DNA of 64,000 nucleotides, from NCBI GenBank assembly GCA_965637545.1, contig OZ281496.1, forward strand, positions 5,766,001 to 5,830,000, in the 5' to 3' direction. Position numbers and translations under genes: made by a program. Positions 1-64,000 of this stretch are shown here, piece by piece (position 1 is the stretch's first letter; each line of letters begins with the position of its first letter). The stretch comes from Phallusia mammillata. Lineage: Eukaryota. Under the pieces are notes generated by a model. It was not told where the DNA came from and did not search any database. It worked only from the letters and a program-made list of their open reading frames with translations.

Positions 1-1979
1 ATGCAAGTTTGGGTTCAATATTACCAGTGTTAACGAAGCTACGACGGTTTCCGCTTAAGTGTCCCATTATACCCCGCTTTCCTATCACACAGAGTAACAA
101 TGAAAACAGTTACTTTTTGTGCAGTAACACTGTTCACTAAACCATTCAAGTCCAATGTAAATTATGTAACAAAATAGGTTCCGGTCGATGAGATATTGTG
201 AGATAAATTTAGGTCGCCTTCATCAGGGTAGGAGATACATTTTAGTTCGACGTCATCAGAGTAAATACCCCTGAATGCGCGTAGAGTTCTCGAAAAACAA
301 AGGTAAAACGAATCGAACGCAAGCACGCCACAACGCAACGAAAACACTGCGCGATAACAATGATTGGGTCCCTAATCTTTAGGCGGCAGTCTGTAGCAAG
401 CTGAAAGCATCAAGTCTGTTTTGATGTTAATTGTGTTGCCCCGTTGGTGAATAGTCCACGACTCAAGAAATATTCTTTGCTGTTTACATTACTCCTCACA
501 CAATCTATATTAAGTTTTAGATCAAATTGTGGAATATCTGGATTGTGTCGTTAGTGCCAATAAATGGCAGTAAAAAAGCAATTTGTGCTTTTTAAATATC
601 AGTATTTGTACTGCCTGACGATTCTTAGCTTGCCACAGCCTTTAGTTTCTAAGGATATGTCAGGACACTTGCCGTTTACGTCTACTGTTATTGCCCTAAC
701 CAACTATGATGTAAATTTGTGTAAGAAACAACATTATAAAGACGACTTACCTGTACCACATTTAACCTTGAACCAATAATTAAATTTGTGTACCTTTGCT
801 GTGTAAACTTCCGATTCTCTAACATTGTTGTTTTTATTGTACTCATTTACGTTATCTATGGTTCTAAAACTCTCATCATCAGTTATTTATAAACGAGATA
901 ACGGGTGGTGCCATGGCTGCGTCTTTTTGAACGACGCTGCCTTAAAATTATTTGAGTTTCACCGTAAACAAATTTGGGTTAAAAAAAACCCAAAAAAGTT
1001 TGGTATTTTGGGGGGGACACCCAAAATAGTTTTTGGGTAGTTTTGACCCAAACTTGGTTGGGTTAAATACAGTTCTACCCTATTAAATTACCCGATATTG
1101 TTTGGGTATAAATTAAATTTACCTGCTTTTTCTGGGTTATTATTTTGGGTTTAAACCCACCATGCCTAAAATTAAATGTACGTGTTTTACCCAAAAACTG
1201 TACATATAAAACGTTTTATTTTTGGAAAAAAACATACATAAAAAACATGCTAAATGCCTCAGAAGGAAAAACATAACAAACAAAAAGACAAACTAATTAC
1301 AACATATGACACACAATACCGAATCATACATTGACAAGACTGAAACATCAAATAAAAGCACTCGTAAAACTTGCAAAGCTTTGTCAACATGTGGAAAGTA
1401 TAGAACACATAATATAAGGCTGTGATGCCTTTAGAAATACCATCCACACTCAGTACAGGGTTTTTGCACAGAAAACAAAGTGATTTTTTGAGACGAAGAA
1501 ATATCTCCCCTATACAACCAAGAGCAGCTGCTGACGATCCCCAAAGGCTGCTCATGTATCTTCAAATGTTGTGTTTGCCTAAATATTCAAACATTATTAA
1601 TAAACTTAAAATAGCCACATATAAATAAATCTAATTTTAAATTTATTTTGTTTAATAACATTTTGCTAACAGTCATTTACAATAAATTAATGGTCATGAT
1701 TAAACTACTAAGTATAAAAAGACAATAAATATGTACCAAATACCTCATAGTACAACTTGCACAATGGGCTGTTTTCCAAAATATCATTGCTTTTTATTCC
1801 ATTTTTTAGCAATAAACTGTCATAGAAGAGTTGATTTTTTTATCATGTATACAGCAAAACCTGAAGTAAACAGAAAATCATAAAAGTAATGTTTAAATGT
1901 TTGCATAAAAATTTGGTAATACTGAATATTCATAAATTCCTACCGATTTTGCTTCATCATGCAAGCTTTTTCTTGCCAA

Positions 1980-3013
1980 CAATAGAGGTGGCCTGTCAGA
2001 GTCTGACGTCGGCGACAATCAAATGTTCCTGTCTTTCCATACACTTCCGGATGATGTCCAGCGGCAATTTGCCTGTGACACGTGATAGCCATCCAAGATA
2101 AGTCATACGCTGCCGACCACGATCTCTTCGCCCCTCCACCTTTCCGGTGAGCACCAGATGTTCCAATTGCTTCTTACGAAGCACGTGACCGAGAAATCGA
2201 ACCTGTCTCATGACGATGGTCCACATCAACTGTCTTGTTGTTCCAGCCCGCTGCAGCACCGCGTCATTTCGCACCTTCATCGTCCAGGATATGCGCATCA
2301 TTCTTCGCAGAAACCACATTTCCGCTGCCTCCAGGCGATTCTGCGTCGTTTGGCTGATGGTCCAACACTCACAGCCATATACGAGAACTGACCACACGTA
2401 GCATTTCAAGAGTCGAAGTCTTGTTGCAATGCTGATCGAGCGAGAGATCAGAACGCTTTTCATGTTTTTGTAGGCAGTTTTTGCAATTCCAATGCGCCTG
2501 CGGATATCTATGTCACACTTTCCTGTCGATGTTAACATGCTGCCCAAGTACTGGAACTGGCTGACCTGTTCCAGCACCTCTCCTTTCACTTTGATGTTGC
2601 ACGTCGGCGTGACGGCCTTCTTGGAGAAAACCATCACGAAAGATTTTCTCTTATTGATGGTAAGCCCTTTCATTTCGCTTTCCTCAACGGTCTTGTTTAT
2701 CATGTTCTGTAGCTTTTCTTCTGTGTCGGCAATGAGTACAGTGTCATCGGCGTACCTCAGGTTATTAACATTTACCCCGCCAATGATAAAGCCCTTCAGC
2801 TCTTTGATGTGGCGCATTATCATTTCCGTGTAAAGGGAGAACAGGTCTGGTGACATGATACACCCTTGCCTCACTCCGCGTTCGATGTTCACATACTCAC
2901 TCAGCGCACCATCTATCCTTACTGCTGCCTGCTGGTCCCAGTACAGATTCTTGATCAATTCGATGTCCTTCCCATCGATGTCCAGTGTCTCCAGCATTTC
3001 GATCAACGGTTCG
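1980..3013 (-). mobile_element. 5'-truncated RTE-clade non-LTR retrotransposon
   Basis: Contains the RT ORF. Flanked by the 11-bp direct repeat TTTCTTGCCAA at 1969-1979 and 3014-3024 (candidate TSD). Confidence 0.85.
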
Positions 3014-3024
3014 TTTCTTGCCAA
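1996..3024 (-). CDS. RTE-type reverse transcriptase, C-terminal part (open 342 aa)
   Basis: Motifs RGVRQGCIMSPDLF, LRYADDTVL, FQYLGS, RLEAAEMWFLRRM and GKVEGRRDRGRQR are typical of RTE LINEs. Confidence 0.92.
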   Translation of the reverse strand: MARNEPLIEMLETLDIDGKDIELIKNLYWDQQAAVRIDGALSEYVNIERGVRQGCIMSPDLFSLYTEMIMRHIKELKGFIIGGVNVNNLRYADDTVLIADTEEKLQNMINKTVEESEMKGLTINKRKSFVMVFSKKAVTPTCNIKVKGEVLEQVSQFQYLGSMLTSTGKCDIDIRRRIGIAKTAYKNMKSVLISRSISIATRLRLLKCYVWSVLVYGCECWTISQTTQNRLEAAEMWFLRRMMRISWTMKVRNDAVLQRAGTTRQLMWTIVMRQVRFLGHVLRKKQLEHLVLTGKVEGRRDRGRQRMTYLGWLSRVTGKLPLDIIRKCMERQEHLIVADVRL

Positions 3025-4675
3025 TATGTTTTTGAAAAAAAATCTTTTTAAAAAGAGATCTGCAGTCCCACCAATTTTGTTGTTGCAGGCCCCTTTGCAA
3101 GTTTCTTCTTTATTTCATTAGCTTGTGCATGGCGTTGATATGATAACTTTATGTATCAAAATGCCTGTAGGTAAATATAATGCTTTGAAATACACTTCAT
3201 TTATTTTGCTGCAACCTTGTTATCCATAGTATTAAAGCTTTATGTTTTGTATTTTGCCATATGTAACACAGACACTCATCAGTTCTCAACAGTACCTTTC
3301 CATCATTTTTGTTTTTAAAAATACCACATTAACAAAACATAACACTAGCACACCACATACATCCAATGCACAAAATTTAACAAAACATAGGCCTAATACT
3401 AAAATATTCTCTTATCACAGAAAGTCTTTATTAAAATTAATGTGAAACTTACTTCAAAGTTTTATCCTCTTTTCTGAGGGTCGTCCATAGTCCAAGCAAC
3501 CAAAAACAATTTGGGCAAAATCGGTTAATCTGTGAATGCCGAAGTATTAATCTCTTTAGGCTATGGCTAGCGCCGCTAGCGGTAGGCACATGGGCGCAGG
3601 TACCGACAAAAGAATAAGGCTCAAGCCCAAGGGAGTTGAGATTCCCGCACTTTTTGTTTGGCCGTTGGGCGCAGGCGGTGAGCCAAGCATGACGCAATTT
3701 TAAGCCATCGGGTGATCAAGCGTGAAATCAATTAAACAGCAAGTTTTATTTGTTTTCCAATGGGTTTTGGATTGTATATTAAAATTTTTTGATTAGTATT
3801 ATTTCCCTACAATCATTTGAAGTTTCGATTGCAACTTTAATGCGATTGTTTATGGTGATAAGTAAACGTAAAAAGTTAAAGTGTTTGGTGTCAGTCGAAT
3901 ACATGTGCTTTCAAAAACTGTTTTATTTGAAAAAAATACAAGCGTTAAAAAGACATGGTAAGATCAGGTTAAAAAAACCTACATTGTTTGACTACGGTAC
4001 CAATACCATTGAACACCAACAACCCAATTTGTTTGGGTAGAGTACAGCCCTATTTTACACAAACGATTTAGGCTAAAAAAAATTTACCCAATAAAGTGGG
4101 GTATATTTTTTTGGGTAACGCAAATTTGGGTAAAAAACATTGGGCAACAAATCAGTTTGCCCAAAATACTTGGGTATGTCGCTGCTGTACCCAAAGATCT
4201 CTTGGTCGTTTTACCTAAAATTGTTTACAGTGTTAGGGAGTTTCAAATTACGATGAAATTACGAGTGTAACAGGTAAAACATGAAACGATTTGATAAACA
4301 GCACAGGTTTGCGACCGTTTAAACAACAAGCATATGGTATATTTTACTTTGTGTTTAAAATACCCCATGTTGGTCGCTGGTAGAATTGTCAGCAGTCAGT
4401 CAAAGTACTCGCCATGTTTCGTTTTCAATTGCATTGTAAGATAAAAGTTGTAAAAGTTAACAAAAGTGGAGAAAGTTGTTGAGATACAAACTCTTAGAGA
4501 CAAATACATAGAAACAAGCGATATGAGATAATGCCCAGAAACATTTTGATTTTTCTGATATATTTGGACCTTGCCTTTCATACTTTGCAGAAAATATAGA
4601 TAGTCGTAGGAATTAAACCACAATTTTCCTATAGTGATGCAAGTGTGTACTAAAATGTCGTTAGTGCGCTATAGG

Positions 4676-5005
4676 CAGGGCTGCCATACCGTCCTTGTTT
4701 CTACGATTTTTTCAAAGGGTAATGTCTACGACAAAATGTTGTGCTGTTTTTCTAAAATACGTCTATTGACTTGAGTCCTTCCTTATTTTAACAGGTACAA
4801 ACCTTTTATCTTTTCATTGTTGTATCTGGTGTGGCTTAACATACCAAACACGTTTGTGACCAAAGAAAATATAACAAATATGGCATGTGATGTGTCATAG
4901 TTAGAAAAAAAGAAATGATTTGTTCAAAAACGTTTGTTTAGTTTAGTATGAAAATGAAATCTTTTTGTTGTCCTTATTTTGAGATCCATGTCCATGGCAA
5001 ACCTG
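4676..5005. mobile_element. hAT-type MITE (same family as 61833-62210)
   Basis: TIRs CAGGGCTGCCAT / ATGGCAAACCTG. Diverged 8-bp TSD GCTATAGG/ACTACAGG. Internal GTCCTTATTT motifs. Confidence 0.75.
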
Positions 5006-5079
5006 ACTACAGGACATTTTTGCTCTAATCAGCTCGCAGTGATTTCAAAGAATTAGTTGCCAAAGCGTTATGACGTAAA

Positions 5080-8000
5080 TAGTGGGATACGTGGTAGAGG
5101 CGCAGTAGGTCTGAAAGGACGTGGTGGTGGTGGAGGAGGCATGTTCACCTGATTGAGGTGGTGGTGTTTACCTGGAAGTGGTGGTGGTGGTGGAAAATTT
5201 ACCTGGAAATGGTGGTGGCGGTTTTTTTTTCACAATGAAAGGGGTAAAGTTTTTTATTGTATATAGATGTGGGTCTCGTGTTTTACACATTTCTGCTGCG
5301 GTGCAAGTATATCCTTGTTAATTTGCTTGTAAAAAAACCTGTGTTGGAAAGGTGACGTAGCGGGCGTTGGAGAAATGTTGACGCGCGTGAACGATTACCG
5401 GTACTTCCCCTTGCAACAATGAAAAAGTTGGGCGGCTCGTTAGGTTACATGCGTTGATGCTGTTTTGAAATCTTGTCACACACTTTGACAGATAAGCTGA
5501 TAAAGTAGCAAAGGAAACGGTAAATAGAAAACACAAGCTTTGTAGCCTACTCCGACAAAAGTTACAACTTATTTTCAGTTTCCCTTTAAAAGACACAATC
5601 CAAACCTTTAAACACAAACCTTCTAAATTTGACCAAAAGAATAAATTTTTGAAGAAATAGCATCTTCTAAAAACAACTATAAAAGTAAACAAAGAAGGTA
5701 GCAATGGTTTAAAAACACCAATCCTCTGAAATAATAACAACAAACTATAAAATCTATTCCTGAGAAGTAGTAGTTACTGCCACCTTTTAGAAAAAAAAAT
5801 ACACCTTGGAAGTGCTTTGAAATTTATTGATTTAAAATCAGGTCATTAAACATGTTTATTTTGGGCAGCCTTTTGTGTAAAAAACTGACTTAAATAGAAG
5901 TTTCTTTTAAACGCCAAACCAAATAGGCCTAAACTTTATTTTCTAAGAAATAGCATATCTTAAACAACTTAAAGGAAAAGTTAAAAAAACTCCAATACGC
6001 TTTCAAAAACCAACCTAAAAATCTTCTTCTCTTGAAAAGCGTCGTTAGCTTTAAAGCGAAGAAGGAGGTGCGAATAAGCACCGTTACCTGTAGAAACTCT
6101 GTAAACACTTTTGTTTTAAGCTACCTTTCAAAATATCTGTAAACGCCGAACCTACTAAAAGTGAGCAATAAAATCGTTTTCGATAAAATAGCATCTTCTA
6201 CAAATTACTCAAAAATTTAAACAGACGAAAGGAATGGTTTCAAAACACAAATCCGCTCATATAATAATAACAACCTATAAAATCTCTTCCTTAGAAAAAG
6301 TATTTTCTACAACCTTTACAGAAAAAATACAAAATACACATTGGAAGTGCTCTGAAATTATTGGCTTAAAATCAGGTCATTAATCCTTATATTAAGCAGC
6401 GACTTAAAACGAGCTTTCTTTCAAACGCCAAACTAACAACATACTTTTAAAATCCCCAACCTCACGACAATAAAGCATAAAATCCTTTTCTAAGAAAGAG
6501 CGTTTTGTACAAATTACTCAGTCATAAAAAAATGTTTTGGTGATTGGTGATTTAAAACTAATTCTTACCGAACTAAGAAATTAAAATCTCATTTTATAAG
6601 CAAGCTGCATAAGAAACACTAAAATGGCAGTTTTTCGATAGCCCACTACAAGAACTGGGTATAAAGTTTAATGTTTCCAAACAGTACCATAAAAGCATTG
6701 TCTTTACTCTCTCTGCAAAACGTTCAAGCCCAATACGCAGGGGTAAACTGGCAACTTGTTTCGTGCTGCTAAGTAGAAAATAGCACCCAAATGATTTGGT
6801 TCCCACGAAAACTGCCATACCATACATTTGCTTTTTGTCTGGTTGACCCAATCTAAGAAAAATGGACTTGCTAGTTTTGATGGACTGGTATGGGAAAAAC
6901 AACTGCTTTATTTGTCAAAAAAAATATCAACCAAAAGTTCTAACAATAACTTTATACGTGCCCAAAAATTTGTCGTTAACAAAAAATTAATCATTAACCG
7001 GTCAGACAAATATAAAAGAACCCGACCGGGGTCGGGATTATGCTGCCCTGTGTTTAGTATACCTTAAGAAATCTCGAAAAAATCTTGTTCCTGATAAAAA
7101 CGAATGTGAATCAAACATAGTTATTCGGTTCCACAAGCAAGCAATCCACGGCTGTGTTTTTCGCACCGACATATAACTAAAATATGTACCGTGCATCTTT
7201 TGTTGACCTTTTCAATGTACCACACATAAAGTAGGGTCGTTTCGTTAAAGTTTAAATTCAAAACTAAAGCATAAATTTAATTTTTTACCTGATTTAGTCA
7301 CTTCACCATCGTTTTATACCTCTTGATGCGAATTCTTTGAAAGCCTGTTTGATATGACGATTAACGTGTCTGACTGAGGAAAATCAACAGACTTTAAGTC
7401 AAATGTGAAATGTCAGTTGGCGAAGTGTTCGCATGTCAAAAATGAAAAAATAACTATATGTTCTTTTGCGCGATAAACATTTTGCTTTGTAAAAAAAGTT
7501 TTTCTTCGCTTGTCGTACGTGTCAAAGCTTTTCTTCCCACTGTTCGGGAGTGACACGCGATTAGCGCACTTGCGTGACTGTTACACGAGCGAAATGGGAG
7601 ACGTCTGTGCCAATCAGCCATCGGTATTTGATAGTCTCGCTAAGTCGGTGTAACTGTCGCTGACAGTTTTCGCCCTTTAATTCGAATCGCCCTTTAACTT
7701 TATCCTATTCTAGTCATGTAAACCTTCCGCCCAATGCTGTGAAAACCACAATGAAAGCTCAACATATTCCGTTGAGTGTGTCTTTATGTTGTAACCCGAC
7801 AAGTAATTGTTCTCCAAAGTGTTTGTCGTAACGGGAGATCCTTTTTTATTAAATTGTTTTATTTCTGCTCTTTGCCAAATTACACAACCCTCTGTCATTA
7901 TACATGAACGATGTACTTGAAAGCTTTCACACGCTACTGGACGCTTCATGCCAACTCGAGGAGCGTAGAGACATCGCAAAGCACCCCGCTTCTTTGCTCC

Positions 8001-8938
8001 AGTGCGTCGTTGTCAAGTACTTGGCGGTTTTGCTTTTGCTCAGCGTTAACGGTGGCAAGTACGACATCAACATAACCAAACGGTGGTTGATACCTGTTTT
8101 AATGACGAAGAGGAAAATTGACTTGTTGCGATAAAGGGTTTAACCATTTGCGCATCAAAGCCGCTTTGCGCGCAATATCTCATACGGCACGTTTTTGCAC
8201 AGCTTCAACTGTTCGACTGAAAAGTCGTTTGTTTCTTCTTAAGATGACTGATCTGTCTACACACTGAATGAAACGCGTTTTCTCTTTATGACTGCCTTTC
8301 ACAGTTCGGTTTCTGCAGCGGTAGTCAATCTCTTTTATTTTTTATCGGTTTATGGTTTATTTGCATTTTTTCGAGCACTCGCGATTCAAGCTAAAAATAT
8401 TTATTAAACTAAATACAGCGAAAACAAACAAAACTTAGCGAAACAAAACTGTTAGATAACACCTTCAAGTTTGTTTATTTCTTGCAAAGGTATTTCCACA
8501 ACAACATGCTTGATGAATTGCGTTTACTTTTATTAGATTACTTCGTAGTTCTTTAGTCACATACAAAACTAAAACAATGATGAAATCGTGCGCAAACAAT
8601 TACCTCTGTTAACAAAATTTCAGCTCTTCCGGCAGTTTTTTTATTTCTAATATGCCAACGTTTCTCTGTTGTTCATTGAAAATCTGATATTACATAAGAT
8701 TTCCCGAACTAGCGGGTGGAAGAAAATGTTCTGGACAGTTTACCAAAGAGAATATGTGATGTTATATGTTTATATTTTAGATAGTTTCAGGCAGATCTTA
8801 TCTTCGTTTCGTTGCTTGTTTTACAATCCGATGGTCGCTGAACTTGCTCAAATCGCAACATGTCAGCTTTCGCTGCGTGATTGTTTCTTAGATTGGTAAA
8901 AATAATAAAGAGAAGAACTGTTATTTTTCTTTGGGTTT
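5080..8938. repeat. Left arm of a giant inverted repeat
   Basis: Reverse complement of 10238-13504 over its length (e.g. 5081 AGTGGGATACGTGGTAGAGG vs 13484-13503), roughly 90% identical by eye. Arm-specific insertions at ~6575-7255 and 8611-8670. Confidence 0.93.
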
Positions 8939-9049
8939 GTGGGAATACCGTAATTTTTCCCTGTGTTGTTTACGAAGCCACGTACTTAATCCATTATATT
9001 TCTTCACTTGTCAACACGAAAGTTGAAAAGCCTCGTCAGAAGATATCCA

Positions 9050-9825
9050 AACAGTGCGATTGTTGAATGTTACATCATGTATTCTTTGAACACAAGTTCT
9101 CTGGTAGTTATGTTTTCGATTAAACTTTTGTATTTGCCATGTGAAAATTCGTTGCATAAGGTCCCCGCCTCCGTTATTTACCTAGCCTAAACCCATATAT
9201 TTTTTTTCGTTTTCAAACGAAGCTTATAAAATCCACGTCGACAAACAGAATGTAGGCAAAACAAGCAAAAAATTACTCAACAACCAAACGTGCAACTCTC
9301 GAGTCTGAAGACAAAAATAACTGAAAGAACGGAGATCTTTGATCAAATATGTCGCAAAACGCATTACGCTCAATATCCGAAGCCGAATGCGTTGGAAGTG
9401 TGTCGGTTAAATTCGGTCTGGGGTAATTTTTTTGCAAAATGAAGAGCTGTGTAAGCTTGTGTTTGCTGTTTTTCCTAAATTCCCGTATGTTTTAGTCAAG
9501 ACACACCTAAAACTAGTTTATCTAAAACCCGAAAAGTACGGTTACTGCAGAGTGCAGATTGTGTACAAGTCCACCTTCGTCGTGTTATTACCGATTGCAT
9601 CAAATACATGACAAAAGACGTTGCAGCGGATGGGTTCGTGCTAAAGTTTAAATGCAAAACTGGAGTCGCACCCGAAGCTTACCTAATGCGGGCTTGATTC
9701 GGCACTGACTTTACCTTATGCAACGAATTTTCACATGGCAAATACAAAAGTTTAATCGAAAACATAACTGCCAGAGAACTTGTGTTCAAAGAATACATGA
9801 TGTAACATTCAACAATCGCACTGTT
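9050..9825. repeat. 113-bp near-perfect inverted repeat pair (9050-9162 / 9713-9825), MITE-like
   Basis: AACAGTGCGATTG...GCATAAGGT vs ACCTTATGC...CAATCGCACTGTT, one mismatch seen. No TSD found. Confidence 0.88.
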
Positions 9826-10237
9826 GTCATGATCAGTGCGGGATGTAAATCAAGCTATTCTTTATACACAACTTCTCTGGCAGATATGTTTTTTGATTAA
9901 ACTACTCTTCATGTACGTGTACAGTGTATCTAAAAAACATAAACTCTCATAAAAAAGTGACAACCAATCTTACACCTTTTTTTGGAAAACAACAACAAAA
10001 AACAACACGGCAAACAAAGATTCAAGTTGCAAGGAGATGTAACAGGGAAATATATCTCAAATCAAAAAAAAAAACAATCGCTATGATTTACCCGTATGGC
10101 CCACACAAATGTTTTACGTTCAGTCTAACCATCATGCCCTTTCGTTAAAGTTTAACCAATATTATTCTTGTTTTCAATTTTTTTCCTTGACAGTTTTTTC
10201 TGCTGAGGTTATCTTGTGGGCTTAATTAACATGCTTT

Positions 10238-13200
10238 AAACCAAAGCAAAATAACAGTTCTTCTCTTTTTATTTTAGCAAATCTAAGAAACAATCGCGCA
10301 GCGAAAGCTGACATGTTGCGATTTGAGCAAGTTCAGCGACCATCGGATTGTAAAACAAGCAACGAAACGAAGATAAGATCTACCTGAAACTATCTAAAAT
10401 ATAAACACATAACATCACATATTCTCTTTGGTAAACTGTCCAGAACATTTTCTTCCACCCGCTAGTTCGGGAAATCTTATGTAATATCAGATTTTCAATG
10501 AACAACAGAGGTAATTGTTTGCGCACGATTTCATCATTGTTTTAGTTTTGTATGTGACTAAAGAACTACGAAGTAATCTAATAAAAGTAAACGCAATTCA
10601 TCAAGCATGTTGTTGTGGAAATACCTTTGCAAGAAATAAACAAACTTGAAGGTGTTATCTAACAGTTTTGTTTGTTTTCGCTGTACTTAGTTTAATAAAT
10701 ATTTTTAGCTTGAATCGCGAGTGCTCGAAAAAATTGCAAAGAAACCGTTTTGATAAAAAATAAATAAAAGAGATTGGCTACTGCTGCAGAAAACGAACTG
10801 TGAAAGGCAGTCATAAAGAGAAAACGCGTTTCATTCAGTGTAGACAGATCAGTCATCTTAAGAAAAAACAAACGACTTTTCAGTCGAATAGTTGAAGCCG
10901 TGCAAAAACGTGGCGTATGAGATATTGCGCGCAAATGGTTAAACCCTTTATCACAACAAAGTCAATTTTCCCCTTCGTCAATAAAACAGGTATCAACCAC
11001 CGTTTGGTTATGTTGATGTCGTACTTGCCACCGTTAACGCTGAGCAAAAGCAAAACCGCCAAGTACTTGACAACGACGCACTGGAGCAAAGAAGCGGGGT
11101 GCTTTGCGATGTCTCTACACTCCTCGCGTTGGCATGAAGCGTCCAGTAGCGTGTAAAGACTTTCGAAAACATCGTTCATGTATAATGACAGAGGGTTCTG
11201 CAATTTGGTAAAGAGCAGAAATAAAACAATTTAATAAAAAAGGATCTCCCGTTGCGACAAACACATTGGAGAAGAATGATTTGTCGGGTTACAACATAAA
11301 GACACACTCCACGGAATATGTTCAGCTTTCATTGTGGTTTTCACAGCATTGGGCGGAAGGTTTACATGACTAGAATAGGATAAAGTTAAAGGGCGATTCG
11401 AATTGGTAAAACTTCAATAAATCAGCGACAGTTACACCGACTTAAGCGAGACTATCAATTATCGATGGCTGATTGGCACAGACGCCTCCCATTTCTCTCG
11501 TGTAACAGCCACGTAAGTGCGCTAATCGCGTGTCACTCCCGAACAGTGGGAAGAAAAGCTTTGACATGTACGACAAGCGAAGAAAACCTTTTTTTTTCAC
11601 AAAGCAAAATGTTTATCGCGCAAAAGAACATATAGATTTTTTTTTTGACCTGCGAACACTTCACAACTGACAATTAACATTTGACTTAAAATCTGTTGGT
11701 TTCCCCCCGTCAGACACGTTAATCGTCATATCAAACAAGAATTCGCATGAAGAGGTATAAAACGATGGTGAAGTGACTAAATCAGGTAAAAAATTAAATT
11801 GATGCTTTAATTTTTTAAATTGACGGTAAGAATTTATTTTAAAGCTCCAGTCACCAAAACGTAGTTTATGTCTGAGGAATTGGTACAAAACGCTCTTTCT
11901 TAGAAAAGAATTTTATGTTTTATTTTCGTGATGTTGGGGAAATTGAAAGTATGTTGTTAGTTTGGCGTTAAAAAGAAAGTCGCTGCCTAATATAAGGACT
12001 TTATTAATGACCTGATTTTAAGTCAATAATTTCAGAGCACTTCCAATGTGTATTTTGTATTTTTTCTGAAAAAGTTGTAGAAAATACTTTTTCTAAGGAA
12101 GAGATTTTATAGTTTGGTATTATTATATGAGCGGATTTGTGTTTTGAAACCATTTTTTTGTCTGTTTAAATTTTTGGGTACTTTGTAGAAGATGCTATTT
12201 GTTCGAAAAAGATTTTATTGCTCACTTTTAGCAGGTTCGGCGTTTACAGATATTTTGAAAGGTAGCTTAAAACAAAAGTGTTTACAGAGCTTCTACAGAT
12301 AACGGCGCTTTTTCACATCTCCTTCGCTTCAAGGCTAACGACGCTTTTCAAGAGAAGAAGATTTTTAGGTTTGTTTTTGTGAGGTTGGTTTTTGAAAGCG
12401 TATTGGAGCTTTTTTAACTTTTCCTTTAAGTTGTTTGTAAGATATGCTATTTCTTAGAAAATAAAGTTTAGGCTAATTTGGTTTGGGGTTTAAAAGAAAC
12501 TTATATTTAAGACAGTATTTTATATAAAAGGCTGCCTAGAATAAACATGTTTAATGGCCTGATTTTAAATCAATAAATTTCAAAGCACTTCCATCGTGTA
12601 TTTATTTTTTTCTAAAAGGTGGCAGCAACTACTATTTCTCAGAAAGATATTTTATAGTTTGTTGTTATTATTTCAGAGGATTGGTGTTTTTAAACCATTG
12701 CTACCTTCTTTGTTTACTTTTATAGTTGCTTGTAGAAGATGCTATTTCTTCAAAAAATTATTTTATTGGTCAAATTTAGAAGGTTTGTGTTTAAAGGTTT
12801 GGACTGTGTCTTTTAAAGGGAAACTGAAAATAAGTTGTAATTTTTGTCGGAGTAGGCTACAAAGCTTGTGTTTTCTATTTACCGTTTCCTTTGTAGATAA
12901 CGGCGCTTGTTCATGTGTCTTTTTTCTCGTTTCAACTCTACAACCTCAGCCATTCAATTTTGACTTAGTCATAGTTAACCACCAACACAGAGAAACTCTT
13001 CTCTACTACGCTGCTACTAAAATTAAGCTTTGCCCCAGAGACTGTGTTTGATAACAGCAGAAAGCTGCTACTTTATCAGCTTATCTGTCAAAGTCCGTGT
13101 TTGAAAAGATTTCCAAACAGCACCAACGCATGTAACCTAACGAGCCGCCCAACTTTTCCATTGTTCCAAGGGGAAGTACCGGTAATCATTCACGAGCGTC

Positions 13201-13504
13201 AACATTTCTCCAACGCCCGCTACGTCACCTTTCCAACACATGTTTTTTTGCAAGCAAATCAACAAGGATATACTTGCACCGCAGCAGAAATGCGTAAAAC
13301 ACGAGACCCACATCTATATACAATAAAAATCCCGCTCAACTCTACCCATTTCATTGTGAAAAAACCCTCCACCACCATTTCCAGGAAAATTTTCCACCAC
13401 CACCACGTCGAGGTGAACACCACCACCTCAACCAGGTGAACATGCCCCCTCCTCCATCACCACGTCCTTTCAGACCTACTGCGCCTCTACCACGTATCCC
13501 ACTA
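10238..13504. repeat. Right arm of the giant inverted repeat
   Basis: Reverse complement of 5080-8938, with its own ~170-bp insertion at ~12893-13065. Confidence 0.93.
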
Positions 13505-13689
13505 CTAACAACAATAAACACGTTGTACATAATGTACATTACCTTCACACTTTGTACCGCAATCTTACAATATGACATGATACTAATTAAGTAATTATTA
13601 AAAGATTATAGGCGTTGACTGTTTAATAGATAAACCAAATTAACTCTAGTTTTTCACTGAACTTGGGTAAAATGTCGAAAGAAATTTTT

Positions 13690-16445
13690 AGGAAATCTTT
13701 ATTTCCAGGTTAAAATCAGTTGTCAGTTTTAAAAAAACAAATATATTTCGCTAAAGTAAGCATCTTCAGTGTCTACAGAGAGCAATAAAAGGGATTAAAA
13801 TTAGAAAAAGCCAACAGTTCATTTGCAAACATGATCTTTTCTCAACTGAAAGCCTAGCAGACTAAACTGACTGTAAACACGCAGTGATAGATAAGAAACG
13901 CAAGAAAGATAAAAACAGTAAAACGTAAGAGGCGAAGAAAAAAAACACACGTCACTTACACCTCGGTAAAACCATTTTTTAATGTTAATTTTTGCATCGA
14001 TTTTATTAAGCCACCTGTCTTCGGCTATATCCAGGTCCGCAGTACGTGGTTGTTCGACAAACACAACACAGTAACAACTTTCAATTGGTGGTTTCTTTTC
14101 AAACTCGTTGGGGTGTCGGTCTTTAAAGTGATGCAAAAGCGCCGCGTCATCATTACGCTGCGAAGTGTCGAACTTCGCCCAAATGGCACGGTGACCCGAC
14201 CACCGAGTGGCAAACCGATTTTTAGTTTGGCCTAGATATTGTTCTTGGCATAGGTGGCAAGTGGCGACATAAATGCCATAACTCCTACATGTGAGATGTT
14301 GGGAGATCTTAAAACTGCGATTTGAGGTTTGCAGAAATGTGCTTTGTTTAACCATGTCGGTTTTGTAGCTACCATGGTTGCCACATAGGGCACAATGCCC
14401 GCAGGGATAGCATCCTGATGGAGCGCAATGATGCAGTCGCCCTAAAGCAAGTTTCCTTGGGCGTAAAAAGAATTCTTGTAGGAAGGGTGGTCTTTTATAA
14501 GTCATCATACAGTTTGGTTTAAGTGCATTTTCTTTATCTGTGAGGCGCAGTAGCGCTGGGAATCCCGTGGCCCAAACGAGTTTCTTGGTCCTCTCTTTGG
14601 AATGCCTTGTGTTTTGGTGGCGCTGTTCCTTCCAGGTTTTTGCCTCTTCTACAAGAGCAGCGGTCATTGCTTTACAAAAGCCGGAGCAGTTTGCCTTTAA
14701 CTTCAACCTTTTCAGGCTGTTGTTATAATCCAAATACAACTGATTGAGGTATCTCAACCGAATCGCTTCAGCTCGTACAATTGAACGAAAAGTAGCAGGC
14801 GGATGGTGCGATGACCCATGTAAAAACAGTCGATTATAACTGGTTGGCTTTGTGTAGCTGCACGTAACAAACCGACAGGGTTGTGCTGGTGTTGTTCTGT
14901 GAAGCACATCTAAAAATTCTTGTCAACTTCATTGGTGTGTAAAGTGCGTATTGTTAGTTTTAACCCAAATCGCGCAAATCGATTTTTGAGAGCATTGATA
15001 ATTCGCCTGGCAGAAATTTCACCAATGGAAATAAAAACAATGTCATCAATAAATCTCTTGAAGATTTGCGCTTGAGACAGCACTGGGGCGATTCCAGAAA
15101 TGATGTGGTGCATCGCTATGTTCGCGATAGCAACTGAGTGGTTGTCGCCAGTTGCTATGCCATTTTTTATTCCATAAAAGCGTTCCTTGAACTGCGTGAC
15201 CACGTTTGCAACAGTGAAGGCTGTAAGTTGGATGATGATCTGTTTAACCTTACCAGAGTACGTGGAGTGGTTGTTTAGCGCATTTTTTTACGAAGACTTT
15301 ATGAGGGAATGTTTAATGTTTGGATATAGCGATACTACATCAGCCGCAACAATGTATAGAGGGTTTGCATCTAGCTGTTCTGGTATGCTGTTAATCTTAG
15401 CCTCTTCCCAGTCGAGCAAATTGTCGATGTATTGCCTACTGTCTTTACAAAACTCATCTACCAACGTATGGCAAAATTCCTCACTGATCGGTTGAAGAAA
15501 CGCGGTTACACCTGTGGTTGTAATGTTGCCTGAAGCCTGCACTAGTTTTACAGGTATATCTTCGATCGGTATGTTACCTAGTTGCGTCACTTCCAGCTTA
15601 TGTGTCTTGAAAAGCGGGTATGCATAGGCGGGTTCCTGAGCAGAAAAGAACTTTGCGATAGAACCTGGTATATGTTTATACTTTCCATCTACAGTTTTCA
15701 TTCCTATTACGTGCTTGAGCATGGCATCATCTATGGCACCAGCTTGATGGAGACTTGTCACAAATTCTTCGCACATTTTCTTAATATTCTCGAAGTGAGA
15801 CTTTATGGAGTCCTGATCCAAGTTTAATAGAGGTAATTGTTGTAACTCCCTTTCCATAATGCTGTTGTACGATGCCTCGTTGAGAATTACCACTTTTCCG
15901 TCTTTATCTGATTTACACATAACAATTTTATTGTCATGAACTAGTTTTGAAATTTTCCGTAGGCTGCAACGAAGGTCAAAAGAAAAATTGTTTTCGCTTG
16001 TGAACATTCGCTTTACCTTTGCTTCTAGCAGACGTACCTTAGCGAATATTGATTCAGTGTATGTTTTAGTTATTTCATCTAAGACTTCAGTTTCCGGCCG
16101 CGAAAAACTTGGAATCGCAAGCTTACCAAAGAAGTTGTAGTACGATTTATCACTTTCGTTGTCCGAAAAGACAAAGTCCCACTCCACCCTCCTGACGTGT
16201 TTCAATGCTTCGAGCCATTCGGTTGACTCCATCCGTGTGGTCCATCGAAGTGTAGGTACAAAATTTAAACCGTGAGCCAGCATTAACTTGTCTTTGGGTG
16301 TCAATTCTGTGTCGGATTTGTTAAGTACTGAAGCTTCCGCTACCTGAATTTTATGCAAATGTGTTGATAGTTTTCGCCTGTTTCTATATCTCTTTCCGTC
16401 CCTGGTGTTCCTGGATTGTGCACACTGAAAGGTTTTGAAACTGGC
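13690..16445 (-). mobile_element. Penelope-like element (Neptune-type), RT + zinc finger + GIY-YIG, disrupted
   Basis: ORF pieces 15288-16358, 14910-15203 and 13819-14907 join through a stop at 15288-15290 and a frameshift near 14912. Motifs: LAHGLNFVPT, AADVVSLYPNI, GIATGDNHSVAIANIAM, KRFIDDI, CYPCGHCALC linker and GIYVATCHLCQEQYLGQT. A hammerhead motif and AATAAA lie downstream. Confidence 0.9.
13734..13776 (-). ncRNA. Minimal type I hammerhead ribozyme motif at the 3' end of the Penelope-like element
   Basis: Minus strand AGACA-CUGAAGA-U-GCU(UACUUU)AGC-GAAA-UAUAU-U^UGUUU. Intact core, 3-bp stem II, palindromic stem III and 5-bp stem I. Confidence 0.7.
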
Positions 16446-17669
16446 TATTTAAAGTCATTTAATTGAATTGTCAAACACAACATGTAATTTAATCATAACA
16501 ATGTCACAAATAATTTAATTTTAGGCAAATAGAGCATCATCCCTTACTTTGGCTAAATGAAACACAGATCCAAGCTACTTGACACGCAGAAAAAAGCACA
16601 GTAGGCAAACTTTCCCTGATTTCTGTGCATTTTAAGCGCCCGAAATCTGTTAAGCCCAAAAGAAGACAGAAAAAATAAAGCAAATAAACTTTTTGTAGGT
16701 CTGTGTGCAACGTTTTTGCCTTTTGAGGACCCTTTTCGATACTGTTATCTAATTGCGGACCCCTTTGAGTTTTAGTTATTTTTGTTGTGCGCGTATTAGC
16801 AAGTTATCGCGAAACCCCTGTTAAATGACCACTGGTCTAAACGGACTTAAAGCCCCACATCAATTTTCTGGCTCTCTTACATCTTGACTATACTTGCTTA
16901 TATTTAGATGTCTCAGACAATCCTCATGTATCACCAAAAAATTACGCACCATTTTTATCAAATACTGCTTACTTATTTTGCAGTTTAGGCAAAATGCTTT
17001 AATACAGCTTTGACGTACTTACACATCTGCTTGTTGCGCGTGCCTGTGCTAGCACAAAGCAAGCAATAATGACAAAAGGGTCAACTAGAAAAGTGTATAC
17101 TCGTTCGGTACATTGAATACAGCGAGATATATTGCTTCAGATGAAAGTTGCAGGTGTTTCCCGCATTACATTTGCAGATGAATATTGAATACTTGACAAA
17201 CCTTGGGAATTTTGCAAGCTCTAATGAAAATCTGTCATTGCAGTTAGTTTGGCCAATTTCAAGTCAATATGAATGACGCTTGTAATTGGACACGCTGGAA
17301 ACGAAAATTGTTGCACAGCTGACTGTCATATTGCGAACCCATAAGGTGCCGGCAGACTCACACATTTTTATTTGCAGATTGTTGATTGCATTAATGTTTA
17401 TTCTGTTTGCAAGCCTGTGCATTGTTTAGAAAACATTATAATGCCGCAAAGAATCTGTATGTTAGGTTTGCAAAATTGTTCAAACATAGTAAAATTTGAG
17501 GGTTTGAATATTAAACATAAATTATTTGTTTTACATGTTATGAAATTCTAATGCTTCATACAACGGTTTTAATTACACCAGGGAAAGTAATGTGTAATAT
17601 GAATAAACTGTTGCTGCCAGACATAATGTATCAACAAATTTGTAGCTCTTTCAGCAGTTTTGATTATAA

Positions 17670-17718
17670 TATGTCGACGTTTCGGTGTCCCATACGAGAC
17701 ACCTTCATCGGGGTATGA
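17670..17718 (-). ncRNA. Hammerhead ribozyme-like motif with a core U4>C change
   Basis: CCGAUGA-A-GGUGUC(UCGUAUGG)GACACC-GAAACGUC. Perfect 6-bp stem II, poor stem I. Confidence 0.5.
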
Positions 17719-18055
17719 CATAGATTGAGAACACAAAGTTGTTATTTTTCAACAGGGGCCTTAAAACGCACACAAAACGCGCTGGTAAAAAAGCAGTGCT
17801 CACCGATGGTCGAGTGATTACACATAGCTCAATGGTGTAAAAGCGACCGATAAGTTATCGGCACTACACCGTCCGTTATAACGTTCATCGTGTTGGTGTG
17901 AAAGTGTATGTTTCACGACTCTAGGAAACCTCGCTTGTAAAAACCGGTTTCCCTCGCTAACACCTTGGCAGCAGAAAAGTTAATGGTGTGATTATGGACA
18001 GTAGCATGTTTTGCTAATGCCGATTTTGCTACGTCTCTTTGGTGTTCCTTTAGGC

Positions 18056-18352
18056 CAGTGGTTCCCAAACTATGCGCCGCGGCAGTGTGCCGCAAGATGT
18101 CATTAGGTGTGCCGCAAAAAATATTGAAATTAAAATCAATCGGGGAGAGTAGTAGCACCAGGTGCTTAGACCACTAGGCCAACATGCTCCACGTCTCTGA
18201 GATGTTCTACTAGGCTATTTAACTCTGAGAGTGACCCGTATAGCGGCTTTATGACCTCATAGTTAGTGCCTTTGTCAGCATAGTTAGTGCCTTCAAATGT
18301 TCGAAGTGTTTTCTAAAATGCGCCTTAAAAGAAAAAAGTTTGGGAACCACTG
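18056..18352. mobile_element. hAT MITE inserted in the Penelope GIY-YIG remnant
   Basis: TIRs CAGTGGTTCCCAAACT / AGTTTGGGAACCACTG and a perfect 8-bp TSD CTTTAGGC. Confidence 0.92.
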
Positions 18353-18935
18353 CTTTAGGCGCTCGTTCAGTGACCTGTCCGGCACTTTGGTGTACAAAGG
18401 CTTTGGTTTAACTGTTGGTGGGTCATCAACTGTAGGTACCTGGATGTGCTGGTTTGTTTGTAGACCAAAGACAAGAATATTTTAACCCTGGATATTGAAA
18501 TGTCGACACCCCTGGTTGGTACACTTTGTTCAAGCGTGTATCACAAACTAAACAGCATTACAAGGTACGTACAGTTCTAAATGTTCTAAAACAGAAAAAC
18601 TGATGTTCTAAAGCCGATTAGCTATCGGTCCGATATTTATCAACGTTTTATTGCCGTTTTCGCGCCTGTGTCTTTTTTGTGTTCAATCTCGGGGTGTTAT
18701 AAGAACAGCTGTGTTGGGATGTAGACACCCTGTATATGACGTCGAACTTCGGATCCGGCGCGCCTGACCCATATACAGACACATACAAACCTGATCGGGA
18801 TTCGTCCCCGGAAAAGTCCTGGGTTCGAACTCCGTGAAAAAAAAAATGCCTATTTTATTTCAGCTCATACGATGTTAATTGTAAATCAGTTTAACTATTT
18901 TCTTTATAATACCTGAATAACTAATTTAAAAAGAG

Positions 18936-19622
18936 ATGACATCAAAGGACTTCGGTTTTTATGATCGAAGGCTTACTGAGGGTGGAAATGTAAAACAACA
19001 TGTGCCGAAACACAGCAGTGAGAAACTTCATCGATGTGAGGTTTGTGAAAAAACTTTTGCCCGAAGAGGAACTTTGAAAAGACACATGTTGGTTCACACA
19101 AAAGAAAGACCATATCGATGTGATATTTGTGAAAAAGGGTTTGCCCGCATGGAAGTTCTAAAATCACACATGTTGACTCACACTAAAGAGAAACCTCATC
19201 GATGTGATACTTGTGATAAACGATTTACCCGAAGTAGACTTTTGAAAAGACACATGTTGACTAACACTAAAGAGAAACCTCATCGATGTGATACTTGTGA
19301 TAAACGATTTACCCGAAGTGGACTTTTGAAAAGACACATGTTGACTCACACTAAAGAGAAACCTCATCGATGTGATGTTTGTGAAAAAGGGTTTGCTCGT
19401 ATGGGAAGTTTAACAACACACATGTTGACTCACACCAAAGAGAAACCTCATCGATGTGATGTTTGTGAAAAGAATTTCAGTATCATTTCAAATTTGAAAA
19501 GACACATGTTGACCCACACGAAAGAGAAACCACATCAATGTGATGTTTGTGAAAAGAGTTTCAGTATCATTTCAAATGTGAAAACACACATGTTGATTCA
19601 CACTAGAGAGAAACCACAATGA
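18936..19622 (+). CDS. Tandem C2H2 zinc-finger protein (7 fingers, one with H>N)
   Basis: Repeated CxxC-x12-HxxxH with TKEKPHR linkers at 84-bp periodicity. Degenerate fingers continue past the stop to ~19840. Confidence 0.85.
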   Translation: MTSKDFGFYDRRLTEGGNVKQHVPKHSSEKLHRCEVCEKTFARRGTLKRHMLVHTKERPYRCDICEKGFARMEVLKSHMLTHTKEKPHRCDTCDKRFTRSRLLKRHMLTNTKEKPHRCDTCDKRFTRSGLLKRHMLTHTKEKPHRCDVCEKGFARMGSLTTHMLTHTKEKPHRCDVCEKNFSIISNLKRHMLTHTKEKPHQCDVCEKSFSIISNVKTHMLIHTREKPQ

Positions 19623-22566
19623 TGTGATACTTGTGGTAAATCATTAATCCAAAGTGGAAGTTTGAAAACCCTCCTGTTGATTCACAATAAAAAGAAGCCT
19701 CATCGATGCGATGTTTTTAGTAAATGATTTACTTGGTCTGGAATTTGAAAAGCACATGCTGGTCCATCAATGTGTTGTTTGTGAAATTCCATTTAATGCA
19801 ATTTCAAGATTAAAAATTCACTTGTTGACTCACAACGAAAAGTAAGTTCTTAGTTTTACCGACTTGAAGTTTATTGAAAGGTTTACTTTGGGTCAAAGTT
19901 GCCTTTTTGTGTAGATTTGGTTTTCTAACAGTGTGAAACATGTATTACGCAGAGTAAAAATAAAAACGGTGACTCTATGTACAGTTATCAATGTTTAAAT
20001 GTACAATAATTGAAATTAGAAATTAGGCGCCAGTAAATGGGTTATTTTGAGACACATGCTATTGTTTAAAATGTATTTTTTACAACATTACAAAAAAAAA
20101 ACACTTCTGTTCGGTCCCGCCATATTTAGTTACATAAACTCGGATAATAATGTTTCATTAAAATCAATAACATCCAAGCATGAGACTGTCAAATTTCACC
20201 AAAACAAACAAAAAATATAGAAAACAAAAAATAACAATTAATTTGCTATATGACCTAAAATAAGCATAATATCGCTTTCACGGGGAAACGGCCAGTTAGA
20301 ATTTTGCAGCTCCTGCTCCAGGGTTAGCTGGATCTTCATGAGGACTTTAGTTTCTCTTTGTCCTACGTAGCTCTATATTTGAATAGGTGCGTAGTGCAAA
20401 AGTTATGTCCAGTAAAGCTGCGTTATCTTTGGTTTCGAAGCAAACCATTCAAGAATATAATCTGACCAATGACAATAAAGTTAATTAAAAACAGTTTATT
20501 ATGTATTTTTGCCAATTTTTGTACTTGCAAACTTTTGATTTATTTGGAAGAGAGATTTGCAATCTCTTAGAGAGATTTAAACAATAATAATATTTTATCG
20601 TTAAATCCGATTTAAATGACAGTTTGTATGTAAGATTTGTAAATCATTCAAATACTCCATTGTACCAAAGGTCTGTGTTGATTAATGTAGAATTTTATGC
20701 AGTATTTATACTTAAACGTGATATTTAAGCCAATTTATTTGCAATATAACAAAAAAATCTTTAAAAAAATCACTGGAAGGTAAAACCGTATAATTTGATA
20801 ACCTACTTGGTTAAGAAATATTGGGATCGCTTTAACTGGAACAATTGCTTTCATATGTTTTCCAATTACGTTTTGATTTGCGTTAAACTCAAAACACTAA
20901 TACCAAAATATTATAGTATGTACGTTGATGTTAAACTGTAACTCTTTGCTTGTTTCTTAAGTAGTCGTATAGTCACATCCAGCAATGAAACTCGTGTTGC
21001 AAAATATATTCTACGACATCCTGTCAAGACACTATCTACAGCTTAAAACAGATATTTCGGTCTGAACATTCTTCACGTATTAATTTGTATCGTTCTATCA
21101 CAATCACTCGAATCTGTACATAACGTTATTATTTTTTCGACTTTACGTTGAACCCAAAGCTAGATGAAAATGTTTAATACAATTCTTATGCCTATGTGAT
21201 AGCAAAACAAAAATGCAAATGAATACTTTTTTCACAACAATATCAGAATGTTGGACATGAAGCAGAAATCTTTCAACCATGCAATGGGATTAAAGCAACA
21301 TGATGAACATGTCAGTCGGGTAATAAAGGAGCATCTACGCAATCGAGTCCGCTGTTACAACAATGCTACGTATTGGAACTTGCCGAACTGAGCGAAAAAC
21401 AAATTCAAATAATTAAAATGTTGAGAAATGAGTCTGAGTTTGTTTGCGTTTAACACTCGACAGAAGCAAAAGTAATATACAAATATGGATTGATGTATTA
21501 GCGGATAAATGGGCCCTAACTCTATTTCATCAGTTGCTTATTTAGCAAACATTTTTTTCAGACATCAAACAACTTTTTTGTACTTGTATTAGTAATATAA
21601 AAATACCAAATCCTTTCAAATTATTATGCACCGAGTAATGTAAATAAAGAAGTGCCTTAATAATTTTATGCATCTAGTAATGTAGATAATCAAGTATTTT
21701 AAAAGTATTATGAGCCTAAAAGGGATTTCCAATTTTATTTATCAACAACATGCGATTTATATATGAGGAGACCCTCATAAAGCAAACGAAGCATTTTGAC
21801 TGCACTTTTCAATTTTAACTTGTACTGTTAGAAGTGAGTAAATTTAAAATCTTTAAAAAAAAGTATAAATTAAAAAAAAGTATTAAGAAGATTACAATGT
21901 TTACATTATGGTTGCAAGTTTCTATTTTCGTTGTTCGATAATATATTTGGATTCAACTGCTGCAATAATTAACGTCTCAACGTTGCGCAGCTATCTCGGC
22001 AAGGTGAATAATTTAGTGCAACTGTGTTACTACGATTTTTTCACTCAACTCAACTCAATACGTACTGGAAATCCTTTCACTCGGGCAAGACTAAATAGTT
22101 TGACTAAGCTTGTGCTTTAAGGATTTAGTTTTCATTTGATTGATTTAGTAAATTTTTATTTTATAACCTTGTTTCAAACCTTGACTAAATTCAAGCTTTT
22201 GTTATTTCAAATCACGCGTTGCCTCTAAGCGTCTGCTATGAATTTATATTATCGCTCATTATTGCTTGTTAGGGATACAAACACTCAGGCAGATCGTGAT
22301 GCGTAAACTTACGTTTTGTTTTCAGGTTTTCGTACGTAGATATTTAAATGTCTTTTGCTAACCCATCAACCTCCCGTGTAAGACAACAAACAATGACATC
22401 AAGTTTTTCAATGAACCCGGGTATGGTCCATTTGTAACAAGGATAACTGCGACATATTTTGCAAGTTTAATTTTTTTGTTTGTGCTGGAACGGCAAATTT
22501 TGTATCAGTTGTATATTTTGACCAACTTTTGCTGTGCATTACAACAACGCTTTTTGTCACAAAGAT

Positions 22567-22967
22567 ATGATGGCAAATCAATACATTGAAAGAACACCCG
22601 AAATGGCGTCAAAACAACAGAATACGTTACGTATGATTATGATCTTCATCATTGCAATTGTAATCCTGACGCTTTTGGGACTCATTTTCGGTATACTTAA
22701 TTATTCCAAAGAGGTTGGTACTTAGAAAAATATATGATGTTATTGTTATTACTTAAATAACAAAAAACAACAACAACAATTTTCTTCATGTCGCTTCAGG
22801 TCGGTTTTCAAGACACTAATCAAGGTATATTAAATATCAGAAGCATGTCTGCAATGTCTTTGCTGGTTCATTTTTTCATAAATCTTAACAAATTTTCTGT
22901 TTAAAACTGTGATATAGAAACAGATGGGAACGAATTGGGTTCAGGTGATCTTGTTCATTCAACTTGA
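22567..22967 (+). CDS. Candidate spliced 71-aa single-pass membrane protein (exons 22567-22713, 22800-22824, 22924-22967)
   Basis: GT-AG introns with consistent phases (0 and 1). Hydrophobic segment MIMIFIIAIVILTLLGLIFGIL and a C-terminal ELGSGD motif. Confidence 0.5.
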
Positions 22968-23340
22968 GGAAGATTTGGATTCAACGATTGTGATATTTTA
23001 TCGATAAATTTCGTCTAAATTGACCCATCACATTTATTCGACAAAATATTTGTATTGATGCCATTAGTTTTTTTTTACTTTTTAGTTACAATTAAGTATT
23101 AATGCAATTAGTTTTTTTTACATTTTAGTAACAATCTACAAGTGTGCCTTTCCATTTCATTTCTTTTGAAGCTGTTTACATCTGTTTCATAGAAATAATG
23201 TAATGATCTATTCATAACATATTTGTTTACCTGTCTTTGTTTTATTATTTACTACAACACTTTCACAACATACATGCATGTTTATTTTTTGTTGTTGTTC
23301 AATATAGCTTATCAGTTGTCTTGCAACCCTTGAATTGTTC

Positions 23341-23429
23341 AGGGTCAGCTCCTGTATAACCACTTGTGGTTCAAGCTGATCCTACGTAGTGTCATCACGT
23401 AAATAAATGAATTGAATTGAATTGAATTG
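23341..23429 (+). mobile_element. Probable 3' end of a CR1/L2-type LINE or SINE
   Basis: Short stem-loop (CAGCT...AGCTG) followed by AAATAAAT and a (GAATT)4 tail. Confidence 0.4.
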
Positions 23430-24019
23430 TACTTTGTTTATGTTTTCTTCTGTCGCTTTTTTGTTTGTTTTGTACAAAAAATTGTTGTTCTTCTGCTTAC
23501 CACATTATGGATTCATTGTTTAAGTGTTGACTGAAAGTGCAAATAATTCTTGTATCCAGGAATATTTGGAATAAACTGTGCCAGTAAACATTTTTTGCTG
23601 CCATAAAATAGTTTAATCAATAAATCACAACCAGCAATATCTCTTTGATGGGAAAAAGTAACAAATTGCAAAAAATGTATTCTCTTGTTACAAATACACA
23701 ACATTATCACATATCATATAACAAATAGTATAATTTTAACTGAAATACTGTCTGACTGCTAGACTAACCAAACTGGAGGTAAAAAAGCCAATACCACACA
23801 CAACTTCAGGTTTTAAATTAATCAGTGCAGAATAAGGCAGATGAAATCATTAAAAATATTCTCTTCGCCAGAAGGTCGGTTTTTAATGACAACACTCTAT
23901 AACTTAAAATCCTAGTCACACAGGTGTCAGGGAAGTCTAACACAAACTTAGGGGCAATAGTCAAAAACACGCACTAAACACAATTTTTTGTATGTGCCAT
24001 TTTTGTAGCGTTTGTTAAA

Positions 24020-24470
24020 TCATGTCACGTGATCAAATGTGGCGATCTCATTGGTCGAGGTGTGCTATACATAATCGCCTGGCGCGGCTAAAACAAAATT
24101 TAATCTTTAAACATTTCAGAGTGAATCAGAATTGGACTTTTAAATCCCACTGAAATTTAGGTTACAATCGTGTAAATTGGAATTTTACTGTACATATTTT
24201 ATAAATTAGCAACGGAATAAAGCGAGTGTGTTAACCAAGTCATGTGATCAAACAAAGCAACCTGATTGATCGAATTGGTTACAACTTATTGAAGCACCAT
24301 GACGCTGATATGATGAGAGGCATGGGGTTGTTTTTTCGCAACGAGACGCTCCGGTCCAGCGAGAAAGTTAGTGACACTTTTATTTTACTTCGGATCTCCA
24401 CTTTGTCCAGTTTAAAGGTTGCAACACGTGAAAGGTTACAAATTTTATTACATTACTTTAGGCAGGTATA
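24020..24470 (+). repeat. Dispersed ~450-bp repeat, second copy at ~50925-51430
   Basis: Shared blocks TCACGTGATCAAA, AAATTGGAATTTTA, ATAAAGCGAGTGTGTTAACCAA and CTTCGGATCTCCACTTTGTCCAGTTT. Confidence 0.8.
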
Positions 24471-24486
24471 AAATGCCCGTTGTGAT

Positions 24487-24709
24487 AATAAGCAGGAATC
24501 CAATAACCCTCTTCCAAGCTTGCTTCCTGATTGATATTAATTGAGGAGCAATGCACAGGAGCACGAACTGGGAACTACCCCGTTGGTGCATTAAGTTTGC
24601 TTCCTGGTTCAACTTTCGCTTAGACTGTGATGTGATTTTGTTTACCATGAAAACTAATTAATCAAAGAAAATATAAACTGTTATGGCACTGAAGTAAATA
24701 CATCTGCGT
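24487..24709 (+). repeat. ~220-bp direct repeat, copy 1 (copy 2 at 25956-26180)
   Basis: Near-identical core TTCCAAGCTTGCTTCC...GAGGAGCAATGCACAGGAGCACGAACTGGGAACTACCC...GGTTCAACTTTCGCTTAGA. Confidence 0.88.
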
Positions 24710-25400
24710 CACAAGGACAAGAAAATTTAAAAATCGGTATCAAATTGTTGCTACAACTAAAAATCAACTGAGATGCAAAAGTATGGCGCAAAATATGTAT
24801 TTCTGTCAAATTTTTAAAGTTGATGTGACGCGTAGTATGATGGAGATGCAAATTGTGGTATACAGTGATGTTTTAAGTTTTATAATAGAAGTGCTCCACA
24901 ACCAGTTTGCTGTGAAACGATGCTTGGTGTGGCGCAGTGCAACTGCAAACGAAAAAGTCTGTACAAAATCGAGATAATTTATTCACAAGCAATTTAACAA
25001 TACAACATATGGACAATTACTGCGGCAGTGCTCAATAAAACAAACACAAATGTTTTCATTAAAAAATTCAAATACCAAAGTATTTTGTGTTTCCTACACA
25101 TTTTCCCATTAGTTCATGGCTGTCGTGGATTCTTAAATTATTGTAAGTGCGACTTCAGTGCAATAAAACGAACTGCACAATAATTCAGATCAGTACTCTT
25201 CAAACTTTTTAGTGACACAGACCCCTAAGGTATTTTGTCAACCCCCAAAAAATATTAGGCTTATTTTATTTTCACTAAAAATTCACCAAAGTGTATTTGC
25301 CGTATTGCTTGGATTGGTTGTTTCTGCTTTTTTTCTCGCAATTCGTTTACAGCGTAGCGAGAATTTGGTTATGATGTCACAATTGGTCATTTATCTAGAC

Positions 25401-25696
25401 CAGGGGCCGGCAATCTTTTAGGTGACGCGTACCAATTTATTTGTTATTTTCATGTGTTTATGACGTCGCGTGCCATAGTTTTTCTAAATAATAGTGGTTT
25501 GTGCCAGCAGATACCTGTAATAAAGAAAAAGCAGAGTGTTTCGTGTATGTAAGTCTGAATTTTAAGACAATGGCATGATAAAAACTGAAAACAAGCAGTG
25601 TAACTGGTTAACTTGTTACTTTAATATCAACTAGAATTGGTCGGCGTGTAATGAAAACCACCTAGGGTGCCAAGTGCCAGGGGTTGCCGACCCCTG
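25401..25696. mobile_element. hAT MITE
   Basis: TIRs CAGGGGCCGGCAA / TTGCCGACCCCTG and TSD ATCTAGAC/ATCTAGAT. Confidence 0.85.
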
Positions 25697-25883
25697 ATCT
25701 AGATTGTACACAGGAGCGTACATGGATTGTTGCAACAAACCTCGTAGAAGCACTGCGCAACCCTTAGAATTTCCGGAACCCCTGTAACCGTTACATGATA
25801 GAACCCCCAGGAGCCTGGTGTTATTGAACACGCTTGTTCAACAATTTAGATAAACATTACTCAGAAAAGTTGATTGAGTCAAC

Positions 25884-25957
25884 GCCAGTCTCATATTTCC
25901 CACGTCCACACGGAGATAAAGCCAGTCTCATATTTCCCACGTCCACACGGAGATAAA
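25884..25957 (+). repeat. Perfect 37-bp tandem duplication
   Basis: GCCAGTCTCATATTTCCCACGTCCACACGGAGATAAA occurs twice. Confidence 0.95.
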
Positions 25958-26180
25958 TAAGCTGGAATTTAATAACCCCTTCCAAGCTTGCTTCCGGATT
26001 GATATTAATTGAGGAGCAATGCACAGGAGCACGAACTGGGAACTACCCTGTTGGTGCATTAAGTTTGCTTCCTGGTTCAACTTTCGCTTAGATAGAAGGT
26101 GATGTGATTTTGTTTACCGTGAAAACTAATTAATCAACGAAATAAATACTGCTATGGCACTGGAGTAAATATATCCGCGT
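25956..26180 (+). repeat. ~220-bp direct repeat, copy 2
   Basis: Aligns to 24487-24709. Confidence 0.88.
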
Positions 26181-26744
26181 TAAGGGTTATGATGTCAATT
26201 GTAACAAACCAACAAATATCTAAACATCGTAATTGACTGCGACAGGAAATATACCTTTAGGCAATCCAGTTGAATTAAACCCTTGAACTAATGACTGTAA
26301 TTGTGGCAATTAAAGTAGTAAAACATCATACAAAGTGTTAAAAGTTACAGGCACAGTAAAGTATTAACATGAGTTGTAGATCTAGTTGCAAACAATATAG
26401 TTGGCAGATCTACGCCAACAGGCATTATGACATCACTCTCGTTCATAGCAACGCGTCACAAAGACACCAAAAAAACTGGTTTATTTAACAAAGTTTACAA
26501 CAAGGAGCCCTGCTCTGAAGGTATTAACTTTATTTCTTTTGCTAATGAGAGCAAATAAAACCACAATCACCAAAGTAATGGGTCTGGTAAATTGCAAACG
26601 CAACAAACTTATCACTGTAGCAACTATTGTGTCAAACAAACTGGTGTCGCATAACCATATCTACCATGAGTAAAATTTGAAATAAATGGATTTTATGCCA
26701 AAGTGCACAAACATAAGAGAGGAATACATGCTTTGGATAGTTAG

Positions 26745-26821
26745 GTTCTGCTCAGATTCAAGTCTTGGCATCAGGATATTCAGTCCCGAAGAATGGTAAA
26801 ATGAATCATCATGGCTAGAAC
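26745..26821 (-). ncRNA. SNORD2: Box C/D snoRNA, SNORD2/snR39B-like
   Basis: Minus strand GUUCUAGCC-AUGAUGA(C)-UUCAUUUUACCAUUCUUCGGGA-CUGA(D')-AUAUCC-UGAUG(C')-CCAAGACUUGAAU-CUGA(D)-GCAGAAC with a terminal stem. The guide plus D' box resembles the recalled SNORD2 CAUCUUUCGGGACUGA and complements 28S CCCGAAAGAUGGUGAA. Confidence 0.75.
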
Positions 26822-27189
26822 ACTTTTGTTTGTGGCAAATTTGTTTACTTTAACATATGGCACCAAAATTTTGCTCAAGCCCCAAAATGTTGCTGTTATA
26901 TTACTGTGTAACATTATTCTTTACCATACTATCTAACTGCATAATGAGCCCCAAAAGCATGTTGTCACATGCAATAGATTTTAGATGTAACTTTACAGTT
27001 GGTAACCTGCATTTTTAAAGAATGTATGCATGAAAATAACCATCGCAAATATTAATGGTTTTGGGTAAGTTTAAGATTTGCATTCCGTAAAACCTAGGGA
27101 ATTAAAATCAGTACATTTCATTCCAGCAGGTTTTCCTGGGTTACACATGATGCGTTAAACTTACTAAAAATACATATTGAAGACTTTAC

Positions 27190-27303
27190 CTTTCATTTCG
27201 CCCTTGACATTAACTATCACCCCGGCATTGTCCTCGAAATATACAAACTGACCATTTTTCCGATGTATCGGCTTCGATTGTCGTATGATAACTGCAGGGT
27301 GAA
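27190..27303 (-). pseudogene. RPL23: Isolated internal exon of 60S ribosomal protein L23 (uL14)
   Basis: 114-nt exon with AG/GT sites (phase 1-1) encoding [39 protein letters not shown]. No other RPL23 exons were recognised in the window. Confidence 0.8.
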
Positions 27304-28414
27304 CTGTTAGACAAAAAGTAGTTTTATTAAAACCTGGATATCCTAAAGCCATTGTGTATTTGCAACTTACTTTCAGCCACACCAATAAATACTTCAACTT
27401 TATCCAGAAAAAATTTTCACCTAAATATAATAATTCATGATATATATTAAAAATGTGAAACAATAAAAATAGTATGCAACTAATATGAATACTTTAGTAT
27501 TACAATGTAGTGATGAACTTATAAAAAAAATCATTGACAGACTCATTTAAATAACATTTTGGAAATTAGATTAAACAAAATCAGTATGATGTCATGACAC
27601 ATGTGATGTATGTAATGTAATTATAGCATTAACATGAAATACTTAAAAAAAACTAGTGACGTATTGCTGTAACTTTGCAGGCAAAAGCACTTTTAGTTTG
27701 GGTGGGTTTAAAACTTTGACATAAAATGCTCATGAAATTTGACATGAATGGTTATATAAGTCACAAAACAGATAAATTATGTCAAACAGCAGCTATAGTA
27801 AGTTTGTTTAAAAATGCAGACAAAATTATGGTGATTTGCTGTATTACCATGGCAACCATATAATTTAAATGTCAGTCTCACAAAAATAGGGTTTAAAAAA
27901 ATATATATATATTTAAAATAAACAGCAAAGATTTAAACAACTGGTTTTTAAAACATATTTAATGTGTTTAGACTTGAGCTCATTCCCCCCAAAAATGAGT
28001 TCTGAGGTGTTTTATTATGTTATGCTGACCATGAATCAATTTTGAACTGAACAATCATTTCCATACTAAATTGACTGAACCAAAAAAACAGTAAATTTTC
28101 TAACCTTACTGCAGTGAGATTTTTTCTTTATTAACAGTGAGGTCATAAAATCAATTTTCTTTCATTGTCTTGTTTTGTTTTGTCCAACAAAGCATCGTTA
28201 TTGTTGTCTTTGTTCTCAATTCTTAAATGTTTGTTGTCTTCAAATGCTGTTTTGTCCAAAACTTCTCTAATACAAAGTTTTAATTCTTCAGTCCCAGTAC
28301 CTTCTTGTGCAGACATTGGAATGATGTGTTTAAATTCGGGTTTTTCTTCTGGTAAAAGAGCTTCTGGAATAGTGTCAAGATGTGCTGAAAATTTAAATAT
28401 TTACATAATTTATA

Positions 28415-28615
28415 AGCTATTGTTGCCAGGCATGATATCAAGTTTATAGAGCTCTTCTGGCAAATGTGTTTTAATTCCGAAGTTTTGACGTCCTATACAG
28501 GTCGCCTTCATCAGGGTAAATAACACTTAATGTGACTAGTACAGTGCAAGATAAACAAAGAAAAAGAATGGAACGCAAGCACTTTGCCAGAAGAGCTCTA
28601 CAAACTTGATATCAT
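28415..28615 (-). mobile_element. Solo Penelope-type terminal repeat with a partial inverted copy
   Basis: Same family as 17590-17720 and 33965-34238. Degenerate hammerhead (CUGAUGA at 28508-28514). Inverted pair 28432-28468 / 28580-28615. Confidence 0.7.
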
Positions 28616-28707
28616 ATGCAGAGGGATTTGCCAGAGTAATAAATTAAACAAGTATAAATAAAAGCATCAACTTGGAACTAAAACCTAGAGATGAAAATAA
28701 TTTAAAT

Positions 28708-28991
28708 CAGGGGTGTCAAACTCAAACAACTTTGAGGGCCAAAAACAAACTTTTAAGTTAGTCGTGAGCCACTACAGTGTATGACAAAAAAATACAGGAT
28801 TAAAAAGTGAAATGTTAATATTGCCATTAACTACATGCAAAAATAATTTTGTAACAAACAGATATAGAGTGTAGCAGTGTGAAAGAACCAATTGTGCTTT
28901 ATTGCTTTGTGTGCAAACAATGGCATACTTCTAAAAGTTACTTCGCTGGCCGCACAAAAACTCTTGGTGGGCCGCATGTTTGACATCCCTG
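28708..28991. mobile_element. hAT MITE in a GTPBP10 intron
   Basis: TIRs CAGGGGTGTCAAAC / GTTTGACATCCCTG and TSD ATTTAAAT/ATTTGAAT. Confidence 0.87.
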
Positions 28992-29333
28992 ATTTGAATA
29001 ACTTGGTCGGCATTAACAAACTTTTACAAAGTTAACAACAAGACACTATGAAAGAATAAGTAAGCTGCAGACAGTGCACACAGTTTCAACCGAAAAGGTC
29101 TAATCAGTGCAGATGGTGACAAGAAAAAAGCCTTTATAAAGTTAACTAGAAAAAGCTTGTTTAAACCTTACATTCATAGTTGTAAAGTTGATTCATAAGT
29201 ATTTCAAAATTATCGCTTGAATTTTCACTGTCCATTTTATTAATGGCAAGAATTTTGTCTTTCTTCAAAAGTGATTCATCAAACAGCTCCAATTCCTAAA
29301 CAGAAAACAAGAAATGCCAAACACTATATGAAT

Positions 29334-29623
29334 GACTTTGCAAGCATAAGGCAGGTTTCCTATCGAGCTTCGTGCAGTCAACCATAGCGCTTGTTACATG
29401 CACGACTTTGCAAGCTTAAAGAGGGCTTCCTAACGAGCTTCGTGCAGTCAACCATAGCGCTTGCTGCATGCACTACTTTGCAAGCTTAAAGCGGGTTTCC
29501 TAACGAGCTTCGTGCAGTCAACCATAGCGCTTGTTACATGCACGACTTTGCAAGCTTAAAGCGGGTTTTCTGACGAGCTTCGTGCAGTCAAGCATAGCAC
29601 TTGTTACATGTACGACTTTGCAA
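29334..29623 (+). repeat. 70-bp minisatellite, 4 units plus a partial unit
   Basis: Unit GACTTTGCAAGCTTAAAGCGGGTTTCCTAACGAGCTTCGTGCAGTCAACCATAGCGCTTGTTACATGCAC at 29334, 29404, 29474 and 29544. Confidence 0.93.
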
Positions 29624-32591
29624 TGAGTAAAAACAGTGATGAGTTATGTTTTTCTTACCTTTGTGAGATATAGAATCGTTTCAAAGACATTTCTGAAATC
29701 ATCTCTCGGTGAAAGGTGAAATCCATTCACATCAACAACACAAAGAATGAAGTCCGTTCGTTCAACGTGTTTCAAGAAAGAATGCCCACATCCCTATAAA
29801 TAAATGTACAAAATTTGTTCACAACGTAGTCAGCCTTGCAATCGTAAGGTTAGTGGTTCTAATCCCAGTATAACATACTTTGTTCACGAATGCTCCTTCG
29901 ATAAGTCCTGGCAAATCAGCAAGTTTTATCGATCGAAAATCGTTGTAACTTATCACTCCAATCTCCGGGTTCATTGTAGTAACTAGAAAAAAAGTTAAGA
30001 AGTATTTGCAATTAAGTTAAATAATTCAGTAGCACTGATGTTAGTAATTATTGATATTGAAAACTGTTACTGATTAAAACGAATAAACAATCTTAAAAGA
30101 TTTTGTTAAGCACGATAAAAGCATTACATCAAACAATAGAGAAAATCCACATTATCAATTTACCATGCATTTGTATTCGACTGTCTGTTATACATTTTAC
30201 GATTTTTCCTACAATTGTGCCCCTTACTAAAAAATCGACACTTTGATGGGTTATTGCAATTGCATGTATCGCCAATTCAATGGACAAAAATCTGTCAATG
30301 TTTGCAATTGACAAGCTTTAACTAAATGTCCCCACTATGTTTTCGGTGTATAAGCAAAATAATTTATTCAGGTATTTTTATCACAAAAAATGTTTTTCAA
30401 CAAAACTGGCCACTTACAAGGGTAATTAGCAACTTTAGGTGTAGCGTTGGACAAGGCAGTCAACAAGGTGGATTTGCCGGCATTCGGAAATCTTTAAAGA
30501 AATAAGAACTGTGTGACATCAACATGAAATAAAAAAGCACAATTATAACCCTGCAGTTTCATGAGTGGTTGTAAAAAATCATTTTTTTTCTGTAACACAC
30601 CCTACATATATATTTCTTTAAAACCAGTTTTATTTTAGGCTCGAATCCCACCGCAGACTAGATTTTTCTTGCCTACTCCTTGCCATATGGTGGTAAACGC
30701 TTGGTGACCGGCCGATTTGGTATGGTGCTTTCAATGGGCCTGGCGTACTGTGATTATTTTAGGCTAACAAGAAGTTTTCTAATAATAAAAAATACTCCAA
30801 AAATAACAATATGTGTCCTTCAGGAAATACCATTACTACATTCATATAGTACTTGACATGTAGTATTTGTGTGATTATAAACAACCAACATTGAAAAAGA
30901 GGACTGATTGAGAATACATGTTGAACCAAGAAACCCATTTTTTTTTCATTTTGTTGGCATCACTACTAGATTTAAAAAGAGAAAAAAGTATACGTTGGGC
31001 TACTGGAATAAACATATATTGCTGGACGTTTAGTAATTTCAACCAAAAAAATCAGTTATTTTAACAGAAAAACTTGTAGTCGTGTCAGCATTAAATTGCT
31101 AACAGGGTAAATATAGAAAATATAAAAGCAGCACAAAAAAAACAATAAGAAGTTTTCTAATATGAAAAAAAAACAAAAAAAAAAAACAAACTTATGTGTC
31201 CCCTTTAGGAAATACCATTAATACATTCATATAATAAAAAGCAAATACCTACATTTTTTCACTTACCCAACAAATCCAACATCTGCAATTACTTTCATGT
31301 CAAGCCAGAGATTTCTCCATTTTCCCTTTTTCTGTTGGTAGTTGTTTCGAGACGATGCTCCTTTTCCACCGGTAGCAACAAGTAGTTTATCTTCAGGTTT
31401 TAATATGTCACCTGAAAATTTAAGTAAAGCTATAAAGTATAACAGTTAACAATCAGCAGTGAAAATAAAATAAAACTCCCACCATGCAGCATTGAATGTT
31501 CTGTTTTCTTCATTTAACTTTTAACGCTCTACTTTTGAAGTGCGCTGCACAGCGAAATGGTATAGTTCAGGGCTCGCCAACCTTTATCACTCTAATAGCC
31601 ATTCGCACCAATTAAACATGTAAAAAAACACTTGGAGCCAAAAAGCTGTTTTGAAATGAACTGCCAGTGGGAAAATGATTTTTCTTTGTCTCACGACTTT
31701 CGACTTTTGTTGTTAGTTAGTTTCTTGGATATAAGGCAGACTTGGTAAAACCTCGTCGGCAGTGAAAGCAAATGAATCCCCCCATGCAGCATTAAATGTT
31801 CGGTTTTCTTCAGACGCTGATTTTTATTTAGTTTAAAACTTATTGTTAGACAATATGAACAAACAGGTAATTGTTGCTTAACTGTTTGTCACCATTCATA
31901 AACACACAGCCAACAATACATACATTTCAATATGGAAGTACACAGTCGCATAAACCTGTATGTGCTGCTGCAGGTTGTACACCCCTGGTCTAAACCTTTG
32001 GTTTCATTCCATTTTTACACAACACTTCACTATTTTACACTACGTTTTAATGATGAGTTTTTGCTGGCACAAACATTGTCTAAGGAATGATGTAACTGCA
32101 TTTTTTGCTTGCACAAATAAATAAACTTTTATCTGAAATGGCCAATGAAAAAAAAAATGACCGCTAGAGGTGTTTTGGGCTACAAAAACTGGTTGCCTTA
32201 ACAATGAAAGTTTTGGCTTGCATAAACATTATCTGAAGTATGATTAAACTGCATACCACACAGCACACAACTATTTTTACAAAAACTCCAAAATGAGGGC
32301 CCAGGATAAGAAACAATTTACTTAAATATGTGGGTATCCATTGTTATAACATATTTTTAAAACAATCCCATTTTTGACTCACCAATTACTTTGTTTTCAT
32401 CCGCGTCAATTACAGTAATGCTACGGGGAACCGGAATGTATATGCTTGCACCTTTTAAACCAAACAGTTTGTTTCGACTGAAAAACAGATTTTTAGATTA
32501 GATGAAAAAGAACACTATATACTGATCTGTTTGTAAGTTTAATGGTGAAAATAATGGCCCAAATAGACGTAAAAAGCAACATGCTTTATTG

Positions 32592-32631
32592 TTCAAACGT
32601 TTCAGCAAATGCTCATACCATCATCAGTGAT
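32592..32631 (-). ncRNA. Hammerhead-like motif from a different Penelope-type family
   Basis: UCA-CUGAUGA-U-GGUA(UGAGCAUU)UGCU-GAAACGUU^UGA. Intact core, weak stem II, 3-bp stem I. Confidence 0.45.
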
Positions 32632-33964
32632 ATGAAGGCCACACCAGTTACACCCGTTTTCGAATCAAGCGTTGTATAAAAACAATAGATAAAAAGGTGC
32701 GCAGAAGCGAGGTGTAAGCCACCTGGAAGGTGAAAAAGAACTGTTGTATTACAACGTTTTCAATCATGATGTCAAAGGCTGATAACTTTTTTTAGAGTTG
32801 TATTTATGAATGGTAAAGCTCGAGGTTTAAAGTAGAATTCCAGTAAAACCAAATTTATATCTGCTGTTTATATTTGATAATAGAAATAGTATTCCAACCT
32901 ACAGAGTTTAAATCTGTAGCAGTCAAGTGGTTTTAAACCACCATTTTGGCACATTAGTTTACATTCAAAGTCTTTTTATTCAAAAATGTGCCATTTTACA
33001 TTTACAGGGATTTTACATGGTAATAGCTTTAACATTTGCGTGCAATTTGCTACAAGTTAGTAAAACTAAACGCATATTTACAGCTCTATACCTTATTATA
33101 TCAGAAATTTAACACTCGATTTGTTTATTGGCACCAAATAACTGTTATAATTTTGCCGGGTGAAACAAATTGGAGCAGCACAATTGCACTGAAATGTTCA
33201 ACGAGCCGAAAATAGCTGAACAATGTTAAGACATTATGACAAAGTTGAGAGCACATTTGGTGGATAAATGGTGAAGGCGCTGCAGCTAAACCTTTACAAT
33301 AGTCAGCCATATTGCTTTTTTCGTCTGCTTAAATACAGTTTATAAAACCAATGGAACAGGTTAAGATGATGCTTTTTCAATATGTTTAAGAACAGAGCAC
33401 AAATACCCGTGAAAACCACTATTTAAATGATTTCACCCACCTCGAATTTTCCCCATTGTCAGCAATGAAGCGTTGTGTTGATACGTCTTTTTCATGTCCC
33501 TTAGAGTTGTGCTGTTGTTCTTCGCTGCGACAACACAAACATCTCCGCCTCGTCCACCAATTCCCCCTAAACTGGGGAAACTGATTCCCCCCACGAACAT
33601 AAACACGCAGCTTGTCCACAAATTTGTGATTGTATTGAAAGAATTTTAAACAATATAATTAAGACATATAAAATCTTTTACCACTAGGAATAATCATAGA
33701 TTTTAAACAAAATTTAAATTTTTTACTTTGAAAAAGAGGTGTTAAACTTAACCAAGCTGGTCTTAACTTTAACTAAACCAATTGTTGTGTAAATAATTAC
33801 GAATAGAATTTAAACAAACAATTAAAATATTTTATCTTTGGGGTATTGTGTTGCACAGCACAGCCAATCTAAACAACATGGCAATGTCCAGTCGAAACAG
33901 TTTAATGAATATAGTGCATCGCTGATTTTACATTTTAATACACTTCATTCAGAACATGGATTTA

Positions 33965-34238
33965 TTATGAAATAAGCTATTGCTGCCAGGCATAATGTTA
34001 GACCAAGTATTGCTCATCCAGCAGTTTTTATTGTAAACAATCGACGTTTTGACGTCCTATACGACGTTTTGACGTTCTTGTTATCGCCGTTTTGCATGTA
34101 TGTGTTTTGCATTTTGTCGCTTTAAAAGACATTCGTCTTGCAAGTTATGTCATTATCCTGATGAAGGCGTCTTGTATAGGACGTCGAAACGTCGATTGTT
34201 TACAATAAAAACTGCTGGATGAGCAATACTTGGTCTAA
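33965..34238. mobile_element. Penelope-type terminal repeat with a 65-bp inverted duplication
   Basis: 33998-34062 is the reverse complement of 34174-34238 with one mismatch. Same family as 17590-17720. Confidence 0.8.
34152..34199 (+). ncRNA. Minimal type I hammerhead ribozyme motif with intact core
   Basis: AUUAUC-CUGAUGA-A-GGCGUC(UUGUAUAG)GACGUC-GAAACGUC^GAUUGU. 6-bp stem II, palindromic ACGU stem III, stem I AUC/GAU plus extension. Confidence 0.7.
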
Positions 34239-35649
34239 TGGATTTATTATATTATCTCTGTGCATGAATTAAGTGATTTTACAATGCATTTTGTCACGGT
34301 AAAACAAAAAGTTATAAACTTGCATAAAAATGTTTTTTTTACATTTCAAAGACATACAATAACACTTTAAGCTAAACGTTGTTGTAATCAAAACAAGGTC
34401 TTAAGAAATCATTTAATTGTGCTCATCTAGAAAACAAACTTTCCCAAAAATATTGAAACCAACTGTTAGATGAACCATTTTTTTCAAGAAACACAAAATC
34501 TCAACGCTTTAAAATCCGTTTTTCATGACGATCTGCAACAATATTATGTTTTAACGCGGAAACCCGAATTGTTTTTTCAACTAAAATCGGAAAAATACGT
34601 TTTTATTTTCATTTTGCAAAACAAACATGTATTTACAAATTCTCCACATGCGTAACGCATGACTAGGTTGCCCACTGAACCATAACAAGTTTTTTTTAAT
34701 TTTATTGTGGATTTTGGATGAAATTATTTTGGCGACGTATATTTTCCAGTGGTGGGATTTAAATTTTTTGTCAGCTGGTTCTATCACAAAAGACATATTT
34801 TTTAGCCGGTTCTGTTTCAAAAAGTCCATTGACAGTAACCAGAAATGCTAACCGGTTCTCTGATCTCATAAAATTTGAAAATGTGCGGTCAGGATTTTTA
34901 TTTGTATGACCCAGTAATGAGAAGTAAACCAATCAATACCTCCAACATTTAATTCCTCACAATTATATACCATATGTTGTACCTTTTGTTGACTGTTTGT
35001 CGTTGACAGTTGTAGGGGGTTGCCCAAGCTGAGTTTTAAACCAATATTTAATCTCCCAGAATGTTGGGGACGTTTTTTTGGTGATCGTTGATTACCTACC
35101 TTCAATATTCAACCGGCTTGAATCCACCCATGTTGTCACACCCAGTCGCGTTGCCCTTCGCGCTGCTTGCTTCTCCAACGAGATTCCACACTTCTGTCAC
35201 GTGTAAATTTTAAACGTAGTCTTAAGGTGCGGCTGCTGCGTCAATATATATTGACTTCTCTCGCTTTTGGGTGCTTTGTCTCTGTGTTTTGCAGGTGTTT
35301 AATTTGTAGAGATAATATTTTTTTTATTTTTTTTTACCTTTTTTTACTTTTTACCACTTTATTTTGACAATCTAGGCTACCACATGTTCGTTTCACAGAA
35401 ATTGAGGATGCCTGTTTTTTTAAGAAATCTATTTTTTTGTTGCTTTAAAGAAATGATTTAGCCTATACTTTGCACCTAATTTTTATGAAACAGTCAAAAT
35501 ATTCACGTGTTCTATTTATGTATATTATTCTTACATTGGCGTATTTTCAACCGCGAGGTTTGTTTATCCGTTTCTCGATTCTTTGGCACTAGTGTAGTAT
35601 TTTGTACTGTTACGCGCCATATCTTTATACGGTATAAAAAATAATCCAA

Positions 35650-35991
35650 TGCAACGTAATATTCGGTGCGTAGCCTACCTCAGGTTTGCAAAATAACATG
35701 CTCGACGTCAATTTTGGTTTCTACAACTGTCGATGACCTAAAATCACCACATAAATTTATTGTTGCATTTTTCCATATTCGAACCAAGTTTTTCAAATCA
35801 GAAACCCGTACACAGCGATAAAACAAACCGTTTTGCGCAGGTTCAAGCTGCTTAATACGCAGAAAACGCTCGGTAGGCGATCGCTCGCTCATTTCTACTA
35901 AACATGAGCGCCCGACATCAGTCAACCGGACACAAAATAAACAAATTTACGCAAATTTGAGCGCGCGCCATACGCACAGTAAAACGGGCCT
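35650..35991. mobile_element. Partial copy of the Harbinger-like MITE at 46418-47124, opposite orientation
   Basis: Shares GAGCGATCGCCTAC, GCTTGAACCTGCG and terminal ...AAACGGGCCT. Confidence 0.7.
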
Positions 35992-36777
35992 TAAAATTGA
36001 GAATTAGCCGAGAAGAAGAGATTCAACGCCACTACTACATATTTTATACATGAGCACTCGCATTTATTTCTATACACTGTTCTATGTCTCTGGTCTGAAG
36101 AAGATATGCTGCACTGCTTGTTCGATATATTTCCTTTTAGCACTGTTACATCTCCACGTTCAGTTACGCATGATTAACTTGTCTCATAATTTCCCTGCTA
36201 TGACGTTACAATGGCCATGTGCGTAACAGTAAAATTGGAAGGCCCTTGTCTGAATGTTGCAATGGTTGGTTCATTTTACTGTACAACGTGGTTGAGTGAT
36301 ATGACTTTATTACTGCATTAAGTAAATTCGTTTGTGTGGCGTTTTTAGAGACGAATAAGGCTAAATTAAATATTGTGACGACTGACTAATTAATCTTCAA
36401 GTGAAGGCTGTTTACCGTGATTTTCGTGATTGCAGCGATTGTTTCATCGTCTTGCAACTGTTAATACGTGTACTGTACCTGTTGACAAAATAGTTGAAAA
36501 TCTTTCCCGTTCCCGTTTCGTTCTTAACCCTGTTTCTATCCGTTCCTGATTGTGTACGACGTTGTGGTTGTTGCCGCTGTTGTCGCTCTGGATTATTACA
36601 CGAGATTCGGGAAGTGTGATTTGTGTGGGAAGGGCGGGGCGTGTTTCAACGTGACAAACCCCTTTGTGAGGCTCAGCCTTGCAGGTCAGCCGTTCAAAGT
36701 CTACATAAAGAAGTTTTCAACTGTTGCTTGTTGAAAAGGAAATCTTCAACCGTTGCTTGTTCGCTCAGTGAAGAAAA

Positions 36778-39690
36778 ATGATTTCCGACATGATTGAAGA
36801 GGATAAGGGTGAACAACTCATCAAATTGCAACGTTCATTGCAAGAAGCCTACACCCGAACGGAACGATTAATGGTCAGTCCCAAAAACTTGGTTTGTGTA
36901 CATTCGTCGGTGCCAATTGTCGGTGGAAGATACCGACGTCTTGTGGAGCATATAACTTCCAATTTATCTAAAAATGAAGATCTTGATAAGGATTTGTTAA
37001 AGCGATACGCTGAGGAGAAGACTGGGTTCGATGCCACGGTTGCTGAATGGATTGAAAAGGCCCAGCATTCTACGTACCTGCCGCCACCAGCTGGTTCAAA
37101 AAAGTCGACAAAAAGTTGCACTTCTAGTTGCCCTACTTCTGCGAGTACGAGTTCCAGCGTCCGCAGAACTGAAGCACGAATTAAGTTTGAGATGGCTCGC
37201 GCAAAACTTCGTCAGGCCAAAGAAAGACAGGAGGAAGAGAATGAGCGACGAAGAAAATTGCGGGATGAAGAACGTAAGTTGCGTGATGAGGAACAAAATT
37301 TGCGCAATGAAGAACAGAACTTGCGCGAGACAGAGCGCCAGTTGGCTGCCGACGCCGAAATTCGCGAGGTACAACGTCAAGCCGAATTAGCCGAAATCGA
37401 AGCTCGCGGATGGGAAGGTAAATTTGAAGCGGAATTCGTTTGTCCGCCAACCGTAGAGAGGCCTTTTGTACAAACGGTCAACGAATGTCCAAAACCTGTA
37501 CCGCGTTGTGATAGGCAGGAGCTGCCTAAAGTAAGTCATCAGCCTCCTATCTATGCTACTCCGCAATACGATTGTCAAAATAGGAATAATCCCATAGTAG
37601 CGCAGGAACCTCGTTACAGCTCAGATGAGCGTTTTCTACCGCGTCCAAAGATAATGTCATTTAGCGGCGATCCAATGGAATACTGGACGTTCATTCGCAA
37701 CTTTGAAGCGCACGTTGCCACTAAAGTTCACTCTGACGATTTGCGTTTGGATTATCTGCTGCAACATTGTGATGACAAAGTGCGACCTAAAATTGATCAT
37801 TTGACGAAAAGGCCACTCGAGGGTTACCGACAGGCACGTCAAAAGCTCTTTCATGAATACGGACAGCCGCACATTATCGCAAATGCCTGTAAGCAGCATT
37901 TGAAGAAGAGTCCTCGCTTGAAAGGAGATTAACCGGAAAGACTAATGCAGTTTGCAGATCTGCTGGAAAAATGTCTCACTACACTGGAGGATATTGATGA
38001 ATATGCCGGTCTTAATTCGCTTGACACCATGCTGCAGCTCATTGACAAGTTACCCTATCGTCTGCAGGAAAGATGGATAGAGCGATCAGTCGAAGTGCTA
38101 CATCACACCAATCGTGAAGCCGGGTTTAGCCACGATGTTCAGTTTGTTTCGGAGCGTGCCGAGGTGGAAAATTTCCTCTACGGAAGTGGGATTATGGGAT
38201 CTAAGCGCGACAAGGATCTTGGTCCACCGATGAGAAAGCCAAAAGCGTCTGCGTACGTTGTAAACCTAGTGGAAGTTCGACAGCGCCCGACAGAGAGGCC
38301 GACTACTTCCGCTACGTATCTGTTCTGTGGTAAGGCTCACGATTTGCCTAAGTGCTTTTTAGTTCAAACGTAAAACTTACTTCGAACGTGTGGAATTCGT
38401 CAGTCGAAAGAGATTGTGCTTCAGATGCCTTACTCCAGGTCACCGTGTAAGACGATGTAAAGCGAGAACTGCCTGCGAAGAAAACGACTGTTCGAGTCAC
38501 TATCACCACACATTGCTGCATAGGTCTGCTCGAGCCGCAAAGACAGAGTCACCAGCGGCACCAGTCGAACCACAAACGGTCGCTTCATGTTCAGTAGCAA
38601 CGCCCGGCGAATGCGGGTACGACGGCGTATACCAGTGCGTCGTACCGGTCGAGGTCAAATACGAAGGCCGGAAGGTTTTAACTTACGCATTTTTGGATAT
38701 CGGCTCTACCGGAACTTTCTGTAACCAAAGATTGATTAAAGCCCTGGGCATGAAAGGTGAAACTAAGGAGATTGTTTTGCAAACACTGACAGATAAAGCC
38801 AAAGAGCATACGGCTGTTTCAGTGAGTTTCTCTGTTTCTCCAGTAGGTGGCGGAGATGATATATTTCTCCCTAAAGTAATAACCGTTGGTGAAATCTCCG
38901 TTCGTCCTAATCCGATTCTTAGCAAACAAGCATTAAGGGGTGCTCCACATTTACGTGACTTGGATTTTCCGTTGATCGAGAAAGGAACTGTAACATTGCT
39001 GATTGGTCTGGATAATCCAGACGCCTTGTTTATTGAGGAGATGCGTCGTGGTTAAAAGGAAAACCGTTTGCTGTCAAGACACCTTTTGAATGGACATTAT
39101 TGGGCCCTTCACTCCTTCCGTGTGCATCATCGAGGTACCAGGTGAACTTGAAGTCTAGAGACAGCTTTTACAGAAGCAAATCTCTAGTCTGTGTGAGACG
39201 GATTTTGGGGACGAAACTGCTGTTCTAGATTTCCCCACGTCGCGCGAAGACAGAAAGATTTATGGTATCATGCAAAAGGACGTGAAAATGGTGGAAGGTC
39301 ACTATGAGCTGCCGTTACCGTGGAGAGAAAGCTCAGCTTGTTTGCCGGATATCAAGCCAATGGCCGAAGGACGGTTGACGTAGTTGAAGCGACGCCTGGA
39401 GAAGGATCACTCACTGAAGGAAAAGTACGTGAGCACAAAGCAGTCCTACCTCGAGAAAGGGTACGCAAGAGAGATACCTCGAGAAGAAATCGAGTCCGCT
39501 AATGGTGTTTGCTGGTATTTGCCACACCATCCTGTACTCCATCCCCGTAAGCCAGACAAGGTTCGTGTAGTTTTTGATTGCGCTGCAAAGCACAAGGGCG
39601 ACTGTGCATGACTGTGCACCTGTTCAGGGCGACTTCATCCCCTAGTTGCGCGAGTTTTTGCTTGAAGCAAACAGCCGTTCAGAGTCTACA
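36778..39690 (+). mobile_element. Decayed BEL/Pao LTR retrotransposon (gag, zinc knuckles, protease, partial RT)
   Basis: PRPKIMSFSGDPMEYWTF gag motif, knuckles CFRCLTPGHRVRRC and CEENDCSSHYHHTLLH, protease FLDIGSTGTF, RT WYLPHHPV...VRVVFDCAAK and MTVHLFRATSSPSCASF. Several stops and frameshifts, 3' truncated. Confidence 0.92.
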
Positions 39691-42600
39691 AGCACATTTC
39701 GAACAACGGTCTCATATATGGTAAAAACGTCGTTAACTGGTCGTTGTTACCTGGTTATAACACCTACGAGGTTACTAAAGGTCAACGTTGAACTTACATA
39801 TTTTGAAACACAGTTAATATTTTAAGGCTTTTTCACAACTAATTTCTCAGCTTTTGTGATATTTGGAGGTTTTCAGGCTGAATCTGGTATGACACAAACT
39901 TTGAGCACTAATATCATACTTTATTTTGGTTATAGCAAGACTATTTTTGAAAGTAAATTTAACTGAGCTATAACTTCACATTTAAGTTAGAGTTTAACAT
40001 TTTTATGTTTCAGAAAATGTGATAAAATGATTATTTTTTATTTCCACTTAATAACTCACATTTTTTGTGTGAACAATGCTTATTTTACTGAAACTAAGGG
40101 AAATCTATTTGCACACAAGATTTAATTTATAGAAGAATTTATGAAAGTGAAGAAAATGTTTAAGGAAAAAGAATGACATTGCGGAATTATGGGTTTAAGC
40201 CGATAGTAGTGAATGGTTGAATATATTACACTTAACTTAACTTGGGTGGTGTGTATCCCTAAAACTGAACATTTTATTAAGTTCAATCTAAACTCTTGTA
40301 ATTATCTAAACTGGTCTAAAATATTTCAATTTATTTTGTTTTCTTCCTGTAGCTTGTTCATTTTTATTATAAAATGTTGATGGATTTGGACAAAAACTTT
40401 CATAGTAGATGATTTTCACACAAGGTAGTTTTACTATACACTTTATTTCATCCATATTTATTGGGTGTTGCTACGTGATCGATTGAGTTTACTCATTACA
40501 CACATGGAGTTAACCTGTTACCCCAACAGAAACAAATCTTTCGTTGCATATATTAAATAACCAGTTAGGTGAAACTGTACACAGGTAGAAGACTGACTGT
40601 CACTCTACATCAAAATGTTCAGCACAACATCACCACAATCAGGTGAGTTCAAAATCTACAAATGGCAGCAGTTGTGGATAAGTCTACTGTTTATATGTTG
40701 TGCAAAAATTTTTGATTATTAGCAACTCCACTTTACCAAGTTTTACTATCAATTGTGAAGCACAGAACTACACCTACATTCGCAATGAACAGAAATTGTA
40801 TGTATCTGTTTAATACTCAGTAGGAACCTGGATGTGTTGTGCATAACAAGTCAGTCATCAGGCCTCAGTGCTGTTTTGTTACCACTTGTTTATTCTGTGT
40901 CTAAGTTTTATTTGTTTGAAGCAATATCTCAAGTTTTTAGAAAATGCAGGCTAGTTATTATGTTATTAAAAGCATTGTCGTCCTTACATATATAAGTTTG
41001 TTCATTAATACAGCAGCAAAGTTTGCTGAGCTAAAAAGTATCATGCATTTTTATCAGCCTTAAACAAAATGATGTTTGATTTGTTATTTGTAGCAAAACA
41101 TAGAATAACCACAGACCAGTATGGACAAAATATTGATATGGAAAAAATATTCACACAAACTTTGTATAATTAGAAAACTAATTAATGTCCCTTGGTTCAA
41201 ACTAATTTCTGTTTTATTGTACATTTAATAAAATGAATATTTTGGTGTATTTTACATTTTTTATCACAAAAGTAATAATAGAAAATACTGAACAAGCGTT
41301 TTGTCCACCAGGTTGCATATTTAACAAATTTGTCGTTCAACTGGTGTAATGCTAAACAAAATACTAGTTGTTTGATAAAAAATGACAAATTTGTTAAAAA
41401 AGTAATAATTATGAATATTTTTTATTTTAACTTCAATTAGTAGTGTTACATTTCATCCATGCAAGATATTTATTACACTGCAGTCTAAATTGTAAATTGT
41501 TTAGATTTCTCAAAACATCTGTTGGTTTTGACATGAAAAAAATCAACCGAGTTTTATTTTCGCAAACATTTAAGCTGAATCCAACTGTTTAGCCGTTTTG
41601 TTTTACCATTATATGCATGCTTGAAATTTAACGATGTTTTTTTTCTTGCTGTTTGTTACACATAAATCAAATAACTTATCAGCTTTGTAGAAATGAGCAT
41701 TGGAAAGTGGTCCAATGTCACAACATAACAATTAACAGAACCGGAAAATTTTATTACAACAAACAGAAGGATCACATGGTGGAAATATCTACAGCGCTTT
41801 GTCTGAATTAAACACAGGTGCATTTAAAATTTAAACCATATATGTGTTGTTGAATCTTAATTTCCAACAGTAAAATAACAAAAGTATTACAGCAGGAGTT
41901 TTTGCTCTATATTGCTATCACACAAGCACTGTTAACCATTGAATGCTTGTTTTACATTGGTAATTCCCTCTTCAGATATGAGTGAGTCACATCTTATAAT
42001 CGGTTAGTTTAGTATCCTTAGTTAGGTTGGTAAATCCCAGAGAACTACTTAGTGATCAATGTAACAGCCTTGATTTTCTATAGTTGATCACAATTAAACC
42101 CAAATTTGCGTAATTCGGTGATTGTTTAAGTGCTATTATGTAGCTTTACTTGCTGTCCTTCACCGATGCTTGTTTCCTATTGTACTCTTGGCAAAATGTG
42201 GCTCTTGGAAACTACATGACGATTTATACAGACTCTTTCAACTGTTACTAAACCTGGATATTTGTGTGCTTATTCAAATTACAAAGTGGTTATTTGTTCG
42301 ACAAAAGGCAAACTTAGTTTCTATTCTGTTTTCAATGTAACTATCATTCTTTCTAGAATTAAAAATTTTGCTTAACCCCTGAAGTGCCCTTTTACTATGT
42401 TTGTAACTTTCCTAACTTAGCTCTTGCCAAAATAATAATGCATACAAAAATACTCAGACATTATAAGTCAATTTTTTCAAAATAAATTTACATAAGCATA
42501 TGTACATGACGAAAACCAAATCGAGCATAACAAGATTTAACAATGCGAAAACAGCAATAAATATTTGTGGGATATTTACTATTGTAAGTTTATGGTTGTT

Positions 42601-45600
42601 TCATTCTCGGATCTCAATCACTCTGTCGCCTTCTTCATCTGCACGAACATTGTATATCACAGCTAAATCAGATGAGCGATTTGTAGATGCACGGAGAATA
42701 GACAATTTCTCCATCAGCCATTTCTTTGCCCTGACAAGTTGATCTTCTATTGCTTTAGAGTAAAGCAAGGGATTAAGAGCGCTGTTGATTGGAAGCAACA
42801 GACAAGCGCTCAACACATAAGCATCTGGTGGTATCATGATTCCTCCAACACTCAAATATCCCATAACACAAATTGGAATCCAGCAACAGAAGTCGGTCAA
42901 AATCAACCTTGAGATTCTCTTTTGCATATTGGAGCTGACATCATTGCTTCTAGATCCTTTCATCCGGTTACTATGTTTGTAGATGAGAACATATGCAACA
43001 ACCATGTAGATGAACATAAGCAAGTTGATTGTGATGAGTAAAGTTGAATATTCCCAAGCAAATTCACTGGTTGTGGCAAACAAACGTGGCATACAGACAC
43101 TTGTTTCTCCATAATATCCAAACTCTCCTTTAATTGGGTTGCGAGGAAATGCCATTCTTATAGTTCGTTTCACATCGTCCCACCTCTCCGGTTTTACATT
43201 ATCAATTCGTTCTGCAAGAAGTGACATGTTTTCTCTGGAAACAAAATCATTTCCAAAAAAGTTGTTTCGAAACCAAACATCAGTTGCAAAATATCCCGAA
43301 GTGACATTTAGCAAAGGAACAGTTGCCAAAACAACAGCTGAAATCCAGCAAAACAATTCAGCAAATAAAACTTTACAAACACCTACACTTCGAATTGTAA
43401 ATGGTTTAAAAGCTGATATTAGACGAAAGGTTGTCATGGCTGTCATTGTAAACGCTGATGCTTCTGAAGAAATAATTGCAAGTGCTCCAAGTCCCGAACA
43501 GAAACTACTTGACCTCCACTCCTTATCATATAAACAGTATGTGCCAGAAAACTGTGCCGCTTGCACTATAACTACAAGCAGATAAATTCCCATTAAGAAA
43601 TCTGAGCAACAGAGGTTTAGAAGAAAAATACTGGTGTTAATAAAAACATTTTTGTTCCTATCTACATTCCATAAGCTGTGAGCAGTTGCAACAAACACAA
43701 ACGAATTTCCTCCCAAAGCTAACACAGCTGTTATCCAGAAAATCGCTCGGTACATTGCATTGGCAATCATTTCATTGACATCTGCAAAGACGTCCCCAGC
43801 CAAGTTCACACATTCATCACTTCCGTCTGAACAATCACGAATTCCATTCTGCACCAGTTTCTTTTCAACCGACATGGGTTGTTTGTTTGTGCAATAAAAC
43901 CTTGTTTTATCACAACGGCATCTACTTTCATCAGATTCATTGTCACAGTCGATAATTCCGTCACAAACAGTTTTTCTGTCAATGGAAACCCTATCTTTTG
44001 ATTTGCAATAAAATTGGGTTTTGTTACAACGTTGTACAAATTCATCGGAGCCGTCGTCACAATCAACTTTTCCGTCGCACACCTGATAGTTCCTTATGCT
44101 GATTTCTCCATCTGAGAAACAATAAAACATGTTTCGACAATTCATTTCACCAAATATTCCAAAACTGTCCTTAGTCGTTCCATCACATGCGAAGCTTAAC
44201 CAAAATTTCACAAGAGAAGAATCATTTTCCAATCGTGGCCAGGATTTATTTAACAAATTGTAATCAGTTCTCACGCACATCAAAACTTTGTCAATTCTAT
44301 CCGGATTTCTTAATATACATTGAGTTAGTAAGTCATTTTGAGACGAACAATACTTCTTGTTTATTTGATCAACACATTCCACGCTTGGGTTGCACAACTT
44401 TCCACTTTGAACTGAACAAACAGATTTATTTTGGCAATGCATCTGATTTGAAGGACAATCACCCCTTATATCATTACACAAACTTTGATCAAAACACAAA
44501 CACTCATCTGACATATCAAAGCAATCCACTATACCGTCACAAACTTGCTTGGGTGATATGATTAACTTTTTATCCAAGCACTGAAAACATTTGAACTGTT
44601 CCTTGACAAAACAAAGATCAGATTTATCAGAACATTGAGCCACTGAATCGTAAACATTGATTTGTGGCAAAACGCAAACACCTTGTCTGGATGATCCAGA
44701 GCATTTAAACCCAAATCCTGACTTAATTTCATCACTATTGTCACTACAACTACTAACTCCGTCACAAAAATCACTTCCAGCAATGAATTTTTGTTTTTCA
44801 CAAATGAAATAATTCTTACAATTTTTTTTTATATTTTTGCAGTTTGAGGAGACACAAATCACATTCTTGCTTTCACAACTGTTGATGTCATCAGCACATG
44901 ATGGTTGGATTACTGTATTGCACTCTGCAGGAACTGTGGAATGTACAAGATAACTGGCAAGTTGTTCACTCTTACAAGTTGTGGCAAACATTGTGCAAGA
45001 TTGACATGTGAAGTTGGAAACTGAACAAAGTTCGTCACTTCCATCATAGCAATCCTTAAATCCATCACCAATCCAGTCAATAGGTATGCATCTGCCTTTA
45101 GATGGGCAATGTTTGTTACCAGGATCACACGGACATTTGACATAAACTCCAGAGCAGTTACATGTGTAATGTGTCTCATCACTACCATCAAAACAGTCAC
45201 GATTTCCATCGCATAATAAAGATCGGTTAATACAACTTCCAGCTATACTGATATCGCATTGTTTTGTGTCAACACATGCACATTGAAACTTATGAGCTGG
45301 GCAAGTGCAATTAACTTCATCACTCCAATCTTCACAGTGATTAAGTCCATCACATTGCGAGTCTTTGTTGATGCAACTGTATCTAGTTGTGCAGTTCTTT
45401 GTTTTGTAACAATCACATTCAAACTTGTTAGCCGGACAAGTGCAATTAACTTCATCACTCCAATCTCCACAGTTATTATATCCATCACATTGCAAGTTTT
45501 TGTTGGTGCAACCATATCCAGTTGTGCAGTTCTTTGTTTTGTAACAATCACATTCAAACTTGTTAGCCGGACAAGTGCAATTAACTTCATCACTCCAATC

Positions 45601-46258
45601 ATCACAGTCATTATATCCATTACATTGCAAGTCTTTGTAGATGCAACCCCATATATTTGTGCAATTGTTTGTTTTGTAACAATCACATTCAAACTTATTA
45701 GCTGTACAAGTGCAATTAACTTCATCACTTCCATCTGAACAATGTTTCCTTCCATCACATCGCCTCTTCTCCCTCACACACCCAAAACGACCTTTACAAG
45801 TTGTGTTGAAGCAGTCACACTGAAAACTGCCTTTAGCACAAACCTCACTATACTCGTCGCTCCAATCACCACAGTCGTTAAACCAGTTATTTACCCACGA
45901 CATCCCAATACATCCTGGTTTGTCCCCACACCGACCAAACTTGTGACAAGCACATTCGAACATTGAAGAAGGGCAGGTGCAGTTGGGACCGCGGTACGGT
46001 TTCTCGCACACCGAGTGATTTTCAGGTTCTGTGAAAAAATTCGCAAAAATAAGTTTTACAGAAAAATAAAATGATGCACAAGTTGGAAAGAAATACATCT
46101 GTTTAATTTGCTACAAAACATGTGCTATTAACTATTGGATTGATTTTGATCGAGGTAAGCTTACTTGTATAAGGTCGAGGAGCGAGACTGAAATCCTCGC
46201 CCGGACATTCACCTTCCGCGCATCCGACGAAAAACAATAGAAATAATAACCACAGCAT
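42601..46258 (-). CDS. Rhodopsin-class LGR/RXFP/GRL101-related GPCR with ~13 LDLa repeats and no LRRs; join(46213-46258, 42601-46028), 1157 aa
   Basis: Signal-peptide exon MLWLLFLLFFVGCAE with a phase-1 GT-AG intron. Repeated CDGxxDCxDxSDE motifs. 7TM motifs GGNSFV, LNLCCSDFLMGIYL, YYGETSVCMP, LILTDFCCWIPI and LLPINSALNPLLY. Confidence 0.92.
45286..45825 (-). repeat. 135-bp coding tandem repeat (45-aa Cys-rich LDLa units)
   Basis: AAACTTGTTAGCCGGACAAGTGCAATTAAC recurs at 45421 and 45556; about 4 units. Confidence 0.88.
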
Positions 46259-46417
46259 ATTTATGATTTCTATGTAGCAACTGTTAATATAAGAGTTTAG
46301 TTTTTTCCTGTACAAAAATTCTTGTCTACCGAGGTATGTGAATTAATTTACAACACCCAGGAAAAATAAAAAAATACACCCGGTTCTTTTTTTGCGCTCA
46401 AATGTTTGTGGGGGAAA

Positions 46418-47124
46418 AGGCCCGTTTACACTACGCGTAACGCGCTCACTCAAACCTGCGTAAGTTTGTTTGTTTCATTTTTTCTGTCTGGTTTCGCGCT
46501 TGACTGATTTCGGCAGCTCAAGTCTCGTAGAAATGAGTGAGCGATCGCCTACTGAGCGTTTTTCTGCGTATCAAGCTGCTTGAACCTGCGAAAACGGTTT
46601 GTGTTATCGCTGCTTGCGGGTTTGTAATTGAAAAAGGTTGGTTCATTTTCCGAAAATAAATGATGGTGCGCTATTTGCCTCAAATTTAATTATTCATTAC
46701 ATTGTTATGATTGTATGTTGTGTTTTTTGTGTTCAAGTATTGTAATTAAGTGCATTTAAAATGTACATTCTACCCACTACAGGTGACTAGCCTACATGCT
46801 ATAAAAATATGAAAGTGAGATAAACATGCCATAAATCTATACAACAACATACTAAACAATCCTGTATGATTACCGAGATGCCAAATCATGTTTACTAACA
46901 AACTATCATTTAATTTAGATTCATAAAAATCTTTTTCGAATCTAAAGTAGGTAACAATAAATTTATGTGATGAATTATGGTCATCGATATTTGCTGTGAG
47001 CTGAAAATGACGTCGGGCATGTTATTTAGTACACTTAGGTACGCGCCGAAAATCGTAGTGTAAACGGAAGGGGTCGCAAGGTTAGGTTAGGTTAGGCGCC
47101 GCTAAGCACAGTGTAAACGGGCCT
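46418..47124. mobile_element. PIF/Harbinger-like MITE just upstream of the GPCR
   Basis: 15-bp TIR AGGCCCGTTTACACT / AGTGTAAACGGGCCT and 3-bp TSD AAA. Confidence 0.82.
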
Positions 47125-47790
47125 AAAGGCTTGGGTGGTTCATTTTATTTCAAGTTAACGAACAAACTCATAATGGAGCTAAAGTCAGAACCCGAATCAA
47201 AGATTTTTGCGAACGAAAAGCAGATAAATCCTTTCTTAGTACAGAACAAATTAAACAGGAAACCACCAGCATTTGATCTCTCAAAATGGATGATAAAATT
47301 GAATCAAACCCGGACAACCTAATTAATAGTCTCACCTTTTACGCAAGAAAAAATGGAAATATCTAAAACCTAATGAATAAATACTATTCCCCGAGCGATA
47401 ACGGACTTTCCCGTAGAATTTAAGAATTATTTTTGGTCATTTCCTCAGGAAAATTTTATACAACTTGTATACGATATTTGTTTAACAAAAGAACTCCCCT
47501 AACCCTTAAAACGCGCAAGTCAAGCTAATACCCCAAAACAGGACAAGGTTGTATTAAACAATTGGCATCCAATTTACCTTCGTATTTACGATGCTTTGTA
47601 TTGTAACTTGTTTAGAAATAAAACTGCGCATTTTATCTCTGTGATAGTAATGACATTTTATAAAAATATCACTTTTGGGGTTGGTAACGTGTAACAAACA
47701 CCAATACAATGCATTGTAACGAAACTTTGGTGTCGCCAAAGATTATTTTTTAAACCCTGCGGAATTAACGCACGTTTGGTAACCCTTATG

Positions 47791-47957
47791 CAGGGGTCGG
47801 CAACCTTTTTTCTACTGCGGACCATTTTTGAAACTGAAATTTTATCGCGGACCGGCCTAAATTACTTTATAATCCCCGGGATACTTGGGCAAAAAGTTTT
47901 GCATTTAACCTAAAAAATTGTACGGCCTGGTAACGAACTCGTCGTTGCCGACCACTG
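47791..47957. mobile_element. hAT MITE
   Basis: TIRs CAGGGGTCGGCAAC / GTTGCCGACCACTG and TSD CCCTTATG/CCCTAATG. Confidence 0.85.
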
Positions 47958-48178
47958 CCCTAATGTGCACCAACCACGCTAACTGACTTGATTCCGAAAA
48001 GGCCTTGATTCGTTCAAAGTGGAATAAGACCCTTTTCCAACACCGAACAGCAAATCACGTATTTAACAATTAACATAGCTTTTAAATCTACTTCTGTTTA
48101 GAAATAGGGAGCTTAGAAACAACCGATGTTAATTTGCAAATTAAAAAACAAAACAATATAAATCACCTCCTCTTAGAC

Positions 48179-48716
48179 CAGGGATTCTTAAGTGTTTACG
48201 GCCGTGCCCCCCACTTGACACTATTTAATTAATCTCACTCCCCCTTAAATTAATGTTAGCGCTGATAAAATCAATGAGAAGAAAGTTTTTTAATCAGGTC
48301 TATGTCTTGTTTTATCAGACAACATACATCATAGGTCCGCTTTAAGCTACTGCCAAGAGTTGAAGAAGCCACTTAAACACTGATAAGTTGCGAAATAGAA
48401 GGCTTTGTGCGCACAGAGCCATGTTGCCAGTATTCTCTTAAATTGCGAATATGTCGCCCAGAAATGGCTGATGCACTGAAAGTCATGGCAGCCTCCAATG
48501 CAAAATTGCGATCACAGCCGACGATAATACAACTGGACACCCATTTCAGAGTAATGATGCGTTTGCTTCAGTATAATTTCCAAACAATAAGTTAGAAATT
48601 AGCGTCGACAGCATTCAAATGCATTCATTTACAATTGTTTGCAAGTAAAAACTTTGCAGCCAGACTGTGCTGCGCCCCACTAAGGGGACCCCCCCATCAG
48701 AGTTAAAGAACCCGTG
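48179..48716. mobile_element. hAT MITE
   Basis: Imperfect TIRs CAGGGATTCTT / AAGAACCCGTG and TSD TCTTAGAC/TCTTGGAC. Confidence 0.7.
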
Positions 48717-49409
48717 TCTTGGACTGTCCCATGTCACCTAAATTCTCCACCATTTAGACAACTCCTTGCAAACAAATTTAATACTAATCTCGAAATTACC
48801 CTGAACCTCAAATCCTTTACACAATCTCACACCAAAATTATTGAAACAGAAATTGAACTTCTTAAATAAACTCGTCTACAATCAAACATCTTTGCAAAGT
48901 GTATTACCGCGAAAATATTTGTTTAAAATCTAAACATTCACACCACGATAAAAAAATTCGTCGATAACTATGTCGAAATTAAATTTGGTATTATTACATA
49001 TCTAATAATTAACAACAGACACGCAGCGCAAACCAGTACATGTAATACTTTGTACTATTACGTGTCAATTGATTTATTAAACTCTGAACCCACTTTCAAT
49101 TTGCATAAACCGCGTTACTGTAAGGAAAGCCAATTTCGCAGAATATTTATAGGCACAAAAACGGAAACGACAGGTTATACGTAGCACTGCCTTCTATCTT
49201 TCGGTCTTACACACCGGCGTCATCCAGCTTGTTTTCTCAAATCGAATGACGAACGCCAATTTGCGTATACACTGTACGTATGTATTAATTGCAAAACCAC
49301 TAAATGTTTCTTTATGGCCCTTTATACATATTTTAAATTAACGGTTTGAATAAAATCAAATGCGTATTATTGCAGGTTTCGGATATATAAAAGGCTCGTT
49401 TATAAACTT

Positions 49410-49850
49410 ACTTTAAGCTTGCAAAGTTGTGTATGTGACAAGCGCTATGATTCACTGCACGAAGCTCGTTAGGACACCCGCTTTTAGCTTGCAAAATCGT
49501 GCATGCAGCAAGCGCTATGGTTGAACGAACTATACGTTAAACCCCCAGGAAAGAAAAGACAACAATCACAATGACCAATAATATACAAACGGCCTTGAAC
49601 ATGGTGTTTTTAAGCTATTTGACATCAGGCCAACTGGCTACTTAGCTAGTTAAATTTATTCGAAAAAATACTGACACGGGGTGTAAAGTCAGGCCCGAAT
49701 CAAGCCAGTTGTTTGAGAAAACCTAAGCCCGAAACCGGCCCGACTTACAACTCTATGTAGAAAGCTATGTGGTAGACTGCACGAAGCTCGTTAGAAAACT
49801 CGCTTATCTGTGCAAAGTCGTGCATGTAACAAGCGCTATGACTTGCTTTG
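49410..49850 (-). repeat. Inverted-orientation units of the 70-bp minisatellite family
   Basis: CTTTAAGCTTGCAAAG, AAGCGCTATG and CTGCACGAAGCTCGTTAG at ~49410-49525 and ~49765-49850. Confidence 0.82.
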
Positions 49851-50115
49851 ACAAATAAAAAGCATGCGTGGGCGCCGTTTTCAAATAGGTTTTGAAAAAT
49901 GCCAAAGCAACCCGCCGTTTAATTTTTTGTTAAAGACGATGATTTATCAGAAATTAATAAATACCCAAAACAAAATGCAGAACACTTAACATAACTAAAA
50001 GAAATCCTAAAGAAAGCTTTAGGTTTCAGGTTTTCACTTTGCCTCAGTTGAAAGGCGTCAACACATTAAGGTTTTGAACAAAAAAACGGTCGTAATAATT
50101 CTTAAACCCTGTATT

Positions 50116-50371
50116 GAACCGAGCAGTTCGCTGGCAGGTTTGTTACGAGTAAAATGATTTTGTCTGTCCATCGTTCTCCCGCTGGCATGCGAACAACTGT
50201 CCATCCGCAAGCGTTGGAAAATACACAGCATGCGCAGAAAATTGTACTCGTATGAACCGAGCAGCCTTATAGGTTTGTTATGAGTTCAATGATTTCGTCC
50301 GCCCATCGTTCTCCCGCTGGCATGCGAACAACTGTCCATCCGCAAGCGTTGGAAAATACACAGCAAGCGCA
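50116..50371 (+). repeat. ~120-135-bp tandem duplication
   Basis: CATCGTTCTCCCGCTGGCATGCGAACAACTGTCCATCCGCAAGCGTTGGAAAATACACAGC occurs twice. Confidence 0.9.
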
Positions 50372-52023
50372 CACATGTGAACCCAGTACAGAGATACGCC
50401 GAAAACACATAAGCATGGCACTAGAAGTTATGACGTCTCGGGTTCGGCTGTTGTGTGAAGCAATTGTTCAACAAAATGTTTCAGATACGTTCTGGTTTGA
50501 CTTCAACAAACCTGAAAATGTTTACTACTTTACCGCTACTGGGATAGAGGCGTTCAGTTTCGAACCACGAAACATAAGAACCTAATTTGAAGTGGTAAGC
50601 TGATGACAATTTCCACACAAATATAATAATGTAATCTTACAGAAGTTATGATAGGGATCCAACTAATGGCTACGAAGTACACATGATATAAGTAAACTGT
50701 ACTTTTGTAGCCTCGGAGAAAGTCTCCACTTTTATTGTGCTGCTTGTTCGTACTTGGTGGGAGATTTAATATATTGCACCGGTAATGACTTGGCCGTAAA
50801 CCATTGTGCTTGTCACACTTTACTTGTTTTCGGGCGTCAGTGATAATTAATTAAGCGACATTATCTTCACGGAAATAAGCAAATATGAAGCGAAACGCTG
50901 CGACAAATCCAGCGTGTCGAATCAAATCACGTGATCAAATACGTCAACCTGATTTGCTGAGCTGAGGGGCATAAAAGTCGTGTGGCGCTGCTTAGAGAAA
51001 AGTTTAATGCCAAACTACAACCTAAATTACCAAATCCTTGGGAAGTCGAAGATTAGTTGCTACTGAATAGATTGTTGTGTTATTGATGGATGTTACAACT
51101 ACTGTACAATCGTGCAAATTGGAATTTTAACGCACATATTTTATAAATTAGCAACGGGATAAAGCGAGTGTGTTAACCAAACCACGTGATCAAACATAGC
51201 AACCTGATTGGCCGAGCTGTGTCACATGACACGGTTTGTAAATTGGTTACAACTAATTAAACCACCATGGCGCTGATTTGACGAGAAGCATGGTTCTTTT
51301 TTTTTCTCAACAAGACGCTTCGGCCCAGTGAGAAAGTTAGAAACACTTTCATTTTACTTCGGATCTCCACTTTGTCCAGTTTCAAAGCTTTAACCCGTTG
51401 AAAGGTTTTAAGTTTTATTACGTTCCCTTCTGTAGGTATAAAAACTCCGTGGTTAGGTAAGCATCAGTTAATACACAACCTGCAACATGTTGGGTAATTT
51501 GTTATGAGCGCACGGTCTTTATTAAAGCTTATTCTTCCGCAGGCATAAGAGCACCTTTAAACAAGTATTGGAAAATACAATTTGTCATGAGCTCAAGGCA
51601 TTCTTCCGCTCGTTGCTAAACACAGAGTAAGCGCGCAAGCGGGACCTGTACGTCATACGCCGAAAGTTAATGAAAACATCAACTACACTGTTAAAAAATT
51701 TTACTGTGAAAACCACTGGCAGCAGATTTTACGTGTTTAACACGTAAAATCTACTGCGACTTCCGCAGTAACATTTTACGTGTATTTTCACGTAAAAACA
51801 CTAAAAATACGTGAATTTCACCGTAAGAAATACGCGTCCGATCCCAGTAAAAATTACTGCCATAATCACTGTAAAATTTACGTGCTAAACCACTGGCAGC
51901 AGTTTTTACCCCAAATATCCTGGTAAATTTCACTGTAAAAATACCTGTAAAATACTGCACCACAATGACTGTCAAGTAGATGTTTATTTTAACGAAGACC
52001 GACTGATATGCAGTAAAAATCAA

Positions 52024-53460
52024 GCAGCACTATTCTGTGCAGATTGGATTAGCCTGCCAAGGGCCAGTACTTTTGGGTGCGTTCCACCTACACACCTTCG
52101 TTTCCCCTTAGTCCCGGATTCATTGATTTCAGCAAAGTACCTGCACAAAAGATATTATTTTTTTACAAGAACCAGACACTTAAAAAGTTCAGTTTTACCA
52201 AATAGAGTTTATCAAAATTAAACACACACACACACGCACGCACGCACTTGTTTTCGAGAACTTTGCATTCCAACTTGATTTTGTGAATGGTGGCAGCAAC
52301 TGATGGCTTTGCCATCGCCTTCAAAGCTCTGTAACAAATGTGTAAGGTTACCTATAACATACAAGTATTTTAAGTTTAAAAATAATCATTACTTGTATGT
52401 TCGAAAGCTTCGATTTGACATTCTCATTGGAATTTCCTTGGCATCATAGTTTAAAGCCAGAAGTTGCTCATAATGTTGAAACAGACATCGTGAGTTGGTC
52501 AAAAATGGCCATTTCTTTAAAATCTCGCTTACTGGAACATTTGTGTTAATATCATCTCTTTGTTGGGAAAAGGTTCTTTTCATTAGCTCTAATACTCTGT
52601 TCATATTTTGGTCTTGTTTTGTAAATTCAGTTATTAACCAATTTTCAGATGTTGTAGTGGTTGAATTATCATCATCAATAATTGTAGTGGAATGTTGGGA
52701 AGTTGTTTCATTTAGTTGATCAAGTTTATTTTCCCAGCGATAAAATAACTTTTTCCCAGCGATAAAATAACTGATTGGAAATGGAAGTATGGCCATTTCC
52801 AATAGGAACCCCATCCACCATGTCAAGAAAGGATTTTGGGTATCTTGATACAATACGGTAGGCAATTTTATCTAAATTTTTTCTTCCAGGCTTTTGTGTC
52901 AGCTAAAAACAATCAAAACACATGTGCTGCAGATATTACCTAAAAGAGCAAAGAAATCAATGTACATACTTTTAATACTTCTTCAATTGTTTTGTGAATG
53001 AATTCTTTTCTTTCCATTATCTTTGGCATGTGGCCATTTTCCAGACATTGTATAAGTACAGGAGAGCATCGAGCCCAAGGAATTTTAAAGGTGTAAATCC
53101 ACTGCATCGATCCTTCACTACTACTAAAGCTGGTGTTAAGTTCGGACTCAAGTGGTTCCGTTGAAAATCCAGAATTTGATGAAACTAAAAAAGTAACAAA
53201 ATAACATGTGCTGTGACCATATAATTCTTAATACTGGTATCGGTACAAATGAACAACAAATTACCTGGTTGCAGGTTGGCTGCTTTGAGTAGTTTTCTTG
53301 CTTGTACTAGATTAAACTTTATTAGAAGATCCTCCAATTCTAGATGTTGCAAATCACTTGCATCCCGAACACCAAGGGTGTGCAAGTGTGAAACACATTC
53401 TTCGAACTTGGCAGGATTTTCCTCCAACTCTGGAAGTAGTTTTAACAAAGTAGCCTCCAT
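52024..53460 (-). pseudogene. Spliced accessory gene of the CACTA element (N-terminal SAM-like domain, SAMD3-like)
   Basis: Exon 53265-53460 (LHTLGVRDASDLQHLELEDLLIKFNLVQARKLL), exon 52970-53184 (FKIPW), then LMKRTFSQQRDDI...ILKKWPFL. Frameshifted by a 22-bp tandem duplication at 52729-52772. The 3' exons are tentative. Confidence 0.7.
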
Positions 53461-53538
53461 TTTTAAGCATAAAATAAACCTAAACACAGATGCATTGTTT
53501 CAAAACAAACATTGCTTTTTGGTCAATGGCATATACAT

Positions 53539-55869
53539 TCAGTGGCAATTTGTTAAACAATTCATCAATGCAAACACATTTGAAAGCACCATCATGATTA
53601 TTGACTTCATATACACCATGTTGTGGGAAAAATGAGCAAATTTAGGGAAAACAACAAAGTACAGTTTAGATTCTACAATAAAAATGGCATGTATAACTCC
53701 CACTTGTAAATCATATCCAAGTTTTGATAAAACAACAAGCATGCCTGCAACATAAGTGACACCTTGGAATTTTGCAGAAGTTAGCAGAACACATTTCCAC
53801 ACATCAAAACCACTATTTTGAATTACAGTCATTATTGTACCAGAAAACTGAGTTGGTGGTGAAACAGCAACAATATCAGGGCCAAAAAATGAATTTTCAA
53901 GCAAGCATGCCTGGAGCAGCTGATGGCTATGGGCTAAAGTTGAACAAACATTAATAAAGTTTTTTGTACGTCGGATGACCTGTTTAAAGTAAGAGTGCTT
54001 ACTTTCAAACCGGAGAGTTGATGCATGAGCTATGGGACCAAACTGAATTATAGACCAAGGGTAATGTCTCATGTAATGATGCTTTGGGCGTAAGGGCACA
54101 TTGGGAAATGCCATAACTCTGTTGTGCAAATACTTAAAAGTCAAAAATTTTAAATGACAAACAGCAGCTTTGCTGATTGATGAAGATGCCACAATTTCAG
54201 TTATTAAACGTAAAGTTAACACAAGTTTCCATACTGGGTCTTCCACATCTTTCACTTTTGCAAAAATAAACAACGGAAACAGGCGGAGAAAGCACCAGTT
54301 TTGACTAGCATTGCCTACCAGTCTTTTTCCACTAAGAGCAATTCTGGTTGGTTTGCTTATCCGATCTTGATTTATGTATTTAAACCCCCTTAATTTAAAG
54401 TTAAGATAATCAACACTAAACCATTTCCTTTTAACAAAATAATTAATAAACAGCATCATGTCATACTGTATCACCCCTTCAAACATATCATGGGCTATGC
54501 ATGGTGGTAAACCAGGGGAACATACATGAAAATACTGCAAATCATTGAAAATGCTATTTTGCTTAATCCCCTGATTGTGACTGGAGAAAGAACCAGGTTC
54601 TTTATGCAGACATAAATTGTAGGACTCAATTGTCCTCATTGGACTTTCAACAGCCCAATCTCTTTCAATGTCATCTTGAGTGATGGTACAGTATCGGCAA
54701 ATATGAGATACTGTGCTAAAGTTGGAGGTAAACCCACCAATCTGGTGACTGCCAAGATTGTCACCAGCTATGCATAAAATGCTTCCATAAACTTTTGTTG
54801 CAAATCCCAAATCGATTCCATTACTTTCTAAAAAATTTAAATCATTGATTAAAGGTCGAAGAACTGTGTTCATAGTATTTGCATTAAAATGTTGATCTTT
54901 GCACAGCAGAACAAGTTGAAAGTTGTCAGTTTTAGACCGATTAAATGGATAGGAGTTTGCAAGTGTAAAATAAACTCCCAACACTTTATGTTTTCTTTTA
55001 GCTGACCCCAGAGGGTTTGCAATTTCAAAAGCATCTTGGTATAACAAGATCTTTAGCGTCTTATCATTTCTTGTGAAAAATGAGTTTTGTTTCCACACTA
55101 GACCATCAGAAAAATCAGTCAAATTGGATGAACTTGTTTTCGGGTAAAGAAACTGGTATTGTACAGTTTCATCAGTGAACAAAGCTTGTAATGTTTGTAT
55201 AATTGGAACATACTGAAAGGTTGCTTCAGCATTACACTCCAAAAACACTTTTATTTCAACTGGAGCAACATAATGGAAGTGACTTTGCAAGTACTGTTCC
55301 CTTAAATGGGCTGATTTAAGTGGCCCTTTGTCATACAATGCTTGAAACTGGTCTTGATCTTTAACATCTTGCAAAACCTTTAGTATTATATCTTCAGGCA
55401 GCTCATAGTTTGCTAGCACAGTTTGAAGAGTGCCTTGCATTATTGCAGAATATTGACTAAAAAGTCCCTGGATATGTAATACAATTTTCTTTACTGTGCT
55501 TGCTGGAACTAAGTACTTGTTTTGGAGCATGAAATAAAACCACACAAAAGATCGGGTGATATCTGTATCATTGTGAGTGCTTTTGGAGAAATTAACTTCT
55601 TTTAATATTTGTACTTCAGAGGAAAAAGTTTCATTATCTGGTTCGGCTTGAGATTGAGCAATTTCCTTACTGTTAACCATGTGACATCGTGACAAGTGGA
55701 ATGAAAAAGATGACACGATTCTGTACTTTTTGTTACATGTAAAAACAGGACAAGCAACTTCAAACCCCAATCGCAAGTGTTGTTTGATATGTTTGACTAG
55801 GGGTCCAATGGAATCAAAACACATTTTACATGTCTCCAAAGAACATACAAAATTATATTCACTATCCAT
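53539..55869 (-). CDS. EnSpm/CACTA-type transposase with N-terminal C2H2-like fingers
   Basis: LYQDAFEIANPLGS, GDNLGSHQIGGF, CRYC, HDMFEGV, PKHHYMRHYP and TLRFESKH. Probable 1-bp deletion in the A5 run at 53628-53632. Confidence 0.9.
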   Translation of the reverse strand: MDSEYNFVCSLETCKMCFDSIGPLVKHIKQHLRLGFEVACPVFTCNKKYRIVSSFSFHLSRCHMVNSKEIAQSQAEPDNETFSSEVQILKEVNFSKSTHNDTDITRSFVWFYFMLQNKYLVPASTVKKIVLHIQGLFSQYSAIMQGTLQTVLANYELPEDIILKVLQDVKDQDQFQALYDKGPLKSAHLREQYLQSHFHYVAPVEIKVFLECNAEATFQYVPIIQTLQALFTDETVQYQFLYPKTSSSNLTDFSDGLVWKQNSFFTRNDKTLKILLYQDAFEIANPLGSAKRKHKVLGVYFTLANSYPFNRSKTDNFQLVLLCKDQHFNANTMNTVLRPLINDLNFLESNGIDLGFATKVYGSILCIAGDNLGSHQIGGFTSNFSTVSHICRYCTITQDDIERDWAVESPMRTIESYNLCLHKEPGSFSSHNQGIKQNSIFNDLQYFHVCSPGLPPCIAHDMFEGVIQYDMMLFINYFVKRKWFSVDYLNFKLRGFKYINQDRISKPTRIALSGKRLVGNASQNWCFLRLFPLFIFAKVKDVEDPVWKLVLTLRLITEIVASSSISKAAVCHLKFLTFKYLHNRVMAFPNVPLRPKHHYMRHYPWSIIQFGPIAHASTLRFESKHSYFKQVIRRTKNFINVCSTLAHSHQLLQACLLENSFFGPDIVAVSPPTQFSGTIMTVIQNSGFDVWKCVLLTSAKFQGVTYVAGMLVVLSKLGYDLQVGVIHAIFIVESKLYFVVFPKFAHFSHNMVYMKSIIMMVLSNVFALMNCLTNCH

Positions 55870-58084
55870 ATTCCTAAAACTTTCTTCAAAACAAAAACCA
55901 TTATAATACAGGTATCAATAAGACTTGTCAAGTTGTTTACATACCACTTACCGTACCTGTATTGGCGTCTTACACAGCTACTGGATCGCAAGTTTAACTT
56001 GTAAACCCTAATTTGTTACTTATACACAAAATTAGGATTCAAAATTAGGTAATTGACGTAAAAACGCAAATTGACACTTTACTCTTAATCGAGCAGACAA
56101 CATCACCCCGCAGACAACTTTGCCCGTAACTTCTGAGAGAACTCTCTTAGACAAAAGAGAAAAAAGAAATTGCGCGATTGTGATTGGTTGGCTTTCCTGC
56201 ACCAACGAAACCACGCCGTTTTTACGGAACAGCATGCGTAAAACGATTTTACTGAAAAATCTTACGCGGCCGCACACAGTAAAATTTACGAACTTTTTTA
56301 ACAGTGTATATCAAGCACAAAATCTCTGCAAAGTCTTTGGTACCAAAACACAATACGTCCTACAAATTAATAATTTTAAATCTTACTTGCAACTCGACTC
56401 AAAACATTGGACTGATGCGTATAAGAGCGAAAGGGTATTTCGATTTAGTTAAGTCTCGCGATAATTCCGTGATATAAAATAACGATAGCATTTAATTGGA
56501 AGTCGTACAATTTCGAACAATCCGATTCTCCATTATGATTACCACTGACATGAAACTTTCTGCCTAGAAAATTGAAAATAAACGTGTGTGATAAAAACTG
56601 TTGTTGCCCAATTAACGGTGGATGTATGTTGCATGCGTGATAAACCATTGTATACGTCATAGCTTATATGGGATGGCAAAATAAACCGAAAATACACGAG
56701 CTTGATTCGTTGTAAGGGAAAAAAACACGGTTAAATAGTGTCTCCCGCCAAAGAAAATCCAGAAGGAGCATACTGCAGTAAACTCAAGCATATGTTCTCT
56801 GCATCGTTTTATTTCTTTCTGGTTTGAGCACATACATATGGTTAAAACTTTAACTGTATTGCTACAGTACAATATTTCTCAACCTTATACTAATCACGCA
56901 ACACCGAAACCATGTTTGCTAAGACCAAGGCGTGGGCCTATTTTTTCAAACAGGCTAGGATATTTCCGAAACCAGCAAGGTTAGCGATCCTAAAAGTATG
57001 TCCAAGACACGCGTTTCCCTCCAACCAGGGCTAATCATATGATTTTGAAATAAACATATTTTCCGCAGATGTTGTTGGAAAGATCCATCAACTCTCTCCA
57101 ACATGCACTCTGTTGCACTACCTAGCGGTCGCTCTTTTTTAGCATTTTTTTTCATTGACATTGGGCTGAAAATTGTAAGAGACTGAATGCACCATTCTTA
57201 GTGATACTGTAGATATTTAATTATCAAAATTGAAAACTTTAATTTAAAACCTCGGCGAATCACAGGTCGGGAAGCACTGCTTCAGTTAAACAGTTTTTTT
57301 CCAAGCTGCAGAATCACAGCGCTTTGCATCACATTAAAGGGCTCAATTGGATTATTTGGTTGGTTACTGCATTGGTTTTCGCGATTATGCAGAAGCAAGT
57401 TTCGTGGCGGGTCAAGTAAATTTCGCATTGACAGCACAATAACAGCACCATGCAATGAGGGACTACAAAGTAACGAAGTAAACTTTCTAGAAATATTTCG
57501 GTCTTCCACCCGATTGACGACTTTAGCGCACTAAACCAAATAAGTTAGTTGGGCCTCGCAGTAGTTTAACCATAGCATTCGACTTTATGGCTTTTATTTA
57601 CTAGTAAATTTTATTCCTTAATAAAATTAATTGCTTCAGTTTTCTACTTTTTCACCCTTTTATCACGAACATACAACGGTTGCAAAATAACATCTGGCAG
57701 ACTAATTGTTAAATGGGTTTCAAGCTGTTGCTATTCTAAACGCCAGTTTATACAGCGGACCGAGCTGTTCTTATTCTGATTTGATGGTTTTTTGCATAAA
57801 AAACTGTTTTTCATACAGTGCAATAGTTTACCTCAATTCAAAAAACTTTAAATTTGACCAAAGGGAATAACACAATAAGCTTTACAAATACAGTTAGATC
57901 GTTAAAAGATTACGCCACGATACCGTATTGGTCCAGTTTTTTGCATTGTGTTTTGGGGTTTGCCATGGTTTGCGCCTGTAAGCCCTAAGTACAGAGCAAT
58001 GTGTTCTGACGTATATATGAAAACCTGAACATACGAGGTGTTTTAGCTGAGAGGCACCGGTGGTATTGTTGGTATTCCTGAAAC

Positions 58085-58975
58085 GATTTTCAGTAAATGA
58101 ACATTGTTTACATATTGTTTTAACACAGTGTATCGAGAAGAACGCTATAATAGGCGTTTCACACAGTTAAATGTAGCGGCATCGATACAGGGGAAGCGAC
58201 GCAACTGTCTTAATCCGGTTTGAATCACCTGCGTTGTGTTACGGGGCTTGCGCTGTTTAGGCTGTAAGTCTTAATTGGGCCACTGTATGTTATAATGTAG
58301 ATAAGGAAACCCGGTTGTCACATACAAAGAGTTTCAGCAGAGCGGTAGCATTATGATACCAGCTCTGACGAAAGCAAATATACTTAGTTGTAAGAGATTA
58401 GATACGAGCTCTTGTACTGTAACATATGTGTTAGTAATGTATTCCACAATTATGTGCATTTGCGAATATGTTTGAACGTCTTGTGGCGTAAAATTGATAC
58501 ATTTGTTTGTTATATTCTAGTCATATGTTCGCAGTTGATAGTTAGTAGAGTTAATCATTTAAAAAAACGGCAAAAATGTCACTTCGACTCCTAAAGTTTG
58601 CTCCTTTTGTCTGCTCGACGAGTTTAACGCACAAGGGTAAGTGTTTTTTTTTAATTTTGTTTCATCAAAAAAGGTGTCGAGTTTTAAGTGTAGTTTTTAT
58701 CTTTTAGATCTAAGTACATAAAAGTGTAGTCATTCGCCCTTAAGATTGTATATGGCGAACGATTACATACACAAATGTATAATTTATATAATCTTACATA
58801 ACTTATATATGTAGAATGCAACATAAAATACTGCCAAATATATACTTCCTTGGCTAAAATAACTTTACTTGGGCGCCTACAAGAAAATGATGTTTTGTAG
58901 CATAAAAGAGTTTAATTATTCTCTTGAAATTACATGTCACTGCAGCGCAAAGTGTGACGTCATATTTTGTTACTG
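58085..58975 (+). repeat. Diverged dispersed repeat with related copies at ~59690-60060 and ~63560-64000
   Basis: Shared ATTTTCAGTAAATG, AACACAGTGTATCGA, AAGCGACGCAACTGT, TTAGATACGAGCT and CACTGCAGCGCAAAG. Confidence 0.78.
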
Positions 58976-61832
58976 TCGTGAAATTGTCGAGTTGAGTTTA
59001 TTTCGCTTCGTCAAATAAAATGTAGCGACACAATAGCACTAAAACAATCACTAAACCGGAAATAGCTGCGGAACGTTAAAACGGTTTTGAACGCAAAAGA
59101 GCGAATGAAACAGTTGGTAGATAATGTCTGAACGCATTGCTACACTATAAAAAGGCGTTATGTAACCGGAGCTGACAAGGAAGGAAGTTTGGTGCATTGT
59201 GTGTAAACACGACTAGGGGAACGTTGGTTTGGAAAATTCCGGCGGGTCCAAGAAACTAACCACTCGGGTTAGGGAATGTTGGTGGTGTTGAACAGAAAAC
59301 GAAACCACCGAAAGAAATTTTGTCGAATAATTTCGTGCGCGGAAAAAAGAACACATATATTTTTTTATTATTGAACTAGTAAGTAAAAAGTCATTAAAAG
59401 GGCAACATTCATATTAAATGACGTTGAAGATAACAGTTATAAAAGGGATCAATATTTAAACCAGCCCAAAAATAACAAACACAAAAATAAATAAACCAAA
59501 CAATATATTACCAATGAACAAACACGAAAAGAAGCCAAACACACACGTTGATAAATAAAGCAAAAGAACAAATAATAAAATAAGAGAGGCATGGCACACA
59601 GCGCGTCTGTCAGCAGATGAAGACATTACGACGCTTGGAAAGAGAACAGTGCAAAACTTGGCCGAATGGTCTGGCGCGCCTGATATAGCTGAAGCAATTT
59701 TCAGTAAATGTGCATCGTCTGCATCTTGTTTCAACACAGTGTATCGAAAGGAACGCCAGAGACTCACGTGGGGTACATAATACGCGTTAAGCACAGTTGG
59801 ATAGAGCGGCATCGTTACACAGTAAGCGACGCAACTGTATCCATCCGGTTTTAATCACTTGCGTTGTGTTACAGGGCCTGTGGTGTTTACGGCTGTAAGC
59901 CTATAGGCCACAGTGTGTTATAATGTAAGATGATGAAACCCGCTTGAAACATATGAAAAGTTTTAGGACATAGATGGCATTGTGATACATTATGATCTGC
60001 CGAAGCAAATGTATTTAGTTTAACGTAGTAATGTATTACAAAATCATTTGCATTTGTAAATGACTAAACGACTCTTTCAGGTCTTTTGTGCTCAAAACTT
60101 TATTTTGAAGCAAGTCAAGTATATTTGACATAATCTGGCTCTTTGGTGGATTTGTGAGACCTTTTGGAGTCACTGTTTGTTTGGTGCAATTGTAACTCAA
60201 ATTTCAAACAACAAACTCATCAAACCATTGCCAGCAAAAACTTTTCTCTTTGATTTATTGTTTTTTAACCAGCGACCTAACGTCCTAGGCGTATTTCAAA
60301 CAAGCGGACTGTTGCAGTGGTATAACATGTAACGCCCTTTAAAACCCCAAACATGATCTTTTTGTTTCCATAATGGATCGATGCATTCAAACTCAAACAA
60401 ATTTTTCGCTGGAAATGGCATTTGTTTCGATCCTCATTTTGGCGACAGAGCCGCTATCATTTTAACCAAGTTTTTGATCTCGTGATTGTTCGGGTTAAAA
60501 TTGATTTATATAGCCGGTTTATCATATGACAGATATTCTCTGCATTATCTAATAAGTTTGAATGATCCGGGATTTTTAATTACATGGGATTTAATGCAAC
60601 GGTCAATCTTGAAGGTGACTTCTTTATTTTTTGCTTTTTGTTACAGGGTTCGAACAAAGGCCCTTTACAAGTGGGAATATCCGGTTTAATGTATTAAGCT
60701 TCTCTATTCCACCAAGTTTCTGACAAATAGAAACTGTTTTCAAACAGGGTTATAGGACCTCTTTTAACATTGGCGAAGCGTAGTGGATGATGGAGTTTCT
60801 AAATTTGAATATCCAATCTAGGTACACTTGTATTTTTCGACACTCTCTGTTTTGGTATCTATGCAACAGTTACGACAGTTGCGCAAAATTAAACAAGTTT
60901 TCAATCTCAAGTATAAAATAGTACAAAAATGTGTTCTTAATGTTTGTGCCAGTAACAAAGAAGTTAATTCTTTTGTTGTCCAGCTAATACTACGCGATTA
61001 AAACCCTTCAATTTTTAAGCACTACAGCTACAAATGTTTTTGTGTGTATGAAAATAAATTGTGTCTACTAATGATCTGGATCGTAGTAATGCACACATAT
61101 TGTGCAGGATCAATAATGCTACAATAAAATTCAGTAAGAGCCCACATCTCTAAAACTGCATCAGTCGTTCTGGACATTACCCTTCTGCCAAGCTTTATTT
61201 GAACACCAACTGTTGGCTTGTTGGTCCTATTGGTCCACTATTTAACGAACAAACAAACAAATCCTAGATACAGACTCAAAAAACAAAAATGTTGCCCTAA
61301 AAACGTATTACAACTATATTACAACTTTGTGTTTATACGTTTAGGACCGCCACCGTCACCGCCACTGCCATCCGTCGTATGCAGGGAACAAAATTTGACC
61401 ATTGCGTAAGTTGAAGATTTTTCGTTTAAATTGCTATGACTTGTGGATATACTGTATAACATTAAAAAAGCAGTTAATGTCTTAACCGCCATATTCAATG
61501 TCCTCATGCTTCTGAACATCTTTTAAATAGTTGCAAATGTAGCTTATTATTAAATCTTGTCAAATCAGCATATAAAAAATGCTCACATAGGGGGATATGA
61601 AACTGACTAATTCTTTTTTATGATTCAAAAAAGTAATAAATTAATTAAATCTTCGCAGAGTAACAGGTCAAGAACTACAGACACTTGATTATGAACTTGA
61701 TGACACACTTTACATCGCATTAGAACGGGAAGCTCCCCTTTCTCAACTCAATGGCAACCGCAAGGTCACGGGGTCAGATCCGGTGTTCGTGTTTGACTTG
61801 GGCGAGTGTGAAGCAATCCATAAGGTAATATG

Positions 61833-62210
61833 CAGGGTTGCCATACCGTCCTTATTTCTAAGATTTGTCCTTATTTTGAAGGGCTATGTCTTAGAAAAGT
61901 TCGTTGTCCTTATTTCTAAGAAATGTCCTTATTTTTGACTGGAGTCCTTATTTTGTCTTATTTTCAACAATTACTATAGTCAAGTCCCTGCTAACTAAAA
62001 GTAAATCTAGAGCTGAGCTGTCATGAGATGGACTAAGTATTTTCTACGAACAAGGAGTTGCTGGAACAGATTGTTTCTGGCCAAAATATTGCAAATGGTA
62101 TGTCAGGACTATAAATGCAAAGATTTGTTCAAAAACGTTTGTTTCGTTTCGCATACAAATCTAATTTTTCGGTTGTCCTTATTTTTGGTTTCAAGTCGAT
62201 GGCAACCCTG
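61833..62210. mobile_element. hAT MITE
   Basis: TIRs CAGGGTTGCCAT / ATGGCAACCCTG and a perfect 8-bp TSD GTAATATG. Confidence 0.93.
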
Positions 62211-64000
62211 GTAATATGCGATAGTTTGTCACTGTACGAATGATTTCTCAAATTGTATGTTTGGGTTTCCGAAATTACTGTAATTATTCCACACGATGTT
62301 TTCACCGACGCTTTTTCGTTTTCCTTAAATTTTGTCGTTGAAAAGAAAGACGCTTTATTTCTTGATAATTATTACCAGAATGAGAACGATAATGTGTCGG
62401 TTTCTTTCCTGATCTGGAGATACCTAGGTCCAATCTCTGCTCTGATTCAACGCGACGTTCAAAACAAGCTCATTGTGACTTGTATATTTGACTCGGAACT
62501 ACTTCTCTCGTCATCCAACGTCCAATCACATGTCGGGTAAAGGGATTTGTCGGGTAATGAAACTAGAGCATAAAAACACACCGCATCCCAAATATAAACA
62601 TGACACATGTTTTTCGATGCGGGTAGCCCATGTCGCATGTCCTGCCGTTGGCCTCTTGCAATATGCGAAGTATAAACAAAACAAATGTCCTTTAATGCAT
62701 AAAAAACATGCCACACACAAGCATTGCTTTCGCAGGAAATTGGAGAAGAAATATAGTTTGATTTTTTGTGCTAGTCAAGAAACAAAATAAACGGCAAAGA
62801 CAACAATTTGAAATTACAGTTGATCGTTTGACAAAATAAATGTGGATTATTTTTTACCCGTACAAACTTAAAATTTCAGATTAGGATACCTTGAAGGCGA
62901 AAGTACCAAATTCTGAAACGTGTAACCTATTTGTAGATCCGCTGAAATTTTAGCTCAGAATACAGGAAACTTTGATATCGATCTAAATCTCTTTACGAAC
63001 GAACATTTTAACGAGAGTTTGCCCGGAAAAGTCACTGTACCTAACCACATTTTTGCTGAAGTGAGACTAAATGAAATTTCTTCAAGCAACGATCACTATA
63101 TTGTTCGGGTTGGTTGAATAGATTCTTTTAGAACAAGGAATTATTGATTGTAGCTTCCAGAACAATTTTAACGTGTCAAAGTTGTCCCTCAAAGAATGCT
63201 TACAAAACGGGCACTGTAATTTGCATTTGGGCCTTGCTAATTTTTTAATCCATTTTTTCACATACGCAGAATGGGTTAGTTTGTAGCTTTTAAATTTTTC
63301 TACTCAAGAGTTTAAAAATTTTGTGCACAGCTTGAAGAATGTTGGGCGACACGCGTTGAAAACTCCAGTGGTGTACCTAACTACCCGGTTGTACAAAGCG
63401 GGTAAGCTTTAATTATTTTACTTGCATACTTACATTGCACTACCGATTTGATTTTTTTTCTTTTTTTATTCCCTATTTGACTCTGTGTAATTCTGTGTAG
63501 AAAAATATTAGGTGCGTTGCGCTACCCAGTGGAGACGAGGCTGTCTACGAACAGATGTAGGAGGTTAGATACGAGCTTTTGTACTGTACAATCAGTATTT
63601 TGTGATGTACCCTAAACCATTTGCATTTACGCAACATAATTCAAAGTTTTGGGTGCAATATGATATATTTTATATTATATTTTGGTCATATATTCGCAGT
63701 TGATAGAAATAAAAGGCGGTTAAAATGTCAGTTCGACTAATAAAGTTTGCTCATTTTGTCTGCTCGATGAGCTTGCTACACAAAGGTACGTGGTTAAAAT
63801 TTAAAAAATAAAAAAATTTGTTTCTTCAACAAGGTCTCCAGTTTTAAGTGAACTGTATTTCTAATGATTTAGCTCTGTATATAAATATGTAGACTGTAAC
63901 AACCAAAATGAAGACTGCTAAATATATACCTTTCCGGCTAGATAAATCAGATAAAACTTTTCTTTTAAAAGTACATATCACTGCAGCGCAAAGTATGACA

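Follow-up and report, generated by a model that had tools for sequence, protein, structure and literature searches.

Kapitonov and Jurka 2006 are said to report non-autonomous Polintons, perhaps including zebrafish members with kilobase palindromic arms. In foldback (FB-type) transposons a short loop is flanked by inverted arms of kilobase length that contain internal repeats, and Foldback/Mutator-like DNA transposons show 8–10-bp target duplications and transposase-type ends. Mavericks, or Polintons, carry (AGT)2//(ACT)2 ends and 6-bp target duplications, and intact vertebrate copies have terminal inverted repeats (TIRs) of 46–1447 bp around eight core genes; 96% of copies are decayed, according to a survey whose criterion was an integrase plus a polymerase within one locus (Barreat and Katzourakis 2021, PMC8097293). 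Other work describes a panhandle model, in which homology is restored during the replication of adenovirus and PRD1 and for which direct evidence is said to be lacking (PMC11886824), snap-back and copy-back defective viral genomes (PMC6140465), and gene conversion between the arms of sex-chromosome palindromes (PMC3723533).

No description of palindromic non-autonomous Mavericks was found in the literature searched; none appears in the searched passages of PMC6431247, PMC3014272, PMC4028283, PMC11296320, 10.1101/2024.01.15.575659 and 10.1101/2023.08.22.554363. The window analyzed here, a stretch of 64,000 nucleotides (G000:C3:5766001-5830000, in a 240-Mb assembly; its zinc-finger arrays and repeats suggest an animal), contains an 8.4-kb palindrome that, judged from its sequence, is a decayed non-autonomous Maverick/Polinton derivative with two inverted polymerase-side ends. 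The element falls outside the autonomous Mavericks and belongs to a small family of non-autonomous ones, unusual in being built as palindromes.

Structure and Maverick content of the palindrome

Features of the element are summarized in Table 1. Self-BLAST of the window recovered the two arms as four large inverted matches of 89–97% (identity with gaps counted): 5080-5510/13504-13066 (90.5%), 5509-6596/12893-11795 (89.4%), 7260-8610/11814-10504 (90.6%) and 8664-8937/10510-10238 (96.7%). An inner inverted pair, 9050-9162/9825-9713, reaches 99%. Scores were as high as 1879 bits, vs. a top inverted score of 41 bits in 20 shuffles of the region. The self-comparison bears out the two inverted arms of ~90% identity described in the initial annotation, with the ends moved outward from 5080 and 13504 to 5078 and 13506. 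Counting only substitutions away from gaps, 137 of 2778 sites differ between the arms (4.9%; 4.9–5.1% across substitution-only counts), and there are 45 indels besides, which is not what an assembly fold-back would give.

Table 1. Features of the palindromic element and its right flank, numbered from the first base of the window.
Feature	Position	Strand	Remarks
Left terminus	5078..5086	+	One substitution off the AGTAGTGGG start of full-length Mavericks
Left arm	5078..9162	+	Reads as a Maverick polymerase-side end
Part of parental terminal inverted repeat (putative)	5178..5346	+	82–90% to DNA directly upstream of the C2 relic ATPase
Degenerate internal direct repeat	5617..6436	+	5617-5922 vs. 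6149-6436, 74%
Broken 5' remnant of protein-primed DNA polymerase B (pPolB)	7373..8329	+	Many stops and frame changes
Old dispersed host repeat	8316..8610		Sits where polymerase homology ends
Left-arm-only insertion	8604..8663		53–54-bp dispersed repeat with 7-bp flanking duplication
Innermost part of left arm	9050..9162	+	112/113 bases complementary to 9713-9825
Unique spacer	9163..9712		550 bp
Broken remnant of 220-codon frame	9324..9685	+	In spacer; tblastn E 1.7e-16
Right arm	9713..13506	-	Inverted match to left arm
Short self-complementary dispersed host repeat	9748..9942		Inside arm; common to 3/3 palindromes
Second broken 5' pPolB part	10785..11744	-	tblastn
Right terminus	13498..13506	-	ACTACT end; host DNA adjoins exactly at 13506/13507
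Right flank	13507..13675		Piece of a host unit that recurs along this contig's zinc-finger gene cluster

Comparison with other copies of the element (described below) changes how several segments are read. The spacer had been given as 1.3 kb, of which all except the unique 550 bp is arm sequence in other copies; 8938-9049 and 9941-10237, for instance, each have a counterpart in the left and the right arm of the palindrome on contig C1. Most of what had been called private insertions are private deletions. The left arm lacks a 174-bp segment retained at 12895-13067 and most of a segment retained at 9826-10237, and the right arm lacks equivalents of 6571-7250 and 8938-9049; because 6571-7250 and 12895-13067 occur in all five other arms examined (5/5), they must have been deleted from the opposite window arm. 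The insertion at 8604-8663 is real, has no match in the other arms, and is the only true private insertion of the window element. The old host repeat at 8316-8610 is also present in the right window arm and in the C1 and C4 copies. Internal degenerate repeats, previously placed ~500 bp apart, are found in the arms of every copy spanning their region, with three motifs recurring at 531–547 bp.

Short-read contigs are available from X1 and X2, two runs of one study that possibly used the assembly's own sample and are hence not independent. At the left junction (4385-5295) they depart from the window at a single base out of 911, and at the inner junctions (8848-9079, 9277-9742 and 9796-10325) they are identical to it. 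Among the matches listed, no contig bridged the right junction, and none of the matches listed for the element came from RNA. Contigs from X3 and X4 carry related sequence, and some of those among the matches listed stop at the same terminal base and continue into other flanks.

Both arms contain a pPolB remnant, which the initial annotation had missed. The arms are matched by a decayed Maverick relic at C2:15.77-15.78 Mb, and tblastn with its polymerase frame identified 7373-8329 on the plus strand (41.6%, E 8e-58) and 10943-11647 on the minus strand (47%, E 1.5e-53); a second tblastn of the left-arm remnant gave 45% (E 9.5e-61, with 11 stops), for a range of 42–47%. Stops abound in these matches. 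The relic also has frames for a protease (Pfam Peptidase_C5), an integrase (rve, E 1e-16) and an ATPase (Adeno_IVa2/Pox_A32), and its polymerase frame has a weak Pfam DNA_pol_B_2 match (E 0.007) that falls under the cut-off. Further frames of the relic, which have no Pfam match, are presumably capsid-like given their position and apparent similarity.

Each arm begins with an (AGT)2-type terminus, followed by ~2 kb of non-coding DNA and then the broken 5' part of pPolB. The spacer, shared with the C1 and C4 copies at 84–87%, holds a remnant of the 220-codon frame that directly follows pPolB in full-length Mavericks. No Pfam family matched the short frames of the window element; tblastn gave no match in it to integrase, capsid or protease frames, and no penton or ATPase gene was matched there, the C4 ends alone keeping a 21–31-codon ATPase start. 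The element thus lacks an intact pPolB, its copies being broken and truncated, and a retroviral-like integrase. The pPolB remnants, the shared terminus, the frame in the spacer, and the absence of integrase, capsid and protease together indicate that each window arm is, by its sequence, a Maverick's polymerase-side end running towards the center. The match of 5178-5346 to DNA upstream of the C2 ATPase is what would be expected of a segment from the terminal repeat of the parent element.

Two full-length Mavericks, at C3:10.29 Mb and C7:17.45 Mb, are ~99.5% identical to each other, have 51-bp TIRs, and show 6-bp duplications that can be read from their flanks. Outside pPolB-level similarity they share only the terminal 9 bases with the palindrome. 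No close autonomous parent was found, identity in pPolB DNA being ~70–74% for the C2 relic and ~67–70% for the full-length copies.

The likeness of the ends to the AGTAGT termini of Polinton/Maverick elements had been recognised from the start: the (AGT)2...(ACT)2-type motif is exact at the right end of the window element and one substitution away at the left. The terminal 9-mer AGTAGTGGG is common to the window arms, a half copy on C1 and the two full-length Mavericks. The half copy (G000:C1:20816141) begins at the same base as the left end in the window, and its flank is an unrelated tandem repeat. We considered whether 5080 could be an internal breakpoint, as the C4 copy reaches ~470 bp further, and rejected this because the full-length Mavericks share the starting 9-mer and because the DNA upstream of the half copy is that unrelated repeat. 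The same hexamer precedes the window left end and the half copy; it was treated as chance, since the latter flank lies in a tandem repeat.

As had also been observed before, no 6-bp target duplication flanks the window copy, the best of the offsets tried agreeing at 4/6 bases, and a displaced left half of the target site was searched for in the window and not found. The left flank is a different part of the host unit and not the natural upstream neighbor of the right flank. An exact right boundary at the host unit combined with a left flank from another part of that unit suggests that the duplication was lost through later rearrangement.

Sister palindromes and pairing of arms by locus

Searches of the genome with four parts of the element, which give lower bounds on copy number, identified two further whole palindromes, one at C1:20931272-20942059 and one at C4:11515019-11530127, together with a half copy at C1:20816141-20819265. 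The family therefore comprises at least three whole palindromes and at least one half copy, on three contigs. Paired arms do recur in the genome, with a target duplication at C4 and none at the window locus. An inverted pair on C6 proved to be another repeat and not an arm.

The C4 copy starts with AGTAGT, has one substitution at the opposite end, and is flanked on both sides by GAGAAG. It sits within an LTR retrotransposon, which may be BEL/Pao-like judging from its frames, and the two flanks are contiguous, with a 5–6-base overlap, in 5/5 paralogues examined. The GAGAAG duplication and the empty sites in the paralogues indicate that the C4 palindrome inserted as one unit with a 6-bp duplication; the family has therefore moved as a unit without an integrase of its own.

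The copies differ in what they have lost and gained. The C1 palindrome lacks its right end, as does the C1 half copy, and the C4 right arm carries a later 4.4-kb insertion. A 340-bp host repeat is present in both C4 arms and nowhere else among the copies. A different terminus is found on both C4 ends and the left end of the C1 palindrome, and in C4 it includes the start of an ATPase gene; it may come from the ATPase side of another Maverick, having been captured a single time and then ended up on both arms. The three palindromes fold back at different inner points. Lesions are common to all three, as are the host repeats at 8316-8610 and 9748-9942, so the copy from which all three descend was dead, with host insertions in it, by the time it spread.

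Divergence between the two arms of a locus is 5.07% in the window (123/2427), 1.6–1.8% in C1 and 0.93% in C4 (19/2038), compared with 7.5–12.2% between loci; among the three palindromes, arm divergence is thus greatest in the window copy. In a tree of the six paired arms (1241 gap-free columns), arms group by locus with bootstrap values of 100. Sites private to both arms of one locus number 41 (window), 45 and 34, or 120/1241 columns, in contrast to 4 at which two arms from different loci agree and 7 at which the six arms divide 3:3; tree and site counts are from block-wise alignments of the blocks that every paired arm retains, without the C1 half copy. This locus-wise pairing of arms, host insertions and swapped end included, is the main value of the family.

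In C1 and C4 the distribution of mismatches along the arms is even (heterogeneity p 0.37, 0.10 and 0.53), and C4 arm divergence is alike on both sides of the 4.4-kb insertion (0.83% and 1.06%). The window arms are non-uniform (heterogeneity p 0.017), with a 253-base identical tract (p<0.0005). Among the changes that the arms share, 25 are W>S and 30 are S>W, which gives no sign of GC bias.

The insertion at C4 can be dated roughly from the LTR element it interrupts, using pN/pS because the second LTR of that element was not found. Against a young paralogue the interrupted element has pN 3.9% and pS 17.3%; two of its paralogues give 1.8% and 15.3%. Rough arithmetic from these values yields ~2.3% neutral decay, less than the 3.8% of the C4 lineage branch, so some arm-shared changes would be older than the C4 insertion, in a dating that allows in-place conversion up to about 1.8%.

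How the arms may have been kept alike

We consider it likely that the arms were equalised by fold-back copying during helper-driven, protein-primed transposition of a dead Maverick derivative, a proposed process of which the products are what is observed. A template switch or fold-back in protein-primed strand-displacement replication would have produced a Maverick molecule with two polymerase-side ends. A dead copy carrying host repeat insertions could then have been mobilised in trans, likely by the proteins of full-length Mavericks. Its displaced single strand would fold into a long panhandle, in which the changes of one arm would be copied to the other before integration, resetting arm identity as reverse transcription does for LTRs. 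After insertion the arms would drift apart, the three copies now standing at about 0.9%, 1.8% and 5%; in the window copy, deletions, loss of the target duplication and probably short local conversion near its center would have followed.

Several observations count against this account. The window flanks are not neighbors in the host unit and lack a target duplication; the window arms are non-uniform; the inner fold-back points differ, which later deletions and independent origins both fit; the dating of C4 is rough; no close autonomous parent was found; and there are only three whole copies, with no extrachromosomal form seen. Maverick replication has itself been inferred and not observed, and direct panhandle evidence is said to be lacking for protein-primed replication (PMC11886824).

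The same Maverick-derived family could instead have transposed without a reset, its arms being kept alike after insertion by chromosomal arm-to-arm gene conversion. A reset at transposition predicts an even spread of mismatches, as seen in the C1 and C4 arms, and in-place conversion predicts patchy tracts, of which the window copy has one. That 253-base tract and the uneven mismatches around it probably reflect later in-place conversion in the window copy, to which the 113-base inner pair at 99% may be added, and PMC3723533 documents multi-kilobase conversion tracts in Y palindromes. As an account of the whole family we nevertheless find in-place conversion unlikely, given the even mismatches in C1 and C4, the similar divergence on either side of the later C4 insertion, the many arm-private indels left unrepaired and the dating of C4 from the interrupted LTR element. 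The lack of GC bias points the same way, weakly, as such a bias is not established for this animal.

A second alternative concerns the window locus only and is compatible with an unchanged reading of the family: separate units of the zinc-finger cluster may each have received an insertion of the family, or a half element, and recombination may then have joined the two into a chimera. The cluster is rich in near-identical units, and this event would account for the missing target duplication, for flanks from different parts of the host unit, and for arm divergence of 5% vs. 1–2% elsewhere. However, the window arms share 41 private changes and cluster together in the tree, and a flanking deletion or later insertion accounts for the flanks equally well, which makes a chimera improbable.

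Further readings are a repair event that duplicated the DNA locally in inverted orientation, a foldback transposon of the cut-and-paste kind, and an assembly error through fold-back or confusion of haplotypes. They could explain the missing target duplication in the window and the right junction for which the matches listed include no bridging contig, but these readings are largely refuted by the same architecture and Maverick ends at three independent loci, arms that are 5% apart plus 45 indels, the X1 and X2 contigs matching the left and inner junctions (with the caveat on their sample given above), and the absence of transposase-type ends and of an 8–9-bp duplication. Of the three options first proposed, the Polinton-derived non-autonomous element is upheld by pPolB, the terminal 9-mer and the 6-bp duplication of a sister copy, and the foldback and the inverted duplication of a host gene are unsupported; an assembly artefact is very unlikely.

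If arms are reset at each move, as fold-back copying during transposition would have it, arm divergence would date an insertion, and the family would be an example of chromosomal copies mobilised anew after they had decayed. More speculatively, and with less than even confidence, we propose that Mavericks regularly throw off snap-back satellites carrying one genome end twice, and that in each helper-driven round one multi-kilobase arm is copied afresh from its partner, along with host insertions and even a captured foreign terminus. The palindromes would then be a fossil record of the panhandle with an LTR-like insertion clock. The window copy itself is probably inert for the host.

Comparison with known systems

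Like sex-chromosome palindromes, the elements have arms that are more similar within a palindrome than expected. Those palindromes are fixed, exceed 99.9% identity and are GC-biased, in contrast to a mobile family with arms at 95–99% and no GC bias seen. Foldback (FB-type) transposons resemble the palindrome in their kilobase inverted arms, internal repeats and short loop; they differ in that the arms here come from a Maverick end with pPolB and are accompanied by (AGT)2 ends and a 6-bp duplication.

Maverick/Polinton elements share with the family the (AGT)2 ends, the 6-bp duplication seen at C4, pPolB-derived sequence by the end, low copy number and a mostly decayed state. With non-autonomous Polintons, as these are reportedly built, the family would have in common the ends, the target duplication and reliance on an autonomous partner, a reliance that for the present copies is inferred. 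Unlike intact vertebrate Mavericks, the palindrome has an inverted part of 3.8–4.1 kb, carries its pPolB part twice, and has no integrase, capsid or protease. Surveys that require an integrase plus a polymerase in one locus, as described in PMC8097293, would miss such palindromes.

Snap-back defective viral genomes and panhandles offer a further parallel, as one genome end is present twice in inverted orientation, a helper is needed, and copying after fold-back can restore the homology of the ends. The palindrome differs from snap-back genomes in being an integrated DNA fossil, known from sequence alone, that gained host insertions between moves.

Genomic setting of the palindrome

The palindrome lies within a cluster of C2H2 zinc-finger genes that consists of one unit repeated many times. 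A broken retroelement sits 300 bp to its right; we take this element to be Penelope-like, and its match to GIY-YIG is weak (E 0.001). Elsewhere in the window, a 70-bp unit repeated in tandem has copies in inverted orientation 20 kb from it, and an open frame of 1169 codons, presumably LDL-receptor-like, contains 135-bp cysteine-rich repeats.

Locations of features in the window and in the genome assembly GCA_965637545.1 (C1 to C8, contigs; C3 contains the window)
Feature	Window	Genome
Zinc-finger cluster, repeated unit	13507-13675; 18930-19761	C3:5.86-8.2 Mb
Broken retroelement	13819-16448 (-)	
53-54-bp repeat, left arm	8604-8663	
70-bp tandem unit	29325-29623; 49394-49840	
1169-codon open frame	42604-46110 (-)	
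4.4-kb insertion		C4:11524208-11528630
101-bp-unit inverted-arm family (L074-L077)		C8:11.195 Mb; C6:12.46 Mb; C2:5.47 Mb; C2:17.36 Mb
Full-length Mavericks		C7:17447353-17464384; C3:10285523-10302058
Broken Maverick polymerase fragments		C3:11.6-17.6 Mb

Insertions in the arms and sister copies

The left arm of the palindrome carries a single copy of a 53-54-bp repeat, flanked by a 7-bp duplication. Among the matches listed, this repeat recurs at about 20 genome sites with 96-100% identity, and some copies elsewhere are paired and inverted, with about 80 bp between them. In the whole sister copy on C4, the right arm holds a later 4.4-kb insertion with internal direct repeats, and related sequence also interrupts the half copy on C1. 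The latter is itself inserted in a member of a separate family, whose inverted arms stand several kb apart and bear arrays of a 101-bp unit.

Mavericks elsewhere in the genome

Two full-length Mavericks, about 99.5% identical to each other, both have 51-bp TIRs and 6-bp target duplications, and the polymerase end of each contains tandem repeats spanning several kb. Broken Maverick polymerase fragments are densely clustered in one region of C3, which accounts for more than half of the 79 genome-search matches to the polymerase.
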